Part shown: piece by piece, positions 1 to 64,000 of the stretch
Position numbering within the stretch: the stretch's first letter is position 1
Layout: every line of letters begins with the position of its first letter
NCBI GenBank assembly: GCA_951804945.1
Contig: OX638153.1
Span: 73,718,001 to 73,782,000 of the forward strand
Source: Podarcis cretensis
Taxonomy: Eukaryota
Length of the DNA: 64,000 nucleotides
Reading direction: 5' to 3'
Made by a program: the position numbers and the translations under genes
The notes under the pieces: generated by a model
What the model was told of the DNA's origin: nothing
Seen by the model: only the letters and a program-made list of their open reading frames with translations
Database searches by the model: none

Positions 1-1525
1 TGTTGGCAGTGAGGACAACACTCCAAACTTCCTTGGAAAATTCTTGGTTAAAAATCAACAACAGCCACTACAACTTGATGGTTTCCAAGAGATTTCTGAG
101 AAAGTTAGGAAAAGCCAAGCTCATTAAGAGGAGCCAGGAGAGGCAACCCATCACAAATCTGCACACATTTTGCAACCCAGAAAGTACCTCAGCATATTTA
201 ACTTCAAAGTCCAATTGTTTCCATGCTAAGGACAACGTCTTAAGGAAAAAATGTGGTGGCCATGCCAGCATATTGTCATCCTAAAGCTCAGGAGAATGTG
301 ATAAATGGAGGTTGGTCTCTCTCTGATGTCTGGCATAAACAGCTGAATATCAAGCTAAGAGCTATGACCCAAAGGCCTAGATGTGTTTGCTTTTAAAAAA
401 TATGTTGACTGAAATATATTAGGAATGCACAATTAGTTCCCCATGTTATGGGAAATCAATTTATTCACTGGCACAGGATTTGGTTCAGGTACTTGCTGTG
501 AAGTATAATTTGTGATTCATTATGGTGGTGTTTTGTTTTTTTACAGGAAAGTAAATGACCCAGAAAAGATGTATAATCCAGAAGGCAGAATAACAGAAGT
601 GGTGCTCAAGCAACTACAATAGTATTCTTTCAGTATCTCGATGGCTTGATAATATTTTGCCCACTAGAATTAAATCTGTAGGATCCTTGAAAAGGCACAC
701 AGTCATTATTAATTGCAATCTCACTTTTTATGTCAGAAAGTGCAGCACTGGAAGTACCTGTGGTCAAAACACAGCCTTGTTTCATGCTGATCAAAGGGCT
801 TCCTCTCTTAAAATCTCAGCTCAGAACCATTTACATTCCCTGCCTTGCCCTTTTATGGAACCACTTGATAGTACAGCAAGGAAATGTTGAAGCAGCTTCC
901 ATGGGATTTTTAGTGATAAATATTTACAAAGGAAGCCAGTATAAAATTGAGTGCAATTCATTTTATTTGCTTGCAAGATTGCTATACAGTTACATGTTGC
1001 TGCCCTAATCCAGTTATTTGCAGTGGCCTCAGAAGGGCCTCTTCTTCCTTTTTACTTAGGTGGAAACTCTATACAGACATCTTGCACCTGGAACTATCCC
1101 ACCACTGAATTGCAAATAAGTAAGCTCCATTTTCACCTTAAAAGTACACAGGGCCCCGGAAAGCAGATTTACTGCAAACTGGATTTCTGGTTTCATTATG
1201 GTACTCCATTTGGGGAATGAGAACACAAACCAAACCCTAAAAACTTGGAGGCAATTCGAATGTTTTCAGCCCTAGGTAAATACCTTTATATTCTTCCCAG
1301 ACTTTCAAAAGGCCTCAATCTGTTTTTTATTTTTATTTTTTAGTGGAATGTTGCTAATATATTTTTTGTTCTTTTTCTATTCCGTGATTTTTGTATCTGC
1401 AGGTACTCACTAGGTTCTCCCCCTATTGCACACTGACACTTACAGCACTCTTACGAAAAAAAGTGCAGGTAATATTGACCATTTTATTTACAAACTGCTC
1501 TGGAAGCTGATGTTGAAGAGCAGTA

Positions 1526-1741
1526 CAGTGGTACCTTCAGGTTACAGACGCTTCAGGTTACAGACTCCGCTAACCCAGAAATAGTGCTTAAGGCTAAGAA
1601 CTTTGCTTCAGGATGAGAACATAAATCGTGCGGTGGCAGCGGGAGTGCCCATTAGCTAAAGTGGTACCTCAGGTTAAGATCAGTTTCATGTTAAGAACAG
1701 ACCTCCGGAATGAATTAAGTTCTTAACCCGAGGTACCACTG
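1526..1741. mobile_element. Tc1/mariner (Tigger/pogo-like) non-autonomous MITE, 216 bp
   Basis: Imperfect TIRs CAGTGGTACCTTCAGGTTA (1526-) and TAACCCGAGGTACCACTG (-1741), flanked by TA on both sides (1524-1525, 1742-1743). An internal TIR-like copy AGTGGTACCTCAGGTTAAG lies near 1660. Confidence 0.85.
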
Positions 1742-1980
1742 TATAGATCTTTCCTAAGAAATACAATATACTAACAAATGAGGAACAAGTAGATTCCATA
1801 TGAATATGCCTATAACAAGTATTCTTTTCTTTTTTTTCTTTTTTACACACACACTCATTTAATCCACAGGTAGGGCTCAGGCAAATCCCAACAACGTCAG
1901 TGAGCATCTTTTGTAGCCATGAGAGAGGCAGGGGTCAGCATACACAAGCATGTGCAACACTGGTGCTGGGATGAGCCATA

Positions 1981-2291
1981 AAGGTAATTAGGTCCAGTCG
2001 TGGCCGATTCTGGGGTTGCGGCGCCCATCTCGCTTTATTGGCCAAGCGAGCCAGCATACAGCTTCCGGGTCATGTAGCCAGCATGACTAAGCCGCTTCTG
2101 GTGAACCAGAGCAGCACACGGAAACAGCGTTTACCTTCCCACTGGAGCGGTACCTATTTATCTACTTGCACTTTGACGTGCTTTCGAACTGCTAGGTTGG
2201 CAGGAGCAGGGACCAAGCAGCAGGAGCTCACCCCGTCACGGGGATTCAAACCGCCGACCTTCTGATCGGCAAGTCCTAGGCTCTGCCACCC
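1981..2291 (-). mobile_element. Sauria SINE (tRNA-derived, Bov-B-partnered)
   Basis: The minus strand reads tRNA-like head ...GCCGATCAGAAGGTCGGCGGTTTGAATCCCC and body GCAAGTAGATAAATAGGTACCGCT. It is homologous to the copies at 15414 and 16773. Candidate 6-bp TSD GCCATA at 1975-1980 and 2292-2297. Confidence 0.88.
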
Positions 2292-2297
2292 GCCATA

Positions 2298-2811
2298 GAG
2301 CTATTTAAACCCCAGGTAGGCCCCTCTCATGTCTCTTTGGATTATCAGGGACTGCCCACCCCACCCTTGTTCACCCTGTACTCGATGTCAGAGGGCGTTT
2401 AGGGCCAAATGGGCAAGTGTCTTTAAACAGATGAATTAATCACATTTGGCAGGAAGGTGTAGGAAACAGATGCACCCTGAGGCAGATTCTGATGGGTGTC
2501 CCCAGAGGCCAACTGCTAGGAGCTGTGCGGCCCTTTGCCTGGATATGGAACATATTTGAGGCTAATCTGCCTCACCTGCCTGGAGTTGTAGGGCCCTGGC
2601 TGGGGTCCGAACGAGCTCTCCATGCACTCTAACGGTCCAGGTAAAGGGATCATCGCCCTGTTTGTGTCCTTACTTGGGGACACAATTTGACATCTGATAT
2701 AGTTTGGTTGTCCACACTGTTTATTATCAACGTGGCTGTTTAAATAAAATGTGGCCCATGTTCTACTGTGTGTCTTGTCTCTTCTTTCCTGGTTCCTGGT
2801 TCCTGTCACAA
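2298..2811 (+). mobile_element. Old LTR-like or Ngaro/DIRS-like terminal relic
   Basis: Ends AATAAA-ATGTGGCC...TGTGTGTCTT...TCACAA (AATAAA 2743-2748, TCACAA 2806-2811). This parallels the 3' end of the element at 43358-43451 (AATAAA-GTTGTGGCC...TGTGTCTTT...TCACAA). The 5' boundary is unresolved and may extend left of the SINE to about 1910. Confidence 0.35.
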
Positions 2812-3697
2812 GAGCTTTACTCCATGTAAATTTACACCATGTGGATTTTTCAGAAACATTTCCTTCTTTCAGCAGTGACAGATTGTAGATGAAGCGACTT
2901 CAGTCTAATTTGTGTCACTGCTTGTTTTTTCTTGTGAGCACGCATTGCTTTAGATGGCAATAGATGTATCTCATACTAGGAATGAGTCTGTCAGTGGTGT
3001 TTATTTTCTCCGTTCTTGTTCACCTTCAATATTAAATGGTACCATCTCTGAATAGCAAGATGTTTGAATTCAGAGGACTGTCACAGCAGTCTTAAGTTGA
3101 CAGGAATTCAAGAGGTGGCCACTTAACCTTATTTGAATGAGGTGAGAAACTGGATCTCAAGACTAACAATCAAATTCATTAAAAGGAATTGTACAGTTTA
3201 TGGATATAGCTTTGTGAGGAAGTAGGTTGACTTACAGCTCAAGCAGCCTTGGTGTGAGACCAAGTATGTATTCTGAGTTAAAATAAGAAAACAATTTTCT
3301 CTGTGTTGATAATTTCAGAGTTCCCCCCTACCCTCCATACTAATGAGCTAGAGACGAAGGATGAAATATTGTTTTCACATTTCAGATTATATATGGTGCA
3401 TTTTAGTGAACAAAGATAATGAGGTCTTAATTTGTCAAAAGCTGATCCACATTTAATTGCTGAAGTTAGTTTTAGGGGTGTTTCCGAGTTTTACCATGAC
3501 AACTACTTAAGGGCACTGGCTTCGCACATATAAAGGCCTCAAGTTCAATGTGTGACATTTTGGGTAGTGGACTAGGAAAGGCCCCAATTTGGAAAATTGC
3601 TACCAGCCAGACTACCGATCAAATGGGATGGGATGCTAAATATTTCATTAGAAACAATGTCAGGCTTTAAAAGAATTAAAAGGCATAGGAAAGCCTT

Positions 3698-4077
3698 GGT
3701 TTTTATCCGGACTGTAGAATATGAGGAAGGTTTAACCCCTTCCTCCCCGGCCACTATCCTGATGAAATCTCCTTGCCCCCTGCAGTACTGCTAACTTAGA
3801 GCATGGGGTGATTTTCATCTAGATCAGGGCCGTCCAACAGGTAGATCCTGATCCACTGGTAGATTGTGGTGTGTCCGTGGTAGATCGTGGGACCCTTCCC
3901 CCCCCCCCATGTTGACTTCCCCAAAAAAGCTCAACAACTTTGGTAGGTAACTGCCAGTTTTTTTATAGTGGGAGTAGATCTCAGTCTCCTGAAAGTTGGA
4001 CATGCCTGATCTAGATCATAGCTAAGGAGGGAAAGGTTAACCCCCTACATGCTGTCATCCTAGTGAAAAATAACCCA
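3698..4077. mobile_element. Old palindromic (foldback) non-autonomous element, interrupted by a hAT MITE
   Basis: The left arm GGTTTAACCCCTTCCTCCCCGGCCACTATCCTGATGAAATCTCC is an imperfect reverse complement of the right arm GGTGATTTTCATCTAGAT[insert]CATAGCTAAGGAGGGAAAGGTTAACC once 3825-4016 is removed. Confidence 0.5.
3825..4008. mobile_element. hAT-type MITE, 184 bp
   Basis: Perfect 8-bp TSD ATCTAGAT (3817-3824, 4009-4016) and imperfect 14-bp TIRs CAGGGCCGTCCAAC / GTTGGACATGCCTG. An 8-bp TSD with short TIRs is typical of hAT elements. Confidence 0.85.
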
Positions 4078-5299
4078 TGCTCCTATGTTTACAATTATGA
4101 TTATTAAACTCATTTTAGCTTCTAAAGACACATTTCTAACGACACAGTTGGCTCCAAGTATAACTGTGCTACAAGTACAAATGGTCTCTCATGCTAGAGA
4201 CATTTATTTTGGAAACAAATAATTCAAAAGTTATATTCACTAGAAACTCCATCCTCCCTCCCCCCCCCAAAAAAAAGAAAAAGAAATATTGAACACCAAG
4301 AAGAAATGACAGTTATCTTCATTATCCCCTTTCCAGAGAAATCTGGGTGGCTAGATTCCACTGCTGGAGTCAAGGGGGCTGAGAGGCTGAGCTAGCCAGA
4401 CCTTTGTTCTGCTTTAGCAAGCCATTAAAAATATATACTCAAGTTCTGAAGCACAATCCATAGAGAATTAAAGGAGGGGGAGCAGTATTGGTCAGAAATG
4501 AGAGGCATTTTTCTTCAAGAAATATATTGTTACTATTCAACAAAGTGGATTTTTAAAATAAAAAGAACCATTATGAATCCAACTTCTTTCTAGGCCAAGA
4601 AAACACACATTTTAGCAATGTGATTCATGCAAAAAGACCTTCACAAGCAGCTTAAGCAATTGGCACCCCGACAATTATGTAGACAAATGTGGGCACTATG
4701 GCAAAGGGTGAATTTGCAAAGCTGGTTTCTCAGAAAGCTTCCTGGAAACAGTGGGAACTGGTTGGATACATTGCCATTAAACCATAGCTTAAAATGAAGT
4801 ATGGTTTAATGTGACATGTAAAGTACCAACGTGTTTGAGCATGCATCTTCAGATACCTTGCCCTCCTAGTCAGCAGCAGACCATTTGAAAAGAATAGTGG
4901 TAGGAAAGATAGGCTGTTGTCCTTCCACAGAAATGAGGTGGAGAGAAAGGAGCAAGGGACAGCCTCTCTTAGAGTTCTGCAAATCAGAAAGAGCATCTCA
5001 CTACCACCAGTTCCAACAAACTTTACAGCTCTGGCTCTGAATGCCAAAATAAAAGTATATGCTCATTTTCAAATGCAATAATTTGAGGTTTAATGTTCAG
5101 TGGAAAATGATAAAATAACCATTGCAATTAATTAGAGGGTAAGATGGTTATTTTAGTCATATTAAGCTTCCATTAATATGCTGCAGCAGAACTTTGAATT
5201 AGTTAAATTACCGTTGTAAAATGGCATATTAAAAGTGAGACATGGTATTTGAAATAAAACAGGAATGTACACATAAAATCAAAGAGCCTAAAATTATTT

Positions 5300-6832
5300 A
5301 TCTTTGATTCAAACCTTTTTTTTTATTAAAGTATGAATGCCTTTACATTGCAGAATAGTTTACATACATTGGAAAGCAATAAGCATATTATTTTCAAGAG
5401 GTGCAAGTCCTCCTCAGTATGTTCCCATGATCAATCTACATGCTGTGACACTGATCGCACACGCAGACACACATACACACACTCACACAAACATACAAAG
5501 TTTACATATTCACACACAATGGAACAGACTGCTAGAGCTATCTGCTTTGATTAGCTTTCTTTTAAGGCTTCTGTAAGGTGCCCTCGTGCCCCTAACATTA
5601 CCACGATTTATGAACAAGACTATATGTATAAAGGAGCAGCATTATCTGCAACCTATTAATCAGCACTTGGCCTTTAAACATTATTATTTTTTAAAAAAAG
5701 AAACAAATAAACAACTTTCTCAAGTTATGAACCCTTTCATCTGTGACCAGAAAAGGGTTCTGGAAATATTAGTATGAGGTTTTGAATCACAACAAATAAT
5801 CTGCTTTCAAACCTGATCCCTTTCCACTGTAAGACACCCTGTGATCAAACTGGACCTAAAAAGTGATACCCAAGGAAGTGGGGTCAATATGGACATAGCT
5901 GGTGGCAAGACTGCTGTGGAACTAAGGGTCTCATACCATGCCAGAACTGAGGGAAAGCATATGAGGCAGCTTAACTATTAACTATCCAGGATCTTTATTT
6001 TGAAGCTATTTATATACTGCTTAATTACCGAAGTTTATCATTAATTACCAAATTACAATCTCTCACAATCTTCAGCAGTGGTTCGGTCATCCCAGGCATT
6101 CAAAAACAGTTCACAATCAGGTCCCCCAGCTCCCCAACCTGCCTTCTGGTATCCCTGCAAGTTTGTATTTAAAAACTATAGGGCTAAAGTGGAAAATGAG
6201 TGGCTGCAGGTACATTTAAAAGGTAAAATAAAATAAAATATAGCATATGATTATAGTGTGTAAATATAAGCATCTCTGAATATTCAAACTGTGAAATGTG
6301 AGTTTATGTAGATTTTCAGGCTGTTAATCTAAAAGACTGCAGGTAGCTACTTCAATCTGGAGACGGTCAACAGGATTAGCAGTAGGCCACCAAATTGTAT
6401 TTTCTTCTCTAGAAATGGATCCCATTTGCAACTGTATTAAGACTCTAGCAACAAATCCTAGAGGATTCTATCATTAGAATTGTTCACTTGTTTCAACAAG
6501 CAAAACTGAAATAATTTATTATCTTTATGAGACGAGCCTGAACTGTGAGGGCCAAAATGGGGCTGGAAGCTGTGGCTGAAGGTAAAATGGAAACACAAGT
6601 AAAAATGCTTTGTCACATTTTTAAACAGCAGCAGCAGATTTCAATGTGGTGCAGTTATTATAAAGATGCATATATTTTAGGGAATTTACTGAATTGCTTC
6701 TTTATTTTGAAAAGCTGATCAGTCACATGTTGGGTGCCCCATCACTCCCACATTGAACTGTTGCTTATTCATCTATATACTTCTATTCCCAGGGCCATTT
6801 TCTGCTTTTGCTTAACCAGTAATGAGTTCAAG
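5300..6832 (-). other. PID1: Probable PID1 3' UTR
   Basis: AT-rich stretch largely free of recognisable repeats between the stop codon and the candidate polyA signal. Confidence 0.5.
5322..5327 (-). promoter_or_regulatory. Probable PID1 polyadenylation signal (AATAAA on minus strand)
   Basis: TTTATT on the + strand about 1.5 kb past the PID1 stop, with a U/GU-rich tract downstream on the minus strand (CTCTTTGATTTTATGTGTACATTCCTGTTTTATTTC). Other TTTATT hexamers lie nearer the stop, so the choice is inferred. Confidence 0.5.
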
Positions 6833-7309
6833 TCAGCCATCGTCAGATTCCAGTTCTTGAGACATTTCTTCAGATGAGCTATTCCTGTGGATCCGTCCAT
6901 CACTCTTCATGCTATGGAAAGTCTTCTTAAAGGCCTCCATCATGGCATGAGCCAACTTCTTGGCCTCTAACTTGCTCTCGCACTCTACAGCATGGCAGTC
7001 CATTTGGTAGGACAAATCATCGTTGATCTCCCGATAAACCCAAGCAAAAATGTTTGGGCTGACATTGTGGTCGGCAGTGCAGTAAGCAATACGTGCAACT
7101 TGAAAGGTATCCATGTGGACAGTGGCCTCTCCTTTGAGGTCCAGATGATGAAGCCAAACTTGGAAGGGGCGGATTTCCAGAAGGGCATTAGCTGAGAAGA
7201 TGTCCTCTCTGGCAAGCGTGTGCTTCTTCCACAACTCAATGACTGGTTTCTCCGTGCAACCTGACAAAAACTGCATCCCTGTTGTGGAAACTTTACCCAA
7301 ATATGTAAC
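6833..7309 (-). CDS. PID1: Terminal coding exon of phosphotyrosine interaction domain containing 1 (PTB/PID domain; NYGGF4/PCLI1), 158 aa + stop
   Basis: The translation VTYLGKVSTTGMQFLSGCTEKPVIELWKKHTLARED...FAWVYREINDDLSYQMDCHAVECESKLEAKKLAHAMMEAF...ELESDDG* matches the vertebrate PID1 C-terminal portion as I recall it. A phase-0 acceptor TCTTTTCTTAG|GTT has its AG at 7311-7310. The ORF-track start at 7300 is an internal TTG (Leu), not a true start. Confidence 0.96.
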   Translation of the reverse strand, partial: VTYLGKVSTTGMQFLSGCTEKPVIELWKKHTLAREDIFSANALLEIRPFQVWLHHLDLKGEATVHMDTFQVARIAYCTADHNVSPNIFAWVYREINDDLSYQMDCHAVECESKLEAKKLAHAMMEAFKKTFHSMKSDGRIHRNSSSEEMSQELESDDG

Positions 7310-8124
7310 CTAAGAAAAGAGATAGAAAGGAAATAAAGTTTGTCAACAGAAGTCTTTGGAATTTCAATTTCAACATGTTGTGATCTTTACACAGAACACC
7401 AATAGCATCACTTGAAAATTGTAAACCTATCTCAGCTCAAGCAATTTTTAGCTTGGGATTTTCAAAGTCTAGTTGACGTTGAATTAGAACTACTGAATTC
7501 ACAGTACATCCAAATATTGCATCACCTGACAATTCTATTAAAAAGCTGAATATTCAGCTACTGAGTACATCCATATTAGTTTCGTAATGATCAAAATGTG
7601 CCTATTTTGTCTTCCAATTAGACTTAAGTATGTATCATACAAGAATACAAAGATCTGAAGCAGCATTTTCAAATCTGAACTTACGTCTGCCTATCTTCCA
7701 ATGATTGCTTCTAAATGTAGAAGTACAACAGAAGATAAGCACTCTGTTCCTACTAGCTCTCAAATTTTACTTCTGTAATAGTGCTAAAATAATACATTCC
7801 AAGTGAACTGGTGTAACACAGTGAGTTAATTATACAATGTTGTGCATGTTTAATCCGAAGCAAGGCTCAATGAGTTCAGGAGGGCTTGCACTTATTTGGG
7901 AAGTGTTTTAGGACTGCAGCCTAAGACATGCTTAGTCAGGCATTATGCTTGAACAGGGAATCCTAATCAAAGTATGGGGCACTGAGTGGGAAGGTTTGAA
8001 GATAGTCAAACACACATAGAGACCCCCTTCAAAGCTTCTCACTCAACGTGGGAAGCTCAGAGCAAGCAGGAATGGCATACACAGCTCTATGGTTCCTATT
8101 CATGCTGGTATACGGTGTTCAGAG

Positions 8125-8342
8125 GTAATGCCTATACAAGCTACAAAGAGCTGCAAATCTGAACGCTTGTGGTTCGGTTCTTGTCTCTACCACCAGGTAG
8201 AAACCCATTAGGCAGGTCTCTGGCAAACTGCTCTCTTTCAGTCTCAACAATATGGGGATAATACTCATCCACTTCACAGAGTTGTTATAAAAACCACAGA
8301 ATGGTGTTAAAAGTGCTCTACAGATGCTAATAATTATTATTA
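8125..8342 (+). mobile_element. Old MIR/Ther1-like CORE SINE
   Basis: Degenerate core ATGGGGATAATA...CTTCACAGAGTTGTT and a (TAT)n-like tail. Confidence 0.45.
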
Positions 8343-8429
8343 TGTACATTGTGTTGTCTTTTTCAACATCTCAAATTAAAATATGATCTGTAAAAATAAC
8401 CAGATGGGCAGGGTAGAAATAAATTATTC

Positions 8430-8487
8430 CTACAACTACTACTGCTACTGCTACTACTACTACTACTACCACTACCACTACTACTAC
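8430..8487. repeat. (TAC)n imperfect microsatellite
   Basis: Run of TAC/TGC/CAC triplets. Confidence 0.9.
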
Positions 8488-8861
8488 AGTCCAGTTCACA
8501 ACTCTAAAATATATAGTTTGGAACTAGTTAGTTACAAAGTCGACCTAAGCAGTTGCTTTAGGGTGCCAGAATCTTAGGGGAAACAGTGAAGTAGCAGCAG
8601 ATGCTGCATAGGACAGAGTTCACTGGGAGTTTTGAAAGCAAAGTGGAAAGGAAATAGAGCCATAGCCAGTGCTGGAGGAGCGAGGGTCAAAAAGGGTGAA
8701 AGAGAATGGTATAGATAGAACAGGAGCTGGGCACAGAGATACATGCATGGCCAAGAGTTCTGCTTCATCTCTGGAAGAGGTTTGTGCTGGTGGGAAGTGG
8801 TTGGCATCATTTACCTATCCAGTCTTGGCCAAATTTTGAAATCGTATTCTTTAACAATGAG

Positions 8862-9075
8862 TTACAAAGACTCTCCTCCTGCAAAAGAGGGGAGTGGTTG
8901 TGGGCGGGAGCCGGTCTCCGCCTCAAGCAGGGGGCGTTAGCCCCCTGCCTCCTACTCACCTGGCTGGCGCACCACGCCCACAGGCAGGCACCCAACCAGG
9001 TGCCTTCGAAGGGGTGTGGACGGCAGCTTCAATCGCTGCTGTGCCAGCCACGCAGCCTCACTCTTCATCGTCCCG
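8862..9075 (+). mobile_element. Solo 5'-terminal segment of a diverged Ngaro/DIRS-like element
   Basis: GC/CpG-rich island colinear with 39271-39470. AGACTCTCCTCCTGCAAAAGAGGGGAGTGGTTGTGGGCGGGAG aligns with AGCCTTTCCTCCTCCCAGGAGGGGAGGGGTTGTGATCGGGAG; GCAGGGGGCGTTAGCCCCCTGC aligns with GCAGGGAGCGCTCCGCCCCCTGC; GGCTGGCGCACCACGCCC aligns with GGCTGGCGCCACGCCC. Confidence 0.75.
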
Positions 9076-10124
9076 TCATGAATACGATTTACCAGGCTAT
9101 ATAGCTTTGAACCAAACATGACACTATAATTGTGCAAGTACAGTTAATGTGTTTTTTGGGGTTAAGTAAACAGCAGCCTTTGTGATGCTGGAGTAGTTTT
9201 AGGACCATTAGGGCAGAGGAGGGGGATTTTTATGTCCCTGAAAAAATCCCCTGAAAGGCAAACAACATTTTTGGAGAAGCAATTTTTGTCAGACCACAGC
9301 AGAAGCAGAAAGAGGCTACTATATTAAAAATGTGCACATTAACTGCATTCATGTAATTAGCATAATGTTTGGATTGGTCCATAGATGTACTGCTACTCTT
9401 TTTTATGGGGTCTACTTTTTCCACATCCCAAGCAACTAACTGCTGTAAGAGTTCACTGTAAATTTTCCTTTTCTATTTTTTGGCTTTAAAAAGTTCCTCA
9501 TTATAAAAATAGCTTTGAACAGCAATGTGTTTACATTGTGCAAAATCATTAAATACTAATGTAACATGCAAGGACTCAGCATGAAAACAACTCTCAGAGT
9601 TTCTGCAGGGGTTGTTCGTGTCACATTCAGAGACCCAAATAATTAAGAATAAGCTTACAAAATATTATTGGAAATCCATGCTGGTTCATTCCCTCTCTGC
9701 CAAAATGCAAGGAAATCACAAAATGAAAAGCCTTAAGAAGCCTTCTGTAACGTCACACCTATAAGCATCTTACATTTGGGGCAACACAGGGACCTGCAAC
9801 AGCTAAAATTGTTAACAAGGCTCTGGATTTTTAGTTCCTATCGCTACTCTAATCAATTAAGTTTCCATAGCCTTATGGTGTTACTAAGAGTTCAAGCAGT
9901 TCCCTTCCTGCCCCCTCTGAACAGTCTCACAGATCCTGAAGTTGTTGTAGGTTTCTGAGTCTATAGTTTAGAAAATAAGATAAATCTATAAACTGCCATG
10001 TTTGTAACCTTCAGCTTATTCTCTGCAGAGCCAATCCAATACATTTCATTCTTACACGAGTTACCCAAAAGAAGTTTGATACCACAAACAGCAGTATGCA
10101 TTGGAAGCCTTCTCTGAAATCCAT

Positions 10125-10379
10125 GAAGAAGAAGAAGAAGAGTTTGGATTTGATATCCCGCCTTTCACTCCCTTTAAGGAGTCTCAAAGCGGCTAACATT
10201 CTCCTTTCCCTTCCTCCCCCACAACAAACACTCTGTGAGGTGAGTGGGGCTGAGAGACTTCAAAGAAGTGTGACTAGCCCAAGGTCACCCAGCAGCTGCA
10301 TGTGGAGGAGCGGAGACGCGAACCTGGTTCCCCAGGATTACGAGACTACCGCTCTTAACCACTACACCACACTGGCTCT
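10125..10379 (-). mobile_element. Squam3-type (Ther1/MIR-derived) tRNA SINE with (CTT)n tail
   Basis: The minus strand begins AGAGCCAGTGTGGTGTAGTGGTTAAGAGCGG (A box) and ends CAAACT(CTT)n. It is near-identical to the copies at 31252 and 52168. Confidence 0.88.
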
Positions 10380-13300
10380 GATCCAGTCTGGTTACTCTTA
10401 TATTCAAAGGAACTCCCCCATCACCACTATTTAAAATAAAATATTTCTTTTTATTTATGGTTTGCCAGGCCCCAATTTTTTACTAACCCAACCTCATTGC
10501 TTCAAGAACCTAAGCAAACTCCACTGTTCTGAAGTAGCAATATTTTTATTTTGTATACTATACAACAGACAGAAAAATAAAGCTTTTTTACCCCACTTGT
10601 CACTGTTATTTTGAAGACAAACACAAGCCTTAATATGTGAAGTCTATCCCCGTTCAGATTGTACTTAGCCAAATGAGAGCCACATTACCTCTATAAAGGG
10701 AAGTCCAGGACTGTTTGCAAGAAGGCATTCAAACAGATCCATGCTGCTCTCTGACTGCATGCACCTGTTCCCAAGAGTAGGTTTTGGTCTATGTTACCTG
10801 CGATTGGAAGCCATTTTGAATCCATGTGGACAGAACCTTCCAAAATTTCACTGATTTCTATGTTTTATTTTGGTTTCTTAGAATTCCCAAGCAGTGCCAA
10901 GTATGAGGCTGCTAGCATTTTATAAGCCATCATTGCTGATTTCTGTAATGCTTTGTTCTTACAACTCATGAATTTCATATAGCGAGGGAATACTTTTTTA
11001 AAAGCACAAAATACATAAAATATCCATGTGTTATACATATATTCTATCAACACACCATAAAATAACATTGAGAGCTGCGTTTTAGCAAGATTAATTCTTC
11101 AAAACCAGTAAAAACGACAGAAACCTGTACAATTTAATAGTCACCAGGTAGAAGAATCATCCGAAGTGTATGATATCCATTTCCTCAACACCCACAGGTG
11201 TTTGGTTCAGTGCAGCAAGCAATTGCACAAGGCAATCCAGTTGTGGGGAAGCTATAGATATATATTTATAAATCAGAGCCCCTGCAATACACTTTGCTGC
11301 CTGAGAAGAAGGAAAATAAGTTGTTTCCCTTCTCCATCCCACATACAATAACCGCTCAGACTGGCAGTTGAATCTGCTTTCACTTTGGGTAACCAGACAG
11401 CATCCTCATCCACACTCAAATGCAGCATATGAGCTGGAAAGCATAGGGCAGGTTGCATGGCACATACAGCTCTGCTTTCCAGCACCTTGCCATCAGTGAC
11501 TTCCCACTCCTCCTGACCCCTGCTCCCTCCAACAAATGCTGCAATGCAGACATGATGGCCGTGTGTGTCACATGAGCCAAGCAAGACAGGGCATGCCAGC
11601 TGGAGTGGGTAGCCTGTGCTGGATGCACCTGCCTGCCCACTCAGCCAAGATTTCTCCTCTGCAACAGTGCTGATTGCGATGCATTGGGGGAAAATTCGCT
11701 GAGCCAGCTAGCACAGGCCAGCAACAAGCCATTAGTGTTGATGCTGGGGCAGCAGCTCAAGAGAATGGGAATATCTAGATGATCCCATTGTTTCCCTCCC
11801 CAGCAAACTCTCTGCCTAATGGTACTGTTGGAACCACAAGTCATAATTCAACAGAGTAGGATAGTCAGTGGTGACGGTGGACTGCTTTGTTTTGTATCAC
11901 ACTTCTCAAAAAGAGATCCAGTATAAAGTCCTAGTCATCTGTCTTGGTGTACAACCAATGCCAATTTCATGTGGGCGAACAGTCAAACCTCTCACTGACT
12001 TTTTTGAGACTCTGCGAGATGATTTGTCTATTATATCATCTCTTAGTAGGTTTAGTAGATGATAGGTGTCATATGATATAGGAAACAGAGGGGGCACACC
12101 TAAACAGCATTTTATTAAATTTCAGTAATAAAGAGCTTTTTATTATCTCACTATTCTCCACATATAAAAATACTGCTTTATTATATGCTGTAGTAGGTTG
12201 AGATCTCCATATAGTTTTTCAAAGGGTGTGTAAAAAGAAGGCATCCCACGCAACTTTCCTGGCATACTAAAGTTGTCTATATTCTTTTTGCCCTTTCTCC
12301 TGTCAAATGGGATTTTCTATCCAAGTCTTTTCCCTACTGGCAAGCTTCTACAATGATCTCAAACACAGCTGCACTTTCAACTATTAATAGTTATTAGGTG
12401 CATGTGAATATGCTAACCTTTAGGGGGAAAGCAAAATCCATGTCAAGGAAGATTTCATTTCTCATGTAAACCTTGTAACAGAGTATGAATATTTGACTCA
12501 AGGTGCAATCTGCAAAAAGACTGCAGTATCTAGAGCTTTTGTTGTTGTTCTTTTTCAGCAGGACTGGTGAAAAGGCTATTTGGCTTACAGAGACTTAGGG
12601 TAAGATTTCATCCTAAATGAAATCAATGAGAATTTGCTATTAATTTAAACAATAACATGATTTATGCATCAAAATCAACCTGTTTGCAATATGTTTGACA
12701 AATAGAGGATGACCGTAACTCACACTACAATACCTGTGTAGCATCTCTGTGGCCTCCTTTTTGCATTGCTCACATGAAAAGGCAAAGGGTGTGGAAAGGG
12801 ACTGTGAAGCTGCACCCTTGGCCCTACCACCACTCATACACAGGTCAGAACTTGGGAGGCAGAGGGGGCTCATAGGCAAAGGCCTACAATTTTGAGGGCG
12901 CCTACACCAAGTCCCACTGGTAGAGGCGAAGGGGGGTCCTTCGGTAAAGATTATTGCTCATGCATGGCTCTCCACCCTCACTGCCCCGCCCCACCATCTG
13001 AGAAGGAGGGAAAGCCTTTGGGCAGACTACATGACTGAGTTCCAGGATGTGGGGAAGCCTACATCTGTAGGCCTTCCTGCTTTTGTCACTCATGCTAATA
13101 TGTGGACAGCAGAGGAGGCAGTCACACATCATTGGGGATGGGGGCAGAGGTATAGCCCAGAAGATGCATTCTATGTGCTTTACATGTCCATGCAAATAAT
13201 ATGTGAAGAGTTTGTGGCTTCATGTGGTTTTGCTTCCATACTGCTGAGCTCTCAGCAGAACATAACTAAGAGAGGCTAGAAGACAGACCTGACTGTGAAT

Positions 13301-13401
13301 CATGCCTCTTTATTCTGACCTTTGACAGAGAGTCTCTTGTGTGTCTCCAAAATGCCTCAGATACCTTTTCAGAAGCTGTGACTAGGCTTTAGCACACCCT
13401 C

Positions 13402-13406
13402 TAATA

Positions 13407-13454
<48 letters not shown>

Positions 13455-13602
13455 TTATTTATACCCTGCCCATCTAGCTGGGTTTCCCCAGCCACTCTGG
13501 GCAGCTTCCAACAGAATATTAAAATACAATAATCTATTAAACATTAAAAGCTTCCCTAAACAGGGCTGCCTTCAGATGTCTTCCAAAAGTCTTCTAAAAG
13601 TC
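13402..13602 (-). mobile_element. L2-clade LINE 3' end with (ATT)n tail
   Basis: (AAT)n 13402-13453 followed by TTTATTTATACCCTGCCCATCT...AAACAGGGCTGCCTTCAGATGTCTT, the pattern of a reverse-strand squamate L2-type 3' end. Confidence 0.6.
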
Positions 13603-13904
13603 CTAAGAGAAGCCTGCCTTGCTGACCACTCTATTGGCCTCTAACCACAATATAAGACTTTCCTTTTTGAGCAGGATTTTGGTTTTTGATTTTCATTTTC
13701 CCAGGCTTTATATATAAAAAAAATAGCAAATAGAATATTTTAATAGGTGGCAAATCTAATCAGGATCACAGCGTTGGGGTAGAAAGCTAGCCCTTTGTTC
13801 TCCAGAGCAGTTTCCCTATGAAAAGCACTTTCCCAAAGCTGATACTTGCCAGTGGGGGAAGATGTCCAGGGAAGGGACCTTAATGTTTTCCTGCTGTAGG
13901 GAAA

Positions 13905-13906
13905 AT

Positions 13907-13956
<50 letters not shown>

Positions 13957-14100
13957 AAATTATATTTATACCCCGCCCTCCCTGGCCAGAGCCGAGCTCA
14001 GGGCAGCTAATACCAGTAAAATTACAATAAAAACATAATAGGAAAAAAACCAATTTAAAATAAAGGTTTAAATGCAATTTAAAATGCAGCCTCGTTTTAA
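13905..14100 (-). mobile_element. Second LINE (L2-like) 3' end with (GTT)n tail
   Basis: (AAC)n 13905-13955, then TTTATACCCCGCCCTCCC...GAGCTCAGGGCAGCT and an A-rich tract. Confidence 0.5.
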
Positions 14101-14741
14101 AAAAATAGCAGATTGGGGAACAATTTCCATTGTGGAAATAGCAGGCAGTGGAAGGTTTAACCCCTTCCTGATTAAATTCATCTCCCAGCTGCTGTTCAAG
14201 TGTTAAAAACAGAAGGATATCTGATATGGCTCTTCCATGTCACCTTGAGAGACTTAAAAGAATCACAATGCACAAGGGACTCTGGATTGAAGCAAATGCA
14301 TTTTTAGTTCAGCTGAACAGTTTCATAATCTATACTTCTTTTTAGCACTCCTGCTTGCTACTTGACTTTCATTTTTGTCTATGTTATTTAGGCAAAACAG
14401 TTTTAGGTTATTTTCAGTAGCTTCTAGTTTTTAACAATTTAGGAAGTGTGAATTCCTTAGCCTACTGCAAGATTAATGACTGGTTGACTTTTTTTTTTTA
14501 CATAACCAGTTCAATGTGACTCGCCCTATAATCACTTGGGGGCAGAATTAAAATGTGGAACAAAAATATATAATTTATTTAGCCAAACATTTGTTTATTC
14601 TACTCCTCTAAACACTGGTTGCCTTTGCAGACTAATTAGCTAAGCTGTCATTAGAGGAAATACTGCTCACTTTGGACCAAGATGAGATTCAGAAATAGCA
14701 ATCACCAAGAGAAGGGCTTATTACATTACACTAGAGTAGAT

Positions 14742-14905
14742 GGGGAAGGACGTAGCTCAGTGGTGCAGCACAGGCTTTGCATTAAAATGATCACAGCTTC
14801 AAATCTAGGCATTTTCAGGTAAGGCTGGGAAAGACCCTGGAGAATAGTTAATACTGAGCTAGATAGATCAATAGTCTGACTTGCTATAGGGTAAATTTGT
14901 ATGCT
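14742..14905 (+). mobile_element. Degenerate tRNA-derived SINE (Squam2/Anolis-SINE2-like)
   Basis: Head GTAGCTCAGTGG (A box), then GGCTGGGAAAGACCCTGGAGA...TACTGAGCTAGAT...GTCTGACT. Homologous to the copies at 14925 and 31015. Confidence 0.55.
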
Positions 14906-14924
14906 TCAGTGAGTCTGGAACAAA

Positions 14925-15095
14925 TAGCTCCCTGGCAGGGCATCTGCTGTGCCTGCAGAAGGTCTCAGCATCTCCAGGTAGGGCTGGAAAAAACACTCCT
15001 GTCTAAAACCCTGGAGAGCTGCTACCAGCCTGTACACACAACAAGGAGCTAGATGAACCTATTGTCTGATTCAGTATAAGGCAGCTTCCTATGTG
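14925..15095 (+). mobile_element. Degenerate tRNA-derived SINE of the same family, in tandem
   Basis: GCATCTCCAGGTAGGGCTGG...CCCTGGAGAGCTGCT...GAGCTAGATG...CAGTATAAGGCAGCTTCCTATGT. Confidence 0.6.
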
Positions 15096-15413
15096 CTTTC
15101 ATAGTCACACTTACACCGGAACTTAAGCTGTACTACGCCATTATTTTGTATGATTGCACAAGGGCCAAATTATTAATACAGAGCTTCTGAATGCAAAGTT
15201 TTGGTGAAGAGTGGGCCGATGGGGAACTGAGGGGTCCCAGACAGAGAGGAACCTCAGAAAAAATTACAGGCTTTCCGGCAATATTAGAGTTCTGCAAGAC
15301 CACAGAAAGGCAAGAGGATACTTGGCATGGAATGGGGGAGATGATTCCTTGGAACTCCCTGTGCATGCCAGAGGCCTCCAGACAAGTAATAGGTGCAATC
15401 TATGTTGCACATA

Positions 15414-15775
15414 GGGACGCAGGTGGCGCTGTGGGTTAAAGCCTCAGCGCCTAGGGCTTGCCGATCGAAAGGTCGGCGGTTCGAATCCCTGCGGCGGGGT
15501 GCGCTCCCGCTGCTCGGTCCCAGCGCCTGCCAACCTAGCAGTTCGAAAGCACCTCCGGGTGCAAGTAGATAAATAGGGACCGCTTACCAGCGGGAAGGTA
15601 AACGGCGTTTCCGTGTGCGGCTCTGGCTCGCCAGAGCAGCGATGTCACGCTGGCCACGTGACCCGGAAGTGTCTCCGGACAGCGCTGGCCCCTGGCCTCT
15701 TAAGTGAGATGGGCGCACAACCCCAGAGTCTGTCAAGACTGGCCCGTATGGGCAGGGGTACCTTTACCTTTACCT
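15414..15775 (+). mobile_element. Full-length young Sauria SINE
   Basis: GGGACGC...TGGCGCTGTGGG (A box)...GGTTCGAATCC (B box)...(ACCTTT)n tail, with a perfect 13-bp TSD TATGTTGCACATA (15401-15413, 15776-15788). CpGs are largely intact. Confidence 0.95.
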
Positions 15776-16177
15776 TATGTTGCACATACCTGCCTCATAA
15801 ATTTCCAGAATAAGCATGCAACCTCAAGGAAGTGCAGATTCTGGTGGGAGAATAATTTGCCTCATTTGTACATCATAATACATGCTTTCGTTCTGTGTTC
15901 CCAAAAGCATACATACAAGTTCACTAAAACTTCTCTCTGAAAATCCAATGAACATCACATTTAAAAAAGAAATGTGTAAAAATATGTTCGAAATTGGGAG
16001 GGGGGGGGACAATGACAACAAAGTAACACAGCCTGCTTTTAACAGTACCAATGACATCACATAATGCATCGGAAGTGGGTTACCAAGGAGATATGGTTCA
16101 GTCTAGCACGCAATTCTGAACACCTTCATGGTTCAATGAGAGTTGACAGCATTCAGTGTTTGGAGTGTGTGTTTTTT

Positions 16178-16178
16178 A

Positions 16179-16242
<64 letters not shown>

Positions 16243-16244
16243 AA
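16178..16244. repeat. (GAAA)n microsatellite
   Basis: About 16 perfect GAAA units. Confidence 0.95.
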
Positions 16245-16571
16245 ATGACATGAATTGGGGAAATAACCTAATTTAAATTATTTTTCTATGTGGCTAGAAG
16301 ATGAAATCTTATTCAAGTCAAAGGTTTTAGCTGATCCTTGATATTTTAACACGGTAAAATGCTACCAATTCATGTACTATTTAATTTCATGTTGCTGCTT
16401 TGAGGCCATTCTGTTGTAATTGGGTATTTTACTATTTGTTGTAGAGAGGACAAAACCAGTCATACACAATGCTAGACACACTGGGGGTTTTTATGACATG
16501 AATGGGCAGAAGGTAGAATATGTACCACAGCTGGACTATAAGCCACTGTCTGCTGAGTTACTTAGTGAAAA

Positions 16572-16725
16572 TAGGAGGCTGCCTTATAAAGAAGCTCAAT
16601 ATTGTCTCCAATTCTACACCAACTAGCAGTGGCTCACCAGAGGACATTCCCAGCACTACTTGAAGGTATGCTAGGCCCTGAACCGGAGACTTGCTGCATG
16701 CAAAGCACTGACTTTTAGCCCTTCC
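16572..16725 (-). mobile_element. Degenerate tRNA-derived SINE (Squam2-like)
   Basis: AGGAGGCTGCCTTATA...GCAGTGGCTC...TGCATGCAAAGCA, the reverse complement of the family at 14925. Confidence 0.45.
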
Positions 16726-16772
16726 TTTAGTGCCTGCTGGTTGTGGAATTCTTGCAAGGTGTTTTAAGAATA

Positions 16773-17011
16773 GGTAAAGGGACCCCTGACCATTAGGTCC
16801 AGTCATGGCCGACTCTGGGGTTGCGGCACTCATCTCGCTTTATTGGCCGAGGGAGCCGGCATACAGCTTCCGGGTCATGTGGCCAGCATGACTAAGCCGC
16901 TTCTGGCGAACCAGAGCAGCGCAGGGAAATGCCTTTTACCTTCACGCCAGAGTGGTACCTATTTATCTACTTGCACTTTGACGTGCTTTCGAACAGCTAG
17001 GTTGGCAGGAG
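16773..17011 (-). mobile_element. 5'-truncated Sauria SINE
   Basis: Homologous to 1981-2291 but lacking the tRNA head. Perfect 12-bp TSD GTTTTAAGAATA (16761-16772, 17012-17023). Confidence 0.92.
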
Positions 17012-17096
17012 GTTTTAAGAATACAAGTGCCATATTGGATCAAAACTCCTTGCAGAATTAGGATCACTTACTACACATTGGTAGATGAAATAGAAA

Positions 17097-17467
17097 ATAT
17101 GGTACTGGAGCATGTGCTGGCAGCTCAGCTCCAGAGGTTTCTGGAGGAGACTGATTATCTAGATCCATTTCAATCTGGTTCTAGGGCTGGTTATGGGACA
17201 GAGATAGCTTTGGTCGCCTTGGTGGATAACTTAATGCCAAGAACTGGACAGGTGGGAGTGTGTTCCTGTTGGTTCTGCTAGATCTCTTGGTGGCTTTCAA
17301 TACTATTGACTATGGTATCCTTCCAGGCTGCCTTGCTGGGACAGGACTTGGAGGAAGTATTTTACAGTAGTTCCATTCCTTCCTGGAGAAGCAAATTCAG
17401 AAGATGGTGCTGGGGACAATGACTCCTGTTCAGTGCCTTGGTCACTGGCTTGCAGAGCCCCTTAGGG
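17097..17467 (+). pseudogene. L2/CR1-clade LINE reverse transcriptase fragment
   Basis: Translates VLEHVLAAQLQRFLEETDYLDPFQSGSRAGYGTEIALVALVDNL, then after a frameshift LLVLLDLLVAFNTIDYGIL. These match the non-LTR RT motifs QSGFR..GTETAL and LDLS.AFDT.DH. Stops and frameshifts are present. Confidence 0.85.
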
Positions 17468-17494
17468 TTTACAAACCTGATATTTGGGGGAGGC

Positions 17495-17623
17495 CCTTCT
17501 CCTCCCTTGGAGGTTTTTCAGCAGAGGTTGAATGGCCATCTGTCATGGATGCTTTAGTTGAGATTCCTGCATTGCAGGGTGTTGGGCTAGATTATCCTCA
17601 AGGTCTCTACATTCTATTATTCT
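17495..17623 (+). mobile_element. CR1 LINE 3' end
   Basis: TCTCCTCCCTTGGAGGTTTTT...GGCCATCTGTCA...GTTGGGCTAGAT...ATTCTATTATTCT, with a CR1-type ATTCTRT terminal repeat. Confidence 0.7.
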
Positions 17624-17689
17624 CTCTAGAAGCTGCTAGAGCAATGGCACTAATGGAAGCAATATGCTGTGGTGCAGTAACAAGTGTCC

Positions 17690-17870
17690 TTAAAACAACA
17701 CAGCAATTAAAACATGAGAGTCGGATAAAGAGGTCAGGGGAATACCTGTTCAAACAGGTGTGTCTTCAAGAGCTAACAGAATGCCAACACAGATGGGGTG
17801 TCTCTTATTTCAGCAGGGAATGTATCACATTCAGTGCCATCACTGAAAAAGCCCACCTCCATGTCAGCAG
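17690..17870 (-). mobile_element. L2-like LINE 3' fragment
   Basis: AAACAGGTGTGTCTTCAAG...GCAGGGAATGT...GTGCCATCACTGAAAAAGCCC resembles reverse-strand L2 ORF2 end and 3'UTR. Confidence 0.4.
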
Positions 17871-18429
17871 CCTTATCTCACAGGAAGGAGGACAGGATAC
17901 AAATGGAATAGGCAGGAAAACCAAGAAATAAACATATTCACTCATAGTTTGGGCCCGGCTCTTTGCCATGGGTAGTGTATCACAGTTCTTAGAAGTGGAG
18001 AAGAAAATTTAAATGAATGCAACTTTAATTTCAGGTTCAACACGGAGATGTAAGTTGACAAAAAACACTTAAAGGGGTTAAGGGAGATTAAACCTCTTTC
18101 CCTTCCTGACAGCCAAATTAATTCCTACTGCTTTCATTGTGGCTTGGTCATGATTACTAATTTTGCTTGGACTGGGGTCACAAGGTTAGCTCCCACACAT
18201 TTGATTCTGGCACCTAGGAGTTGAAACTCAGGCTTCCAGGTATAATTTATTGCTTTAATCTGTATATGTGAATGCTTACATTTGTCTTTTCAGTTGCTTA
18301 GAGTGCCTTGCCAAATGGGCAAACTATAAATTGTTGAAACAAATCAAATTTGGTTCCCAGCTGCAACAAAGCTTAATTAAGTACACGTAGTTTATTTGCT
18401 CACATGCAACCCTTGTTATTTCCCCTTCC

Positions 18430-18500
18430 TATCCCCTCCACTGCTGAAGCTTAGATTGTAAGCTCCTCATGGCAGGGACCCATCTTTTTGATTTTCTTAC
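18430..18500 (+). mobile_element. Ancient L2 3' end
   Basis: TTAGATTGTAAGCTCCTCATGGCAGGGACC matches the conserved amniote L2 3' motif (AGATTGTAAGCTCC..GAGGGCAGGGAC). Confidence 0.55.
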
Positions 18501-21500
18501 TCCATGAATCACTAATTGCATTGACAGTATTAAAGGGTTTGGCTGCTTTAACACAATATAGTACAAGAAACCCACGGTGCTCCTGTTCCCTCACCACTCC
18601 CAGCTTTGTGCTGGCATTCAGTTCTACACTCAACTGTTGTACTGGACTGGACGATTGTAATTGGAGAACAGCAATAATAGGTTTTGTATCTCTTTCAGTA
18701 GAATCTATGTGAACACAAACCTATAATAAATAGCCACATCATAAACTTTAATTTTTTTAAAAAAAATGGATCTATTGACAAAGTGTTTGAACTAGAAATT
18801 ATGTGCAGAAGGAGTCTTCAACTGGTGTGTTGTGTCTGGAGCTAAGATGGAGCGCATCAGTGGCACCACCTCTGCTTTGTTAAAGGAAAGAGGGAGGGAG
18901 GCGGAGGGAGAGGGATGCTCAAAACTGACCTTTAGTTTCTGATTGCTGTTTTTAAATTTTCATAGGTTCAATCTACCTTGCTCTGGGCAAGTCAGTTGGA
19001 GACCTTGGGAACTTTTACTAAAATGTGTGCAGTCAAAGAGTGACTATAAGACAGATGGCTTACACATTTCTTTCTCCATTGTGAAGTGTATCTGCACTGT
19101 AACTGCAATGCAGCTGCAGCTTTTAGCCAGCCTGTGCCTACTTTTATTGCTGGGCTGAACTGGTTCTGTTCATATCAATATGTTCTGATCTGCCTGGATT
19201 GGCTTGATCAAACAGTTGCAACCACAGAATTTCAAGTGGTTGCAACAAAATCTAATTCCAGAATTCCGTTACTGCTGGGTTTTGGTCGTCTGTAGTTACC
19301 CAGCTGGCTCACCCCATACAACCCTCCCATACCTTTAGGACATGGTGGTTTATAAATGAAGACTTTGAAAGTGGACTTTGAGGTAACTTCATTTTTCTTG
19401 ACTTGTAGTGATTAACATTCAGTGTGACACTATTCTGCACATCAAGCAAGCACTTATGAAACGTTCAATGAAATATAAGAATAGCTGGTATATGTGCATC
19501 GCTTGAACATATGCATCTCTCTACACAGTGAGAATAAGAGCTGCTTATTTATTGGGTAGCAAAGTCCCTTGCTTCCCACAGGCTGTAATTATTTGTTGTC
19601 AATTCAGCTTTTTTTCATAACTGTGCAACATATTCAAACTTGATTTTAGTTCCTGTTGCAAGTTCTTGAAATTACTGTAGTTTTAATCTACTGCTTTCTT
19701 TAACCATATCGTATTTTATAGTCTTGCAGTAATTGCATATGGATGAAAGTCTATCCACTTTGCATATAAAGTACTGTAGCAAAGAAAGAAAGTGAGCCAT
19801 ATTGCCTGAAATTCCAGATCCAGTGTATTAATAATCATCTGCAGTAGTGTCACAAGGTCTGAAGACAGTAAAACAGTAAAACCAAGCACTTTGGAAAGTT
19901 TTGTGCTGTGTGAGGCAAGCCCACCACTGGTCTCTGGTTTCTATGAAACTATATTGAAGCCCAGCACCTAGGCAGCTAGTGAGATCTCCAGCATAAGACA
20001 TTAATTGTATCAGCTCAAGTCTTTTCCTCCCTCATTTATCTGAATCATGAGCTTAACACAATTCCAGTGAGATTTTTAAACAAAATATTTATTTTATTCT
20101 CAGATTTGGATGAGAAAGAGGTGGAGGCACTGCCACTCGAAGAGATACAAGAAAACAAACTCAAAAGAGGAAGCAACTCCTATCTTATAAACAGAGGAAG
20201 GCAAAATGATTACTTTACTCAAGGAGTCATCTGGATATGCACTTCCGCAGCCTAGGCAAAGGGATTTTGGAGACTGTGGGGAGTAAGAAGCATACTCATC
20301 TGTTAGTGCAAGTTCTGCATCATCTTTTAAAAAACACACTACTGCAGATCAACACTTATATGTGCACATTGGTAATGAGATTTGTTGCACAAATGCAGAT
20401 GTGTTTTAAATAATGGCAAGTGATTCTCCATCAATGAATCAGGTGCCTAGATTATTTTTCTTAGTCCCATTACATCCTCTCCCCAGCTTGTTATTCCACT
20501 TATTTTTCAACTTATACTACCAAACACAATTAAGCGTTCAAACACCCACTCTGGATCCAGAATACACATTACTACTTTGCACTGATATACAGCAAGGAAG
20601 CCCAGCCCCTCTCTTCATTTTGCTCTTGTCAAATGACACCAGCACATAATTTGCCATGTCAGCCAGGCTCCTGATGTGTGAAGACTGTAGATATTGTGGC
20701 TGTCAGTGATGAAGTCTGAAGTGATTTATTTCTGAGGCATTAAGAGGGTGGTGCGGGAGACAAAGGCACTTTATAAAAATGACACCTCAGTAATACAAAG
20801 GTAATCTCCTTTTGTCTCTGTTGCCAAATTTGTCTAGCTTTGAGTCAAAACAAAGGGCTGCTACTCTCACAGCACATAAATGACTCAACTCGTGACACCC
20901 ACAACATCCTCTTGGTACTTTGCATGCTGAACGATGTCAGGAAGGATCAACAAATTTGTGAAACATTTTCAGTCCATAGACTTTTGGGAAACAACACTAA
21001 TGACAAGAAAATAATGCTGAGGAAGAGAACACATACAAACCAAGAAGTATAATCAGCTCATTTCCCCTTACGTTAATGTGAACAAAGATACCAGAAATAA
21101 TCACACATTAAAACTTCAGTAGGTAGATTTCTAAAATGCAGAACTGTGTGTGATCTTTATAATAAGAAAGGAAATCATCTAAATTTCATTCCGCACCTTC
21201 CTGATTTCATTCCTTTAAACTTTCACCTGAAGGTACAAAGCATCCTGATTCACATGTTAAATTAAAATACTATATTCCCCAATATTTTTGTTGGGACTTC
21301 ATGTGCTCAAAAGAATGGAGATATTTGGGGAAAGAACTTGATCATCGAGTTGACATTGAGTTTATCTTAGAACCAGCAATATTGCACCACACAGGCAAGC
21401 TGTACATTAGAAACCCAGCTTCAGTTTGTAATATATTGAGGGGGTGGGGGCAATTTACATATAGTGTGCCAGATCCAGGAAATCCTGCTGGAATCCATTG

Positions 21501-21565
21501 ATGATTGAGAAGTGAAGCAACGTTCCCCTCCTGCTGCCTTCCCATCTCTTTTCAAACCCTCCCAC

Positions 21566-21831
21566 TGTTATGTAGTGAAGTTTCACCCTGGGCCAGCAGG
21601 GGGATACTGTATATAGTTTTCACTCAGGTCTGTAGATAGTTTTCACTCAGGTCCACGTCAGTTATTTTAGGCGGGAAACGCTGGGCTGTTGTTGATACAA
21701 TGTTGACAGCCGGCTGCCTATAAAAGCAGGCCGGCTGAGCTGTTTGCAGTCAGTTCTATTCCAGCTTACAAAATAAAGAGCTACTTGGAGAAATCGCTGT
21801 GTTGTCTGCTATGTCAACCCACAACTTAACA
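21566..21831 (+). mobile_element. Solo LTR (266 bp) of an LTR retrotransposon
   Basis: TGTTA...TAACA inverted termini, perfect 5-bp TSD CCCAC (21561-21565, 21832-21836), TATAAAA 21719-21725 and AATAAA 21772-21777. Confidence 0.88.
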
Positions 21832-24800
21832 CCCACAGTCCCAACAGCTTCCATCATGATGGTTGCCGCCTCATCACAAAACAGCAGGTTCCATATTTGA
21901 AGCAATAGGAAAGCTTAATTTAATACTAGGAACCTGGCCTGTGAAAGCAGCATATGTTCTGCACTACAGAAGATTTTAGGAACATTACAGGACAGGGTAG
22001 AGAAGCCTGGGCAGCAGGTTGTACCTTTGTGCAAAACCATCTTTCTACAGGGAACAGAAAATGGTATTTATGAGCAACGACCTGCAGTACGTGATCTCAG
22101 AATACAGTTCAGCCGAGGCCTCATCTTTGGCCTTCTAACTTCACCCCCAGGACCTTTGGTGGTTGGTGCCCCTAGATACTTGTAGGGCAGAAGGCAGGGA
22201 GACCAGTGCCAACTAATTCTAGTTGTATCCCCATCCTCCTCCATGCTGTGTTCTACAAAAGCAACACTGAGACTTTCTGATTTCACCCTAATGGACCAGC
22301 CTCAATTGCCCCAAACACCTCTCACACAAATATTTTACAAAGTAAAGGATGGTCATGTCGTAGTTAAAACACAGGATAAATGGAGCAAATGGAGCTGCTT
22401 ATTATTTTTAAGTAACATAACTCAGGAAAGAAGAAATGAATTCATTATCTTATGGGTTTAACAAAATCTGAACCATCTGGGAAAACAGCTAACTGTCCCA
22501 GTTCCTGTGTTTTGCTACTAATAGTGCATTTAGTCCAATTCAGTTGTTCACACCAATTAAGAGAGAAATTATGAGAATTTCCTGTGTTACGGTTTGAAAC
22601 AGAATGAACTGCTAAAGAACACCAAGCTTACCCCTAAAACAGAAGGGCTGACCAAGAAAATATATTCATCTTTAATCTGTTCCAGAGATAACAATACCTA
22701 GCACAGCTGTAAGTCTATGGAACCGGGTCATCCGTTATAGTAACATTCCCACAGCATAAGTCAGGACTCTGCCATTCAGATTTAATCATCCTTTCTAACA
22801 CCACAGCATGTTCTGAACACTCTTTTCATACTCAAATAAACTAATCTCTCTGGTATTGTGGAGGTCACTAGCTTTACAAGAGACTGAAAACTCATTTTCA
22901 TGTTTTGTCTGATCCCAATTTCAACTGCAGGGAAGTTCACCGGTCAGTTCTGCATCTGATCAACACTACATGCATCAAGAGTTATGGAAGCAAACATATT
23001 AGAGATTTTGGACATAGAGGAAAATTAGTAACATACATCACATGTGCATACATTAAAGATTTCACACAACCAGATTCATTAAGTTGATACTTGGCTTACG
23101 GGGGGCGGGGGGGCGGATGGAGATCGTTATTTCTTGGATTTTAGACAAAAACAAACCAACTGAAGTTTGAGCTGGATTGTACTGGCCAGTCAAAGAAATT
23201 TGTGGGCATCTGTACCTTTGATACATGAGAAAGACAAGGTGCAAGGATTCACATTACATGTTACAAACAGAGAATGATTTATTTTAAGGTTTCCCATGCC
23301 TGACCATGAGATGGACATTATAATGATCTGCTTTGTTTATTACTATGATAATAGCTCCCAGCAAATTATGACCATTTTATATAAGATCTATGATAGCAGG
23401 GAAAAGAAAAGAAAGCTCAAAACCTTCTGCATTGCTTTAGAACTAAAGTGAAATGCAGCTCTACAAATTATGAGTGCACACATTAATTTAAGCATCTCCC
23501 TTATTACACCTATTTGCTCCATATAATGATTACTTCTGTTGCAACTGGGCACAAAGCCCTAATTTAAAAAGAGACAATCTATTTATATAGAACAATCAAA
23601 CTTATTCTAGGTACTTTAATGCAGAGTTTACATTAAAAACCCCACAAAACAACAGATACACTTTTTTTGGCCCACCTCAGTAAGAATAGATTGGATTTAG
23701 CTAGCCCTAATAATCTGCACAGCATTTTCCTGCATAAATATTCTGGGCATAATGCCTTGGCATTTCAAATGAACTTCTGTAGGAGATGTTCCCATTAGAT
23801 GGTGCCTTATGTTTTCATTTTGCTGTTCCAAAGTGTAAAGGCCAAGAAACTGGACAGTAATTACATGACAAACAACACTCATTTGAAATTCATTATTGCA
23901 AACAGCTTAGGCAGATCACTCTAGAATGATTAGTCATTAACAGAATTTTTATAGCTGTAAAACTATTCAGTATTAACCTTCATACAGTAAGGGGGAAACA
24001 AACACTTGCAGCAACTTCTATATAAGAAATAGACTAAAAATGGGCTGCTCCTATCAGTGGCCTCTGCCACTGATGCCATAATGGTATCAGTGATGTCATG
24101 CTGTGATGCCATAATGGTTTTTAACAGCACAGTGAAAGGATGGTATAGGAACACTGGCAATTTCTATGAACAGTAAAAATGTCCTGCTATGAACATTAAA
24201 AGGAACTGAACTCAACTGCGTGTAAAAAAACAACATTCAGTTGTGCAGATATTAAATGTTTCAAATTGCAGGCCACTGGATTTGGCTCTTTCCAATACTA
24301 AGATATGTTTGGAACAAAGGTTTTGGAAAAGACAGGAATTCAATCTACTGAAGCATAACTCTCTGCATTTATTTTAGTCTGTTGTCATGTGGACAGTTAA
24401 TAAACTCTCTGGCAAATGATTAGGAAATGGTAGTTTTAGCTTCTTTGATATTCCACATGTTCTGCAGAAGAACATAATAGTTTTGATTCAGATCCTTGCC
24501 ACAAAAGACAACGCAATGTCTTTTTCACTTCACCATGATTCCTGGATAATTACTTCACATAATGTACTGGCTATAGCTGCCAAGTTCACACATTCAAACT
24601 AATTAAATCAAAGCTTCAAAATGCTTAAACCAGGTTTGGAGGAGCTGCACTTTTTATCCAATACAGGGCAGTGGAACAAAAGAAATAGCAAAACCAACTG
24701 TTTAGTCACAATGGCTAGAAAATTAGAGTCAACAAGGCACCATGAAATCAGCCAATTACTTCAAAGAACAGCCAGTTTCTTATTGACTCAATTGGTTCTT

Positions 24801-27111
24801 TAGGTCACTAACAACAAAAGGTTGACATTGCCCATATGGAATTTATATTTTCATGCATTATTAAAATGGCTTCCTCCTCATCTTTAAAATAATATGCCTT
24901 CTCTCTTATCACAACCACAGAAGAGCAATCAAATAAAGTCTCTTTGATAACACAGGATTTCTTCTATGTTATTAGCAGAAGGTAATAGTCACTCTTGAAT
25001 ATTTCAGTTATGTTAGCAATTAATTGTCCACTCCACTCATTAAGTACATTCATAGCTAGTTAAATATACTTATTGTTTTTTGGTAGATGATTTGACCATG
25101 TGGTCCTGATCAGGTTCCAATTCAATGAAAGAAAATCTATTTAGAAAGAAACCTGGACAGTAATGGTACTTAGAATTTATATAGAATCAAGAATTCAAAG
25201 CATTTTACATATTTTATATCCATCTCAGTAAACCTTTCAGCAGCAGTACAAAATGTACAAACATTATAGAGCTGAAAGTATTTGGTTCACTTTAACAGAA
25301 ATTAGCAAAATTTGAAAATCATGTTTAGGCAAAACCTACAGGAATGAATTAAATGCATGATTTATTTTTAAAAGGGGAAATGTCTGACTGATAAATAGTA
25401 ATCAAACTTTTAACTAAGCAAACTTTAAACAAGTTTTTAAATGTGCAAACTTTCATAGCTGAACACTCTCTCTTGGATATATTATTAACGGCATAAGTAA
25501 GATGACCTAAATTATATGAAAAATATAAGAAACTCAAGAAGCTGGCTGCAATTCTGTGAAACATCCAACATATTGCCAGCCCAGGTTACATCTGAAATAT
25601 ATCATATTCTATGCTTCACTTAACTGGGTCATTTCTAAAAGGAGATCTGTACTGGGCCACCAGTGGCTTCTAGGCAGAAAGCAAAGGAAACAATTACCAC
25701 TTTAACCTCTGGCACAAAAGACAGACAGTAACAATCTAAGTCAGTTGATTCAATTGTGATGTATGTTTTTTGCAGCAGCCCCACAACTTTTAATGGAGGG
25801 GTCTTTTTTTGGAACCCAATTCCTTCCATCTTTTGCTGCAGCTGCAGAATCACTGTGGTTCCAGAAAAGCTAAAGGAAAACTTACTAAAACAGGAAGCTC
25901 AGGACACTACATGCATTTTAAAGTTAGAAAACAGAAATCGTAAAATATTGCCCACAACCATGATTCAAGGATTCTACATACAAAGAAAACTACTCTAAGG
26001 TGTGTCCAATGACGGCTTTGCCTAAGTGGAAAGTGCTCCTAGTCTCACAAGTTGGAGAACCTGGTTTTTGCTGCTTTTCCCTACCATCTTCAGCCCCACC
26101 ATATCTCCCCCAAAAAACTGTTCCCAATGGCTGGGAGACCCCTGGAACAGAATGTGATTTAGAGCAGAGGAGTGCAGCAAACAGCAGCAACAGCAACACA
26201 GGTGCTGCAGCAAAAAAGAAAAAGGGTGTCTCAACCTCTGTGATCAGAAGCACTTTTTGCTAAGGTAAAGCCACAATCTGTCCAACATTATGGGTTGAAA
26301 AACCAAAGAATATGGATGGCTTTTTCTTTCATATAATATATAGAGTAGAGGTTGTAATGCCATATGGCAAAGAATCAGCTGAGCCAAGATAAATAACTTT
26401 TGCTTGTCATTAACGAAGTTGAAGCTCAGCTGTAACAGCTGCATCATAACGTATCTCTAAAAGGGGGTGTCAAAATCTTGTTCAATTGGCTTCTGAAGCA
26501 TTCCGGCATGATAAAAGCCTAGTTAAGAACACTGTTGATCATAAAAAGGCTCTCTTTCTTCAGATGAGTCAGGCAGCTTTTTTGACCTTTATGGTGAGTT
26601 ATCTTTCAAGGACTGTGGAAGGAGAATACTTTTGTATCCAACAGATGAGTTATCAGGCTATAGATCTCAAAATATATACAGCTTTAAAAACAGCCAGAGC
26701 ATTTCATAGTATAGTACTGAATCTGACATGCTTAGTATAACTAAGGAATATGTAGCTGCTGTAGCCCAGGCATAAATACCATTTCCACAGCTGGAATAAA
26801 GCAAAGAGGATTTCATTTTGGAAGATGCTTCATGTGATATGAGCCAGGTTCAAGTTTAAGGCTTGCCCAATATTTAAAATCTTTTCACTCACATATGCTC
26901 AAAATCTGCCTCTGATGAAGATTTGTATACTATCCATCGCTACATATGTTAACTATTTTGAATCTATTAAGTGAAGGTCTTGCAGTTCTACAATTACCAG
27001 CTACGTCCCCCCACCCTGATTTAACATGCTCTCTGCCTAAAAAGAACAGAGATATTTGTGGAACCTTTGTGGACTACATAAAATATCCACAAAATGTTAT
27101 CCTGAGTTATG

Positions 27112-27174
<63 letters not shown>
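27112..27174. repeat. (GATA)n microsatellite
   Basis: About 15 perfect GATA units. Confidence 0.95.
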
Positions 27175-27175
<1 letters not shown>

Positions 27176-27324
27176 TTATACCTACAAATTATAGCACTGA
27201 ACCTCTTGATGTATTGTGGTTCAGCTGTTTCATGTCACAGTCTCCCTTTGAGATTACTTTGTTACGATATGTTTCCTTTAATATTGGTTACAGGCTGTCC
27301 TGGTAGGACGGCATGTTTATCACT

Positions 27325-27352
27325 GTTTGTTTGTTTGTTTGTTTGTTTGTTT
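27325..27352. repeat. (TTTG)n microsatellite
   Basis: About 7 units. Confidence 0.85.
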
Positions 27353-27599
27353 TAATATTGCCATATTTGTGTTATTTGTTTGCACAGAGACAGGCCTATT
27401 TGTCACAAATAGAATGCAGAAGAGCATGGTTGGCAGATAATGGCATACGTCACACTGGAAGATGGGCAGGTGAATAACTTGATGTCATTATTCGGTTCTG
27501 TAGTATTGCCCATCACTTTACTTGTTTCTCTGCTGTGTGACCTGTTGTTGTGGAACTCTTTTAGGGGTGGGTGGGGGGTGGGGGTGGGTGGAAGGAGGG

Positions 27600-27601
<2 letters not shown>

Positions 27602-27644
<43 letters not shown>
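27602..27644. repeat. (GA)n microsatellite preceded by G-tracts
   Basis: About 21 GA units. GGGGTGGGTGGGGGGTGGGGTGGG at 27564-27588 lies upstream. Confidence 0.9.
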
Positions 27645-27651
<7 letters not shown>

Positions 27652-30600
27652 TAAGCAACTACAGGCTTGCCATTCAAGGGATGTGAGAGGGAAGTGTCAG
27701 TGCCCAGGATGGGCTACAAATGGCTGATACACACACATAACTGCAGCTCAGGATAAACCTTCATGCATCTGGAAACATCAACTGTAGTCCACAAAAGCTT
27801 GTCCATAACAAATGTGTTAGCCTTTAAGGTGCCAGAAGACTGCTGCCTTTGCTACAAGAAACTGCTACCCCTTTGGAAACGTCAGATCATGCACCGTATG
27901 GCTTTGTTCTGAAATAGCACTGAAGATTGTCTTTCAAGTCCATAATGGCTACATTAGAGCCCTACTGGATCAAACTAAATGTTCACCTAGCCCAGCATCC
28001 TGTTTTCCACTGTGGCCAACAAGAAGGACATGAAGGGTGCTCCCGTGGTTCCTTTCATTTCCTGTGTATTACACGTTCACTTTCATCTGCCCATTGCCTT
28101 GTGCACTACAGAGGAGAACGCGCAGATTTTGATTTTCAAAAAAAGCGCATCCTCCTGGTGAAAGACTGGGTCATTTTCAAATTCTGACTTCACTAAAAGG
28201 TGTTTCCCATGTACGTCACCTACCCAACAGATAAGCCAAACAAGGTCTGAAGCTCCTTTAATTTCTCGCTGTCTTACTCCACTGCTATTTCTCTCTCTCC
28301 TCCTTGCCTTAATTCTGCCTGGTGACAAGGGAACAGGGCTTTGGAGAAGCAGGGGGCGCTTGGCAGGGTCCTGATGATGAGCTCTCTCTCCTCTGCCAAC
28401 CAGAGTGGGGGAGGGGAGACCAGCTGCGGTGGTCCAAACAGCAGTTGCCACTGCTGCTGTGGTAGTGGCAGCCACTGCCCTCCACCATGCTTCTGGGCAT
28501 GTTTCATCAGTGGATGGATGGTGGTCCTTCTGAATGGGAGCTAAGGTCAGTTCCCATCCAAAGCGGGTGCAATGCACAGGCTCATAGATTTATCACCCTA
28601 CCTGCTTGACAGAGCTACGAAATAATAAACTTCATAAATCTAGGAGCTAGGGCATTACATTTTTGGTAACAAAACAGCAGATGTCCACAATGTTTATATT
28701 GGGCTTGCTTAATATTTAATGGGAACTGCTATGAGAAATTTGGCAAGAAACGAGCATGCATACAAATATAAGATATCAAGGCTGTTGAACCTCCTTTATC
28801 CAGAAATTGATTTTATATGAACAGTGCTTTATGACCTCTAGACTCCAAAGAGAAGCCATTTCTTAGCTGTGCCCTATGAATACAGGTTTTGCGCACACAA
28901 ATATTTTGTTGTGGAACATTTCGGTACCAAAGCCATCCATCAACTGGGCAAAAAAAGGGCAAAATATCATTTGATTGATGGCATTAGCTGTCAACAACAA
29001 TTATATTATGAGCTAAAATAAATTTTGTAATGAAAAAGCTGTTGTAAATAATTTGATCCATAGAGTCTAATGGATGGTACATGGCAGCATTGCATTACTG
29101 TTTAATCATTTGTGGGCCAAAATGAAGCGTGGTGTAAATTTTTATTAGAACTATTCAACAAAACAGAGTGTATGCCTTCCATCTAAATCCTGGCTTGTGT
29201 CAAACTAAACTTTGGGGGAAAGGGAACAGATTTATATATGGCTCAAACTTATGTGTGTTACATTCCCCACATGGAGTGATTCTACAGCTACAGATATGGA
29301 AGGAATGCATGCACTGATGGAATTGTGCATTTTCCTAATTGCACCGGAGCTAAAAAAGGATGAACTACAACTTATAGTACCCCTACAAAATCCTAATTAA
29401 TGGGATCATACTGGCATGGAAATAATAATGAAACAATATGGAATTCACTTATCGCTTTAGCACTTCACATCTAAATAACAATACTAGACATAAAATTTGG
29501 GGACTTCTATTTTATGTTCCATTTCTTAACATACAATTTGCCTATATCTCTAACAAAAAAAAAAATCAGATTGATGGATCTATTATTTTTATTATAACTT
29601 GACAGATAGATCCAAATAGCTGGGGCTGATAGGAGTTGTAATCCAGAACAGCTAGACGACACTAGGCTGGTGAAGACTGTTCTGTGTCAAGAGATGTGCA
29701 TTTCTCTCTCCCACCCAAAAAGATTCACACTCTTCCCATATATCCAGGCTGCAGACATGATACATAAGCACAGGGAGAGGAACGGCAAGGTTTACACTTC
29801 ATTATAATTATAGGACCGGTCCTATAGGGGGCATGGAACCGGATTTAGGGGACTGGTCGCATGGGGCACGGAGCCTCAGGGCACCACAGGGGACGTCACA
29901 ACTATGATGTTCAATGGAAGGTGAGATGTGGCTAGGGTGCTGCTGAAATTTGAGATTACACTGGTGTAATTCATGTCCAAAGCCACTGGCATGGTTAATC
30001 TCTACTCATGATACCTTGGGATGCCCAGGGATATTAAGATATATTTATGGACTAGTTTCCCCCCCAGAAAGATTGATTGCATGGATTCTTATATAGTGGG
30101 TACAGAAAAACGTCAGAGATAATATTTTTCCCTCCAGCAAATCATGATGGATTAGGCCCTCACTCCCTGCTAATCATAGCTGAGCAGATCAAAGCACACC
30201 AAAGATGTGCATCTCTCTGATAAAGCACAACAGATGGAAAACCTTACTTGCCAAGGAGAAGCATGTCTGCAAAATGTGGCTGATAAGCACAGAGAAACAC
30301 CAACTCAACAAACTACATCCACCTTCAACATTTTATCTAAAGTGTACTTAATTGAGCTGCCAGTTAATCTTTTCCAGTATTTGATAAAATAATTATATTA
30401 AATCAGAGAAAAATGTCACTACCTCAATTAACTAGGAGATTTTCCCAGGAGAACTGAACTTGAAATTGCCATTAACGAGGCAGGAAAAAAGGGACGCACA
30501 TAATAATGAGGCAGTGCTGGTATCTTTTGAACCATTATCTCCTGGAAGCAAATGGTAAGTTGATGTAGTTGCTGTCCTAAGACCCTTACAAGTATACCAT

Positions 30601-31014
30601 CTACATCATCAGAAGCTTACAGCTCCAGGAGATTCTGTATCCATCTCCCCAGGTAAAGCAGGTAATATATTAAATTAAATGAAAATATTTTCTTTGCATC
30701 ACTGAACAAACCTGCAAACTGCACAACATTGATCTTATGTTAAACAAAACAAAAGCAAACACAAGAATGTTCACATGAAGGCATTTTTCTAATTTCAATT
30801 CTGCTTAGGTTATTTGTGTTTTGAAGTGTTAACACAGTTTACACTATGCTAGCAAGACCATTCAACCTGTAAGACTTAGGATTCGACAAGTAAAAGCAGG
30901 AATACAAACAACATTGGCTTATTCAACTTCTCAGTTTTTAGCATAGATGAACTGAATCCATTGGTTTAATATAAATCAATTTGTTAATTCGATGTGAGGC
31001 TTTTGCGATTCACA

Positions 31015-31180
31015 CAGGAATACAGGAAGCTGCCTTATACCTAGTCAGACTATTGATCCATTAACTCAGTACTGTCTACACTGACTGGCAGTGGCTGTCC
31101 AGGATTTCAAGCAGGGAGTGTCTCTTAACCCTACCTGGAGATTGAAGGCAGACACTTTACCACTGAGCTACAACCCTTCC
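31015..31180 (-). mobile_element. tRNA-derived SINE (Squam2-like)
   Basis: AGGAAGCTGCCTTATAC...TGTCTACACTGACTGGCAGTGGCT...CCCTACCTGGAGAT...ACCACTGAGCTAC, the reverse complement of the family at 14742/14925. Confidence 0.65.
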
Positions 31181-31251
31181 CTTACATACATAACGTCCTA
31201 GAGCTCTGAATGAACACTTGAGATATTTCATTAATATTGTCTGGTTTTAGT

Positions 31252-31500
31252 GCCAGTGTGGTGTAGTGGTTAAGAGCGGTAGACTCGTAATCCGGAGAAC
31301 CAGGTTCGCGTCTCCGCTCCTCCACATTCAGCTGCTGGGTGACCTTGGGCCAGTCACACTTTTCTGAAGTCTCTCAGCCCCACTCACCTCACAGAGTGTT
31401 TGTTGTGGGGGAGGAAGGGAAAGGAGAATGTTAGCCGCTTTGAGACTCCTTCAGGTAGTGATAAAGCAGGATATCAAATGCAAACTCTTCTTCTTCTTCT
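31252..31500 (+). mobile_element. Squam3-type SINE with (CTT)n tail
   Basis: GCCAGTGTGGTGTAGTGGTTAAGAGCGGTAGACTCG...GGTTCGCGTCTCC...CAAACT(CTT)n. Confidence 0.88.
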
Positions 31501-31989
31501 AGAGCTATATAACTTTGTGCTTCTGTGTCTTTAAGATTGTTGGTGCTTTAATGTGAGAGAGATTTCACTTCCTAAGTCACTGTTACTGTTGTTGTGTTTG
31601 GAATTTTGCAACTGAAGGGAAAGGAACTCATATTTTGCAGCTCCCTTGCCTCAAGTTATTAGGAAATGATTTGCCTATTGAAGCAGTTATTGTTCAACAA
31701 TATTTTTTTCCTAGCTCACTTATTTCAAATATTGACATTCTTTGATATACAGTTTTATGTTACGCCAAAATCTTGATTTAAGAAAGCTTTCTGGGCAGAT
31801 ATTTTATTTGTATTCATGATGTATACAATGGCCTGGTTCTCATGTCACATTAAACCTGCCTTCTCCAAACAGATGTGCCCCAGACAAACCTGATTTTCCC
31901 CAAACAGGCTACTTCAAATTCTGGCAGGAAAGAAAGACAGATGAGCCCCAAAGATAATAAAACCCAAGTCAGAAGACCATAGAAGAGCA

Positions 31990-32278
31990 GCTTTTTTAAA
32001 AAAAAAAGATAACTCAATTCCAAATCAAGTAGGGCTTTGTAGGTCAAAACTAGCATTTTGAAATGCACCCTGAAACAGACTGATAGCCAATGAAGTCGTT
32101 TTAATATAGGGGCTGCTCCCTACAAGTAGCCCTAGTCAACAGTCTGGCTGCAGAATTCACATGTTTTTACTGCGAAATCACTTCAATAAATTTTATGAGC
32201 AGTAATTCATAAATGGAATCAAATAAATACAGAATGATCTGAAGTTTATGAACAGTCTTCAAAGGTAGCCCCATGAAA
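31990..32278 (-). pseudogene. L2 LINE ORF2 C-terminal fragment
   Basis: Minus-strand peptides GLPLKTVHKLQII, NSAARLL and VHFKMLVLTYKAL match L2 motifs (GLP...KLQ.VQN.AARL; RI.FK.LLL.YKAL). Confidence 0.7.
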
Positions 32279-32284
32279 AATGTA

Positions 32285-32686
32285 TTGTTGTTTAGTCGTT
32301 TAGTGGTGTCCGACTCTTTGTGACCCCATGGACCAGAGCACGCCAGGCACTCCTGTCTTCCACTGCCTCCCGCAGTTTGGTCAAACTCATGCTGGTAGCT
32401 TCGAGAACACTGTCCAACCATCTCGTCCTCTGTCGTCCCCTTCTCCTTGTGCCCTCAATCTTTCCCAACATCAGGGTCTTTTCCAGGGAGTCTTCTCTTC
32501 TCATGAGGTGGCCAAATATTGGAGCCTCAGCTTCATGATCTCTCCTTGCAATGAGCACTCAGGGCTGATTTCCTTAAGAATGGAGAGGTTTGATCTTCTT
32601 GCAGTCCATGGGACTCTCAAGAGTCTCCTCCAGCACCATAATTCAAAAGCATCAATTCTTCGGTGATCAGCTTTCTTTATGGTCCA
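32285..32686 (-). mobile_element. Bov-B (RTE clade) LINE 3' fragment
   Basis: Encodes FGHLMRREDSLEKTLMLGKIEGTRRRGRQRTRWLDSV...AWRALVHGVTKSRT.LND*, the classic Bov-B C-terminus, with a (CAA)n tail. Confidence 0.93.
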
Positions 32687-34805
32687 ATAGTTTAAATGTT
32701 GTGTTTATAGAGAATGCATTTTAAAGGTGCTAACTGAGTATAAGATTGCGGTAAAAAATGAAGGCAACATGCTTGCTTAGCTTTGACTTTTTTTAGTTGC
32801 CACTTAGTCCAGTTCTCATCCTTCAGACTCTCTGCATCTTCATCCCATCCCTTCCATTGCTCACCTTACCTCTAGCTACAGTTTCATTTGCTCCCTTTCC
32901 TTCCCCTGGGCACTCAACTCTCAAACACTCCTTTGCCTCTTCCTTCTTTCTGTTTCCCAAATCAGCCCAAGCTTCACTTCCCTTTAGGCTTTTTGACCCA
33001 TTTATTTCACATTTCCCTTGCTTCTGTTTGGGTTCTGCTTCAGGAAACTGCTCAAGAATTTAAGGGCAGAAGGCTGGGTTCCTAACAGTCACAAATAATT
33101 TGTGCCCATATCAGAGAAGATGGTAGACTTTTGGAGTCTAGATAGGGATGGCCCTGTTCCAAAGTTCAAACTGTAGTTTGAGCTACCTTTACAAGCCAGT
33201 GATATACATTTTTACCAAATCAGTATGACAGAATTTGCTAATATAGAAAGCAGGAGAGACTCATCTACACGGGAGGATGACAATGTGCTCAAAGAACAGC
33301 ACATGACTTCAGCTTTTCAGCCAAGCTTTTAAGTGCAGAAACCTACCACAGCTCCATGTATAATAAGAAACGTTTACTTTAATGAATGATTACAAACAGA
33401 AGGCTCTTAAACAACTCTCTGTCCAACGGGGACCTTTAAATATTTACATTGTGCTGGTGGACACGTAACAAGGCTTTATGCTCCAACCAAGCTCAGTATA
33501 GTGCCCACACAGAATATGCTGCTTTATTTTTCTGTCATCTCCTGGTCAAACATTAGATTAAAGATTGACGCAGGCAAGCTTCCACCTACAGCAGTCTTGC
33601 CACTCATGTACAACAAATTCCATCTGCATTCCCCCCCACAATCCATATGGCAGCTATTTTAAATGTGACTAGAAACTGCAAGTTAGATCTTCAATGTGAC
33701 CATGATTATTCATAACTGCTGCACTAAAAAAAGGAGTGAGTTTTTCTTGCATTATTAACTATACCTGCAAGTATTATTAGTTGGGGTTTTGAAGAGGAAT
33801 GGAAATTACTGCATTTGCAGGGATTACTGGTTTGGAGGAGACTGGCAGCCTTAGTTTACTTAATAGGACTTAGATCTTAAATCAAACACTACAGGAAACT
33901 TTGGGACATCAATGGAACCATGTCCAAGAAAGTCTTTCAGTAGTTCATTAGCCGTCAGAAACTGCATGGTTAAGTAAAGTTGGCCATCTCTTCTGTTTCG
34001 GAGATATAACTAGAATCAATGGGCTCAATCCAGCCAAATTAAATTGAGCACAAACCAAGATGTTTGCTGTTACTTGAAGTAAATTGTACTTGGAAGATGC
34101 AGAACCCTCCTTTATCAATAAAAAAAATGTTTTTGAGATTTAAAAGTACTTCAACTTTGCCTAATCAAGAAACCTAAATTTGTGCGGGTTGCTTTTCACT
34201 TCTTGGAATTTATAAACTTTTTGTGTCTGTTTGGTTAGTCATTTCAGCACAGACCTAAGGTCTTGGCAGGACAGAATTATGTTTCACATCTAAGAAGCAT
34301 AAATAAGAAGGAATAAGAGCCATATGTATGCTCATCAGTAAGAGCAACATGATTGCACAGTGCAGCAAATGGAGATTCCTGTGGATTTCCCAGCACTAAT
34401 GGCTCAGAATGGGGGGGGGGGGGAGGACTACGAAAAACATGCAATTTCCAAAGCTTATTCTGTCAATCAGTGAAAATATGAAACCTAATTCCTGTGTGTC
34501 AATAAAACTGATGAAATGGAAATTCTGTGATCTCCTTCCTGCATGGTGCAGGGATTTGGAAGTTAGCGTAAACACAAGTTCATGAGACAAATGCTGCTGT
34601 ATGAAAGTCCTGCCTAGTCCAGCATTCTGTTTCCCACAATGGGCAGTCAGATGCCAATGGAAATCCCACAAGGATGCGGCTTGTCCTAACCCTAGGGCCC
34701 AGATGACACTGATTATTACATTTAATGAATCTATATTTGCTTCATATATATTGGGGTTTTTTTTGTTTTTAAGAAAATGTGGCAGGAATAGAGCTGTAAT
34801 TTTCT

Positions 34806-35203
34806 TTTTCTTTTTTTATAATAATATTTATTAAATTTTTGTATAACCAATAAAAAACATACATAATAACAAAATATTTTCCATTATCCACACTTCATTC
34901 TCAACTTTGGACTTCCTCACACCTCTTGTTCCTGCTTTCTAAACATAGATTTTACCAGCAAATTATTAACTTAATTTAATTCATATAATATAATTTTCCA
35001 ATATTTAATGTCTCAAATTTGGGATTTAACATACTCTTATTGAAGCTTAATCATAAAATATTACTTATCCAAAATTTATCTTTTCATCTACCAATTAAAT
35101 TTAAATTTATATTCTTTATAACTAGTTTGTTGGAGCCGTGTTTTTGCTAATCTTACATCTTTCTTAACATTCATACAATTTACAATATTTTTGTAGATAG
35201 TCC
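34806..35203 (-). mobile_element. 5'-truncated poly(A)-tailed LINE (L1-like) 3' end
   Basis: Perfect 16-bp TSD AGAGCTGTAATTTTCT (34790-34805, 35204-35219). The T-rich tail and TTTATT (AATAAA on the minus strand) are at the left end. The minus strand begins with a short ORF end DYLQKYCKLYEC*. Confidence 0.75.
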
Positions 35204-38200
35204 AGAGCTGTAATTTTCTGCTTCTGCATCTTTTTTTTTTATTAAGACTATTTTTTTAATTTTATCTCTTTTTTTGCCAGCCAGTTATATACCTTAAACC
35301 TTGCCTTGAATTACGTTTCTATATTAATAAAACTAAAATTAAATGTGAATGGGTCAAGTCTGCTATATTAGATTTTTTTTAATATAATTAATTTAATATA
35401 ATTGGTTTTAATTATAGCCAGCTTCTGAATACCAGGGGAGAGGGCTCTTGCATTACGATTCTGCTTGCAGGCTTTGCATAGGCAGGTGCTTGGCACATGT
35501 TAGACTCATGCAGATCTCTGGGAAGTGTTTTAAATACTTCTAACAATGTATCCTTGTGATTTTCAAATTACTTTATAATCTAGTAAATATCCTTCACATG
35601 GAACATGATTTCTATATTGACAAAGATTTCATATTAAAAAGAAAACTGTCTGAATTAGAATACCTTGGAGGTGGGGAGGACATACACCACTTCCTACTGT
35701 ACTTCTTATAGAGTAAAAATTTTATTTATTCATACTTCTACATCAGTCTTCCTCCAGGGTGATGTACAAAAAGAATACCTAGTTTATGTCATCAATAAAG
35801 TTATGGGTAGCCCTTATCCTTTCCCCCAGAAGTCCTGCCTTTTAATATAAATTTTATATAGCTTGATTTAAAATTTGAATTTTATGTGAATTTTATATTA
35901 TTGGGGGGAGTTTGTTTCAATGATAATTTGTGCCCTACACACATCACCGTCGCATTGTTCTTGATCTGATGGAGCAGGTTTTATGACACACACACACCCC
36001 CAATCTACAGGGTAGGTGTTAATTCAAAATGTTTGGGGGTTGTGCCCCTATACATAGTGACTCCATAGATGTATTCCCTTCAATGTACAGGCTAGTGTTT
36101 GCTCCTATTTGTCAAGGCATCCATCATCCCATGGAATGGAGATCGTGGGTCATCAACATCCCTTATTCCTATTGGTTAGGAAATGGGTGGGCCACCTCTA
36201 AAGGAGTTGATGCACTGGAGAAATTTCAAACATTAACCTGTATATTGACGGGACTACTCTACAGAGGGACTCACCACCAAGTTGGAGGCAAACATTCTAA
36301 ACCTTGGTTTCTGATGCTGGTTTGCAGAGTTAACACAACTACTTTTTGCCTCATACTACAATCAGATTCAGGGAATCAACACACATAAGGGAACAGGGGG
36401 TTGGTCTCTCAGGAGCCCCATAGCCTCCTGTTTTTTTCAATTTCCAAATCATACTTTGATATTACACTAGAATCACCCTTGTGAATAGCACAGTTTCCTA
36501 AAGCAGTCGTCCTTCTTATTTTCAGAATAATTAATAGCATTCCAAGGGTTGTTCAGCTTGATTTAATTACCCAGAACCAATGCAAGACCATTTTATTTGG
36601 GCTAGCCGTTGTTGTGGTTAAATTGGCATGGAATTACTTGGGAGTAGGTTTTCATATTTTACCTTTGTTTTCAAAACATGCCACTTATTTTGAACATGAA
36701 TAACATAGGTTGTAGTATTTTTATAAATCAACATTATATATGTACAATATTTTACTTTAAGACAGGACACTTTGTGAAAATAAACGAGAGCATCCGGACT
36801 TATACCATGTGAATCAGAGACACCCCACCCTCCCTTCAGGCTAACTAGAATAGCTGCACACTTTCACTTTGTGAAAGAAACAAGCATGCATTTCATTGAA
36901 ATGGAAACAGTTTCAGAACCTTGACTGCAAGTGCATTTTAAGTCCCCGTCAGGACAGCTTCTATTTTGAAATGCAAGATGTGTTGCTCTCCATCAAAAAC
37001 CCATTTGGCTGAATGGTTATGAATAAATAAATACATAAGTATCATATGGACAAAGAAAGAATATATGAAACACTCCATAAAGCTACAGAACTCCCACCTC
37101 TGCTCTACTTGAATGAACCACAAACATGTCTTCAAAACAGGCCCCAAAGCAGTAAAAGAAAATACAGTGGGGGAGAAATTCTGTTCTGGAAGAAATAACA
37201 GTAACCACGCATGGGAACTCTCTGCAGGATTTCTACAACTTACCCAAACAACTAGGCTGTAATGAAACACCCATAAAGCATGATTATCCATATTAGATTA
37301 CCCATAATCATACATGGGTAACTAATCTCTCTTGGTTCCAAATCCGTGCTTTCCCTCAATTTATTCCCTTACATTTGGAACTGCTTCCTCTTATCTAGCT
37401 CCAATCTCAAAATGGACTTCTCATCTCTTTACTGGGTAATCACAAATGTTTGTACTTTCTGCTAATTCAGATTTTGTTCTTTCACTTCACCTTTCTCCTG
37501 TCTGAATCAACCAGACAATAAAGTCCAAAGTGGTTGTGTGTCTCTTTGGTATTGTGATCAGCAGGTAGCACACTGATTTGCAATAGGCATGTTTTAATTT
37601 TTACTCATCACCATAATACTCAAAGGCTGCACAAAATCACATTTGACACAGCTTGGAATTGGATCACGTTTTCAAAACAAAGCAGCAACCCAGTGCTAGT
37701 ACAATAACATTTAGAAACCACAATTTCTTTTAACAGTGTTCGGGGCCAGGGGCCAGGGGCCGACATGAATCGGAAAAAGACCTAGAATAGGTACATCTGT
37801 ATCAGTGAAACCAGACGCCTTCATCTGCCCCAGCTGCAATAAAACATGTCTCTCCCATTTTGGTCTCTACAGCTACAGCAGATACTGTTACTCTTCAACA
37901 GTTTGAATTTATTCCCGATGGCATACTCTTGCATTGTCCCTTGAGATGGATGGATTCCAACAAGAATAGGTAATATCTATTTTATTGACAATAACAAAAG
38001 TAGAGAATTCAGAGCTAATCTTGGTCATATTGCAACATTATTCAGAGAGCTGTTACTGGGAAAGATACACACCTTAGCATAAGAAATCTTTAAAGATTCA
38101 TTTCCTTTTTTACTCTATCATACCCACACCTACTCGGGAGCTGTTGATTTCAACTGATCTTAACTCTACATTAATTCACTTTGACTTTCATCCTCAATCA

Positions 38201-38234
38201 AAGGAAAGGAAAGGAAAGGAAAGGAAAGGAAAGG
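38201..38234. repeat. (GGAAA)n microsatellite
   Basis: About 6 units. Confidence 0.85.
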
Positions 38235-38573
38235 GAGCCCTGTGCAAGAATTACAAATATCAGGAAAAGGCCGCTTCACACATCTAAGATGTTTTAAATA
38301 TACATGAAATCAAACATGCATCATACAGGTATACTGATCAGACAGCCAATTGGTTGCAGCCTCCAGTTAAGTGTATACTCAGTGGCAAACACGTTTGCAT
38401 CTACACAATGTGCAAAGTGCTAAGACAGTGCTCCAAAGGGTGACTTCCCATAATTCACTGTAAACTCACTTTCTCAGAAGATGTTGCAAGATGAACCTCT
38501 GAGCCTTCTCAAGTGGGCAGGTTCTAATTCCATATTCCATGTGTGTAACAGTATGAATATTAATGCCTGTCTC

Positions 38574-38575
<2 letters not shown>

Positions 38576-38607
<32 letters not shown>
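38576..38607. repeat. (CA)n microsatellite
   Basis: About 16 units. Confidence 0.9.
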
Positions 38608-38610
<3 letters not shown>

Positions 38611-39189
38611 CAACAACCCCCTAATAACAGGAAAGTATATTCTTTTTATCATATTTTAGACTAGAAAGCATCAAAACAGGAACAAACACAAATGCAGCAC
38701 TGTGCAAAAGCTTATCTAAACTATAAAAAAACAACCCTCGGTATTTTGGATAAAAGAACTAAAAGAAAGATTAACTGAATAATGCCAGACTCTGTCATAA
38801 AAATATGGAGCATGCTGAGAAGCTGTGTAATAAAGATTTTAATACCCACAGAGCAGAGTTCCAGCAGTGTAAGAGTTCAGCAGGTCTTGGATAATAACAT
38901 TCTACTGTTTTGTTCTTTGGGGGGGAAATCATAACAAGAAAAGAAACATGTGTGAAAAATGATCTATGGGACACTACTAATGCAAACTACTGAGTAGCTA
39001 GCCATTGGTTAGTGTTAACATTTTCAACTATGTTTTCAGTGACAAAGTTCCCCACTGCCCTCTGTTAGGCAGTGTGCCGGTCATGAAAAGCTAGTACAAT
39101 AATTATACTAGAAGTCTCCATTCATTGCTTCCCATCATTAATCACCTTGTTACTTGCAAAACCTTTTGCCATATTTTGATCATTCACAT

Positions 39190-39270
39190 AAACACTGAGG
39201 TTTTTAAAATCTATTTTCTTTTCCTTCTCTGTTTTTTTACACATAAACCACATGCATGGGAGGTTCAAAA
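39190..39270 (+). repeat. 81-bp direct repeat, left copy (flank of YR retroelement)
   Basis: Identical to 43450-43530 except for one base (39232 T vs 43492 G). Confidence 0.95.
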
Positions 39271-40605
39271 AGCCTTTCCTCCTCCCAGGAGGGGAGGGGT
39301 TGTGATCGGGAGATGATTCCCGCATCATGCAGGGAGCGCTCCGCCCCCTGCTTCAACTCCAGGGCTGGCGCCACGCCCCTCCCCAGTTGGGCACTCAATA
39401 GGGAAGCTCGACGGGGGAGTGGCTTGCTGCTCAAACGCAGCCGCGCCAGCAATCCCCACCATTGCACACACATTTTCTTCGAGTCAGGAGTCATCGCAGG
39501 GAAGAGCTCAGCCACAAGGTTTGGAGTCGGGGGTGTTTGTGTGTGTGGAGGCTGTCTGGTTCCTGGCTTGCCTTTTTAAATTTAGGAGGCTTGCGTGCAC
39601 TCATTGCTTTACTGCTTTTAAAAACCGAGGCACCCAAGTTTGCCTTGCTGTCTTGCTGTGTCCTCTTTTCTGTGTAAAAACCTACATTTAACCTTTTATT
39701 TTCCCCCACTCCTGGTGCTGGATTTGTTTGAGCGGTTTAAGTGTGAATTACCTTTCTTAAGCTGCAGCTTGTTCCTTTGCCCAGCACATGGTCTCTCCAC
39801 CCCCAGCGAGGTCTGAGTGTGAGTGCCGTCTTTCTATCTCCCTTGTCTCCTCACTTTCCTTCCCCGACCTCTGCCTTGGTGGCTGTGCGTTTTATTTTAA
39901 TTTTGGCCAGGGTGCCTGTATGTTTTTCCCCTCTATTGCCCTTGCCCGTCTGATTGCCTGGCTGGTCTGGGTGACTGAATGGGTTTGCCTTTCATTTTAA
40001 TTTGTTGGCCAGGGTGCTTGTACGTTTCTCCCCTCCATTGCCCTTGCCTGTTCCTCTCTAATTTTAAGTCGTGTGTGTGTGTGCTGGCAGCGTGTGTTTG
40101 TGCCTGCCGTTTGTTGATTTATTACTCTTTTAGCGTGGGTTTGATTTACCCTGCCATCCCTTCCATTGGTACCACTTAAATCGGGAGCCTGTGAAATTTT
40201 AAATGATGCCGGGGCTTAGAATAGACTGTGTGCTTAAACCTCACCCCTCTTTATCTAAGCCACACACACCCTCTTCGCTTGGCATTTGGGGGAAGAAATA
40301 AGGCAGGGCTTGGGGCGGACAATTCAGGGTTTCTGATCAGGGAACCATTCCTCAGCATTGCACATTTATACATTTAGAACCTTTGAAGGTGTACCTTTGC
40401 CTGGTTCTTGTCATTGGCTTCACTTGCCAGTACAGAGTCCTTAAAGAAAACCGCTTTTAAACAACAACAACAACAACAAGGTTGCGGCTTATAGAACCTT
40501 ACTGAAAAGTCCAGGCTAACCCACGGTTTATATTTCCACTTCATTTTGGCTCACTGTAAAGGACAGCTATTTTCCTTTTCTTCTAAACTTTTCCTTGCCC
40601 ATCCG

Positions 40606-41060
40606 CATTCTTCGATCGAATTCTTCAATCGGGCACTAAGACTTATCCGGAATTTTGGTCACAAGGCACTCTTGGCAAAATGTGACATAGAGTCAGCCTT
40701 CTGTCTATTGCCGGTTCATCCCAATGACTTTCATTTGCTGGGATTCAAATTTCAAGGGAAATATTACATTGTCAAGGCTATGCCGATGGGTTGTTCTGTA
40801 GCCGGCTCGGCCTTTGAGACATTTAGCACCTTTTGGGACTGGGCCTTGCGCTACAGAACCAACTCACCTGGGGTGACACTTTACCTTGGTGACTTTCTAC
40901 TCGTTGGGAAGCCCAATACCGGCGAATGTGCCTCCCCCTTCTGGAGGCCTTTTCAGCTTGGGAGTTCCCCTCACGGTAGATAAGACGGACCCTCAATGCA
41001 TCTTACTTACCTGGGTATAGAGCTTGACACAGCAGCTCAATCTGCCTGCCTGGCCAAAGG
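40606..41060 (+). pseudogene. Reverse transcriptase of the YR element, disabled
   Basis: Motifs ALLAKCDIESAF.LLPVHP, MPMGCS, YLGD (40882-40893, in place of YLDD), LGVPL and LTYLGIELDT lie in shifting frames. The N-terminal part is missing. Confidence 0.9.
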
Positions 41061-41106
41061 GGAAAATAGTTGCCCTTAACGAAACAATTCGTCAAACCCT
41101 TCCCAA

Positions 41107-41150
<44 letters not shown>
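41107..41150. repeat. (AAT)n microsatellite expanded inside the RT-RNase H linker
   Basis: About 14 AAT units between ...QTLPK and KKVALRQVQSLL. Confidence 0.9.
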
Positions 41151-41151
<1 letters not shown>

Positions 41152-41154
<3 letters not shown>

Positions 41155-41757
41155 GTCGCTCTTAGACAGGTCCAGTCCTTGCTAGATCATTTCAACTTCG
41201 CATGTAGAGTAGTTTCACCAGGCCGCCCATTTTGCTCCCGCTTAGCCAGGCTGTCAGCGGGCCTCAAGCATCCGCACCATAGAGTAAGACTTCCCAAGTC
41301 AGTCAAGGCGGATTTTGAGATGTGGATCAGATTTCTGGAACACTACAACGGAGTCTCCCTATGGCAGGAAATCCTTAATTTGGCCTCTGATTTCCAGGTC
41401 CACTCCAATGCGGCAGGGTCCCTGGGCTTTGGTCTGTTCTTTAAGGGACGTTGGTGCGCGCAACAATGGCCAGCAGAGTGGCAAGGGGAGGCCATCATGC
41501 GGGATCTCACTTTTCTGGAGTTTTTTTTTTTTCTCATATTTGTGGTGGTTCACATATGGACCGAGGAGTTCCGGAATCGCCGGGTGTGCTTCAGAACTGA
41601 TAACCAGGCTGTGGTTAACATACTGGCTAGCAGTTATTGCATTCTGAGAGGGGTCTCGCCTACTTCGATCATTTGTGCTCCGATGCCTTGCTTCCGGTCA
41701 TTAGCACCTTGGGCTCAGCTGCTGCCAGAATCCTTTCCGAACCTATGGAACCTTGGA
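41152..41757 (+). pseudogene. Tether + RNase H of the YR element, disabled
   Basis: QSLL.HFNFACRVV.PGRPF; HSNAAGSLGFG (first catalytic Asp changed to Asn, 41407-41409); LTFLE; FRTDNQAVV. The segment with the last Asp (N.IADALSR) appears deleted, and there is a T12 run at 41521-41532. Confidence 0.88.
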
Positions 41758-42405
41758 GACGCGAAGTGATCAAGGGAGTATTAGTGTCTGTTGCACCCTC
41801 TACCCTCAGGTCTTATAAGAAAGTATGGTGCAACTTCACAGGTTTCAGGTCCAAAGTATCGTCCCTTTCCCCTATCGTATGAAACTTAGGTCAATTTGCT
41901 GGTCCAAGTTTGAGGCCCGGCTGTTCTCTGCAAAATACGTTATAGCCTTCTTTGGTGCCTTGCGGGTTGGCGAGGTGGTAGCAGAAGCTACCTCAAGTGG
42001 AACAGCGCGCAGCCTCCTCCTGGAGGACGTGCAGGTCTCCAGTTCAGGCGTGGTGGTGTGAGTGCATCAGTCTAAGATGGACCAGGGCGGTAAGGGCACC
42101 GTAGTACAACTCACGGCCTCCGGTCAGAAGGGCCCATGCCCAGTAAAGGACACCAGGCGATACCTTTACCTCAGACCTCCCGGCCTTGGCCCGCTCTTCG
42201 TTCATGAGGATGGATCCCGACTGATGAGGCACCAATTCACCAGGGTACTTTGCAAAGCGATAGATGCCTGCGCTTTCCCTTCCAAAGACTATGCGGCACA
42301 TTCATTTAGGATTGGTGTGGCCACAACGGCCTCATGGGCCTTCCGGCAGACAGGATCAAGGAGATGGGCCGCTGGAAATCTAATGCCTACAAAAGTATTC
42401 TGAGA
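41745..42405 (+). pseudogene. Tyrosine recombinase of the YR element, disabled
   Basis: MEPWR..SVAPSTLRSY, then an internal deletion, AFFGALRVGE (Arg I), in-frame TGA 42059-42061, SKMDQ (Lys), CPV, HSFRIG (HxxR, 42299-42310), a frameshift, and MGRWKSNAY (Trp and catalytic Tyr, 42388-42390). Confidence 0.92.
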
Positions 42406-42413
42406 ACGCTCCG

Positions 42414-42443
42414 CTTACCTGTCTTTTCTTTCTTTATTCTTAG
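42414..42443 (+). promoter_or_regulatory. Predicted branch point, polypyrimidine tract and 3' splice acceptor for the SGNH ORF
   Basis: CTTAC (A at 42417), CTGTCTTTTCTTTCTTTATTCT, then TAG| with AG at 42442-42443. The SGNH frame has no ATG upstream of its catalytic Ser. Confidence 0.7.
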
Positions 42444-43018
42444 CTGTCTTCGGTAGTCCAGTGTGGATTTGCGGCCACAGTATCGTGCATTGGGCCCGCC
42501 TCCAGTCAGCAAGTTCCGGCTTCATGCCTAATCTGGGGCTACCATCGTGGGTGCGAGTTTCCTGGTTGTCGAGAAGGGGCATGCACTGGCAAGAACTCAT
42601 GCCACTGCTGAAGGCAAAAGCTGCGCTGTTGGGCCCCCCTAACATTCTAATCATTCAGCTGGGTGAGAGCGACCTGGCTAGCAGGAAGAGTGTGGACTTG
42701 CTGTGGAACATGAGAAAGGTCTTGGATGAGTTGGCTGCCTTATTTCCCAGAACAGCCCTGTTCTGGTCCTCTCTCTTGAAGAGAAAGGTTTGGCGCGGTG
42801 TGCATAACATTATGGCCTTTGAGAAATTCAGGAAACTCTTGAATCGCGCGGTAGCGCGCAAAGTGCGTTTTATGAATGGCCTAGTTATATCTCATGATGA
42901 TATCCAGATTGGCGACCAGACCCTATTCCGGGATGACGGTGTTCATCTTTCAGATTGCGGAAACAACATATGGCTGGCTAACATATCCAATAGTCTTAGG
43001 GATTGGTTGCAGCTGTGA
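42444..43018 (+). CDS. SGNH/GDSL hydrolase (esterase/lipase-like) ORF of the YR element, uninterrupted
   Basis: Block I WICGHSIV (Ser 42479-42481), block II RRGMHW, block III IIQLGESDL (usually GxND) and block V FRDDGVHLS (42935-42946). No stop or frameshift over about 190 codons. Confidence 0.85.
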
Positions 43019-43449
43019 GGGTATTGGCGGCAAGCCTTTTGGCTCAGGTGGCGGTTAGGCATTGGAATGTGTTGTTGGTGTTTTGGGTGGCAAGGTGTGG
43101 CCATCGCCTTCCCCGACAATTTTGGGTATTCCGCTAAAGGAATCCAGTGGTCGTGGATCCTGTCCGATGCCCGTGTGGCGGGGGGCCATGGCACGACCCT
43201 CGGTGACATCAGGAAGAGAGCCTATAGTTGGATTAGCATCAACAGGCTTCCCCTACTGGTGGTTAACCCCTCCTCAAACTCACCCCTCTACAAGTGGGTG
43301 GAGTCTAATGTTCCGTGGTCCAATGCCTAAGCCAATACCTTTTCACATGCTGTAATCAATAAAGTTGTGGCCTTTACCTTACCCATTAACCTTACATTCT
43401 GTGTCCATGTGTCTTTATTCCCCAAGCGGGGATCGGGTCCTCGAATCAC

Positions 43450-43530
43450 AAACACTGAGGTTTTTAAAATCTATTTTCTTTTCCTTCTCTGGTTTTTTAC
43501 ACATAAACCACATGCATGGGAGGTTCAAAA
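43450..43530 (+). repeat. 81-bp direct repeat, right copy
   Basis: 80/81 identical to 39190-39270, offset by 4260 bp. Confidence 0.95.
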
Positions 43531-45499
43531 TATTGCTTTTCTTGGCAAGTGTTCCTGCTGTGCTGCTAGGATGTCATACATTTCTAATACTGTCTCCCCC
43601 CCCCCCCTCTTCCCCCTACCCAACTCATTTTACCTTCTCGCTGCCTTTGCACTTTATTGCATTCTGGTTATTGGGAGGTAGGTTAGAGGGGAGGAGACAA
43701 CTTTGCAGTGTGCTGCCTGTACTGGAGCACAATGCATAATGATAGGGAATATTCCTGTCCATTATATGACAATTTATGCTACCTGATGCTCTGGAACTCT
43801 TTGGAATATAAATACATCATAGACATGATCAGCAAACCCTGACATTCTTTCAGTTTGATCAAGCCCATGTGACAGCCTTGAAACAAGATGCTTTTATTTT
43901 AAGAAAAGCATCAGTGTGTGAATAATCAGAGTTAACATGGTATTTATATTTGGCTTGGCTCCCTTTTCAATGTTCTATCTTTTAACTCTCCAGCCTAAAA
44001 CGTTTCACAGTGCTTTAGCAACTGCAAGGAAAACAATCGATCAAAGATGCACACATGTTTTGTGTGCTATACAGTACACCTCTTCGTGTTTCAACTCACT
44101 GTCATATTGGCCACACAGAAATTTTAAATATGCCCACCAAATTCACTGTGCTCAATTCTCAGGAGAATTCTCAGCCAGCATCCAATTCAAATTCTCTTAC
44201 AAAATACTGCAGCTAAGGGCCAAATTAAGATGAGATGCTATTTGTGAAATTAGCAAATGGAAATTAGCAAATCATCAGGACTGTTGAATTGGCTCTACCA
44301 ATGTGTTACCAAGCCAGGTTCAAAGTTCTTTACTAATTCACAACATTCATGAGCAAGCCAGGCATTTCAACCAGGCTCCTTTTCACTGCCACTTACAATG
44401 AGGAGGCCCAATCCAGAGGCCACTGGCAGCATGAAATCTGCCCAGTGCCACCCCAGTCATTTCCATCTTAATGTAGCACCCACTTATGCTCAGTACTGTG
44501 CATACAGTGCAAAATTAAAATAACAAAAATTGGACATTCAGCAATGAGTCAGGTCTGATATCCCCCAAACCAGGCTGTCTGGTAGTTTTCCTAATTAATT
44601 TGGAACCCTAACCTGAAGAAAATTATTGCCCTTTTAGTTTTAAGGTTTGGTGTATATTATTTCAAGGCAGCTCTACAAGCTTTTCCTATGATGAGATATT
44701 CACTTGAACATTGCACAACAGTCATATGATACAGTGAATGTTTTATGAGACAGACATGACAGATTAAAATTAAAAACAGGTTCCCTGTCTGGACTCAGAA
44801 GAATAATGACAGGGGAAGAGACACACACAGAGAGACTGGGGATTAGGGATAAAAACAGGCTGAGACAAAGAGTTACAGCATCCTCTCCAGAATAAAAGCA
44901 GCTTTTACCAATAAAAATCTCCAACATTTGTGAATGCAGTTGAATGCACATTGATATTGGCATTTGTATGCCTTGTGCTATTTTTCTTTATTACTGCAGT
45001 ACGAATAGTCAATTTTCTTTATTAGTCTAAATGCAATTCTTTTACCTCATTGTATTTAATTATTTCCTAAAATTATGGCTATCGTACAAAAACAGACAAA
45101 TAGTTCAGCACACACGTAATCAACTGGTCCTCTTAATCTATAGCATATTTTTATTTAACAACAATTTTCTTTGAACTTCTGCTTATCAAGTAGTGTCAGA
45201 AAAATGGCCTGAAGTAATATTAAAAAGGATACTGGCTCCCAGCTAAGCACTTCAATGTAGACCATTTTCAAATCCCTCCATCACCTATATTCTGACCTCA
45301 TATTCTGTTTCTCAATTAGGACTGGAATAACCTGAAACGACAACATCCACAAATTGTTCCCATTTGCCTATTTGACTCTCCCCTCCTTTGGTAGTAATCA
45401 CTGTATACTGTGGCAGTCATTTACATAGTTTGACTATGAGCTGTATGAAGGAACATTTCTTTCATGCACTGGTGGAGGAAGAGGGGGGCGGGGAGAGCA

Positions 45500-45745
45500 C
45501 ACTGCCCCTGGACTCATTGGCAGGGTTTGAGTAAACAATCACAAGAGTATACAACAAAAAATAAGACTATGTATTGGGGAAATTTTGGGGAAACAATATG
45601 CAGGGTGAACAATATGGAAATAAAACAAAACGGAGTATGAGGGAAGTCCAGGGGAGGAGGGTGGAAATATGAAAAATTGTTAGATATATATTGTTAGAAG
45701 ATGTATACATGGAGAAATCAATAACAATTTTTTTTTAAAAAAAAG
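45500..45745 (+). mobile_element. L1-like LINE 3' end
   Basis: Short ORF end ...DSLAGFE*, a purine-rich 3'UTR containing GGAAGTCCA (also in 34806-35203 on the minus strand), and an AATAAC...A-rich tail. No clear TSD. Confidence 0.45.
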
Positions 45746-45751
45746 GAGGAC

Positions 45752-46110
45752 CAGAGCTGGCCCAGCCATCAGGCAGGGTGAGGCTGCTGCCTCAGGCAGC
45801 ACCCCTACAAGTGCCCTGCCTGTGCTGCCTCCTTCGCCAGTGGCAGAGAAGTGCCACTGCCAGCAGTACTGATTTTGGGTATGATCATGACCATTTTGGG
45901 TGAGATCAGCGCAAATCAGCACAATCTTGTTGGCACTAAGGGCGGTGGTGCTTCACCAGCAGCAGCAGATGCAGCAGAGAATGTGGCGGTGTCAGAGCAG
46001 ACAGTGGCAGTGGAAGCTGCAGGGGCAGGTATGTTGGTGGTGGGAACAGGGGAAGTGGCAGGGCATGGCGGCACTTCGTTTCACCTCAAGCAGTGAAATG
46101 TGCCGTGTCA
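45752..46110. mobile_element. Old GC-rich non-autonomous DNA-transposon-like element
   Basis: Starts CAGAGCTGGCCCAGCCATCAGGCAGGGTGAGGCTGCTGCCTCAGGCAGC. Loosely similar relics occur at about 11275-11835, 28300-28560 and 58170-58460. Confidence 0.35.
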
Positions 46111-49100
46111 CTCCTGAGAAGGACAACACAAAAAGCATGTTCATTTTGTGCATATTCTCACCAAGCATAATAAAAAAGAAACACAAGAAAGTTGGCGTTT
46201 TGTTTTGTTTTTTGTTATTGTATTCTTTCCCACTCCATTTTTGGAAGCCATTAGACACCTCAGGTAAAGATATGTAGTTGGCTGGCACTCTCTAAATATT
46301 TGATATCCATATTATTCTAGCACTAAAACGCAAGTGTAGACTTCATTCACTTATGAAAGATATCACACTTGATGTTTTGCATCATATATGCACACACTGA
46401 GAAATCCTTCAGCTGTCTTTCCGTGTGTATGAACAGCAAATTTAATTAAAAAATCAATTTACAAAAGAAACCAGCCCAATCTAGATCTAAAGAACAACAG
46501 TGAGAGTGCCCTTGTTTCCTGCTTGTGAGCATTCCATAAGCATCTCTTTCACCACTGTGGCAAAAACAGGAAGTTAGACCAGATGGACTTTTGTGTTTTT
46601 ATGTACTATCCTACCAGGAACTTGTAATGCAATCACAACATATTTCACTTTTCAGATTCTGGAGATTAGTCGTAAGATTTAAACTAATTCCAAATAATCC
46701 CTATCTTAAAATTAAGCCCCAAAGAAGTAATATAGAGAGGTTGTAGTGTTTCATTTTAGAAGTTGTCATGGTAAAAGTTGAAAGATTTAAGGCCAGTCAA
46801 GAACATGTAGTCCTCAGTAGACAAGCAAATTCTTTAGCATTAGACTGAACCATGCAGGCATAGATTTTTCCTCAGTGTAGCCTAAGAGGCAGAAATGAAG
46901 GGAAACACCTGATGTAAAAATATATTTGTACATGAACACTTGTACTGCAATAAGTATTTTAATGTATCAAATGGGGTTTTTTTTGGGGGGGGGGTAATAT
47001 GGGTACTCTTCCAGAACCTTTATGAATTCTTTCAATTTCTGCTGCCTATTTCATAGAGCTGTAACCATAAATACTAGATATATACCTCCAAACATCAGGT
47101 CCAGGTCAATGTTCATAAACATCAACATGTTCCTTTGAAAAATAAGAACAAAAGAATTATGAAGTATTGCTAAAAGGCATACACTGACTGCAAGTACTTT
47201 TGACCTTTAGGTTTAGCAGAGATCTGAACAGCAGTGACTTGACCCAGCTTCAGTATAAGCAAATATGTTTAGAATGCACAGTTAAAAACTAGTTCCACAA
47301 CTGCAAGGAAATGCTTATCCTAAAGCCATTTAGCTGCAGAGGTTCAAATCCTGCCCTGCTTAGGATACTAAGGAACGTAAGGCTCCAGTGAGTTGCTCAA
47401 CATTTGGAATAGTTCCCTTTGCTTGTGTTTGTCATTAGGAGCTGGAAACATTCTCATTTCCATCTGCTTAACAGATGCTCAGATCAGCATCTTGCAAGAC
47501 AACATTTCATACCAAAACATTTTCAAAATAGCAGGCATCTAAGTCAGTAAAAGTTTGGGAAGGCTACAAGTTGGAAGAAAAATATATCAGACTGTGCAGG
47601 GAAAAAAGCTTGAAGAAAACTGGATAACATATGGGGTTTCTTTTTCAACTGCATTCTTTCAAATATTCCTGCTTCACATCAATCATTATCCAGGCATTAT
47701 CCAGGCAATTGAAACGCTTGCAGGCTGTTATGCTGATATATTCTACAACCTCAGAGAATATGCAGCCATATGACCTGTCATATTCTTACACATGTTTTAA
47801 TTATTTGAACATAGAAAAGAAAACTAAACTTCTGCACTTTGCATTTTGATGTAACTATAACCCAGCCTCTGCCAATCTGGTTTCTTCCAGATGTTTTGGA
47901 CTACTACTCCAATAAGCCCCAGCCAGTGTTGCTGGGAGGAGATCAAAATCTTTCATTTCCAATTTCAGTTCACCACAGTTTAGTGTTGCACCCAAACTTA
48001 AACAGTGGTTTTTTTTTTAAACTATGGTTAGATGGCTTGTTGGTTGAAACAAATCAAGTTGTCTATAGCATGAAGCTGGTTTGTTCCAACTAACCTTACT
48101 TAACACAAATCACAGTTTGCTTAGGTTCAGACATAATGCTAAGCTGTAGTTAGTCTGAAACAGAAACGAAAACATTCAGAACTCTCCTCCCACTCATGCG
48201 GGGGATGGGTGAAGCGAAGCACCTGAATCTTTCCTAGATATATTTCCATAATGATATACCATTGACTCTTTCTTCCCATCCTGACAAAACTGCTTAACTC
48301 TAACGTGGCTTGTGTAGACATAACAGACAGTCAGTCTCTTAACAATGATTTAATTTTTTTTTTAAAAAAAGAAAATATTTAAAAGATGACAACTGAGCTA
48401 CATAATTGCATGTTCATATTAATTCAGCCCTCCATCTGCAAATTTCAGTTAAGCACTACATTGGTATCACAGTTAACTGATGTTAAGGGCAATCGGAGTT
48501 TCTTCTTAGCCCAGGATTTGAAATGATCCCATTTCCCAGTCCCAGCCTCTTAATCACTGTTAAGGAATGACATTATGCCTGCAGCAGTCCATCATCTCAC
48601 TGAGAATGAACATTATGCTTGAATACTTTGTAGTAATCTCACTGCAGAGCTGAAAAGATTCTTTCCTGTTTTTTCACCTTTTAAGTACATCACAAAATGC
48701 TTTGAGCCTCATAGGTTCAAGCCCAGCTTGTTGTACATCACACAATTCAATATATCGAAGGTTGCCCGTCTTGCCCTCCTGGCTTGACTGACGGCTGATT
48801 GTTTTCAAGCAATTTAAAGAGCAAGAGCAGAACACAGAATGCTCTTACTATGTTATGTTCATTTTATAGAGCACTTGCATAAAATTATTGATTTGTAACC
48901 TTTCAGAAATACCAAACTGGCATGAGTGTGGTACGTAGTGGTCATGTGTGTGGTATGTAGTGGCCACATGGATAACTTTTCACTGCCAACACATGACATC
49001 ATGAGAGGCATGCAGAGAAGACTCAAATTCCCAGTCTATTTTGAAATACAAAACTGCAGGCTTTGCTTGCAAATGGCAACAGGGAGGATACAAACTTTAG

Positions 49101-49651
49101 TTATTTCTACCCAAAAGCACAGAATTTTGAAGGGAATGAAAAAACAGAACTTTGAAAACTATCCTCTTTAATGTGTATGTAGAGCAATAGGAAATATGTG
49201 TTCCAATAGGTAGAGTGAACTTGCAGAGAGGAACAGACAGCTGCCGTCCAGCTGCTATAGATAGTCGTTCAGGGTGCCTCAAGTACATATTTCTTAAAAA
49301 TGTTTTCCAAAATATTCCAAGAAGAAAAGGCTGGGAGTACTGAAACTAAACAAAGGTTTCACATCTACCTTATAGCAAAACTGGCCAGAGTTCTTTTTCC
49401 CGCAGTAAATTATAGGTTCTCTTTTTACATAAAAACACAGATATAACAAAGTTATTCTGATCCCCTCAGGACAGTCTCCCTGCCCAAGTCTGCATTTTTG
49501 GAAAATATTCTGGAAAACAGTTTTTCTGAAACCATTCCTAAGTTCTGACAATGCTGGCAGGGGGGAAATATTCAGTTTAACCCCCTCCCCCAAGCTATTC
49601 CATTTCTCACCCTATAGATAATATAAAATTGCTAGTACCTAGGAAAATACT

Positions 49652-49717
49652 CTTCGTCCATGGGGTCACAAAGAGTAGGACACGACGAAACGACTAAACA
49701 ACAACAACAACAACAAC
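49652..49717 (+). mobile_element. Extremely 5'-truncated Bov-B insertion (66 bp)
   Basis: GTCCATGGGGTCACAAAGAGT.GGACAC.AC.AAACGACTAAA(CAA)n matches the 3' end of the Bov-B at 32285. Perfect 11-bp TSD AGGAAAATACT (49641-49651, 49718-49728). Confidence 0.92.
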
Positions 49718-50829
49718 AGGAAAATACTGTCAGAAACTCTCAAAATGTTCCAGTAGTCTAATTTATGGTGTTTGTAGGGTTATCTATCAGGTATTTGAGC
49801 AGTGTTAGAGAAGACAAACAACATTGTTCTTATGCTGCATGGGGTGATTGGGAGTAGAATCATTGTAATCAGCTCCCCACCCCCCAAAAAGCTGCTGATT
49901 TAATCAAAATTCTATACAATGGGGAAGTCGGCTGTTACACCAAATCAAGTGGTAAATGCATGGAACAACAAGTGGTGTTGTGGTTTTATATTTCCTATTT
50001 CTCATTCATGGTCTGCATGCTATCACAATGGGCTGAACTCTTGAGTGAAATCTGACAAACTTGTTTCAGCAAGAATGGAAAGAGGAACTGCTAAACTTCA
50101 GCCCATGCCACCAAATTACAAAGCAGATTGCAATCCCAAGCCACTATCAGCCAGCACTTGTTCCCCATTTAAGTAGGACGAAAAAAGGAGAGACAGAGAA
50201 CTAGTTTGATTAGCCTAAGCATATTCTGAAGGAAGTCTGCTGTCACGTACAGACAGAGGGACCTAGAGAAAATCCTCAGCATTGATGTTACTTCCTAATG
50301 TTTTACAGCAATCCCCTGAGCCAGTGGCAAGCACATTCTCCTTATTAGCTGACTCCTACTACTTCCCTGCTTTGTGCCAACAGAATTCCTCCCTTGCCCA
50401 TGGTTCAGTTTCATTTTTGTTGAAAAAGCATGTTAGTGCATAGAATTAAGGACTTGTTTCCATGTTCTATTGCTTGCCTCTTTAGAATTTTGAAACAAGT
50501 GCTGAAGTTGATATTTGAACTCATGTCTCTAAACATCAATCTACAGCCAGGCATAACAAACCAGCATTGTTTTAAACTGTTTTCAATATTGTGTTTTAAT
50601 GTTGTGACCCACCGTGGAACCTGGTGAAGCGTAGGTAATAAACAAGCAAATAATACCTGTTTTCTTCATATACCTAGAAGCAAATGCATTGTCCACTTCT
50701 AGCAAGTCTCCAGACTGCACTGGAAACGAAAAGCATTATTACTTTGCCAAAAATTGCTCAAAGACACTAACATTCAAATTCTAAGATTGGCCCCTCTGTG
50801 ACATCAAAGTAGCCAAGCCCTCTAGATGT

Positions 50830-50945
50830 TGTGCCCTCTAGATGTTGACCACAATTCCCATCAGCCTCAGCAATCATGGCAAATGGTCAGGGATGATGGA
50901 AGTTGTAGTCTAACAATATATTGAGGGCAATATGTTGGCTACCCC
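50830..50945. mobile_element. Short palindromic MITE-like repeat (representative of an old family)
   Basis: GCCCTCTAGATGTTGACCACAATTCCCATCA...TGATGGAAGTTGTAGTC...GAGGGC is a foldback. Similar copies occur at about 29615-29680, 47865-47940, 57975-58060, 59960-60085, 62310-62430 and 62455-62580. Confidence 0.6.
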
Positions 50946-52167
50946 AAGCTAAGCCAATTCCTACTAAGATAACTCTGAACCCCCTGCACAAAAAACCTCC
51001 AGAATATGAAAAGAAGTGGTGTAATTAACAAACATGAATTTCAAAAAGGAATAATACAAAAAAAAATATCAGAACATGATGATCATGCAAGATGTATTTC
51101 CTGTTGTTGTGAAAGGTATTATAGCAGTTTACTGTTATACTTTATTTCAGAATTCTCACATTGCAGGGGGGAATAGGATACACATTTTCCTCTAATCATC
51201 GTTATCTAAAAATGCTAGCATTAATGTGTTGAAAGCTTCATGGTTTGTGGAAGTTGGCACAAAGTGTCACAGAATAATTCTCTATTCATTTTTATTAATG
51301 TTAAGTCTGGGTTTAACAACTCTCTAAAAATTCAGCGCTTCATAAAAAATGACAAACTGACATAAGAAAATGGCACACAGTTTCACTCTACAGTATTTCT
51401 GCTCAGCAAAGGAAGAAAGGAAACTGATAATATTGTCAAAATACTATGATTCCCAGAGAGAGAGAGAACGTGGAGTTTCCCTCAAGGCAAGAGTTTTGAG
51501 AAGTTACTAGTTCTGATTTTGTACCAATCCCACCAGCAAACATAGGAAACAATGACAATACTGGTAGTATTGTATTTTCAGGTAGACATATACATCCCTT
51601 GATGCACACCAGTCACAGAATATACAAGCAATGGCAAAACAATGCACAGGAAATGAAGCCTTCAAAGGGTAGCTATCCAGAAGTTGTCAGGAACTGATTT
51701 TGCTGCATTGACTTACTTCTGGGCATTTCCTAAAATGATGACTGAATTGTGCCAAACTGTGTTAAATTATGTATACACTGATGTCTGCCTGGGACAGAAT
51801 TGAAGTCATCTTTTCTATTTAGGACTTCAAACAGTCCTAGAAGCACAGCTTGGGGATGAAGAGAGAGAGAGAGAGAAAGGGCAGGTTCTGTGGTCTTCGA
51901 TTCTCTGTCAAGCTGCATTATGCTATAAAACTAACTGCATGGGTTATTTAATATTTTTAGTGATCTATGGTAAGCAAAAGATTTGCTCTCATCAGCTGCA
52001 TTCTAGCACTTCCAAGTAATTGAGAGCAAGTGCTTAATTAAATGAAATTCCATAAGATTTATGCTTTGCGGTATGAATGCTGAACTAATTTTATGGTGAT
52101 GAAGTTCCACTGATGTCAAAGTCAGCAATATATAAAATACCAATAGCATTGTATGTGTTACATAATT

Positions 52168-52420
52168 AGAAGAAGAAGAGGAGTTTGGATTTGATATCCC
52201 GCCTTTCACTCCCCTTCAGGAGTCTCAAAGCGGCTAACATTCTCCTTTCCCTTCCTCCCCCACAACAAACACTCTGTGAGGTGAGTGGGGCTGAGAGACT
52301 TCAAAGAAGTGTGACTGGCCCAAGGTCACCCAGCAGCTGCAGGTGGAGGAGCGGGGACACAAACCCAGTTCCCCAGATTACGAGACTACCGCTCTTAACC
52401 ACTACACCACACTGGCTCTC
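52168..52420 (-). mobile_element. Squam3-type SINE with (CTT)n tail
   Basis: Near-identical to 10125-10379. Confidence 0.88.
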
Positions 52421-52647
52421 CAATTATATGATATATTATACCTTAACCTAGAACATAACTTCTATGTTGGCTCAACCATGAGCAGACTGTTACAATGGTT
52501 TCTTATGCAAGTGGTTTCTTATACAAGAAGAGATCCAAGATATACAATGCTAGCACTAGGCATATCCTGAGAAAAACTGCATTAATCTCATCAGCGATTA
52601 TCACTGCTGAAAATCCCACGATACATCCACAAGGCTTACATACAAGG

Positions 52648-52700
52648 AGATGAACTAGATGACCCTTAGGGTCCCTTGCAACTCTACAATTCTATGATCC
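52648..52700 (+). mobile_element. CR1 LINE extreme 3' end
   Basis: GAACTAGATGACCCTTAGGGTCCCTTGCAACTCTACAATTCTATGAT, the CR1 3' stem plus the ATTCTRTG repeat. Confidence 0.75.
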
Positions 52701-54083
52701 TAATTACTGTTCTACTTGCCAAGTGGTATTTCTATGTTGACCGTTAATCACTGAATAAGTACCTGCAAAGTATTTTACAGATATTTTAGAAGACATTAGA
52801 AACAATAGACATGACATCATCTAAGATGTTAGCAGACAGACACAAGCAAATAGCTGGGTATTTTCCTCTGTGATCTCAAGCAAGATACATAGTTTACTAC
52901 ACCGTAACATATTCACAGGATAATAATGGTACTCTGTCACTAGCTAATCACATCTGAAAACGCCTTTCTCTTTTGTTTGATCCTTGTGTTCTTAAAAAAC
53001 TGAAACTCATTATTCATCACTTCAATACGTTGGGCAAAATCTAGATTTAAATAAAAACTGGATGGCTTCTTATCTGAGAAGGCAGGTATACAGTTATTCA
53101 ATGAAAATGTTTCAACAACATAGACATCTGACAACAGATGTGCCACTAACACTGAGTTTATACATTATTGAATTCTTTAACATCCAAACAAGAGCCAGTC
53201 TATGCCTTTTCAGTTCCAAATACAGACCCTGGCTAAGGAATGCTTTCCTGGCCTTGACAGCATGCTTACTGATCATACCCCAAACCTAAGAACTATAGCA
53301 ATTATCAAATGCTACTGAGATGGCATGCTCCATTAATCTCAAGAACAGTGCAACATTTAGGGATACCCATTACCATAAATGTTAAAAACTCTGCGGGTGA
53401 ATAAATAAGAACTAGATAATTAAGCAAGCTTGTTATCACATTTATTACCCCAGTTAGTTTAGCCTACTAGCAGTTCCACAATCAATGAAGGAATATATCT
53501 CAAACAAGAAACACAGGTCACAAGGTCAGACTATACATCTATCTAGCACTGCACAGTATTCTGTACTATGAATGGTAGCTCTCCTGGGTTTGCAGTACAG
53601 TGAGGTATTCCATATTAGCTGCACCCTAATCCTTGAAGCTGCTAATGCAAGAGACTGAACCTGGGCCCTTTAAAAAAAAAAAAAAACCAAAACACTTAAT
53701 TACTGAAGTAATGAGCTATGTCTCTCCCCAAACACTTACAATACTATTAACTGAATCTAGGGCCACTAAAAACCCCTGGGTGTGTACTAGCCCTTAGGTC
53801 AACAAAATCCCAAACCTTTCTCTTTTGAGGTTTCCCATAGTTTTGGAATCTTGTGGGTAAGAAAAACGTAGAAGGAACACAGCTGTTACAGGAAGAGAAC
53901 CAATAAACCCTGCTGTGTAAATCCAGTACAGTGGGATTGCAACTTATGCAAGGGTTATGTGCCAGAGGATAGTGTATAAAGCCAAAATTGTTTTAACTTT
54001 GGAATTGCCCCCATGTGACCATCCCTACCTTTCCAAAGCCAGTGTGTCAAGCAGGCCTTGGCCTCTGCCCCAACACACATGGT

Positions 54084-54330
54084 GGAGAGCTTTTAAGCTT
54101 TTTGTCTTGCTTACTGGGCTCTGGAAGGCTCTCACAAGATCTCATGGGATCCTCCCAGAGTTAGAGCCTGGTAAGCAAGATTGAGAGCTTAAAAGTGCTT
54201 TCCACACCAGGAAAGAGCTTTTAAGCTCTGCGCCTTGCATGGGTTTAACTTCTGTGATATCAGCTGGTCAGCTGCCAAGCACATAAAGCTGCAGTCATGC
54301 AAGTTAAATGTGTGCGCGTTGCAAGGCGAC
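54084..54330. repeat. Chain of inverted repeats (foldback array)
   Basis: 54105-54122 / 54163-54180 (16/18), 54184-54203 / 54210-54229 (18/20) and 54231-54239 / 54320-54328 (9/9). Confidence 0.75.
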
Positions 54331-57231
54331 TGTATTTATACACAACTCTTTGTCCACATATTTACTGCTCCCATAAACAGGCACAAGTGCTGCTGAAGGC
54401 AATCAATTCATATGACATTTATGTGCTTTAACAGATGATTCACCTTTCTCGTTTTTCAAGAATTAGAATTTCATTAATGCCACTTGAATTGTCTCACAAT
54501 CACGGGGCAAATATGATATGCTCATCACTGCACACTTTGGCCAAAACTCAAAAACAGGCAATGCAGGACCATGGGAAATTGGAAACTCACCAAGGCTATT
54601 CCCACCAAGCAAAGCCTCACCCTGCTCTTGTGCAGCAGCTCACTTGTGGACATGTCATTCCAGAAAAGCAAAGGGAAGCTTTTCTAGGAGGGAAAGTCTT
54701 AGCAAGTTAGATTCAGTTCTCAGGCCCTACGTCCTCGGCCCAAACTGTCAAAACTGCTGTAACTCATCAAAAATAGCTCGGTCCCATCAAGAGGTAGCTC
54801 CAGTTATGTGAAAAGCATGTGAACACATTCACCTTCACTCTACAATTATGCTGGTATGCTGAGAAATGAGAAAAAGAAGGGCTGTCAGTCTGTTGGGGAT
54901 TACTACCTCGTGTAAGGTAAGAACTTGAAAGCTGACTTGGTGGACACACCAGAAGACATGGAACCTAAAAAGCCAGGGAGTCCAGAAGCAAAGTAGCTTA
55001 ATGGGTGAGAACAGAGTTGACAGTAAACAGCAGTCTCCCACCCACAGGCCCCCTTGGCTCACAAGACCATTTTCCCCAATCCATGCCCACCTGAACCATC
55101 CCTGATGACATATGTGATATCAGGTGATTGGCAGGTAAAGACTTAGTTACAAAGGAACAATCAGGAGCTTAAAGTGCAAGACCTGCTGCCAGGACCCTAC
55201 AGCTGCCAGGACCCTACTCACTGCCAGAAAGCCCCACTGAGATCAGCTGAACTAACTCCCTAGTACACTCAATGAGACTCATTCTGTTGGTGCTTAGAGT
55301 GAGCCCTTTGAAGACCTGCTGTTAACACCAATCAGTTTATCAGCACTAAGAGTGAGACCTTTTGAGATTGCCCCATCCACCAGTCATGGTTTGCCCAACA
55401 TCTGGCCTGCTGCTTGGATCCAGTGCCTCGCCCATGAGATATAGGAACTTAATCCATGGGCAATTAAAAAAAAACTGAGACTAGAGGAAAAGACCCTGGC
55501 ATTGAGGGCTAGGGACCTAAGGGGTTCAGGGTTGCCTTTCAAGACTCTGGACCTTTCTTGGTCTTTATGAGTTGCATATAAAGAAGAATTCTGCAAGGAA
55601 CAGTGTAATTTGGAAAAGCTAAGCAGGCAGTGGGGTGGTATAATATGCTGAATTTCACATATTGATTTGAACTAGCCAGCTACAGACTTCCTTTCACAAT
55701 ATTAAGAGCTATAAAAATAAGGAATTATTGGAGGGTTAACTTTATTACCCCTTTTAATTAATGTTAGTTGATCTAAGAGTCCCAGGGCTAAACAACAGGG
55801 TAAGAACTCTGCTGAGTAGTGAGATGTTTGCACCCCAAATCAACTTATTGAAAATCCCCCAAACTCTCCAAGTAGTCTAGCTTAATACTATAAGTGTAAT
55901 GGCTGCACAGCCCCCCTCCCCTTCTCCAAAGAAGAAATAAAAACAACTTTAGGTGGAGGTTCCCAGTGGAGGCCCATCAGGCCTCTCCAGAGGAAATGAT
56001 GTTCCGTGATCACCACTGCTCTTATGAATAATTTCCTGCCACAGAATAAGCTCACTGGGCCTATCTCCTCTCTGTTGGTTTCTGCTTCCTTCACTGTGCA
56101 GCAAAATGCTTGTCACAAGACAATGTTTACATTCCAGTCAGAGTTGCTGTTGGAGTTTCTCACGGGAAAGGAGACTGGATGTGACGTACACTGGTTTCCT
56201 GTTTTTCACTGTTCTCACAGTTCTCTCCGTGCTTTAGAGGAGAGAGGATGCTTTCTCTGCTCCGGCAGAGGCAAGATGTTTTTCTGTAATCTACCAGCTT
56301 TGAAGTGTAAATAAAGTAATATAGAGTATGTGGCACGTACTCCTCATCATTCCGCTGTGCTTGGGACACTGCAAATTCAACACTCTCTGCTGGAGCCCTC
56401 CATCAGTCGCCACTTCTCCTAACAGATAAGGCTGGTTTTTCCTAGGGAAAGCAATAGACTGTGGTATACGGAAGGTTGGATGTGAACAGAATTAAGACAC
56501 TATGCCCACCTTGAGTCTGTGTACTGCAGTTCAAACAGGGTTGATCCCATAACTGAGTGGCCCTGCACTCGATGTTTGCCCCCATCCTTAATGGAAACTT
56601 TTTTTTTTTTAATGTTGGAATTCAAAGATGCATATAAACCTGCAATGCTTATCTACAGCAGGGATTTTCCTCCCTTTTCTCCCCTCATGTCCCCCCCCCC
56701 CAACTGGTTTGAGTGGGGATTAGGAGAACCTGCAGAATAGTACATGGGGCAAGGAAGGGAGATCATTCTGTCTAGCAAGCTGTTATGCTTGTGCAGATGG
56801 AACATTTGTAATAGTGTGATGTTGAATTCCACCCTATGGAACTAATTTCAGCTGTTCCCATTTCAGGAGTTTCAATTCTAGTACGAGGTACTAGCAACTG
56901 TAATCAGCTGCTGATTACTCACTCTCAGACTTGCCTTGGTCCAAAATCATTCCCATTCTCATCTATAAAATGAAGAGTATCAATGCACCTTATATAATAT
57001 ATAACACCATTTTGGGGGGGGGAAGCATTTCATTCAGTTGTAACAGAAAGAATAATACATATACACTATTTTATTTTATTTTATTTTATTTCACAAGGGG
57101 TTCTTAATATGTTAGATGTGATTCAAGAGTTAGAAATAAAGAGCTCTTCCATCTACTGTAGCCAAATCAAGTCAAAGATCCAGTGTCTGCACTAATTATC
57201 ACAAAGAGCCAACTGGCTGTTGGATAGACAA

Positions 57232-57245
57232 GTAACCATAGCAAC
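57232..57245. promoter_or_regulatory. RFX X-box consensus match
   Basis: GTAACCATAGCAAC fits GTNRCC-N2-RGYAAC in a repeat-poor stretch. Function is unverified. Confidence 0.4.
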
Positions 57246-60200
57246 CCAGCCTAGATATCACTCATACAAATTACACCAGAGACGCTTCTAGTGGATCCAT
57301 CCTGAAGCCAAAGTGGTCACATAAAGGTGAGGACATTTTTCAAGGACGTTTCATAGCAAGCCAATTGGCAATGACAGCAGAATCTGCTCACAGTAACCAC
57401 CACAATAAATTTCAATTTTGCTTTATCATAGTGTCATGAGGTATCCAGTGAACCCTGTTTATTGTATCTATAGAACTGATTATCTCTAGTAATAGAACTG
57501 CCCAGTATGTGCTGCACACAAAGAGATGGAAAAACTGAGAAATTTTATATTATGCGTTGTGTGAATAGTTGCACAAAAGTCTTTAAAGCTGTGAATCCCT
57601 AACAGTCCATGTAAACAAGGGAAACATTGTTTTCATTTACCAAGTAGCTGGCATAAAAGTGATTTCAACTGTTCAGATTAGAAAAGTTGTGTGTGTCTAT
57701 ATGTGTATGTATGCACAAGTTGCTGTTTTAATCCCTGCATTTTAAACAGAATATTCAAAACATTATATGATAGTAATTTATTTGGGTATTTGTATACTAC
57801 AATTTCAGCCCCCTCAACGTGGTTCAGTTTTATTAAACTGTCCTGGGTTTACACTGAAAATCATATTAAAGTGCAAGACATTAAAGACCTCTGTTGTGAA
57901 GAAGTTAGTCTGTATAGATACATTTTAACGCTCAAATACATTCCTTCTAAGTATAGAATAGACAATCAGCGGAAGTGGTCAACATAATTGTTGAACCACA
58001 GTTCCTATCATCTTTGATTGAATCTAATAACACCTGGAGGACACCATGTTGGCTACCCTTAATCTATGGTGTCTAATATCGTTGCATCACATGGTATAAT
58101 CAAATTTTGCAGGATGTAACACACCACACTCAGTAAGGTTAATGATGCAGAACTCAAATATGGGGTCTGTCAATCGGGGCCTAACCTATCATTATGTAAA
58201 GTGATGCAACCACCAAAAGCAGCCAATTCTGGGTGGTGGCAGCAGTCCTCTGGCTGTTCCTCCTGGCCATGCCCTTCTGCTGGAGGGCACAATTGTATGT
58301 GTCATGCACTCCAATAAAATAGCTTGCTGCCCTCAGGGGCAGTGAAGAACACTATTCTGTTGGCTATACTGAAATAAATTTCATCAACCAGTCCACTCAT
58401 CTTCTCTACATGGACCATCTTGTCCTCTACTTCAGGCAGCTAAATGTCATGGGCTGACCCTGGCTCTCAGAGCATGAGATCAGGTTCAGATCCCCACATG
58501 CAAATGAGACCCTGCAAATGAAAGTGGAGCAAGTAACAATGTTGTGTGCAATGTTGGACCTAAATGTACAATGCCAAACTCAGTTCTTAGCATATATTTT
58601 TCTTCGTGTAGTGATTATATTGCAACACGTTTAAGATCTGGGTTACCAAATCCCTTCACACAAATATACCAGAACTCTACATCAGGTAGCACCCAGTTGT
58701 TGAAACAGTAATGTTGGATTACAAGAGAAACAGAATCTCTCTGGATTATGGAGGACACTGTAAGGATAAACTGGCTCTAAATTCCCTTTACTATGATGCT
58801 GACAACATACCAGGAACATCAATATACCTGAATATCAGCCACAACAATGTCACCTGGCTACTAAATTACTTAATACCCTTGGGCCGCGCACTATTTCACA
58901 TTTGCAAAGGAACTTTGGAAGTTCCTTTCTTCCTAACTTCAATTGCTGCTCCCATGAAGTAAAATGCTCCTGTATTCAAACCATCTAGCCATTTGCATTT
59001 ACAGTGATTGAAAACATTTTACCGATATATATTTAGTTCAAAAGTTATAGATTTGGTTTTCCTTCTGTAACTGTTGGAATGACAGTCTGTTGCACAAAAA
59101 GAACAACAGCACTGAATTATCAGCAACTGCAGACTAAAGGGGTAACCTGCTGTAAAGATGCATGTATAATAGTACATATTGATGTATGGTGTATATGCAG
59201 CCTGATATGCACACTGTGGTCTCCTTACTATGAATTCAGCTGGCTCAGTTAAACTTTTCCAACACTGTAGTTCAGTACTGAAAAGCTGAGATTTCTTCCC
59301 TGAAGACTAATTATCTTATCATGTTGTCCTAATCCAATAATGTTCTCCTCTTTTCATTCTTATTGCATGTATCTATTTTTGCATCCATTCACAGAACAAG
59401 CTTCTTTTGGTTTCACGGATCATCCTAAGCATGAAATAAGTAAATCGGCATATGACACAGCTCTCTCCAAGATTTGGAGATGATAAACTAGCTATTCTGT
59501 TGAGTGAGACATGGATGCTTGTTGACTTGGCAGCTGCTCTGCATTCAATGATTCATTTTCATTTCAGGACAATCACATATGTATTGTTCATTCCAATTTT
59601 TGGAGACTATTAGCTTTTCTAAAGCTATGTAGACACAGATATACCGGTCTCCTGTCTCCATGACATGACTGAAAATGTCTTCCCATTTCTCAACACCATT
59701 GATGCCAGCTTGACATATGATTACAGTGCAGATCATTTGAAGTGTAGGTGGGATACATAACAGTATTCACCCCTATACTCATGCCATCATGGTACACATC
59801 ACTGGGTGTTCCACAGCCAAACTCTTTGACCTAGTTTCTCCACTTAGGTGGATCCAGGGAGTTTCTGCCTCTAACCTTTCACTTGCCTTTTTCATTCCTT
59901 TTGCTATTCTTCAGGTGACCAAATATAATTGTGTTGAGGACTGCTGATGTAGTTCCAGGGTAACTGACATGGTGCCCTTCATATATTGGACTACAATTCC
60001 CATCAGTCCCAGCCAGTGAGGCTAACTGACGTGGATGATTGGAGTATTAATCCAAAAATATCTGGAGGGCACCATGTTGACTACATCTGAAGTGGTCAGG
60101 TACCTCTTCTTACCAGGACTTTGCAATCACTATCTGTGCAAAGGTCTTTTGGTTAAGGATGGAATCACTGGCGAACAGTGAGTATCCACATTCCGCTTGC

Positions 60201-63200
60201 CTTCTTTGTAAGCACTTAATACCATTCGTGTTCTTCTTAATCTGCTTGGATATGCTACTGTATAAAAGCTTTTTCTGTATTATAAACTGTTGGAATTTTG
60301 CAATAGCTCATCTTCTGAAATCCATACCTCCCTTCACATCCTTGTTAAAGCAATATTATTCATGGCAAAGCTAAGGCAATGTTTGGAACAGTCTATTATG
60401 CAGGCTGAAATTGTGCAGCTAGGCCAAAGGCACATTCTGTTGGGTATCTCCCTATGATGAGCCTATCCTTAAAACAGTTTGGGGATTTCAAGGTGTCTGC
60501 AAATTTCTCTTTTAGCACACACAAACATCGAAAGAGGAAGCCAAGCAATGCAATTTGGGAATAAGGAACTGTGTCAATTGGTGAAATGAATTCAGCAACA
60601 TTTAATCAAGAGAAATGAGATGGCAAGAGGAAATTATGGATTCATTACCAACATTTATTTCATTCATACATTGCCTTTCTTTGAAAGAAGTCAAGGTTGC
60701 ATGGATATAATTCTCACATCCAGGCACTAAACCAGTTTAGACCTGCTTACGTTTAGCAAAATTGCTGCATCATCTTCCTTTAAACCACTCCATTTGAGAA
60801 TTTGGGCCTTGTTTGTTTAGGAATCTGCATTTACCCTTTTTGAAAAGGGAAGTGGTTGTGGTCAGCTTACCGCCATACCACTTACCAACTTGGCAAAGAA
60901 CCTTGAAAGAATTTGCTAGCTGCTTTCCATATTTTGTGAAATGCAGCTGTACTGGCGAGAATGGGTTGCTACCGCACAATAGTCACAAAAGGAAGTGGCT
61001 TTAGCAATGCATGCATCAGCTAACCAACTGTGGCTGAAACAGACAAGGTCAGCTATGAATGTCAAATGATTGCGTTGGCAGTTTTACCATGTGAGGATGT
61101 GTAATTAAAGGAGAAGTCTTGAGATGGTAAGAACTTGAGATGTTGAGTAAACACGCAAACACAGTAATGTATTAATGCAACTGCCTGGTCCAAGTGAATG
61201 TGGATATAGTTCACAACAAGACTGTACTTGATTCGAGGAAGTCAAGCTCCATATAATGTGGAGTGTTCCATGTGCAGTGATTAATTCATTTTATTTATAA
61301 TGTGGGATTGATTTTCTTAAAAGCTATGACACACTTAATGTAAATCCTAAGCAATGTAGATATGTAAGTACAGCTAAAGGTACACTCTGGGTTCAGAGTT
61401 AACTTCTTCTGTAGGCACAGAATATGTTCAATTTTTTTTTAACTCATGCTTCTTTTGCTGCTAGCAATTAAAGTAATGGTTGGGTGTCTTTTTCCCCCTC
61501 CAAGGGTAACATTGTAATTCCTGCTACAGAAATAATATTCCACATCCAAAACTTCAATTGTAATAATGGTAAAATAAGCTGCTTCCCAAAATTAGTTAAT
61601 ATGACATGTTGAGCTGAGAGGAAATAAAAACTTGAAGTTTGCAATCTTCCATTAAGAAGACGCACCACCATACAATTGCAAGTGCCATTTTGCAAAACTA
61701 TATGCTAGAGTGATTGTCACCTGAACCATGCAAGCACCATTCATCATAAGCTTAAGACAGAAGGGTCAGTCCAAGTTAAATGAAGATGTCAGGCAGTGTG
61801 GTAGAAACAAGACAAACAACACTTGCTTTTCAAAAAGCACGACTAAACATCTGACTGAAATAAGAACTGACTCTGATCACTGACTGTACTGAACTGGTTT
61901 CACGTTGAAGAATTTAAGAAAAGTATTAAACTTGCGACACAACCCCACAAGTTACAGGCAACCTTTTTAACCTCTGTCATTTTGCATTTGAGTAATGAGT
62001 GGTTTGAAATAACAATTCACAAGAATCATTCCTACAAGTTCCTGACTTCAGAGAGGGGAAGGGGAGAAAGCATGATATCTTGATTTCTGTTGGAACTGTG
62101 GGGAAATGGCAAAGTACTTACTTGTCTTATTTGCAATGCACCCTTCACTGAGGAGCTTATGGCAGCATACTTGGGGCTGTTTTCACCCTCACAACCACTG
62201 TGGAAGTAGGTTAGCTTGAAAGACTATAACCTGTATAAGCCTGCACAATGTACTCAATGGCAGATCAGCAATTTCAAGACAAACATTCACTATAGTAGTG
62301 TCTTTAAGCTTGGGTATCCAGATATTGTTGGACAACAACTCCCATAATCCCCAACCACTGGCTAAGCTGACTGAGGATGATAGGAGTAGTAACGCAACAA
62401 CATCTGGGAATTCAAGCTTGAAGAAGCCTGCTCTGAAGCAAAGGAAATTAAATGTAGTGCCGTCAATATGTTTTCTAGATTCTAGATCCCATCAGGCCCA
62501 GCCAGCATGATGAATGATCAAGGAAAATGGGAGCTGGAGTCCAACGATATATGAAGGGTAACACATTGACTTTCCCTGCTCTACAGAATGTCAACACTAT
62601 TTACACTACATCACCTGAGCTGTCAGAGTAGCACAGGGCTAGCATATCCTGACAATGTCTGTTGCTGGTAATTCTAGAAGTCTCCCAAGTGGATTAACTA
62701 TTTGGAAACATTCCAAACAGTTTGGAGTATTGTGGAAAGAGACCAGTATAGAAGTGCTAATGGAAAATGCCAACAGCTTTGTGAATTGCCAGACCTGGTG
62801 CAAGGGGACACAATGCAAAACCACTATCTAACCTGTAAGCTGCACTTTTGAGGTGGCAGCTCAGAGTCAAACCATAATTTATTCACTGCTATTTATAGTA
62901 AATATGTGCTAGTTCTTGTCTAATGTAAAGAAACTGCTAGAAACTAGCATGAACATTATAAGTGGAGCATGCTACCTTTAATATCAAGAAATTCAAATGT
63001 CAAATTTAAATATAATTGTGCGCCTCTGAAGTAGAAGGAAAGTGTTTTCTAGTGAAAATTAACAAACTGTGCCAGAAATTTTCACACAATATATTCTGAC
63101 ACTTTGGAAATCAATAAATAATTAGGATGCTGGTCAAAGCCAAACAGGCACACCAAGACACCTGTTCTCTCCTTGGTCATTTTCCCAATCAGAATATTGT

Positions 63201-64000
63201 GCATGGAGATTTGTTATTTATAGGGGCATGAAGAACTGGCATATTCTGTTTCACTGTTAAGGTTTTGCCATCTTTGTCTTCATAGCAACCTGTGCTGTTC
63301 TTCTACTAGTGTCATGTTTAAAACATCAGTTGGAAACAACTGCAGAAAAGGGGAAAGGACCAAGCTTGTTGACTTAGCTACATGATAAAAAGGAGATTCA
63401 GTACCAAAAACAGAAAAAGTATAGCATGGTTAGCTCTTAATCTTATGATGCAAACCATCCCTTACATAAAATGCATCTAAACTCGAGCAACATAGGTTTT
63501 GACTGCTTTTGAATAAAATACTAAGCCTTAATCTGTTTTAACAAGCCAGGACGTAGCTCAAAGATTATGATTTGTTTCACTTAAATGATGGTTTGCTTCT
63601 CTTCCCACCCATCCCAAATCTCTTCTGTTGGTGGCTATCACAAATGCTCCCTCTTTGAGACTGGAGTGATCTTTCTGGCCATACCATATGGCTTAAAGTT
63701 TGCTTTGAAACAAGAGCCAACCCATCCCATGTCAAGCATCAACAGCCAAACCGTTTTGGGGAGCCTTCATCTCTTTGTAGCTGTGATAGTTCACCTGTAA
63801 TCTCATAGTGGTGGGTAACCACAAGAGTATAAGGACTTTCAACAAAAAGTGACTAAGTGTGGACTGAAGCATTGGGCAACTAGCTAATCCATATGTACCC
63901 ACAGAGAAAACTCAGCTACTCTGAAAGACACACAGAAGCATTCTGCCATAATCGGCACCATTTTGGACCTCCTTCTTTATGATGTATCCATAAATGTATC

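Follow-up and report, generated by a model that had tools for sequence, protein, structure and literature searches.

A probable A-repeat remnant of a high-copy lacertid Ngaro-type retrotransposon family in a PID1 intron, and a candidate folded attachment site at the family's B|A junction

Ngaro elements are tyrosine-recombinase (YR) retroelements in which, as in Xenopus DIRS-53_XT and DrNgaro1, a reverse transcriptase–RNase H (RT-RH) and a YR are followed by an SGNH hydrolase, no methyltransferase is encoded, and the termini are split direct repeats in the order A1-ORFs-B1-A2-B2. The available excerpt of a preprint on amphibian Ngaro elements (bioRxiv 10.1101/2021.08.05.455354) gives lengths of 236 bp for A and 152 bp for B and describes no structure of A or of the repeat junction. 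Isolated terminal-repeat units from split-direct-repeat YR elements are known as the solo AB repeats of Cafeteria Ngaro and as SIRE of VIPER, and in excerpts of both sources they comprise A and B together (PMC8547959, PMC6681497). DIRS-1 of Dictyostelium is likewise a YR retroelement, with a trinucleotide core common to junction and target, but it differs from Ngaro in its inverted terminal repeats, internal complementary region (ICR) and membership of the methyltransferase group; its cDNA is single-stranded and mostly linear, a double-stranded circle is still assumed to be integrated, and the recombinase specificity of DIRS-order elements was experimentally untested as of 2020 (PMC7192593, in the part available). 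Integron attC sites (PMC5027507) and the CTXphi attP(+) site (PMC3442271), which are bacterial and are recombined by IntI or XerCD, are used as folded single strands; in the extracts available, both are imperfect hairpins with two paired boxes, an unpaired central spacer, a terminal part that varies and, at the crossover, 3 nt of microhomology. The literature that we searched on Ngaro junctions, on stem-loops and on DIRS elements together with attC yielded no eukaryotic YR site used as a folded single strand, and the word "hairpin" does not occur in PMC4157794, PMC13465315 or PMC3783388.

Here we describe an isolated CpG-rich island within a 64-kb window of DNA from Podarcis cretensis (contig OX638153.1; all positions are those of the window) that we regard, with a probability of about 0.8, as an A-repeat remnant of a high-copy lacertid Ngaro-type YR retrotransposon family lying antisense in a PID1 intron. 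Homology, length and a sharp 5' boundary identify the island as an A-repeat-like 5' end of the family, without B or internal sequence, at 8865..9080 on the plus strand; its 216 bases are close to the 236 bp of A in Xenopus Ngaro. The first-pass annotation had correctly recognized the island and its CpG richness (12 CpG and 64% GC, against 41% GC for the window) and had placed it at 8862..9075, edges that are better set at 8865/8866 and about 9080. The last coding exon of PID1 (6832..7309; Pfam PID_2, E 6.8e-18) lies on the minus strand, and its acceptor AG (7311-7310) is about 1.55 kb from the island, in agreement with the proximity noted earlier; the island is thus antisense within the intron. 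The window also contains three copies of a CpG-rich SINE (1987-2285, 15445-15769 and 16772-17011), which may be the Sauria SINE, and a young SINE with a tRNA-like head and an (AGA)n end in copies that are 90-97% identical (10127-10379, 31234-31500 and 52168-52434).

The island is 75% identical (138 of 185 aligned columns) to the A repeat of a decayed element elsewhere in the window, compared over 39269-39460. Its local alignment score against 39271-39480 is 82 (dinucleotide-shuffled pairs: mean 18.7, maximum 34), a score reached by 0 of 2000 shuffled pairs under each of two scorings, and nhmmer gives E 4.9e-15; the homology to 39271-39470 that had been noticed by inspection therefore withstands shuffled controls. 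A homology search found no third copy of A within the window. The island contains no B-end sequence and has no significant match to 43000-43453, and its tail (9050-9092) has no significant match to the window element (202 of 1000 shuffles reach the score) and resembles neither that element's continuation past A nor B. In contrast to the Cafeteria solo repeats and SIRE, the island therefore consists of A only and does not classify as a solo AB repeat. Perfect 11-bp inverted-repeat arms flank it on the plus strand at 8839..8849 and 9080..9090, a length reached by 4 of 3000 control window pairs; this repeat, which may be a host palindrome or a repair scar, suggests a clean insertion, and a simple deletion would not account for that. 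Orthologous contigs have a G at 9091 that slightly lengthens the inverted-repeat likeness.

The identity of the family is best read from the window element, which domain and homology searches delimit at 39269..43453 on the plus strand. This decayed Ngaro-type element retains an A repeat (39269..39480, homologous to the island by alignment and fold), a body and a B end (43426..43453), and lacks gag, the N-terminus of the RT and A2-B2. Its body contains, all on the plus strand, a broken RT-RH remnant (40624..41766; Pfam RVT_1 and tblastn to the homologue P0010) with no methyltransferase after RNase H, a broken YR remnant assigned to a Cre-like family through its homologues (41679..42405), and an SGNH/GDSL hydrolase ORF (42404..43018; Pfam and protein homology) that shares 96% identity with a Podarcis muralis protein. 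The Lipase_GDSL_2 match is below the Pfam curated cut-off, with E 0.011 in the window ORF and 1.4e-6 in the homologue P0003. RT-RH relatives occur in Podarcis, Zootoca, Eublepharis, Hemicordylus and Rhineura; the 14 aligned RT-RH proteins stop just past RNase H, and none of the six scanned has a methyltransferase Pfam match. The broken YR itself has no Pfam match and, in a phmmer search against the PDB, returned only noise; six of the nine homologues scanned match Phage_integrase, and a profile of the homologues ranks Cre first (E 2e-14). Cre is also first for the predicted YR fold (Z 21.4, rmsd 5.5, 279 aligned residues), ahead of IntI 2a3v (Z 15.9, rmsd 4.9, 259 aligned). We assign the element to Ngaro given this order of RT, RNase H, YR (recognized through its homologues) and a vertebrate-type SGNH hydrolase ORF without a methyltransferase. 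The alternative of a DIRS-like element, which would have long inverted terminal repeats and an ICR, was rejected, the longest exact inverted match between the element ends being 9 bp.

The window element differs from reference Ngaro elements in its missing gag (residues 1-494 of P0010 are unmatched, and close homologues carry a long N-terminal region), in the absence of A2-B2 from a homology search of the window, and in an 84-bp duplication of flanking sequence (39187..39270 and 43447..43530, plus strand, 98% identical, found by duplicate detection). Both of its ends meet host DNA at A runs. The missing A2-B2, the flank duplication and the A-run cores together may reflect an internal B1|A2 crossover into a second target 84 bp away; recombination between B1 and B2 with a separate duplication also fits. 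A pyrimidine-rich stretch (39480-40620) with a 47-nt direct repeat (39903-39949 and 40005-40051) occupies the place where gag belongs, and an (AAT)n microsatellite (41107-41150) has expanded inside the RT-RNase H frame. Podarcis NCBI gene models P0001, P0002, P0006, P0007 and P0031 splice YR fragments to the SGNH ORF, and many Podarcis "uncharacterized LOC" genes are the Ngaro transposon.

Contigs from sequencing runs place the island within an abundant family. In 4 of 22 listed runs compared with 8500-9500 at 80% likeness, 608, 236 and 521 contigs match in three DNA-like runs and 10 in the fourth; an RNA origin of run X15 is a guess only. Summed depth at 8874-8907 is 216,307, 4,431 and 189,363, against 70, 4.6 and 103 in the flank, and the resulting ratios of about 3100x, 970x and 1800x are not a copy number; on a plain reading the count is hundreds to thousands. 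Unrelated 255-nt 5' flanks are stacked before 8865/8866 in at least 29 contigs of run X1 (11 + 18) and at least 14 of run X11 (agreement 0.42-0.43), which shows that insertions of the family are spread over many unrelated sites and begin at a sharp 5' boundary; together with the match to a YR element, this bears out the earlier view of the island as the terminal A segment of a retroelement. These stacked ends, together with the A runs at which the window element meets host DNA on either side, point to CAAA at 8865..8868 (plus strand) as the crossover core at the host|A junction, and YR insertion at such an A-rich core is consistent with the trinucleotide model (PMC7192593, as excerpted).

In one X15 contig, sequence like the window element's 3' end directly precedes the start of A, forming in this relative the B-to-A junction that characterizes Ngaro elements, and another X15 contig, island-like at its start, runs at least 255 nt beyond 9049. 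Several contigs lose the match at 9071-9078, and the 24 of 172 loose-end entries listed include no stack of unrelated 3' flanks. The right junction of the island is bridged in X1 and X6, and the insertion is therefore common to two organisms; left-junction contigs narrowly miss the 31 nt required for bridging. At 9078-9079 the orthologous contigs have GC, and the match to the family thereby extends to 9080. In the four runs we found neither an empty site nor a joint skipping the island, contigs being unable to show absence. One X6 contig has a joint at 8900-8993 that skips 92 nt of A, removing hairpins 2 and 3, and may represent a family member with an internal deletion. As no complete A1-body-B1-A2-B2 copy is present among the contigs, the length of A is inferred. 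A degenerate A-repeat pattern gave 0 matches in metagenome contigs and 18 in viral contigs, with 0 confirmed relatives. The literature searched on Ngaro and DIRS elements in lizards does not describe the lacertid family; the founding papers (Goodwin, Poulter, Butler), Repbase, Dfam and supplements were outside the scope of that search and may already note the family or an inverted repeat at its junction.

The A repeat is structured beyond chance, as had been claimed: folded as RNA, the island has a z-score of -6.76 and the A of the window element -5.15, with none of 200 shuffles as stable in either case, and the island's reverse strand folds less strongly (-3.56 as RNA, -2.81 as DNA). In a rough z scan the best island window reaches -7.3, the lowest of 120 random 150-nt windows -5.1, and windows of the element's A -3.4 and -3.1. 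The same scan gives -4.8 for an RT coding window (40770-40920). Single-sequence folds give both copies a five-hairpin arrangement. In island coordinates on the plus strand, it comprises hairpin 1 (8870..8895, 9 bp), hairpin 2 (8903-8922, formed in free A), hairpin 3 (8927..8948, 9 bp, with a loop that varies among the contigs of the family) and a multibranch domain (8962..9049, from folds, RNAalifold and pair comparison) with a closing helix, a long arm (8972-9019) and hairpin 5 (9022-9040). RNAalifold on the two copies gives a 5' half that differs from the single-sequence folds, two sequences being too few for this method, and Rfam returns 0 matches at gathering score across the whole window.

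To compare the copies, each was folded singly and its pairs were read in the other copy through a plain sequence alignment. None of 400 neutral mutants in any of four nulls matched the energy of the other copy; fold stability is thus kept beyond neutral divergence, and the statement that stems persist despite sequence change is upheld. Pairs kept in the other copy amount to 76% in one direction (null 69-70%; reached by 32 and 48 of 400 nulls) and 82% in the opposite one (null 68-69%; 0 and 1 of 400), and the two independent structures have 21 of 64 pairs in common (reached by 16-29 of 400 nulls). The first-pass annotation had attributed this persistence to compensatory changes between the copies, whose counts are at chance level: 3 of 64 and 2 of 64 pairs, with null means of 1.5-2.3 and 77-279 of 400 nulls reaching them. 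Its three examples fare accordingly. The stem GGCGGGAG/CTCCGCC does correspond to CGGGAG/TTCCCG, with an identical 5' arm and changes on one side only, and is not compensatory; pair 8933:8942 is broken between GCAGGGGGC and GCAGGGAGC; and the supposedly flipped stem in hairpin 5 is not flipped and contains one true A-T to T-A swap, at 9025:9037, a pair that is mismatched in one X6 loose end. A further compensatory pair, which had escaped that annotation, is 8904:8922 (G-C in the island, T-A in the element, and in one X15 contig A-T); X1 contains 8904A far more often than 8922T and so shows no linkage of the two. Of 23 variant sites, 9 fall in pairs, where 66% would be expected to do so (P 0.008). 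The set comprises 2 deletions and, from the best 40 of 87 substitution entries by support, 21 substitutions at positions up to 9054, leaving aside insertions and site 9067. Six of the nine keep or improve their pair, and one, at 9019, breaks a helix-end pair. With few variants paired and most of those still pairing, the structure is conserved mainly through kept stems and varying loops.

A second fold becomes available to the 5' part of A when B precedes it, and its modeled form resembles a YR attachment site. We joined the final 31 nt of the element to the start of its A and folded the product: 43426-43450 pairs with 39301-39323 (the +33..+58 region of A) in a stem nested around hairpin 1. 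In the island, the equivalent right arm would be 8898..8924 on the plus strand, with hairpin 1 as the inner helix. Among body windows, itself included, the pairing gain of the window B end ranks 2 of 785 with RNA parameters and 18 of 785 with DNA parameters, and 1 (RNA) and 16 (DNA) of 300 shuffles reach it. The B end of the X15 contig, a junction known from that one contig, forms with the island's A the arms CCACAA/TTGTGG, a 2x2 loop and then the 9-bp hairpin 1; its gain is reached by 2 of 380 body windows and by 2 (RNA) and 4 (DNA) of 300 shuffles, and is -15.1 kcal/mol compared with -1.4 for the island's real host flank. The arms in the element are ATCACAA/TTGTGAT, with one cross-repeat compensatory pair between the lineages (C-G to T-A). 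The stem thus holds for two lizard lineages in in-silico folds of two B ends, and in both the left arm has the AAA crossover core at its inner end, by a small internal loop. As in attC, the predicted fold has two paired boxes, an unpaired spacer and adjacent crossover microhomology; unlike attC and CTXphi attP(+) in the extracts cited (PMC5027507, PMC3442271), it belongs with a Cre-like YR and has no RYYYAAC box. The arms end in CAA/TTG and not in the RYYYAAC/GTTRRRY of attC, and we do not file the site as attC. That the B|A junction is a folded single-strand attachment site of the attC/CTX kind is a tentative reading of these models, and we would not yet favor it at even odds. The recombinase loading proposed earlier for the island thereby gains specific in-silico support, with the correction that the B|A junction is the candidate and only half of it is present in the island.

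Of 21 distant, Ngaro-like RT-RH loci that have no methyltransferase-like extension (29-50% identity), L009 (hairpin at 5037-5080), L011 (3274-3317) and L012 (5554-5595) have a common nested hairpin between YR and gag, with L010 (706-749) carrying one in its non-coding spacer as well. It is the best-conserved 42-column non-coding window of L009, L011 and L012 (34 invariant columns, the next window having 27, and 15% overall). In L006 (51-53% RT identity; 424-466), a 19-nt exact core is common with L011 and the outer arms are different yet complementary; the spacer is 27 nt, against 20 nt in the L009 type. In L006, L009, L011 and L012 alike, the left arm has AA at its inner end, and the arm of the L009 type contains TATAAA. 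These hairpins are similar in form to the lizard junction stem and are candidate junctions. A nested-hairpin motif scan matched 3 of the 21 loci (null mean 0.4, maximum 3) and missed L006 and L012; as it was designed after the lizard case and two of the matched loci are one family, we do not count it as support. The scan also matched a 29-nt inverted repeat in the window (54175-54238; 79% complementary, arms 6 nt apart). Hairpins in L007, L008 and L021, chosen after the fact, are not counted, and a pair count on the distant-hairpin alignment was set aside given a misaligned L006 right arm. A non-coding z-scan of six of the 21 loci gave minima here and there, down to -4.8, and no GC-rich module of five hairpins.

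We propose the following origin for the island. Its hairpins would have been selected in active master elements and not at the island locus. A YR crossover probably placed the element at an A-rich core of 3-4 nt common to element and target, and all sequence 3' of about base 216 would then have been lost, either through a later deletion or in an incomplete integration, with the crossover finished on the A side alone and the other end closed by repair. Less certainly, half of the attachment site may consist of the first 60 nt of A: with B upstream, these would fold into a nested stem made up of an outer helix, a 2x2 internal loop at the AAA core and hairpin 1; without B, as in the island, hairpin 2 would form and the site would be dead, making insertion one-way. 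For the 3' domain (8927-9049) the most likely place of action is the element RNA, where it may serve in packaging, template switching or transcription control. As for integration itself, we speculate, at rather less than even odds, that Ngaro integrates from folded single-stranded cDNA, that the Cre-like YR cleaves the B|A nested hairpin at its A-rich triplet with one strand exchanged with a chromosomal AAA, that the first two hairpins of A are a switch requiring upstream B, and that internal B1|A2 crossovers leave as by-products both A-only remnants and the elements that combine a flank duplication with a missing A2-B2.

This mechanism must be weighed against an account to which we give an even chance, in which the complementarity of B end and A is an ordinary imperfect inverted repeat acting in double-stranded circular DNA as core or accessory YR arms, the hairpins being a by-product or functional in RNA only; it concerns the mechanism and not the identity of the island. 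In its favor are a Cre-like rather than integron-like YR and the weaker DNA-parameter gain of the window element (16 of 300 shuffles), and the TATAAA in the conserved arm of L009-L012 could be a promoter. It also agrees with the published model of a double-stranded circle with a trinucleotide core (PMC7192593, in part). Against it, 30 nt lie between the arms in the lizard and 20 or 27 nt in those of the distant candidates, every one of these spacers folds as a hairpin, and the crossover core is found at the left arm's inner end. Simple duplex YR sites have a fixed spacer of 6-8 bp. Variable, self-pairing spacers are a misfit to that length and DIRS-1 cDNA is single-stranded and mostly linear, and both speak for use of a folded single strand, against which count the Cre-like enzyme, the restriction to two lizard B ends and the weaker DNA-parameter signal.

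The island itself could instead belong to an A-only non-autonomous family, a unit of about 216 bp mobilized in trans by Ngaro proteins as SIRE is related to VIPER; this corresponds to the movement as a solo unit proposed in the first-pass annotation, and we consider it improbable. The very high depth on A, the precise 5' end, the contigs that stop matching at 9071-9078, the SIRE precedent (PMC6681497, in excerpt) and, if insertion was clean, an 11-bp inverted repeat that would be the intact host site are all compatible with such a family; the island-like X15 contig, however, continues well past 9049, the listed loose ends show no stack of unrelated 3' flanks, known solos consist of A plus B (PMC8547959, PMC6681497, as excerpted), and the junction site cannot form without B, as the energy with the host flank indicates. 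Exaptation of the island as an intronic regulatory element or RNA structure of PID1 is very unlikely: the insertion is common to at least two organisms, the 12 CpG are kept and the island fold is stronger than that of the element's A, but compared with orthologous contigs its CpG at 9078-9079 has decayed, private substitutions set it apart from the family majority, and it is one copy among very many, lying antisense to PID1 at 1.55 kb from the acceptor. Chance similarity of two stretches that are both GC-rich with runs of G and C has a negligible probability, being refuted by the shuffle and nhmmer results, with hundreds of related contigs also opposed to it. We therefore retain the reading of the island as an A-repeat remnant of the Ngaro family and see it as probably without present function.

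Ngaro elements and solo repeats are already known, and the island is an ordinary, inert remnant that in itself matters little; what it indicates is an abundant Ngaro family in lacertid genomes. A candidate site of 60-90 nt with a mapped crossover makes the single-strand question testable, and, if the folded-junction proposal is true, structure-specific YR recombination would extend from integrons and filamentous phages to animal retroelements.

What the first reader, a model, noticed from the sequence alone, without database searches (positions are those of the whole stretch)
39265..39305. Joined element ends rebuild a hairpin with a 2x2 AG/GG loop exactly at the junction: candidate folded att site
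Seen: joining the 3' end TCACAA (43446-43451) to the 5' end gives TCACAA-AG-CCTTTCCTCCT-ccc-AGGAGGGGAGG-GG-TTGTGA. That is a 6-bp lower stem, an AG/GG internal loop and an 11-bp upper stem with G.T wobbles. The stem extends imperfectly (GCGGGGATCGGGTCCTCGAATCACA vs TGTGATCGGGAGATGATTCCCGC). The diverged solo copy has the same layout: TTACAA-AG-ACTCTCCTC-loop-GAGGGGAGT-GG-TTGTGG (8862-8903). Host DNA at the left junction (TCAAAA, 39265-39270) mimics the lower-stem arm. Known: YR retroelements are thought to integrate through circular intermediates, and integron IntI (attC) and XerCD (CTX phage) recombine folded single strands. Inference: wobble pairing that works on the + strand only points to a single-stranded folded att-like substrate, with exchange at the internal loop and a TYACAA-like target.
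Basis: partly seen in the sequence, partly recalled or inferred. Interest (0 to 1): 0.85.

Follow-up and report, generated by a model that had tools for sequence, protein, structure and literature searches.

The report
Conserved hairpin at retroelement's joined ends
A decayed lizard Ngaro-type retroelement would form one long hairpin if its two ends were joined; the hairpin is real and partly conserved, but this window cannot show that it is a folded single-stranded integration site.

Summary
The element (39271-43451) lies in a lacertid lizard genome; its closest protein match is from Podarcis muralis. It is a Ngaro-type tyrosine-recombinase (YR) retroelement. Joining its 3' end to its 5' end gives a 32-bp imperfect hairpin (28 Watson-Crick, 4 G.T). 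That fold is in the top 0.07-0.15% of same-length stretches in the window. The diverged solo copy (8862) starts in the same register. It keeps 9 bp of the upper stem with one compensatory pair, the AG/GG loop, and a flanking TTACAA. Host DNA at the insertion point reads TCAAAA.

- The 3' end is ambiguous by up to 6 nt.
- An 84-nt flanking duplication does not fit conservative YR exchange.
- G.T pairs favour the sense strand, which points to RNA at least as much as to ssDNA. The single-stranded cDNA found for DIRS-1 is antisense.
- The layout, a circle junction followed by its own complement, is a small version of the DIRS internal complementary region (ICR).

My best reading (0.4) is a terminus-juxtaposing module plus a short crossover core. 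The scan has noted short junction cores in other Ngaro copies of this genome.

The parts
39271..43451 (+). Decayed Ngaro-type YR retroelement, a single unit without split direct repeats
   Evidence: RVT_1 weak hit on 40546-40983. The YR piece 42062-42400 is 70% identical to P0011, which matches PF00589 (E 7.5e-5). The SGNH/GDSL ORF 42461-43018 is 96% identical to a Podarcis muralis protein. Neither the 5' module nor the 3' end region is repeated in or beside the copy.
39265..39270 (+). Host hexamer TCAAAA just 5' of the element; 5/6 identical to the element's terminal TCACAA. It is also present at 43525-43530, before unrelated host DNA.
39271..39299 (+). AG, then an 11-bp hairpin (5' arm 39273-39283, loop 39284-39286, purine 3' arm 39287-39297), then GG
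39300..39322 (+). TTGTGA plus extension, complementary to the element's 3' terminal 25 nt. It can alternatively form a local hairpin that is conserved in the solo copy.
43427..43451 (+). 3' terminal tail ending in TCACAA. Its best duplex partners in the whole window are solo 8893 (-18.1), 43147 (-17.0) and its own 39295 (-16.0).
39187..39270 (+). Left copy of the 84-nt flanking direct repeat
   Evidence: 98% identical to 43447-43530; mismatches at 39189 and 39232
43447..43530 (+). Right copy of the flanking direct repeat. Its first 5 nt overlap the presumed element end.
8862..8903 (+). Same hairpin layout in the diverged solo copy: TTACAA, AG, 9-bp stem, GG, TTGTGG
8862..9085 (+). Solo copy of the 5' module only (about 225 nt, about 73% identical to 39265-39490). 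There is no homology to the element's 3' end on either side.

Best explanation
The hairpin is a genuine, conserved terminal module of this Ngaro-type family. The segment 39287-39322 is the reverse complement of the circle junction. Its first part pairs with the element's first 13 nt and its second part pairs with the last 25 nt. It is therefore a miniature internal complementary region (ICR), placed directly beside the junction instead of elsewhere in the element as in DIRS-1.

Its likely job is to hold the two termini side by side in a single-stranded replication intermediate. That intermediate could be the RNA template during reverse transcription, or the cDNA. Juxtaposition would let a unit-length joined (circular or concatemeric) form be made. 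The recombinase would then join this form to host DNA at a short core, T-Y-A-n-A-A, with the exchange inside or just after the final AA.

Shown: the pairing, its rarity, its partial conservation, the shared start register and the host hexamers. Inferred: which molecule folds, that the fold promotes end-joining, and that the YR acts at the core.
For: - The joined fold is rare: top 0.07-0.15% of the window, with z of -4 to -6.7.
- All 4 non-Watson-Crick stem pairs are G.T.
- The 3' tail's three best partners in 64 kb are all element sequences, including the solo copy's homologous segment.
- The solo copy keeps the upper stem with a compensatory change and starts in the same register.
- Host hexamers at both copies' 5' junctions match TCACAA at 5/6.
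- This copy has no split direct repeats, so some other device for regenerating or juxtaposing the ends is needed.
- The DIRS-1 ICR is the complement of the circle junction and is essential for retrotransposition (PMC7192593).
- Short cores shared by the circle junction and the target are described for DIRS (3 nt, PMC3266345) and Crypton (4-6 nt, PMC13465315).
Against: - Only one 3' end and two 5' ends could be examined.
- The 3' end is ambiguous by up to 6 nt.
- The region 39306-39326 can instead form a local hairpin that is conserved in the solo copy. The tail also has an equally good partner at 43147-43176.
- AATAAA at 43358 would end a transcript about 70 nt before the tail. An ICR of 25 nt could not restore all of that.
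- The 84-nt flanking duplication is not predicted by YR recombination at a core.
- The copy could be a B1xB2 deletion derivative of an ordinary split-repeat element. The hairpin would then simply sit at the B1|A2 junction.
Confidence: 0.4

Rival explanations
1. RNA-only role. The hairpin is the first stem of a multi-hairpin 5' leader of the sense transcript, serving packaging, translation control, or priming or plus-strand priming through its purine arm. It has no part in integration. The 3'-tail complementarity is RNA cyclisation or a by-product of the palindromic second hairpin.
For: The whole 225-nt 5' module has conserved stems with 6 double-sided changes between the two copies. The + strand folds better than the - strand (alifold RNA -57 against -43). 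All non-WC pairs are G.U-type. RNA z-scores are stronger than DNA z-scores. The 3' arm is a conserved polypurine run.
Against: It does not explain why host DNA at both 5' junctions resembles the element's last six bases. It does not explain why the pairing runs without a break across the joined ends. No known RNA family matches.
Confidence: 0.25
2. The joined ends fold in single-stranded DNA into an attC/CTX-like substrate. The YR exchanges one strand at the internal loop with a TYACAA-like duplex target, and replication resolves the product.
For: The hairpin has an unpaired 2x2 spacer at the inferred exchange point and bulged bases (T 43441, A 43445) in the extended stem. The target mimics the lower-stem arm. 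DIRS-1 does use single-stranded cDNA intermediates (PMC7192593). attC shows that YRs can use folded single strands (PMC2727003, PMC3458562).
Against: The documented DIRS-1 ss cDNA is antisense and mostly linear, while the wobble pairs favour the sense strand. The DNA-parameter energy is modest and sensitive to the end choice. The attC box consensus is absent. The 84-nt flanking duplication is not a product of single-strand exchange with replicative resolution. No paper in the searched library links YR retroelements to folded att sites.
Confidence: 0.12
3. The junction features come from a non-YR insertion route. Examples are template switching or microhomology-mediated repair using a cDNA or another copy as template, or insertion at staggered breaks about 80 nt apart. 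The hexamers would be microhomologies, and the hairpin would be irrelevant to integration.
For: There is an 84-nt flanking duplication. Short imperfect homologies occur at both junctions (CA-AA or TCACA at the right, TCA-AA at the left). This copy's own YR is broken. Another note of the scan reports a ~78-bp duplication around an L1 piece nearby in this genome (s1-835620, unchecked).
Against: The insert is exactly one unit, from the family's shared 5' start to an end that pairs with it. The solo copy shows the same hexamer at an independent site.
Confidence: 0.13
4. Chance or neutral. A pyrimidine run followed by a purine run makes a hairpin by composition. The terminal complementarity and hexamer similarities are coincidences picked out after the fact.
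For: The upper stem is low-complexity (Y-run/R-run). Its DNA z-score alone is only -2. There are two copies only, and the compensatory evidence is p about 0.04. The pattern was defined after seeing the data.
Against: The joined fold is rare against real window background. The tail's top partners are all element-derived. There are two independent 5/6 hexamer matches.
Confidence: 0.1

Closest known systems
DIRS-1 / DIRS-like internal complementary region (ICR, 'internal circle junction sequence')
   Same: Both are a segment on the same strand that is the reverse complement of the joined termini: first the complement of the 5' end, then the complement of the 3' end. The ICR is thought to align the ends of a single-stranded intermediate, and it is essential for DIRS-1 retrotransposition (PMC7192593). 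Both have a short core at the junction that is shared with the target (PMC3266345).
   Different: Here the segment is about 36 nt (11 + 25) against 60-130 nt. It sits 3 nt from the 5' terminus, so it forms a hairpin with it. There are no long inverted terminal repeats and no methyltransferase domain was seen. The coding layout is Ngaro-type (SGNH ORF after the YR). An 84-nt flanking duplication is present.
Ngaro split direct repeats (A1 ... B1-A2-B2), B1|A2 junction
   Same: Same superfamily by gene content. The 5' module of about 225 nt is close in size to the A repeat of Xenopus Ngaro (236 bp, PMC9210276). In a split-repeat copy the 'joined ends' exist physically as B1|A2.
   Different: This copy has no A2 or B2. 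A hairpin spanning B1|A2 was not mentioned in the papers I read.
Integron attC (folded bottom strand) and CTX phage attP(+)
   Same: Both are imperfect hairpins with an unpaired central spacer and bulged bases, used by a tyrosine recombinase with strand preference (PMC2727003, PMC3458562). The CTX comparison rests on my own knowledge.
   Different: There is no attC box consensus. The recombinase is not an IntI or XerCD. No single-stranded form is shown here. Wobble pairs favour the sense strand, while the known retroelement ss cDNA is antisense. Those systems leave no flanking duplication.
Crypton / DIRS short flanking direct repeats
   Same: A short sequence is shared by the element junction and the target and is read as the crossover core rather than a true TSD (PMC13465315, PMC3266345). 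Notes s1-835096 and s1-837439 report such cores in other Ngaro copies of this genome (unchecked).
   Different: The core here is imperfect (5/6). It is also complementary to an internal motif 30 nt inside the element.
IS200/IS605 subterminal hairpins with guide sequences (own knowledge)
   Same: A strand-specific subterminal hairpin, with the target sequence just 5' of the left end complementary to a short motif at the hairpin foot.
   Different: Those elements use an HUH (Y1) transposase, are bacterial and have no RT. The resemblance is one of working principle only.

Membership tests
Ngaro-type YR retroelement | Reverse transcriptase / RNase H | tested here: inconclusive
   RVT_1 E 3.5e-4, 20.8 bits, below the 29.6 cut-off, on a broken ORF. 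The RNase H ORF has no Pfam hit.
Ngaro-type YR retroelement | Tyrosine recombinase downstream of RT/RH | tested here: met
   ORF 42062-42400 carries the H-x-x-R box. It is 70% identical to P0011, which hits PF00589 (E 7.5e-5, below the gathering score) and has the GRW..AY tail. The catalytic Tyr region is lost in this copy.
Ngaro-type YR retroelement | SGNH hydrolase ORF after the YR (vertebrate Ngaro) and no methyltransferase | tested here: met
   ORF 42461-43018. PF13472 is weak here and clearer in relatives. The layout is as described for amphibian Ngaro (PMC9210276). No MT hit was seen in the ORFs scanned.
Ngaro-type YR retroelement | Split direct repeats A1 ... B1-A2-B2 | tested here: not met
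   No repeat of the 5' module or the 3' end lies inside or beside this copy. It may be a deletion derivative; the family state is unknown.
DIRS-like ITR/ICR architecture | Internal segment complementary to both termini, placed adjacently | tested here: met
   39287-39297 pairs with 39273-39283, and 39300-39322 pairs with 43427-43451. It is miniature and imperfect.
DIRS-like ITR/ICR architecture | Long inverted terminal repeats; MT domain; integration without TSD | tested here: not met
   Only a ~25-nt subterminal/terminal inverted match is present. No MT was seen. An 84-nt flanking duplication is present.
attC-like folded single-strand recombination site | Hairpin with unpaired central spacer, extrahelical bases and variable terminal loop (PMC2727003) | tested here: inconclusive
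   The 2x2 AG/GG loop, bulged T 43441 and A 43445, and a 3-nt loop exist. Their positions cannot be equated with attC features.
attC-like folded single-strand recombination site | Conserved R-box core (GTTRRRY / RYYYAAC; own knowledge) and IntI-type integrase | tested here: not met
   TCACAA/TTGTGA does not fit the consensus by direct reading. The recombinase is a retroelement YR.
attC-like folded single-strand recombination site | Recombines as single-stranded DNA, one strand only | not testable with these tools
   There is only a modest energy preference for the + strand (DNA -21.1 against -17.2).

The most novel reading that the evidence does not exclude
A vertebrate YR retroelement integrates through a folded single strand. 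The joined ends make a hairpin whose lower stem presents the crossover hexamer. The target is chosen because it resembles that stem arm, so it can pair with the element's internal TTGTGR motif. This would be an attC/CTX- or IS608-like structure-guided mechanism in a eukaryotic retrotransposon.
Probability: 0.1. Interest if true: 0.85.

Novelty: new variant of a known kind. Interest (0 to 1): 0.5.

Why it matters
How YR retroelements (DIRS, Ngaro, PAT) join their ends and choose targets is still mostly a model. Only DIRS-1 has experimental data, and no recombination site has been defined biochemically. A Ngaro-type element without split repeats carries the complement of its own circle junction right at its 5' end, and its flanks resemble its terminal hexamer. 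This gives a compact, testable candidate of about 80 nt for both steps. If it holds across the family, it would link the Ngaro and DIRS terminal architectures and define a substrate for in vitro work. If not, it is an ordinary structured 5' leader.

Tried and rejected
There is therefore no read-level test for circle junctions, B1|A2 joints or transcript ends.
- A metagenome scan with the SGNH alignment A3 found no relative.
- A metagenome DNA-pattern scan gave one hit, L001, which by reading looks like an unrelated, probably bacterial contig. About 0.5 chance hits were expected.
- A protein search with the ORF that reads through the 5' module, meant to catch translated flanks of other copies, was blank.
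- blastn and tblastn found no further copy in the window.
- Rfam gave no relevant family, and there is no tRNA-like gene at the solo copy.
- The solo copy is not an A-B solo or a B1|A2 junction: no homology to the element's 3' end lies on either side.
- My early reading that the host hexamer at the left edge of the duplication is TCATAA was wrong. It is ACATAA in register (4/6), or TCACAT shifted by 2 nt (5/6).
- MAFFT misplaces the 5' arm by one column, so pair counts for the upper stem were made by hand and by script.

Full report
WHAT IS THERE. The window is lacertid lizard DNA. The SGNH ORF at 42461-43018 is 96% identical to a Podarcis muralis protein, and further relatives occur in Podarcis and Zootoca. 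The insert at 39271-43451 carries these features:
- a broken RT (weak RVT_1 hit);
- a broken tyrosine recombinase. The ORF 42062-42400 has the H-x-x-R box and is 70% identical to P0011, which matches PF00589;
- an open GDSL/SGNH ORF after the recombinase.

This is the Ngaro layout described for amphibians (PMC9210276). Unlike textbook Ngaro elements (A1...B1-A2-B2), this copy has no split direct repeats. Neither its first 230 nt nor its last 200 nt recur inside it or in its flanks. It is bracketed by an 84-nt direct repeat of host DNA, 39187-39270 and 43447-43530, with two mismatches.

THE OBSERVATION. Joining 43446-43451 to 39271 onward gives the stated fold: a 6-bp lower stem, an AG/GG 2x2 loop, an 11-bp upper stem with two G.T pairs, and a 3-nt loop. 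With 25 nt of the 3' end and 58 nt of the 5' end, the minimum-energy structure is one continuous imperfect hairpin of 32 bp (28 Watson-Crick, 4 G.T, no A.C). It has a GG/GA loop and two single-base bulges.

| Measure | 83-nt joined sequence |
|---|---|
| DNA energy, + strand | -21.1 kcal/mol (z about -4.2 to -4.7) |
| RNA energy, + strand | -47.1 kcal/mol (z about -6.3 to -6.7) |
| DNA energy, - strand | -17.2 kcal/mol |
| RNA energy, - strand | -35.4 kcal/mol |
| DNA energy with host DNA in place of the 3' end | -14.4 kcal/mol |

Against about 5,400 real stretches of the same window, the joined 41-mer is in the top 0.15% and the 83-mer in the top 0.07%. A duplex scan of the 3' terminal 25 nt against the whole 64 kb puts three element sequences on top: the solo copy's homologous segment (-18.1), 43147-43176 (-17.0) and its own 39295-39324 (-16.0). 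The best unrelated site scores -15.5. The pairing is therefore more than chance would give at a named place.

THE SECOND COPY. The solo copy shares only the 5' module (8862 to about 9085, about 73% identity). It has no similarity to the element's 3' end on either side, so its upstream DNA is host or unrelated sequence. It starts in the same register. In the correct structural alignment, the hexamer, AG and the first 11 stem bases match at 16 of 19 positions. MAFFT shifts this by one column. Nine upper-stem pairs are kept through three substitutions: C-G to A-T at the stem base and G.T to G-C. Only 4% of random three-substitution sets keep all nine pairs. The AG/GG loop and TTGTG are unchanged.

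THE HEXAMERS. Host DNA just 5' of the full copy is TCAAAA. The same hexamer closes the right copy of the flanking repeat, before unrelated DNA, so it was in the host before insertion. The flank of the solo copy is TTACAA. Both match the element's terminal TCACAA at 5 of 6 positions. Such matches occur at 0.73% of window positions, about 5e-5 for both, before allowing for after-the-fact choice. At hexamer position 4 the left junction carries the host base and the right junction the element base. The join therefore lies in or right after the last AA, at the foot of the AG/GG loop.

At the other edge of the duplication, the host reads ACATAA in register (4/6), or TCACAT two bases upstream (5/6). 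This makes the element's 3' end ambiguous between 43445 and 43451. With other end choices the long hairpin survives in RNA parameters (-44 to -51) but weakens in DNA parameters (-16.5 to -24.4). The exact 2x2 loop 'at the junction' appears only with 43451.

WHAT IT MOST LIKELY IS. Read on one strand, 39287-39322 is the reverse complement of the joined termini: first the complement of the 5' end, then that of the 3' end. That is the definition of the DIRS internal complementary region. In DIRS-1 the ICR is complementary to both termini, is thought to align them in a single-stranded intermediate, and is experimentally essential (PMC7192593). Here it is about 36 nt long and sits 3 nt from the 5' terminus, so it appears as a hairpin.

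Short sequences shared by the circle junction and the target are already the accepted signature of YR elements. DIRS has 3 nt and no TSD (PMC3266345; TTT in Xenopus). Crypton has 4-6 nt read as microhomology (PMC13465315). Other notes of this scan report such cores in other Ngaro copies of this genome (s1-835096, s1-837439; unchecked).

My best reading (0.4) is a terminus-juxtaposing module plus a short crossover core. The pairing, its rarity, its partial conservation and the hexamers are shown. Which molecule folds, and that the YR acts there, are inferred.

1. G.T pairs and a better + strand are what a sense RNA structure looks like. The whole 5' module has conserved stems with six double-sided changes, and it folds better on the + strand (alifold -57 against -43 in RNA parameters).
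2. The single-stranded cDNA demonstrated for DIRS-1 is antisense and mostly linear. On that strand the wobble pairs here become C.A mismatches.
3. The segment 39306-39326 can form a local hairpin that is conserved in the solo copy, and the tail has another partner at 43147. The long stem therefore competes with other folds.
4. AATAAA at 43358 suggests that transcripts may end before the tail.
5. The 84-nt flanking duplication is not a product of conservative YR exchange, nor of single-strand exchange with replicative resolution as in integrons (PMC3458562). It points to staggered breaks or template switching. A nearby L1 piece is also reported with a ~78-bp duplication (s1-835620, unchecked).
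6. The attC box consensus is absent, and the loop and bulges cannot be equated with attC's spacer and extrahelical bases (PMC2727003).

I found no paper in the searched library that proposes folded att sites for YR retroelements, so the idea is new but untested here.

LIMITS. Two metagenome scans gave nothing usable. A protein search for translated copies of the 5' module was blank.

VERDICT. It is best filed as a new variant of a known kind: an ICR-like circle-junction complement in a Ngaro-type element that lacks split repeats. Interest is 0.5.

Noticed in passing
window 8839-8849 and 9080-9090: The solo 5'-module copy is bracketed by a perfect 11-nt inverted repeat (AAATCGTATTC / GAATACGATTT). 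The right arm sits exactly where homology to the full element ends. My rough estimate of the chance is about 4e-4.
   Followed up: no
window 39187-39270 / 43447-43530: An 84-nt flanking direct repeat surrounds a YR element, a class said to leave no TSD. The host at its left edge reads TTCACATAA, so the element's 3' end is ambiguous by up to 6 nt.
   Followed up: partly
window 39287-39299; solo 8883-8894: The 3' arm of the hairpin is a conserved purine run (the solo copy reads AAAAGAGGGGAG). It resembles a retroviral polypurine tract and could be a plus-strand primer site.
   Followed up: no
window 39366-39371; solo 8965-8970: A conserved TGGCGC motif looks like the start of a primer-binding site. 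It is also part of a conserved long-range stem (GGCTGGCGC / GCGCCAGC) that closes most of the 5' module.
   Followed up: partly
window 43358-43363: AATAAA lies about 90 nt before the element's 3' end. A transcript cleaved there would lack the terminal tail that pairs with the 5' region.
   Followed up: no
window 43147-43176: This is an alternative partner for the 3' terminal 25 nt (DNA duplex -17.0 kcal/mol, slightly better than the 5' partner).
   Followed up: partly
window 39880-39949 / 39980-40051: A ~100-nt tandem duplication (85-89% identity) lies inside the element's 5' non-coding or gag-like region.
   Followed up: no
window 41106-41153 and 13406-13453: (AAT)n microsatellites occur inside the element and at an unrelated site. 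They account for the only other blastn match of the element within the window.
   Followed up: yes
L001 2527-2550: This is the only metagenome contig matching the degenerate hairpin/TTGTGR pattern. By reading, it looks like an unrelated, probably bacterial sequence, so it is a chance match.
   Followed up: partly

Follow-up and report, generated by a model that had tools for sequence, protein, structure and literature searches.

The 64,000-nucleotide window of the Podarcis cretensis genome analysed here (positions 73,718,001 to 73,782,000 of contig OX638153.1) contains, at 39271-43451, a single copy of a large, mosaic and non-autonomous Ngaro family. This copy is very probably a daughter of a subfamily whose reverse transcriptase (RT), RNase H and tyrosine recombinase (YR) lesions are shared by its sisters. 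An intact relative is likely to have supplied the proteins that copied and inserted it, and the open SGNH hydrolase frame is most likely a remnant that is neither under selection nor translated. Selection on this hydrolase, whether in cis or by the host, was not supported.

Structure of the element

Gene order and repeats suggest that the copy is a Ngaro-like YR retrotransposon, with all of its features on the forward strand. An RT and RNase H remnant is followed by a YR remnant, which are 79% and 71% identical to the pol and YR of L132, a natural relative whose unbroken pol, YR and SGNH frames served as the reference for calling lesions. The L132 pol matches the Pfam family RVT_1 (E 8e-12), and its YR matches Phage_integrase under the cut-off (E 3e-5); the window’s own RT and SGNH also score under the curated cut-offs, which the SGNH of another relative, L128, passes. 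The SGNH frame is positioned 3' of the YR, as in the amphibian Ngaro elements described in PMC9210276. An Rfam scan of the element returned five matches, all far under their gathering scores.

The left terminus is an A repeat (39271-39486) immediately preceded by AA and containing an inner hairpin, with a TTGTGA arm at 39300-39305 whose complement lies at the right end, a putative pairing identified by inspection and by analogy with folded natural junctions. The 5' non-coding region that follows (39487-40601) is 89-95% shared with long non-autonomous copies belonging to other subfamilies. It ends at a deletion junction (40601-40602), absent from every other scored match, at which about 3.5 kb present in the sisters L081, L084 and L085 has been lost, taking with it the gag remnant together with the beginning of pol; relative to L132, pol residues 1-205 are missing. 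As the preliminary description of this sequence had reported, no gag is recognisable in the window copy (the best alignment, scoring 59, was scattered), and this loss is private to it. The right terminus is a B repeat (43049-43451) containing AATAAA at 43358-43363 and ending in CACAA, with no poly(A) tail. Split direct repeats of the form A1-ORFs-B1-A2-B2 were found in the relatives L137, L093, L132 and L122, and in several copies of subfamily B; none were present in the window copy, nor 3' of any of 79 exact right ends.

Disabling lesions are shared between copies

The RT remnant (40624-41106) has YLGD at 40882-40893, a lesion shared with its close copies, and frame breaks near 40936, 40956 (private), 40985 (shared), 41053 and 41102. 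It is separated by an (AAT)14.7 tract (41107-41150), of varying length in sister copies, from the linker and RNase H remnant (41151-41769), in which the catalytic Asp codon is AAT, encoding Asn, at 41407-41409, and frame breaks near 41629, 41652 and 41690, with 28 codons deleted at the third of these, are all shared. This segment also contains a donor-like GT at 41766-41767. The YR remnant (41679-42403) has a shared 80-codon deletion near 41876, a private stop at 42059-42061, a 4-nt loss near 42332 and a damaged end with a stop at 42401-42403, common to the three A1 sisters covering the site. Comparison with the L132 frames thereby bore out the preliminary description’s inventory of damage to all three enzymes, including the (AAT)n expansion in the linker.

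The substitutions of catalytic residues occurred in every close copy covering the relevant site (RT D>G in 10/10, RNase H D>N in 13/13), while the relative L043 retains both Asp residues. As these disabling lesions are common to copies at different loci, the window copy is likely to have moved in trans. The preliminary description’s view that this was a Ngaro-type element mobilised in trans, with many lesions older than its insertion, is thus supported. Its proposed comparison between copies found the lesions to be mostly shared, the private ones including the recombinase stop and gag loss.

Decay of the hydrolase

The SGNH frame (42444-43018) contains no stops or indels, and retains the Ser (42479-42481), Gly, Asp and His, the last within DGVH at 42935-42946. 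The preliminary description was correct that this frame of approximately 575 nt was lesion-free and kept its Ser, Asp and His, but overlooked both a missing ATG and the replacement by Ser (GESD, 42668-42670) of the Asn in block III, the fourth of the SGNH residues. The residues of an active SGNH (Ser, Gly, Asn and His in blocks I, II, III and V, plus the acid) are therefore incomplete in the window copy. Asn is found at this position in 58/65 scored copies and Ser in 7/65, all of the latter being A1 copies; as L033 and L037 keep the Asn, the change came after part of the spread of A1. The aligned Asn of the ZfL2-1 esterase lines the oxyanion hole; this protein (PDB 4C1B) was the top or second PDB match, albeit a weak one (E 0.23 and 0.079). 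Some SGNH proteins are described as functioning without catalysis (PMC3905857).

Amino acid changes in SGNH accrued at least as fast as those in the dead genes. Near-invariant residues were changed at 33/133 sites in SGNH, against 49/316 across RT (11/72), RNase H (16/128) and YR (22/116) combined (p 0.023), whereas in L043 such changes were evenly distributed over the domains (14-17%). On the stem, estimated from 105 columns with one sister copy and outgroups near synonymous saturation, pN/pS was 0.71 for SGNH, indistinguishable from neutrality (p 0.33), relative to 0.37 for RT, 0.10 for RNase H and 0.23 for YR; contrasting the SGNH stem with the L043 branch in the same domain gave p 0.06. 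Private SGNH variants were similarly neutral-like (pN/pS 0.88, p 0.61), the private lesion rate was 1.41 per kb in SGNH versus 0.57 in pol and 0.71 in YR, and the ratio of synonymous to nonsynonymous shared variants matched that of RT, RNase H and YR (p 1.0). The preliminary description had named two observations that would count against a selected hydrolase: SGNH decay resembling that of RT and YR, which was found, and lesions private to this copy, which were instead mostly shared.

Three of the five dead subfamilies share SGNH knockouts (18/18 copies in B, 6/6 in D and 6/7 in E), and a whole SGNH core was present in 2/79 sampled copies. The 11 A1 copies with SGNH sequence have no common lesion in the core, which is whole and unbroken only in the window copy and L031, with one stop near the C-terminus in 2/11; subfamily A2 likewise lacks a shared SGNH lesion, with the frame open in 3/7 copies. 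If lesions were placed uniformly, a lesion-free final 572 nt would have a probability of 0.04 given the 12 lesions of the window copy, or 0.09-0.15 given the 7-9 shared lesions, and the longest gap anywhere would reach this length with a probability of 0.35. Between open-frame relatives, SGNH omega was 0.13-0.21, excluding pairs involving the L043, L039 or L042 SGNH, the ends of which were misaligned. In this family, the hydrolase is constrained in open-frame lineages and dispensable in cis. The suggestion that it was under selection in the window copy is not supported, given its neutral-like pN/pS, its lesion rate and the shared knockouts elsewhere.

The hydrolase as a probable spliced exon

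The stop at 42401-42403 means that there is no in-frame ATG 5' of the catalytic Ser, none occurring in the 23 open codons before the GHS motif of the window SGNH. Preceding the frame is a splice-acceptor-like site (42414-42443), with a branch-like CTTAC, a pyrimidine tract and TAG, which is conserved in 55/57 copies, and in phase 1 in 54. One copy, L046, is joined exactly GT-to-AG at this acceptor, and is the sole spliced copy known among those analysed; this splice by itself leaves SGNH out of frame with pol or YR. RefSeq gene models from other lizards have Ngaro-type SGNH sequence as their final exon. On the basis of the conserved sites, the one spliced copy and these models, SGNH is likely to be a 3' exon that is normally joined by phase-1 splicing, with the N-terminal half of ORF1 its most likely partner. 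A phase-1 GT was found in this half of ORF1 in 4/9 aligned copies, the remaining five being the dead group D; it is missing from the A-group copies and from the window copy, in which the entire ORF1 N-terminal half is absent, leaving cryptic donors as a conceivable substitute.

Other routes were considered. Fusion of YR to SGNH by removal of a 55-69 nt intron, the arrangement in RefSeq models P0001 and P0002, is disfavoured, the donor position being GT in 5/24 copies shown, and mostly GC in the others. The pol-end donor used by L046 is an unlikely route to a protein, as an upstream ATG in an SGNH-compatible frame was found in only 2/10 copies. L033 was rejected as a splice product, because a 5-nt microhomology marks the point at which its A repeat meets the acceptor region. 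Neither RNA nor any genomic copy showed an ORF1-SGNH junction. Reads from four RNA runs placed on 39000-44000 were mostly less than 95% alike, coming from other copies or another species and not being locus-specific, and none of their listed joints reached 42444; no RNA data sets were listed for 42350-43451.

Ends and flanking duplication

The element is flanked by an 81-bp duplication, the left copy of which (39190-39270) begins and ends with AA, while the right (43450-43530) overlaps the terminal AA of the element. The preliminary description had correctly noted the single mismatch between them, but its use as evidence of a young insertion is weakened by the 95% interval on this divergence (1/81; 0.03-6.7%), making the duplication a weak clock. 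It is also atypical of the family, duplications of at least 30 bp being found in 4/79 copies, and those of 10-11 bp at 3/79 loci being taken as chance. In most copies nothing longer than AA is duplicated, and AA precedes 53/60 intact left ends (background 0.089). A minority of copies bear duplications of 25-220 bp that start at the right end. Folding predictions give a hairpin at the B1/A2 junction of the split repeats.

Alternative explanations

The preferred explanation combines observed losses with proposed steps. RNA of a subfamily bearing shared RT, RNase H and YR knockouts would have been the template for a reverse transcriptase supplied in trans, with a helper recombinase joining the A-internal-B product to a target AA; the hydrolase exon, deprived in this copy of the ORF1 N-terminal half, its donor and any ATG before the Ser, would have been spared an indel by chance, perhaps helped by a shorter separate history of the 3' segment in a mosaic family. 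That segment could instead have been brought in later, SGNH hitchhiking with B through template switching from a healthier relative and only compatibility of B being selected. This is conceivable rather than probable, and can add to the preferred explanation without necessarily replacing it. The same dead RT and RNase H are joined to differing 3' ends among copies, the A2 SGNH is drawn from more than one clade, and stem pS is 0.09 in SGNH but 0.19-0.26 in RT, RNase H and YR. However, a long stem (0.075) is specific to the A1 SGNH, and its pN (0.062) is close to that of RT (0.069), which argues against fresh donation, and the similarity of L043 to the window copy is about equal over RT/RNase H and YR/SGNH (79-82%). 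The main idea of the preliminary description, that non-autonomous masters with an open SGNH were copied more through a cis-preferring hydrolase, draws on the lack of subfamily-wide lesions in A1 and A2, the lesion-free stretch and the purifying selection in open-frame relatives. It is very unlikely, and largely refuted by subfamily B, which produced 18 or more near-identical copies (with end branches of 0-0.011 for the 12 included in the tree) despite sharing one SGNH frameshift, with several retaining the natural B1/A2 junction; the knockouts in D and E, the neutral-like erosion in A1, and the loss of start codon and ORF1 donor from the window copy also oppose it. The lack of SGNH in short A-B units, which outnumber long copies (52/79), is weak evidence in this respect, as these minis may have arisen secondarily from longer masters.

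Host co-option of the SGNH as an exon or gene can be set aside almost entirely: although the open frame, acceptor-like site, downstream AATAAA and terminal SGNH exons of other lizards’ gene models fit it, the copy is approximately 3% from its sisters, its eroded SGNH is the one also found in L031, the Asn of block III has gone, and the sole host coding exon identified in the window (a PID domain at 6836-7309) is on the opposite strand. Insertion by LINE machinery, through target-primed reverse transcription, would explain the 81-bp duplication, and the family includes seven cases of long duplications with exact 3' ends, five of them truncated at the 5' end. Yet it is improbable, given that the window copy has no poly(A) or repeat tail at its CACAA end, like other copies among the 79; that its end, 88 nt beyond AATAAA, is the CACAA also seen in duplication-free copies; and that both its junctions fall on target AA. 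A more speculative proposal, held tentatively, is that the lizard hydrolase is made as an ORF1-SGNH fusion from an env-style subgenomic message, and that integration proceeds from a folded single-stranded B/A junction, with the recombinase first linking the right end to a target AA and the left being completed by host repair. If true, this would account for the conserved junction hairpin, in which the crossover falls at an internal loop, and for the precise right ends and 5'-truncated copies; it would also explain the duplications of 25-220 bp, that of 81 bp in the window copy among them.

Comparison with known elements

The family shares its gag, RT/RNase H, YR and SGNH order with the vertebrate Ngaro-like element DIRS-53_XT of Xenopus (PMC9210276), as well as a hydrolase of unproven function and, in the complete members L137 and L093 and the B copies, split direct repeats; unlike DIRS-53_XT, the window copy has only A and B, with gag absent and its enzymes dead. 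The available portion of that account describes no splicing to SGNH, non-autonomous subfamilies or flanking duplications. The short A-B units resemble the solo AB repeats of Cafeteria (PMC8547959) and SIRE, an A2-B2 derivative of VIPER (PMC6681497), but separate A and B by a 176-bp spacer, and coexist with A-internal-B copies carrying many different internal deletions; the ORF1-less type 2b Ngaros of Cafeteria (PMC8547959) are likewise gag-less derivatives. DIRS-1 of Dictyostelium (PMC7192593) is also a YR element, with proteins acting in trans on deleted copies, and a short core sequence at both insertion ends, comparable to the AA at both junctions of the window copy; its cDNA is single-stranded, and it differs in carrying an ICR and inverted repeats where the lizard family has split direct repeats, and in lacking SGNH. 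The ZfL2-1 ORF1p esterase has the SGNH fold in common with the window copy, with blocks III and V aligning, and lost domains can be provided in trans (PMC3905857). Were ORF1-SGNH splicing real, its product would resemble such a non-LTR ORF1p-esterase; unlike in LINEs, where the esterase lies inside ORF1 (PMC3905857), the lizard SGNH is likely to be a separate 3' exon, and that of the window copy lacks the oxyanion-hole Asn.

Hence the window copy is ordinary, and the claim of a selected hydrolase in a dead element fails. The family nevertheless addresses two questions on YR retrotransposons: the role of the hydrolase, and the specificity of the recombinase, which for DIRS is described as untested in PMC7192593. 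A Ngaro hydrolase that is constrained in lineages with an open frame, can be dispensed with in cis and is likely to be expressed as a spliced exon names the protein to test, while the predicted junction hairpin and one-sided long duplications may provide a testable model of the recombinase’s substrate and the order in which the ends are joined.

The window copy and its mobilisation

The element extends from 39271 (AGCC) to 43451 (CACAA), lies between the two copies of an 81-bp duplication, which differ at a single base, and is a real, well-described, non-autonomous Ngaro copy. Breaks were located by frameshift-aware alignment against a natural relative, L132, whose pol (RT and RNase H), tyrosine recombinase (YR) and SGNH frames are unbroken; this alignment recovered every lesion named in the preliminary description and confirmed that the SGNH frame (42444-43018) contains neither stops nor indels. 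Two defects had been overlooked: Ser stands in place of the block-III Asn, and, owing to a stop at 42401-42403, the catalytic Ser has no ATG ahead of it. Elsewhere in the window, a minus-strand exon (6836-7309) encodes a PID/PTB domain (PF14719, E 7e-18); we take this to be the final exon of PID1, in which case an intron of that gene may hold the element in antisense orientation.

The RT D>G change was found in 10/10 close copies covering the site, and the RNase H D>N change in 13/13, with both Asp residues kept in L043, a relative of ~80% identity. Comparison of 9-11 copies placed the breaks at 40985, 41102, 41629, 41652, 41690 and 41876 in 7-9 of them, and the break at 42332 was common to the four copies of the window's subfamily, A1, covering the position. 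Private to the window copy were the YR stop at 42059 (0/10 sisters) and a 13-nt loss at 40956, while the 3.5-kb deletion that removed gag was absent from every other scored hit among the best 40 of each own-genome DNA search. As the RT, RNase H and YR lesions are shared among copies, the window copy moved with its enzymes already dead, supporting the earlier proposal of mobilisation in trans. Such action is demonstrated for DIRS-1 (PMC7192593).

Family structure

The own-genome DNA searches scored the best 40 of 75-280 first-look candidates each, and their samples therefore lean towards the closest copies; an exact 23-base right-end pattern returned 79 loci, every one of which was examined. 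The left end was intact in 60 and truncated in 19, with AA directly preceding 53 of the 60 intact ends, against a background of 0.089. The commonest form (52/79, for example L057) was a short, coding-free element without SGNH, mostly a 794-bp arrangement of left repeat (A), spacer and right repeat (B); 13 loci had some SGNH, and two the whole core. Relatives show the order A1-ORFs-B1-A2-spacer-B2, and A2 followed the right end at 0/79 loci. The family is mosaic, with the same dead RT and RNase H linked to several different 3' ends, and its closest named proteins come from lacertid lizards.

Several relatives are distinctive. L122 (oriented 7435-8585) has B1 and B2 repeats of different subfamilies, 82% identical to each other, its B2 being 97% identical to the window's B; judged by sequence, this is a repeat swap. 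A young dead subfamily (L088-L089, L093-L100 and L113-L120) has a 176-nt duplication in pol, and seems to be transcribed in organism B, since this back-joint (41412 to 41237) also appears in RNA reads from that organism (3 and 13). In subfamily D (L103-L106, L109, L135), the dead SGNH contains an expanded 93-bp tandem repeat.

Selection on the hydrolase

SGNH omega was 0.13-0.21 in seven pairs of open-frame relatives, between which the hydrolase is thus under selection. The suggestion that selection might also act on the hydrolase in the window's subfamily was not borne out, given the neutral-like behaviour of its stem, private and shared variants, and the SGNH knockouts. Residues near-invariant among up to 12 relatives were altered at 33/133 SGNH columns, against 49/316 for RT, RNase H and YR together (p 0.023); in L043, such changes were even across domains. 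From the split with L043, stem pN/pS was 0.71 for SGNH, 0.37 for RT, 0.10 for RNase H and 0.23 for YR; in this test of 105 columns, with one sister and saturated outgroups, SGNH did not differ from neutrality (p 0.33), but did differ from the other domains (p 0.03). Private SGNH variants had a pN/pS of 0.88, and shared SGNH variants the same S/N ratio as dead genes (p 1.0), the RT, RNase H and YR groups including recombinant copies and the SGNH group being A1 only. Private lesions numbered 7 in 4977 nt of SGNH, 5 in 8739 of pol and 4 in 5655 of YR. Within three of five dead subfamilies, copies had SGNH knockouts in common (B 18/18, D 6/6, E 6/7). The same missing G was visible in the 16 of 18 subfamily B copies with DNA inspected; this subfamily is young, and several copies retain the B1/A2 junction. 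The tree comprised 59 rows, with 14 dropped for large indels and others, such as L043, left out by a length filter.

The hydrolase is most likely an orphaned, drifting exon. Counting against this reading, the SGNH core of A1 and A2 has zero fixed lesions, the block-III Asn is retained in L033 and L037, and the short elements may be by-products of longer masters. Under uniform placement, the lesion-free 3' stretch had p 0.04 with the 12 window lesions and 0.09-0.15 with the 7-9 shared ones, but p 0.35 as the longest gap anywhere. Maintenance of SGNH by selection in cis, with which an unbroken core would fit, is improbable given the neutral-like variants and the recurrent knockouts, and co-option by the host is more improbable still.

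A probably spliced hydrolase

An acceptor-like site, comprising a pyrimidine tract and YAG, precedes the GHS motif in 55/57 scored copies: by 26-29 nt in 54, always in phase 1, and by 36 nt in the remaining one; 25 have a branch-like motif. In L046 (G000:C9:60512000-60521900, minus strand; oriented ~6152), pol's terminal GT is fused exactly to the AG before SGNH and the whole YR frame is missing; the join does not bring SGNH into frame with pol or YR. By its look, L046 would be a retrotransposed spliced RNA, and this exact join indicates, in one case, that the acceptor is used. The N-terminal half of ORF1 has a phase-1 GT after an acidic motif in L137, L043, L046 and L130, which is missing from all five aligned group D copies and from the A-group sisters; the window copy lacks the region entirely. 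Among RefSeq models from Zootoca and Podarcis, which are predictions only, some have a comparable low-complexity N-terminus fused to SGNH, and others YR fused to SGNH. Two (P0003, Zootoca vivipara; P0004, Podarcis muralis) join a low-complexity, Lys-rich then acidic N-terminus to a Ngaro-type SGNH with all catalytic residues, and may represent spliced element transcripts or domesticated genes. We infer that the hydrolase would normally be made as a spliced ORF1-SGNH fusion. Spliced ORF3s bearing an esterase are known from rotifer LTR elements (PMC5408684). No paper on a spliced Ngaro hydrolase, the junction hairpin or long duplications was found by title or abstract opening; Goodwin and Poulter 2004 and Poulter and Butler 2015 may treat these subjects.

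Flanking duplications and integration

Long flanking duplications occur in a minority of copies, at 4/79 right-end loci, and in L044, L132 and L136 outside that sample. All begin at the right end's terminal AA, and 5/7 copies with them are 5'-truncated. Their lengths are ~220 bp in L136, ~94 in L040, 81 in the window copy, ~38 in L044, ~35 in L038, ~30 in L065/L166, and ~25 in L132. Taken as a clock, one mismatch in 81 allows 0.03-6.7%, in agreement with the ~3% divergence of the window copy from its A1 sister, L031.

Integron attC and CTX phage attP are examples of sites where a recombinase acts on a folded single strand through one exchange. A long hairpin is predicted at 14/14 natural B1/A2 junctions (L088, L093, L095, L096, L117, L119, L120, L122, L126, L131, L132, L133, L135, L137; z -2.3 to -4.6), most of them close kin rather than independent, with the crossover point adjoining a 2x2 internal loop; a fifteenth stretch, from L136, proved to have no junction and no predicted fold. 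By inspection, two compensatory pairs distinguish one end of the window family from the other. DIRS-1 cDNA is described as single-stranded (PMC7192593). The recombinase may join the right end first, with repair then completing the left end. The interest of this family lies mainly in these side findings on splicing and integration.

Follow-up and report, generated by a model that had tools for sequence, protein, structure and literature searches.

The window analysed here is a stretch of 64,000 nucleotides of Podarcis cretensis (contig OX638153.1, positions 73,718,001 to 73,782,000) and contains, on the forward strand, an internally deleted copy of a Ngaro-type tyrosine-recombinase (YR) retrotransposon. 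The assignment to the Ngaro type is made from the order of gag, RT/RNase H and YR, the split direct repeats and the SGNH ORF that follows the YR. Intact relatives show this ORF order, while the window copy has remnants of RT/RNase H and YR and has its gag deleted. The split repeats A1...B1 A2 B2 are found in relatives L161/162, L169/170, L173/174, L202 and L082, of which the window copy keeps A1 and B1 only; an SGNH ORF of the amphibian type is present after the YR. The pol ORFs are ~600 aa long and end shortly past an ADALSR motif and, on the question of a methyltransferase, a Pfam search with one pol gave RVT_1 only. The superfamily to which the window copy belongs includes carriers of the gag donor described below (L206, L064 and L063). 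The features of the locus are collected in Table 1.

Table 1. Coordinates of the retrotransposon copy, its flanks and its splice signals within the window.
Feature	Position	Strand	Basis or remark
Left direct repeat of 84 nt beside the element, resembling a target duplication	39187..39270	+	98% identity to 43447-43530; absent from other copies
Deleted Ngaro-type YR copy, A1 ... B1, without A2/B2 downstream	39269..43451	+	Ends set by other copies; relatives with full A1..B1-A2-B2
5' terminal segment, A1-type repeat, window's subfamily	39269..39479	+	5' start common to L004, L005, L007, L033; equivalent recurs after B1 in relatives
Long non-coding leader, first part	39480..40600	+	Common to high-copy non-autonomous subfamily
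ATG mini-exon and GTGAGT donor of the first-pass annotation; unconserved, probably incidental	39788..39824	+	Copy counts, shuffles, intact elements
Junction of ~3.7-kb deletion; rest of leader, gag and start of pol gone	40600..40602	+	Alignment to L077
RT/RNase H remnant, broken	40602..41769	+	ORFs; weak RVT_1 match, E 4e-4
Tyrosine recombinase remnant, broken; relatives' YR acceptor absent here	41720..42403	+	ORFs, comparison with relatives
Best remaining donor-like site, GCG/GTAAGG, phase 1	42087..42095	+	Used in public model P0001; unconserved in intact families
3' splice acceptor, conserved, with CTTAC resembling a branch point, a pyrimidine tract and TAG	42414..42443	+	Comparison among copies
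SGNH hydrolase terminal exon, phase 1	42444..43018	+	GHS serine 42479-42481; GESD for GEND; DGVH; structure model
B1 repeat with AATAAA at 43358	43053..43451	+	Followed by a repeat of 43053-43451 in L082, L095, L202
Right 84-nt flanking direct repeat	43447..43530	+	Pair of 39187..39270

The deletion is placed by the alignment to L077, in which the match to 40601 stops at L077 position 1841 and resumes from 40602 at position 5580. The window copy is a dead remnant. It is without the gag donor and therefore a Gag(N)-SGNH fusion cannot be made from it. The first-pass annotation suggested that this copy could still make protein, which is unlikely because ~3.7 kb including gag are lost.

The same annotation proposed that the SGNH ORF is reached by splicing at the acceptor at 42414-42443, and comparison among copies supports this part of the proposal. 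The acceptor is in phase 1 of a stop-to-stop frame of 204 codons (42404-43018) that has no Met ahead of the GHS serine. Among 102 distinct SGNH sites from the same genome, 95 have a pyrimidine tract with a YAG that closes exactly 20 nt ahead of the W codon of WxxGHS, while at each of the distances 15, 16, 18, 19 and 21-26 nt the count is 0/102. Clustering at 80% identity gives 33 SGNH clusters, 31 of which keep the acceptor, with a mean pyrimidine content of 0.81. An in-frame Met lies upstream in only 8 of these 33 clusters, and the YR frame relative to the SGNH frame is distributed 10/7/6. Neither a conserved in-frame ATG nor a YR read-through into SGNH, which the first-pass annotation had named as sequence-based observations that would count against splicing, was found among the 102 sites and 33 clusters. 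Judged from the sequences, the splice acceptor of the start-codon-less SGNH exon is real and conserved across many distant families.

The structure model of the window SGNH protein (pLDDT 89.5) matches GDSL/SGNH structures with an E value of 2e-8 and a TM score of 0.78, and the top ones among 164 PDB matches at E <= 0.001 are again GDSL/SGNH. The Pfam match of this protein is below threshold. As modelled, the protein of the terminal exon has the SGNH fold. The catalytic blocks of the family are GHS, RRGM, GEND and DGVH; the window copy has GESD in the place of GEN in the 12 other aligned sequences, with S replacing the N of block III. A Gag(N)-SGNH product would consist of the Gag N-terminus and a globular alpha/beta hydrolase, and from sequence and fold it would have no signal peptide, transmembrane anchor or fusion protein of the env type.

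The likely donor for this acceptor lies in gag. All 10 intact gag ORFs (10/10) carry a phase 1 donor at one alignment column, which is the sole single-codon column among 52 invariant Gly columns, and the GTA of the donor is retained where Thr is changed to Met. The site is weak. It is located at 4112 in L167 and at 4178 in L179, where the SGNH exon begins at 7506 and 7553 and the YR acceptor comes after 6489 and 6550, respectively. Two genomic copies (L125 and L199) have the gag donor joined exactly to the SGNH acceptor, and two others (L136 and L139) have a YR-internal CAG/GTAYGA joined exactly to the same acceptor. These joined copies carry AG/GT or G/GT at both ends and could therefore have arisen by template switching. 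In two further deletions the endpoint is 7 nt away from the acceptor and GT is absent. Genome-wide pattern searches for gag-SGNH and gag-YR copies gave 0, 1 (L125 itself), 0 and 0, with no gag-YR copy. L005 was considered as a spliced copy and rejected as a deletion, as it joins 39479 to 42442 via TTCTT with the AG retained and no GT; L004, L007, L171, L204 and L212 are likewise deletions.

In public gene models, which are predictions and possibly propagated between lizards, Gag(N) runs into SGNH at the donor column in 16 of 27 longer matches, and in 7 of the 27 (lacertid models) a host gene is joined to the same SGNH acceptor. The P. lilfordi model P0042, which has a non-RefSeq accession, shows the same Gag(N)-SGNH join. 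Among 12 near-length matches, 4 begin in the YR and 3 read through the pyrimidine tract. Since the conserved donor lies in gag, the product is likely a Gag(N)-SGNH protein of about 410-470 aa rather than the 201 aa of the first-pass annotation.

A phase 1 acceptor is also present where the YR frame begins in 11/11 lizard copies, where it is within RNase H coding sequence and its conservation is therefore confounded. A search at the beginning of pol gave no conserved phase 1 acceptor, and thus we claim no Pol splice. In the frog Bombina, 33 public protein models have one common N-terminus and continue into Gag (5), YR (16) or SGNH (12). In these models the continuations occur as isoforms of single loci. 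The Bombina Gag core matches lizard Gag with an E value of 4e-23.

Taken together, these results suggest, with a probability of about 80 %, that the window holds a gag-deleted copy with a conserved acceptor to which intact members of the family splice a weak phase 1 gag donor, yielding Gag(N)-SGNH. The first-pass annotation placed the donor in the leader instead, so that a mini-exon (MVSPPPARSE) would be spliced to 42444 and the window copy would make a 201-aa esterase. Its coordinates are all correct (ATG at 39788, 31 nt, GTGAGT at 39819; CTTAC, pyrimidines and TAG at 42414-42443; AATAAA at 43358), as are the pyrimidine/AG ending at 39784 and the length (31 + 575 = 606 nt). The signals are present and in phase, and the pair is the sole one of ATG and phase 1 donor at that score within the leader. 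A true mini-exon layout even exists at another locus, L221, where MMQAE is followed by GTGAGT 4.7 kb before an SGNH acceptor, in agreement with models P0006 and P0217. Among 32 aligned copies, however, the ATG is found in 30, the GTGAGT in 4 and both in 2 (the window copy and L033), and no counterpart exists among 10 intact elements. When the leader was dinucleotide-shuffled 500 times, 37% of the shuffles contained an ATG and donor pair that scored equally well by a heuristic donor matrix. As printed, the 12 near-length and the 27 longer public proteins all start with something other than this peptide, and a better donor is present at 42090. We consider this leader donor very unlikely.

It is even less likely that the acceptor is real and its main donor is internal to the YR (KTDQxG or CWS), giving a truncated YR-SGNH or a regulatory RNA. 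Joins near KTDQ are seen in models P0001, P0002, P0008, P0215 and P0039, and the copies L136 and L139 have a YR-internal donor joined to the acceptor. Yet no YR column has a donor score >2 in at least 4 of 9 intact copies, the codons of KTDQxG vary, and the CWS donor is in phase 2 of the YR and therefore out of frame with SGNH. The site at 42090 was rejected as the donor of the family. The least probable account dispenses with splicing: unspliced RNA would be the template for SGNH translation, through stop-restart at an ATG immediately behind the YR stop, through read-through or through a frameshift, and the pyrimidine run would encode a hydrophobic leader. In some subfamily B copies (L069, L073 and L063) TAG-A-ATG is indeed followed by a frame that stays open into SGNH, and unspliced reads cross the acceptor of a relative. 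The scarcity of an in-frame Met and the changing YR-to-SGNH frame argue against it, as does a spacing that, in undisturbed copies, ranges from 13 to 76 nt against the fixed position of the YAG; differences in tract length among copies are also not in triplets.

RNA data for the intact relative L167 come from four runs with low coverage (only 36-77 records each, from diverged relatives), and at that coverage there are 0 raw reads over the donor and 0 donor-acceptor joints. In X21, 7 reads cross the SGNH acceptor of a relative unspliced. Among records with the window stretch, no RNA record carrying it was found.

For the intact elements we hypothesize that unspliced RNA would serve for Gag, Pol and the genomic template, that joining the gag donor to the acceptor where the YR frame begins would yield Gag(N)-YR, and that joining it to the last acceptor would yield Gag(N)-SGNH. 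The common N-terminus would supply the start codon and may tether both enzymes to the RNP of the element. In lizards Gag(N) is of low complexity and ends with a K/R-rich stretch. By analogy with ZfL2-1 ORF1p, the esterase may act on or bind membrane lipids. On balance we favor the broader view that vertebrate Ngaro elements, from frog to lizard, have a conserved programme of alternative splicing in which one gag donor gives Gag and fusions of Gag(N) with the recombinase and with the esterase. Such a programme would explain how the YR and SGNH frames, which overlap and are poor in ATGs, are expressed, and would converge on the basic-motif-plus-esterase design of LINE ORF1p. In this view the portable phase 1 esterase exon has also been taken up repeatedly by host genes.

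How overlapping downstream ORFs in YR retrotransposons are expressed is not addressed in the part of PMC9210276 covered here. [quoted passage not shown] With a named donor and two acceptors the model is testable with existing RNA data, and the proteins to study shift from bare domains to Gag(N)-SGNH and Gag(N)-YR. The model would account for many gene models of lizards and amphibians that are labelled 'uncharacterized', and for the recurrent gain of an esterase exon by host genes.

Retroviral env and gypsy env are made from spliced subgenomic RNAs. The Ngaro arrangement resembles them in that a 3' accessory ORF would be expressed via spliced RNA and gag/pol via unspliced RNA. Unlike env, the product would be a cytoplasmic-type esterase and not a fusion glycoprotein, ~225-280 Gag codons would be kept in lizards and ~600 in the frog, and the same donor likely serves the recombinase too. 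LTR elements typically express their ORF3s, which include some GDSL esterases, via spliced messages (PMC5408684).

The closest known elements, Xenopus DIRS-53_XT and DIRS-54_XT, are Ngaro-like YR retrotransposons with an SGNH ORF whose hydrolase function is unproven (PMC9210276). Like the lizard family they have the order gag, RT/RH, YR, SGNH and split repeats A1..B1 A2 B2. They are described there, in the part covered, as having overlapping ORFs with no mention of splicing or introns, whereas the lizard SGNH is an ATG-less exon, in a squamate. In the ORF1p of the LINE ZfL2-1 an SGNH esterase follows a region that contains an arginine-rich motif, in one unspliced ORF1 with a coiled coil (PMC3905857), and its structure (PDB 4c1b) is a fold match to the window SGNH with an E value of 1.9e-7. 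In contrast to that single unspliced ORF, the Ngaro protein is likely assembled through a splice out of Gag, and by analogy it may bind lipids. Finally, LAP2alpha and ZNF451 co-opted a DIRS1 gag through alternative splicing (PMC4495291). In a similar way host genes splice into an ORF of a YR element in the 7 lacertid models at the SGNH acceptor, but LAP2alpha and ZNF451 represent gag domestication, while the Ngaro case would be the element's own expression route.

The splice acceptor that the first-pass annotation had placed ahead of the SGNH exon is real, as a survey of 102 distinct WxxGHS sites among loci collected from the genome indicates (protein searches gave about 1,800 candidates each, 150 of which were scored; an exact motif occurs 317 times). 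A YAG ends exactly 20 nt ahead of the W codon in 95 of these sites and at 17 nt, in the same phase, in three more; of the four left over, one is a point mutant, one has GAG, one has a duplicated start and the last is the joined copy L125. The position holds by majority in 31 of 33 clusters (80 % clustering) and the tract has a mean pyrimidine content of 0.81; a loose branch motif, on its own weak evidence, is present in 31/33 clusters. Across the 23 clusters in which the YR (tyrosine recombinase) frame is readable, its phase against SGNH splits 10/7/6, and an upstream in-frame Met occurs in only 8 of 33, so alternatives to splicing fail. Both figures also weigh against translation of SGNH from unspliced RNA by restart at an ATG just after the YR stop, which stays a minor rival because some subfamily B copies have an in-frame ATG directly there.

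The SGNH frame in the window is open for 204 codons and, as previously read, has no Met ahead of its GHS serine. Its AlphaFold model (pLDDT 89.5) has a predicted fold matching GDSL/SGNH hydrolases, among them 4c1b, the ZfL2-1 LINE esterase; the Pfam match alone is below threshold, and block III has S where N is expected. Separately, the high-copy non-autonomous subfamily L081-L098 has a frameshifted SGNH with tandem 93-nt repeats and an intact acceptor.

The donor proposed for this acceptor, a GTGAGT at 39819 following ATG 39788, is unsupported. Among 32 aligned copies (30 loci plus L065 and L074) the ATG is found in 30, GTGAGT in four and both in two; most read GTGAAT, possibly still a weak donor. 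An equal ATG and phase-1 donor pair arises in 37 % of 500 leader shuffles scored with an approximate donor matrix, and none of the ten intact elements compared has a match to this leader region.

Judged by conservation, the conserved donor is in gag. When ten gag ORFs from nine families (L161 and L169 being close) are aligned, all ten carry a phase-1 donor at one column, between a K/R-rich stretch just upstream and an acidic Ser-rich stretch downstream; the next-best column has a donor in 4/10, and no column of the YR and pol alignments has one in as many as four copies. The sequence is N(A/C/T)G|GTAYNT, with GTA kept where Thr is replaced by Met. GGT accounts for 97 of 335 gag Gly codons. Of the 52 columns with invariant Gly, the donor column alone uses a single codon, and among 161 invariant G/P/A/T/Q/V columns two do, the donor included; some aligned ORFs are partly frameshifted. 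The donor is present in the window's superfamily (L206, L064, L063) and deleted in the window's subfamily as well as in two high-copy non-autonomous ones.

Public lizard gene models contain the corresponding join. Of 27 longer homologs, 16 (Podarcis, Zootoca) run through Gag up to the donor column and continue in the SGNH exon, seven have a host gene, in one case labelled zinc finger protein 638-like, joined to SGNH exons, and four begin within YR. The gag join recurs in the P. lilfordi protein P0042, whose accession is non-RefSeq; 12 near-length homologs have mixed structures.

Host-gene fusions form a separate set of observations. In lacertid models P0031-P0034 and P0036-P0038 a zinc finger 638-like host gene is spliced to at least three different Ngaro SGNH exons, and locus L132 appears to be the counterpart of the P0037 exon. 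Long host-like proteins that contain several SGNH repeats (P0040, from a gecko, P0041, P0045-P0047, P0049) and fish proteins with this SGNH type at their end (P0143, with cold-shock domains, and P0128) are possibly older domestications. The apparently single-copy locus L221 has an open SGNH exon (acceptor 7753), decayed YR upstream and, 4.7 kb ahead of the acceptor, an MMQAE mini-exon (3089) with GTGAGT; annotation of two Podarcis species includes its 200-aa protein, and L221 may be a domesticated gene.

Four genomic copies fit reverse-transcribed spliced RNAs. In L125, 99.5 % identical to L179, a 3.37-kb stretch is absent whose limits are exactly CCG|GTACGT and the SGNH acceptor; L199 has the equivalent donor, that of the L164/L209 family, fused to an L167-type SGNH exon, with no single parent among the collected loci; in L136 and L139, which belong to two families, a YR-internal CAG|GTAYGA runs into the acceptor. 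Template switching could also have made them, because G|GT or AG|GT is common to donor and acceptor. Against spliced RNA as the source, of 19 junctions with a 10-kb parent available two fit GT-AG, one of these at the acceptor, and two others end 7 nt from the acceptor without GT. Genome-wide pattern searches gave no additional joined copies. No RNA record was among the sequence records carrying the window stretch. Four RNA runs mapped thinly on locus L167 (62, 57, 36 and 77 records, mostly <95 % alike) gave 0 raw reads over the donor and 0 donor-acceptor joints; in run X21, seven reads pass unspliced over the acceptor of a related family, a pattern expected of genomic RNA.

In frog models one N-terminus has three continuations. 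The 33 Bombina bombina proteins fetched, part of clusters of 5, 45 and 35 members, share an N-terminus that ends at the same residue and then continue in Gag core (5), YR (16) or SGNH (12). LOC128635663 has X1 joining the Gag N-terminal part, Gag(N), to YR and X2 joining it to SGNH; at LOC128645196 and LOC128644531 a Gag isoform is accompanied by a YR or SGNH isoform. As a rule, NCBI builds alternative isoforms only from transcript alignments. Homology links the frog Gag core to lizard Gag (E 4e-23), and in the frog protein models the switch point likewise comes before an acidic Ser-rich stretch. Near the start of the YR ORF, 11/11 lizard copies have a pyrimidine-CAG in phase 1 of the YR frame, its codon being CAG in 51/51 collected sites vs 144/235 pol Gln codons. 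For lizards the case for Gag(N)-YR is less certain, since this acceptor lies in RNase H coding sequence and no lizard model joins it to the conserved gag donor. No conserved phase-1 acceptor was found ahead of pol in lizard copies. The leaders of L161, L167, L178 and L179 share GGTTGTAT, a motif that lies 150-250 nt from the 5' end, and have an AG just ahead of the gag ATG, which suggests a leader intron in MAPKK-type families.

We propose, with a probability of roughly 0.8, that the element relies on a single weak donor in gag. Gag, Pol and the genome would come from unspliced RNA; use of the last acceptor would yield Gag(N)-SGNH (about 410-470 aa in lizards) and use of the YR acceptor, probably, Gag(N)-YR. 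By analogy with ZfL2-1 ORF1p (PMC3905857), the basic N-terminus may tether the RNP and the esterase act at membranes.

All coordinates of the first-pass annotation proved correct on re-reading. Its suggestion that this copy could still make protein is unlikely to hold: with the gag donor and YR acceptor lost and S for the block III N, the copy is probably inert. Relative to L077 it lacks about 3.7 kb, comprising the remainder of the long non-coding leader, gag and the pol start, and stops and frameshifts disrupt its RT and YR. Podarcis and other lacertids supply the nearest named proteins.

Coordinates of the element and associated features in the window
Feature	Position	Remark
Element ends	39269 and 43451	from other copies in the window's genome
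Flanking direct repeat	39187-39270 and 43447-43530	about 82-84 nt
Missing segment	40600/40602
Open SGNH frame	42404-43018
AlphaFold-modelled part	42446-43015
Host-gene exon, PTB/PID domain	6836-7309 (-)

Like the window element with its duplication of about 82 nt, L046, L048, L051 and L060 are flanked by duplications, of ~11, 17, 37 and 11 nt; such copies are mostly 3'-truncated, and the duplications are unexpected for recombinase integration and absent from most surveyed copies. Three deletions (L004, L005, L007) all start within 39479-39485, and two copies, L029 and L030 (L077, L078), are two-subfamily mosaics joined near the YR end. The element possibly lies inside an intron of the PTB/PID host gene, which we take to be PID1, on the opposite strand.

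The element type and its SGNH ORF are already known, and for LTR elements spliced accessory ORFs have been described (PMC5408684). No report of this splicing plan in YR elements was found in the literature searched, including the available parts of PMC9210276, PMC7192593, PMC5408684, PMC8547959, PMC5633606, PMC4157794, PMC6681497 and PMC3783388. The assignment to Ngaro rests on structure: relatives have ORFs for gag, RT/RH, YR and SGNH, along with split direct repeats A1...B1 A2 B2, the same layout as the Xenopus Ngaro-like families in PMC9210276.
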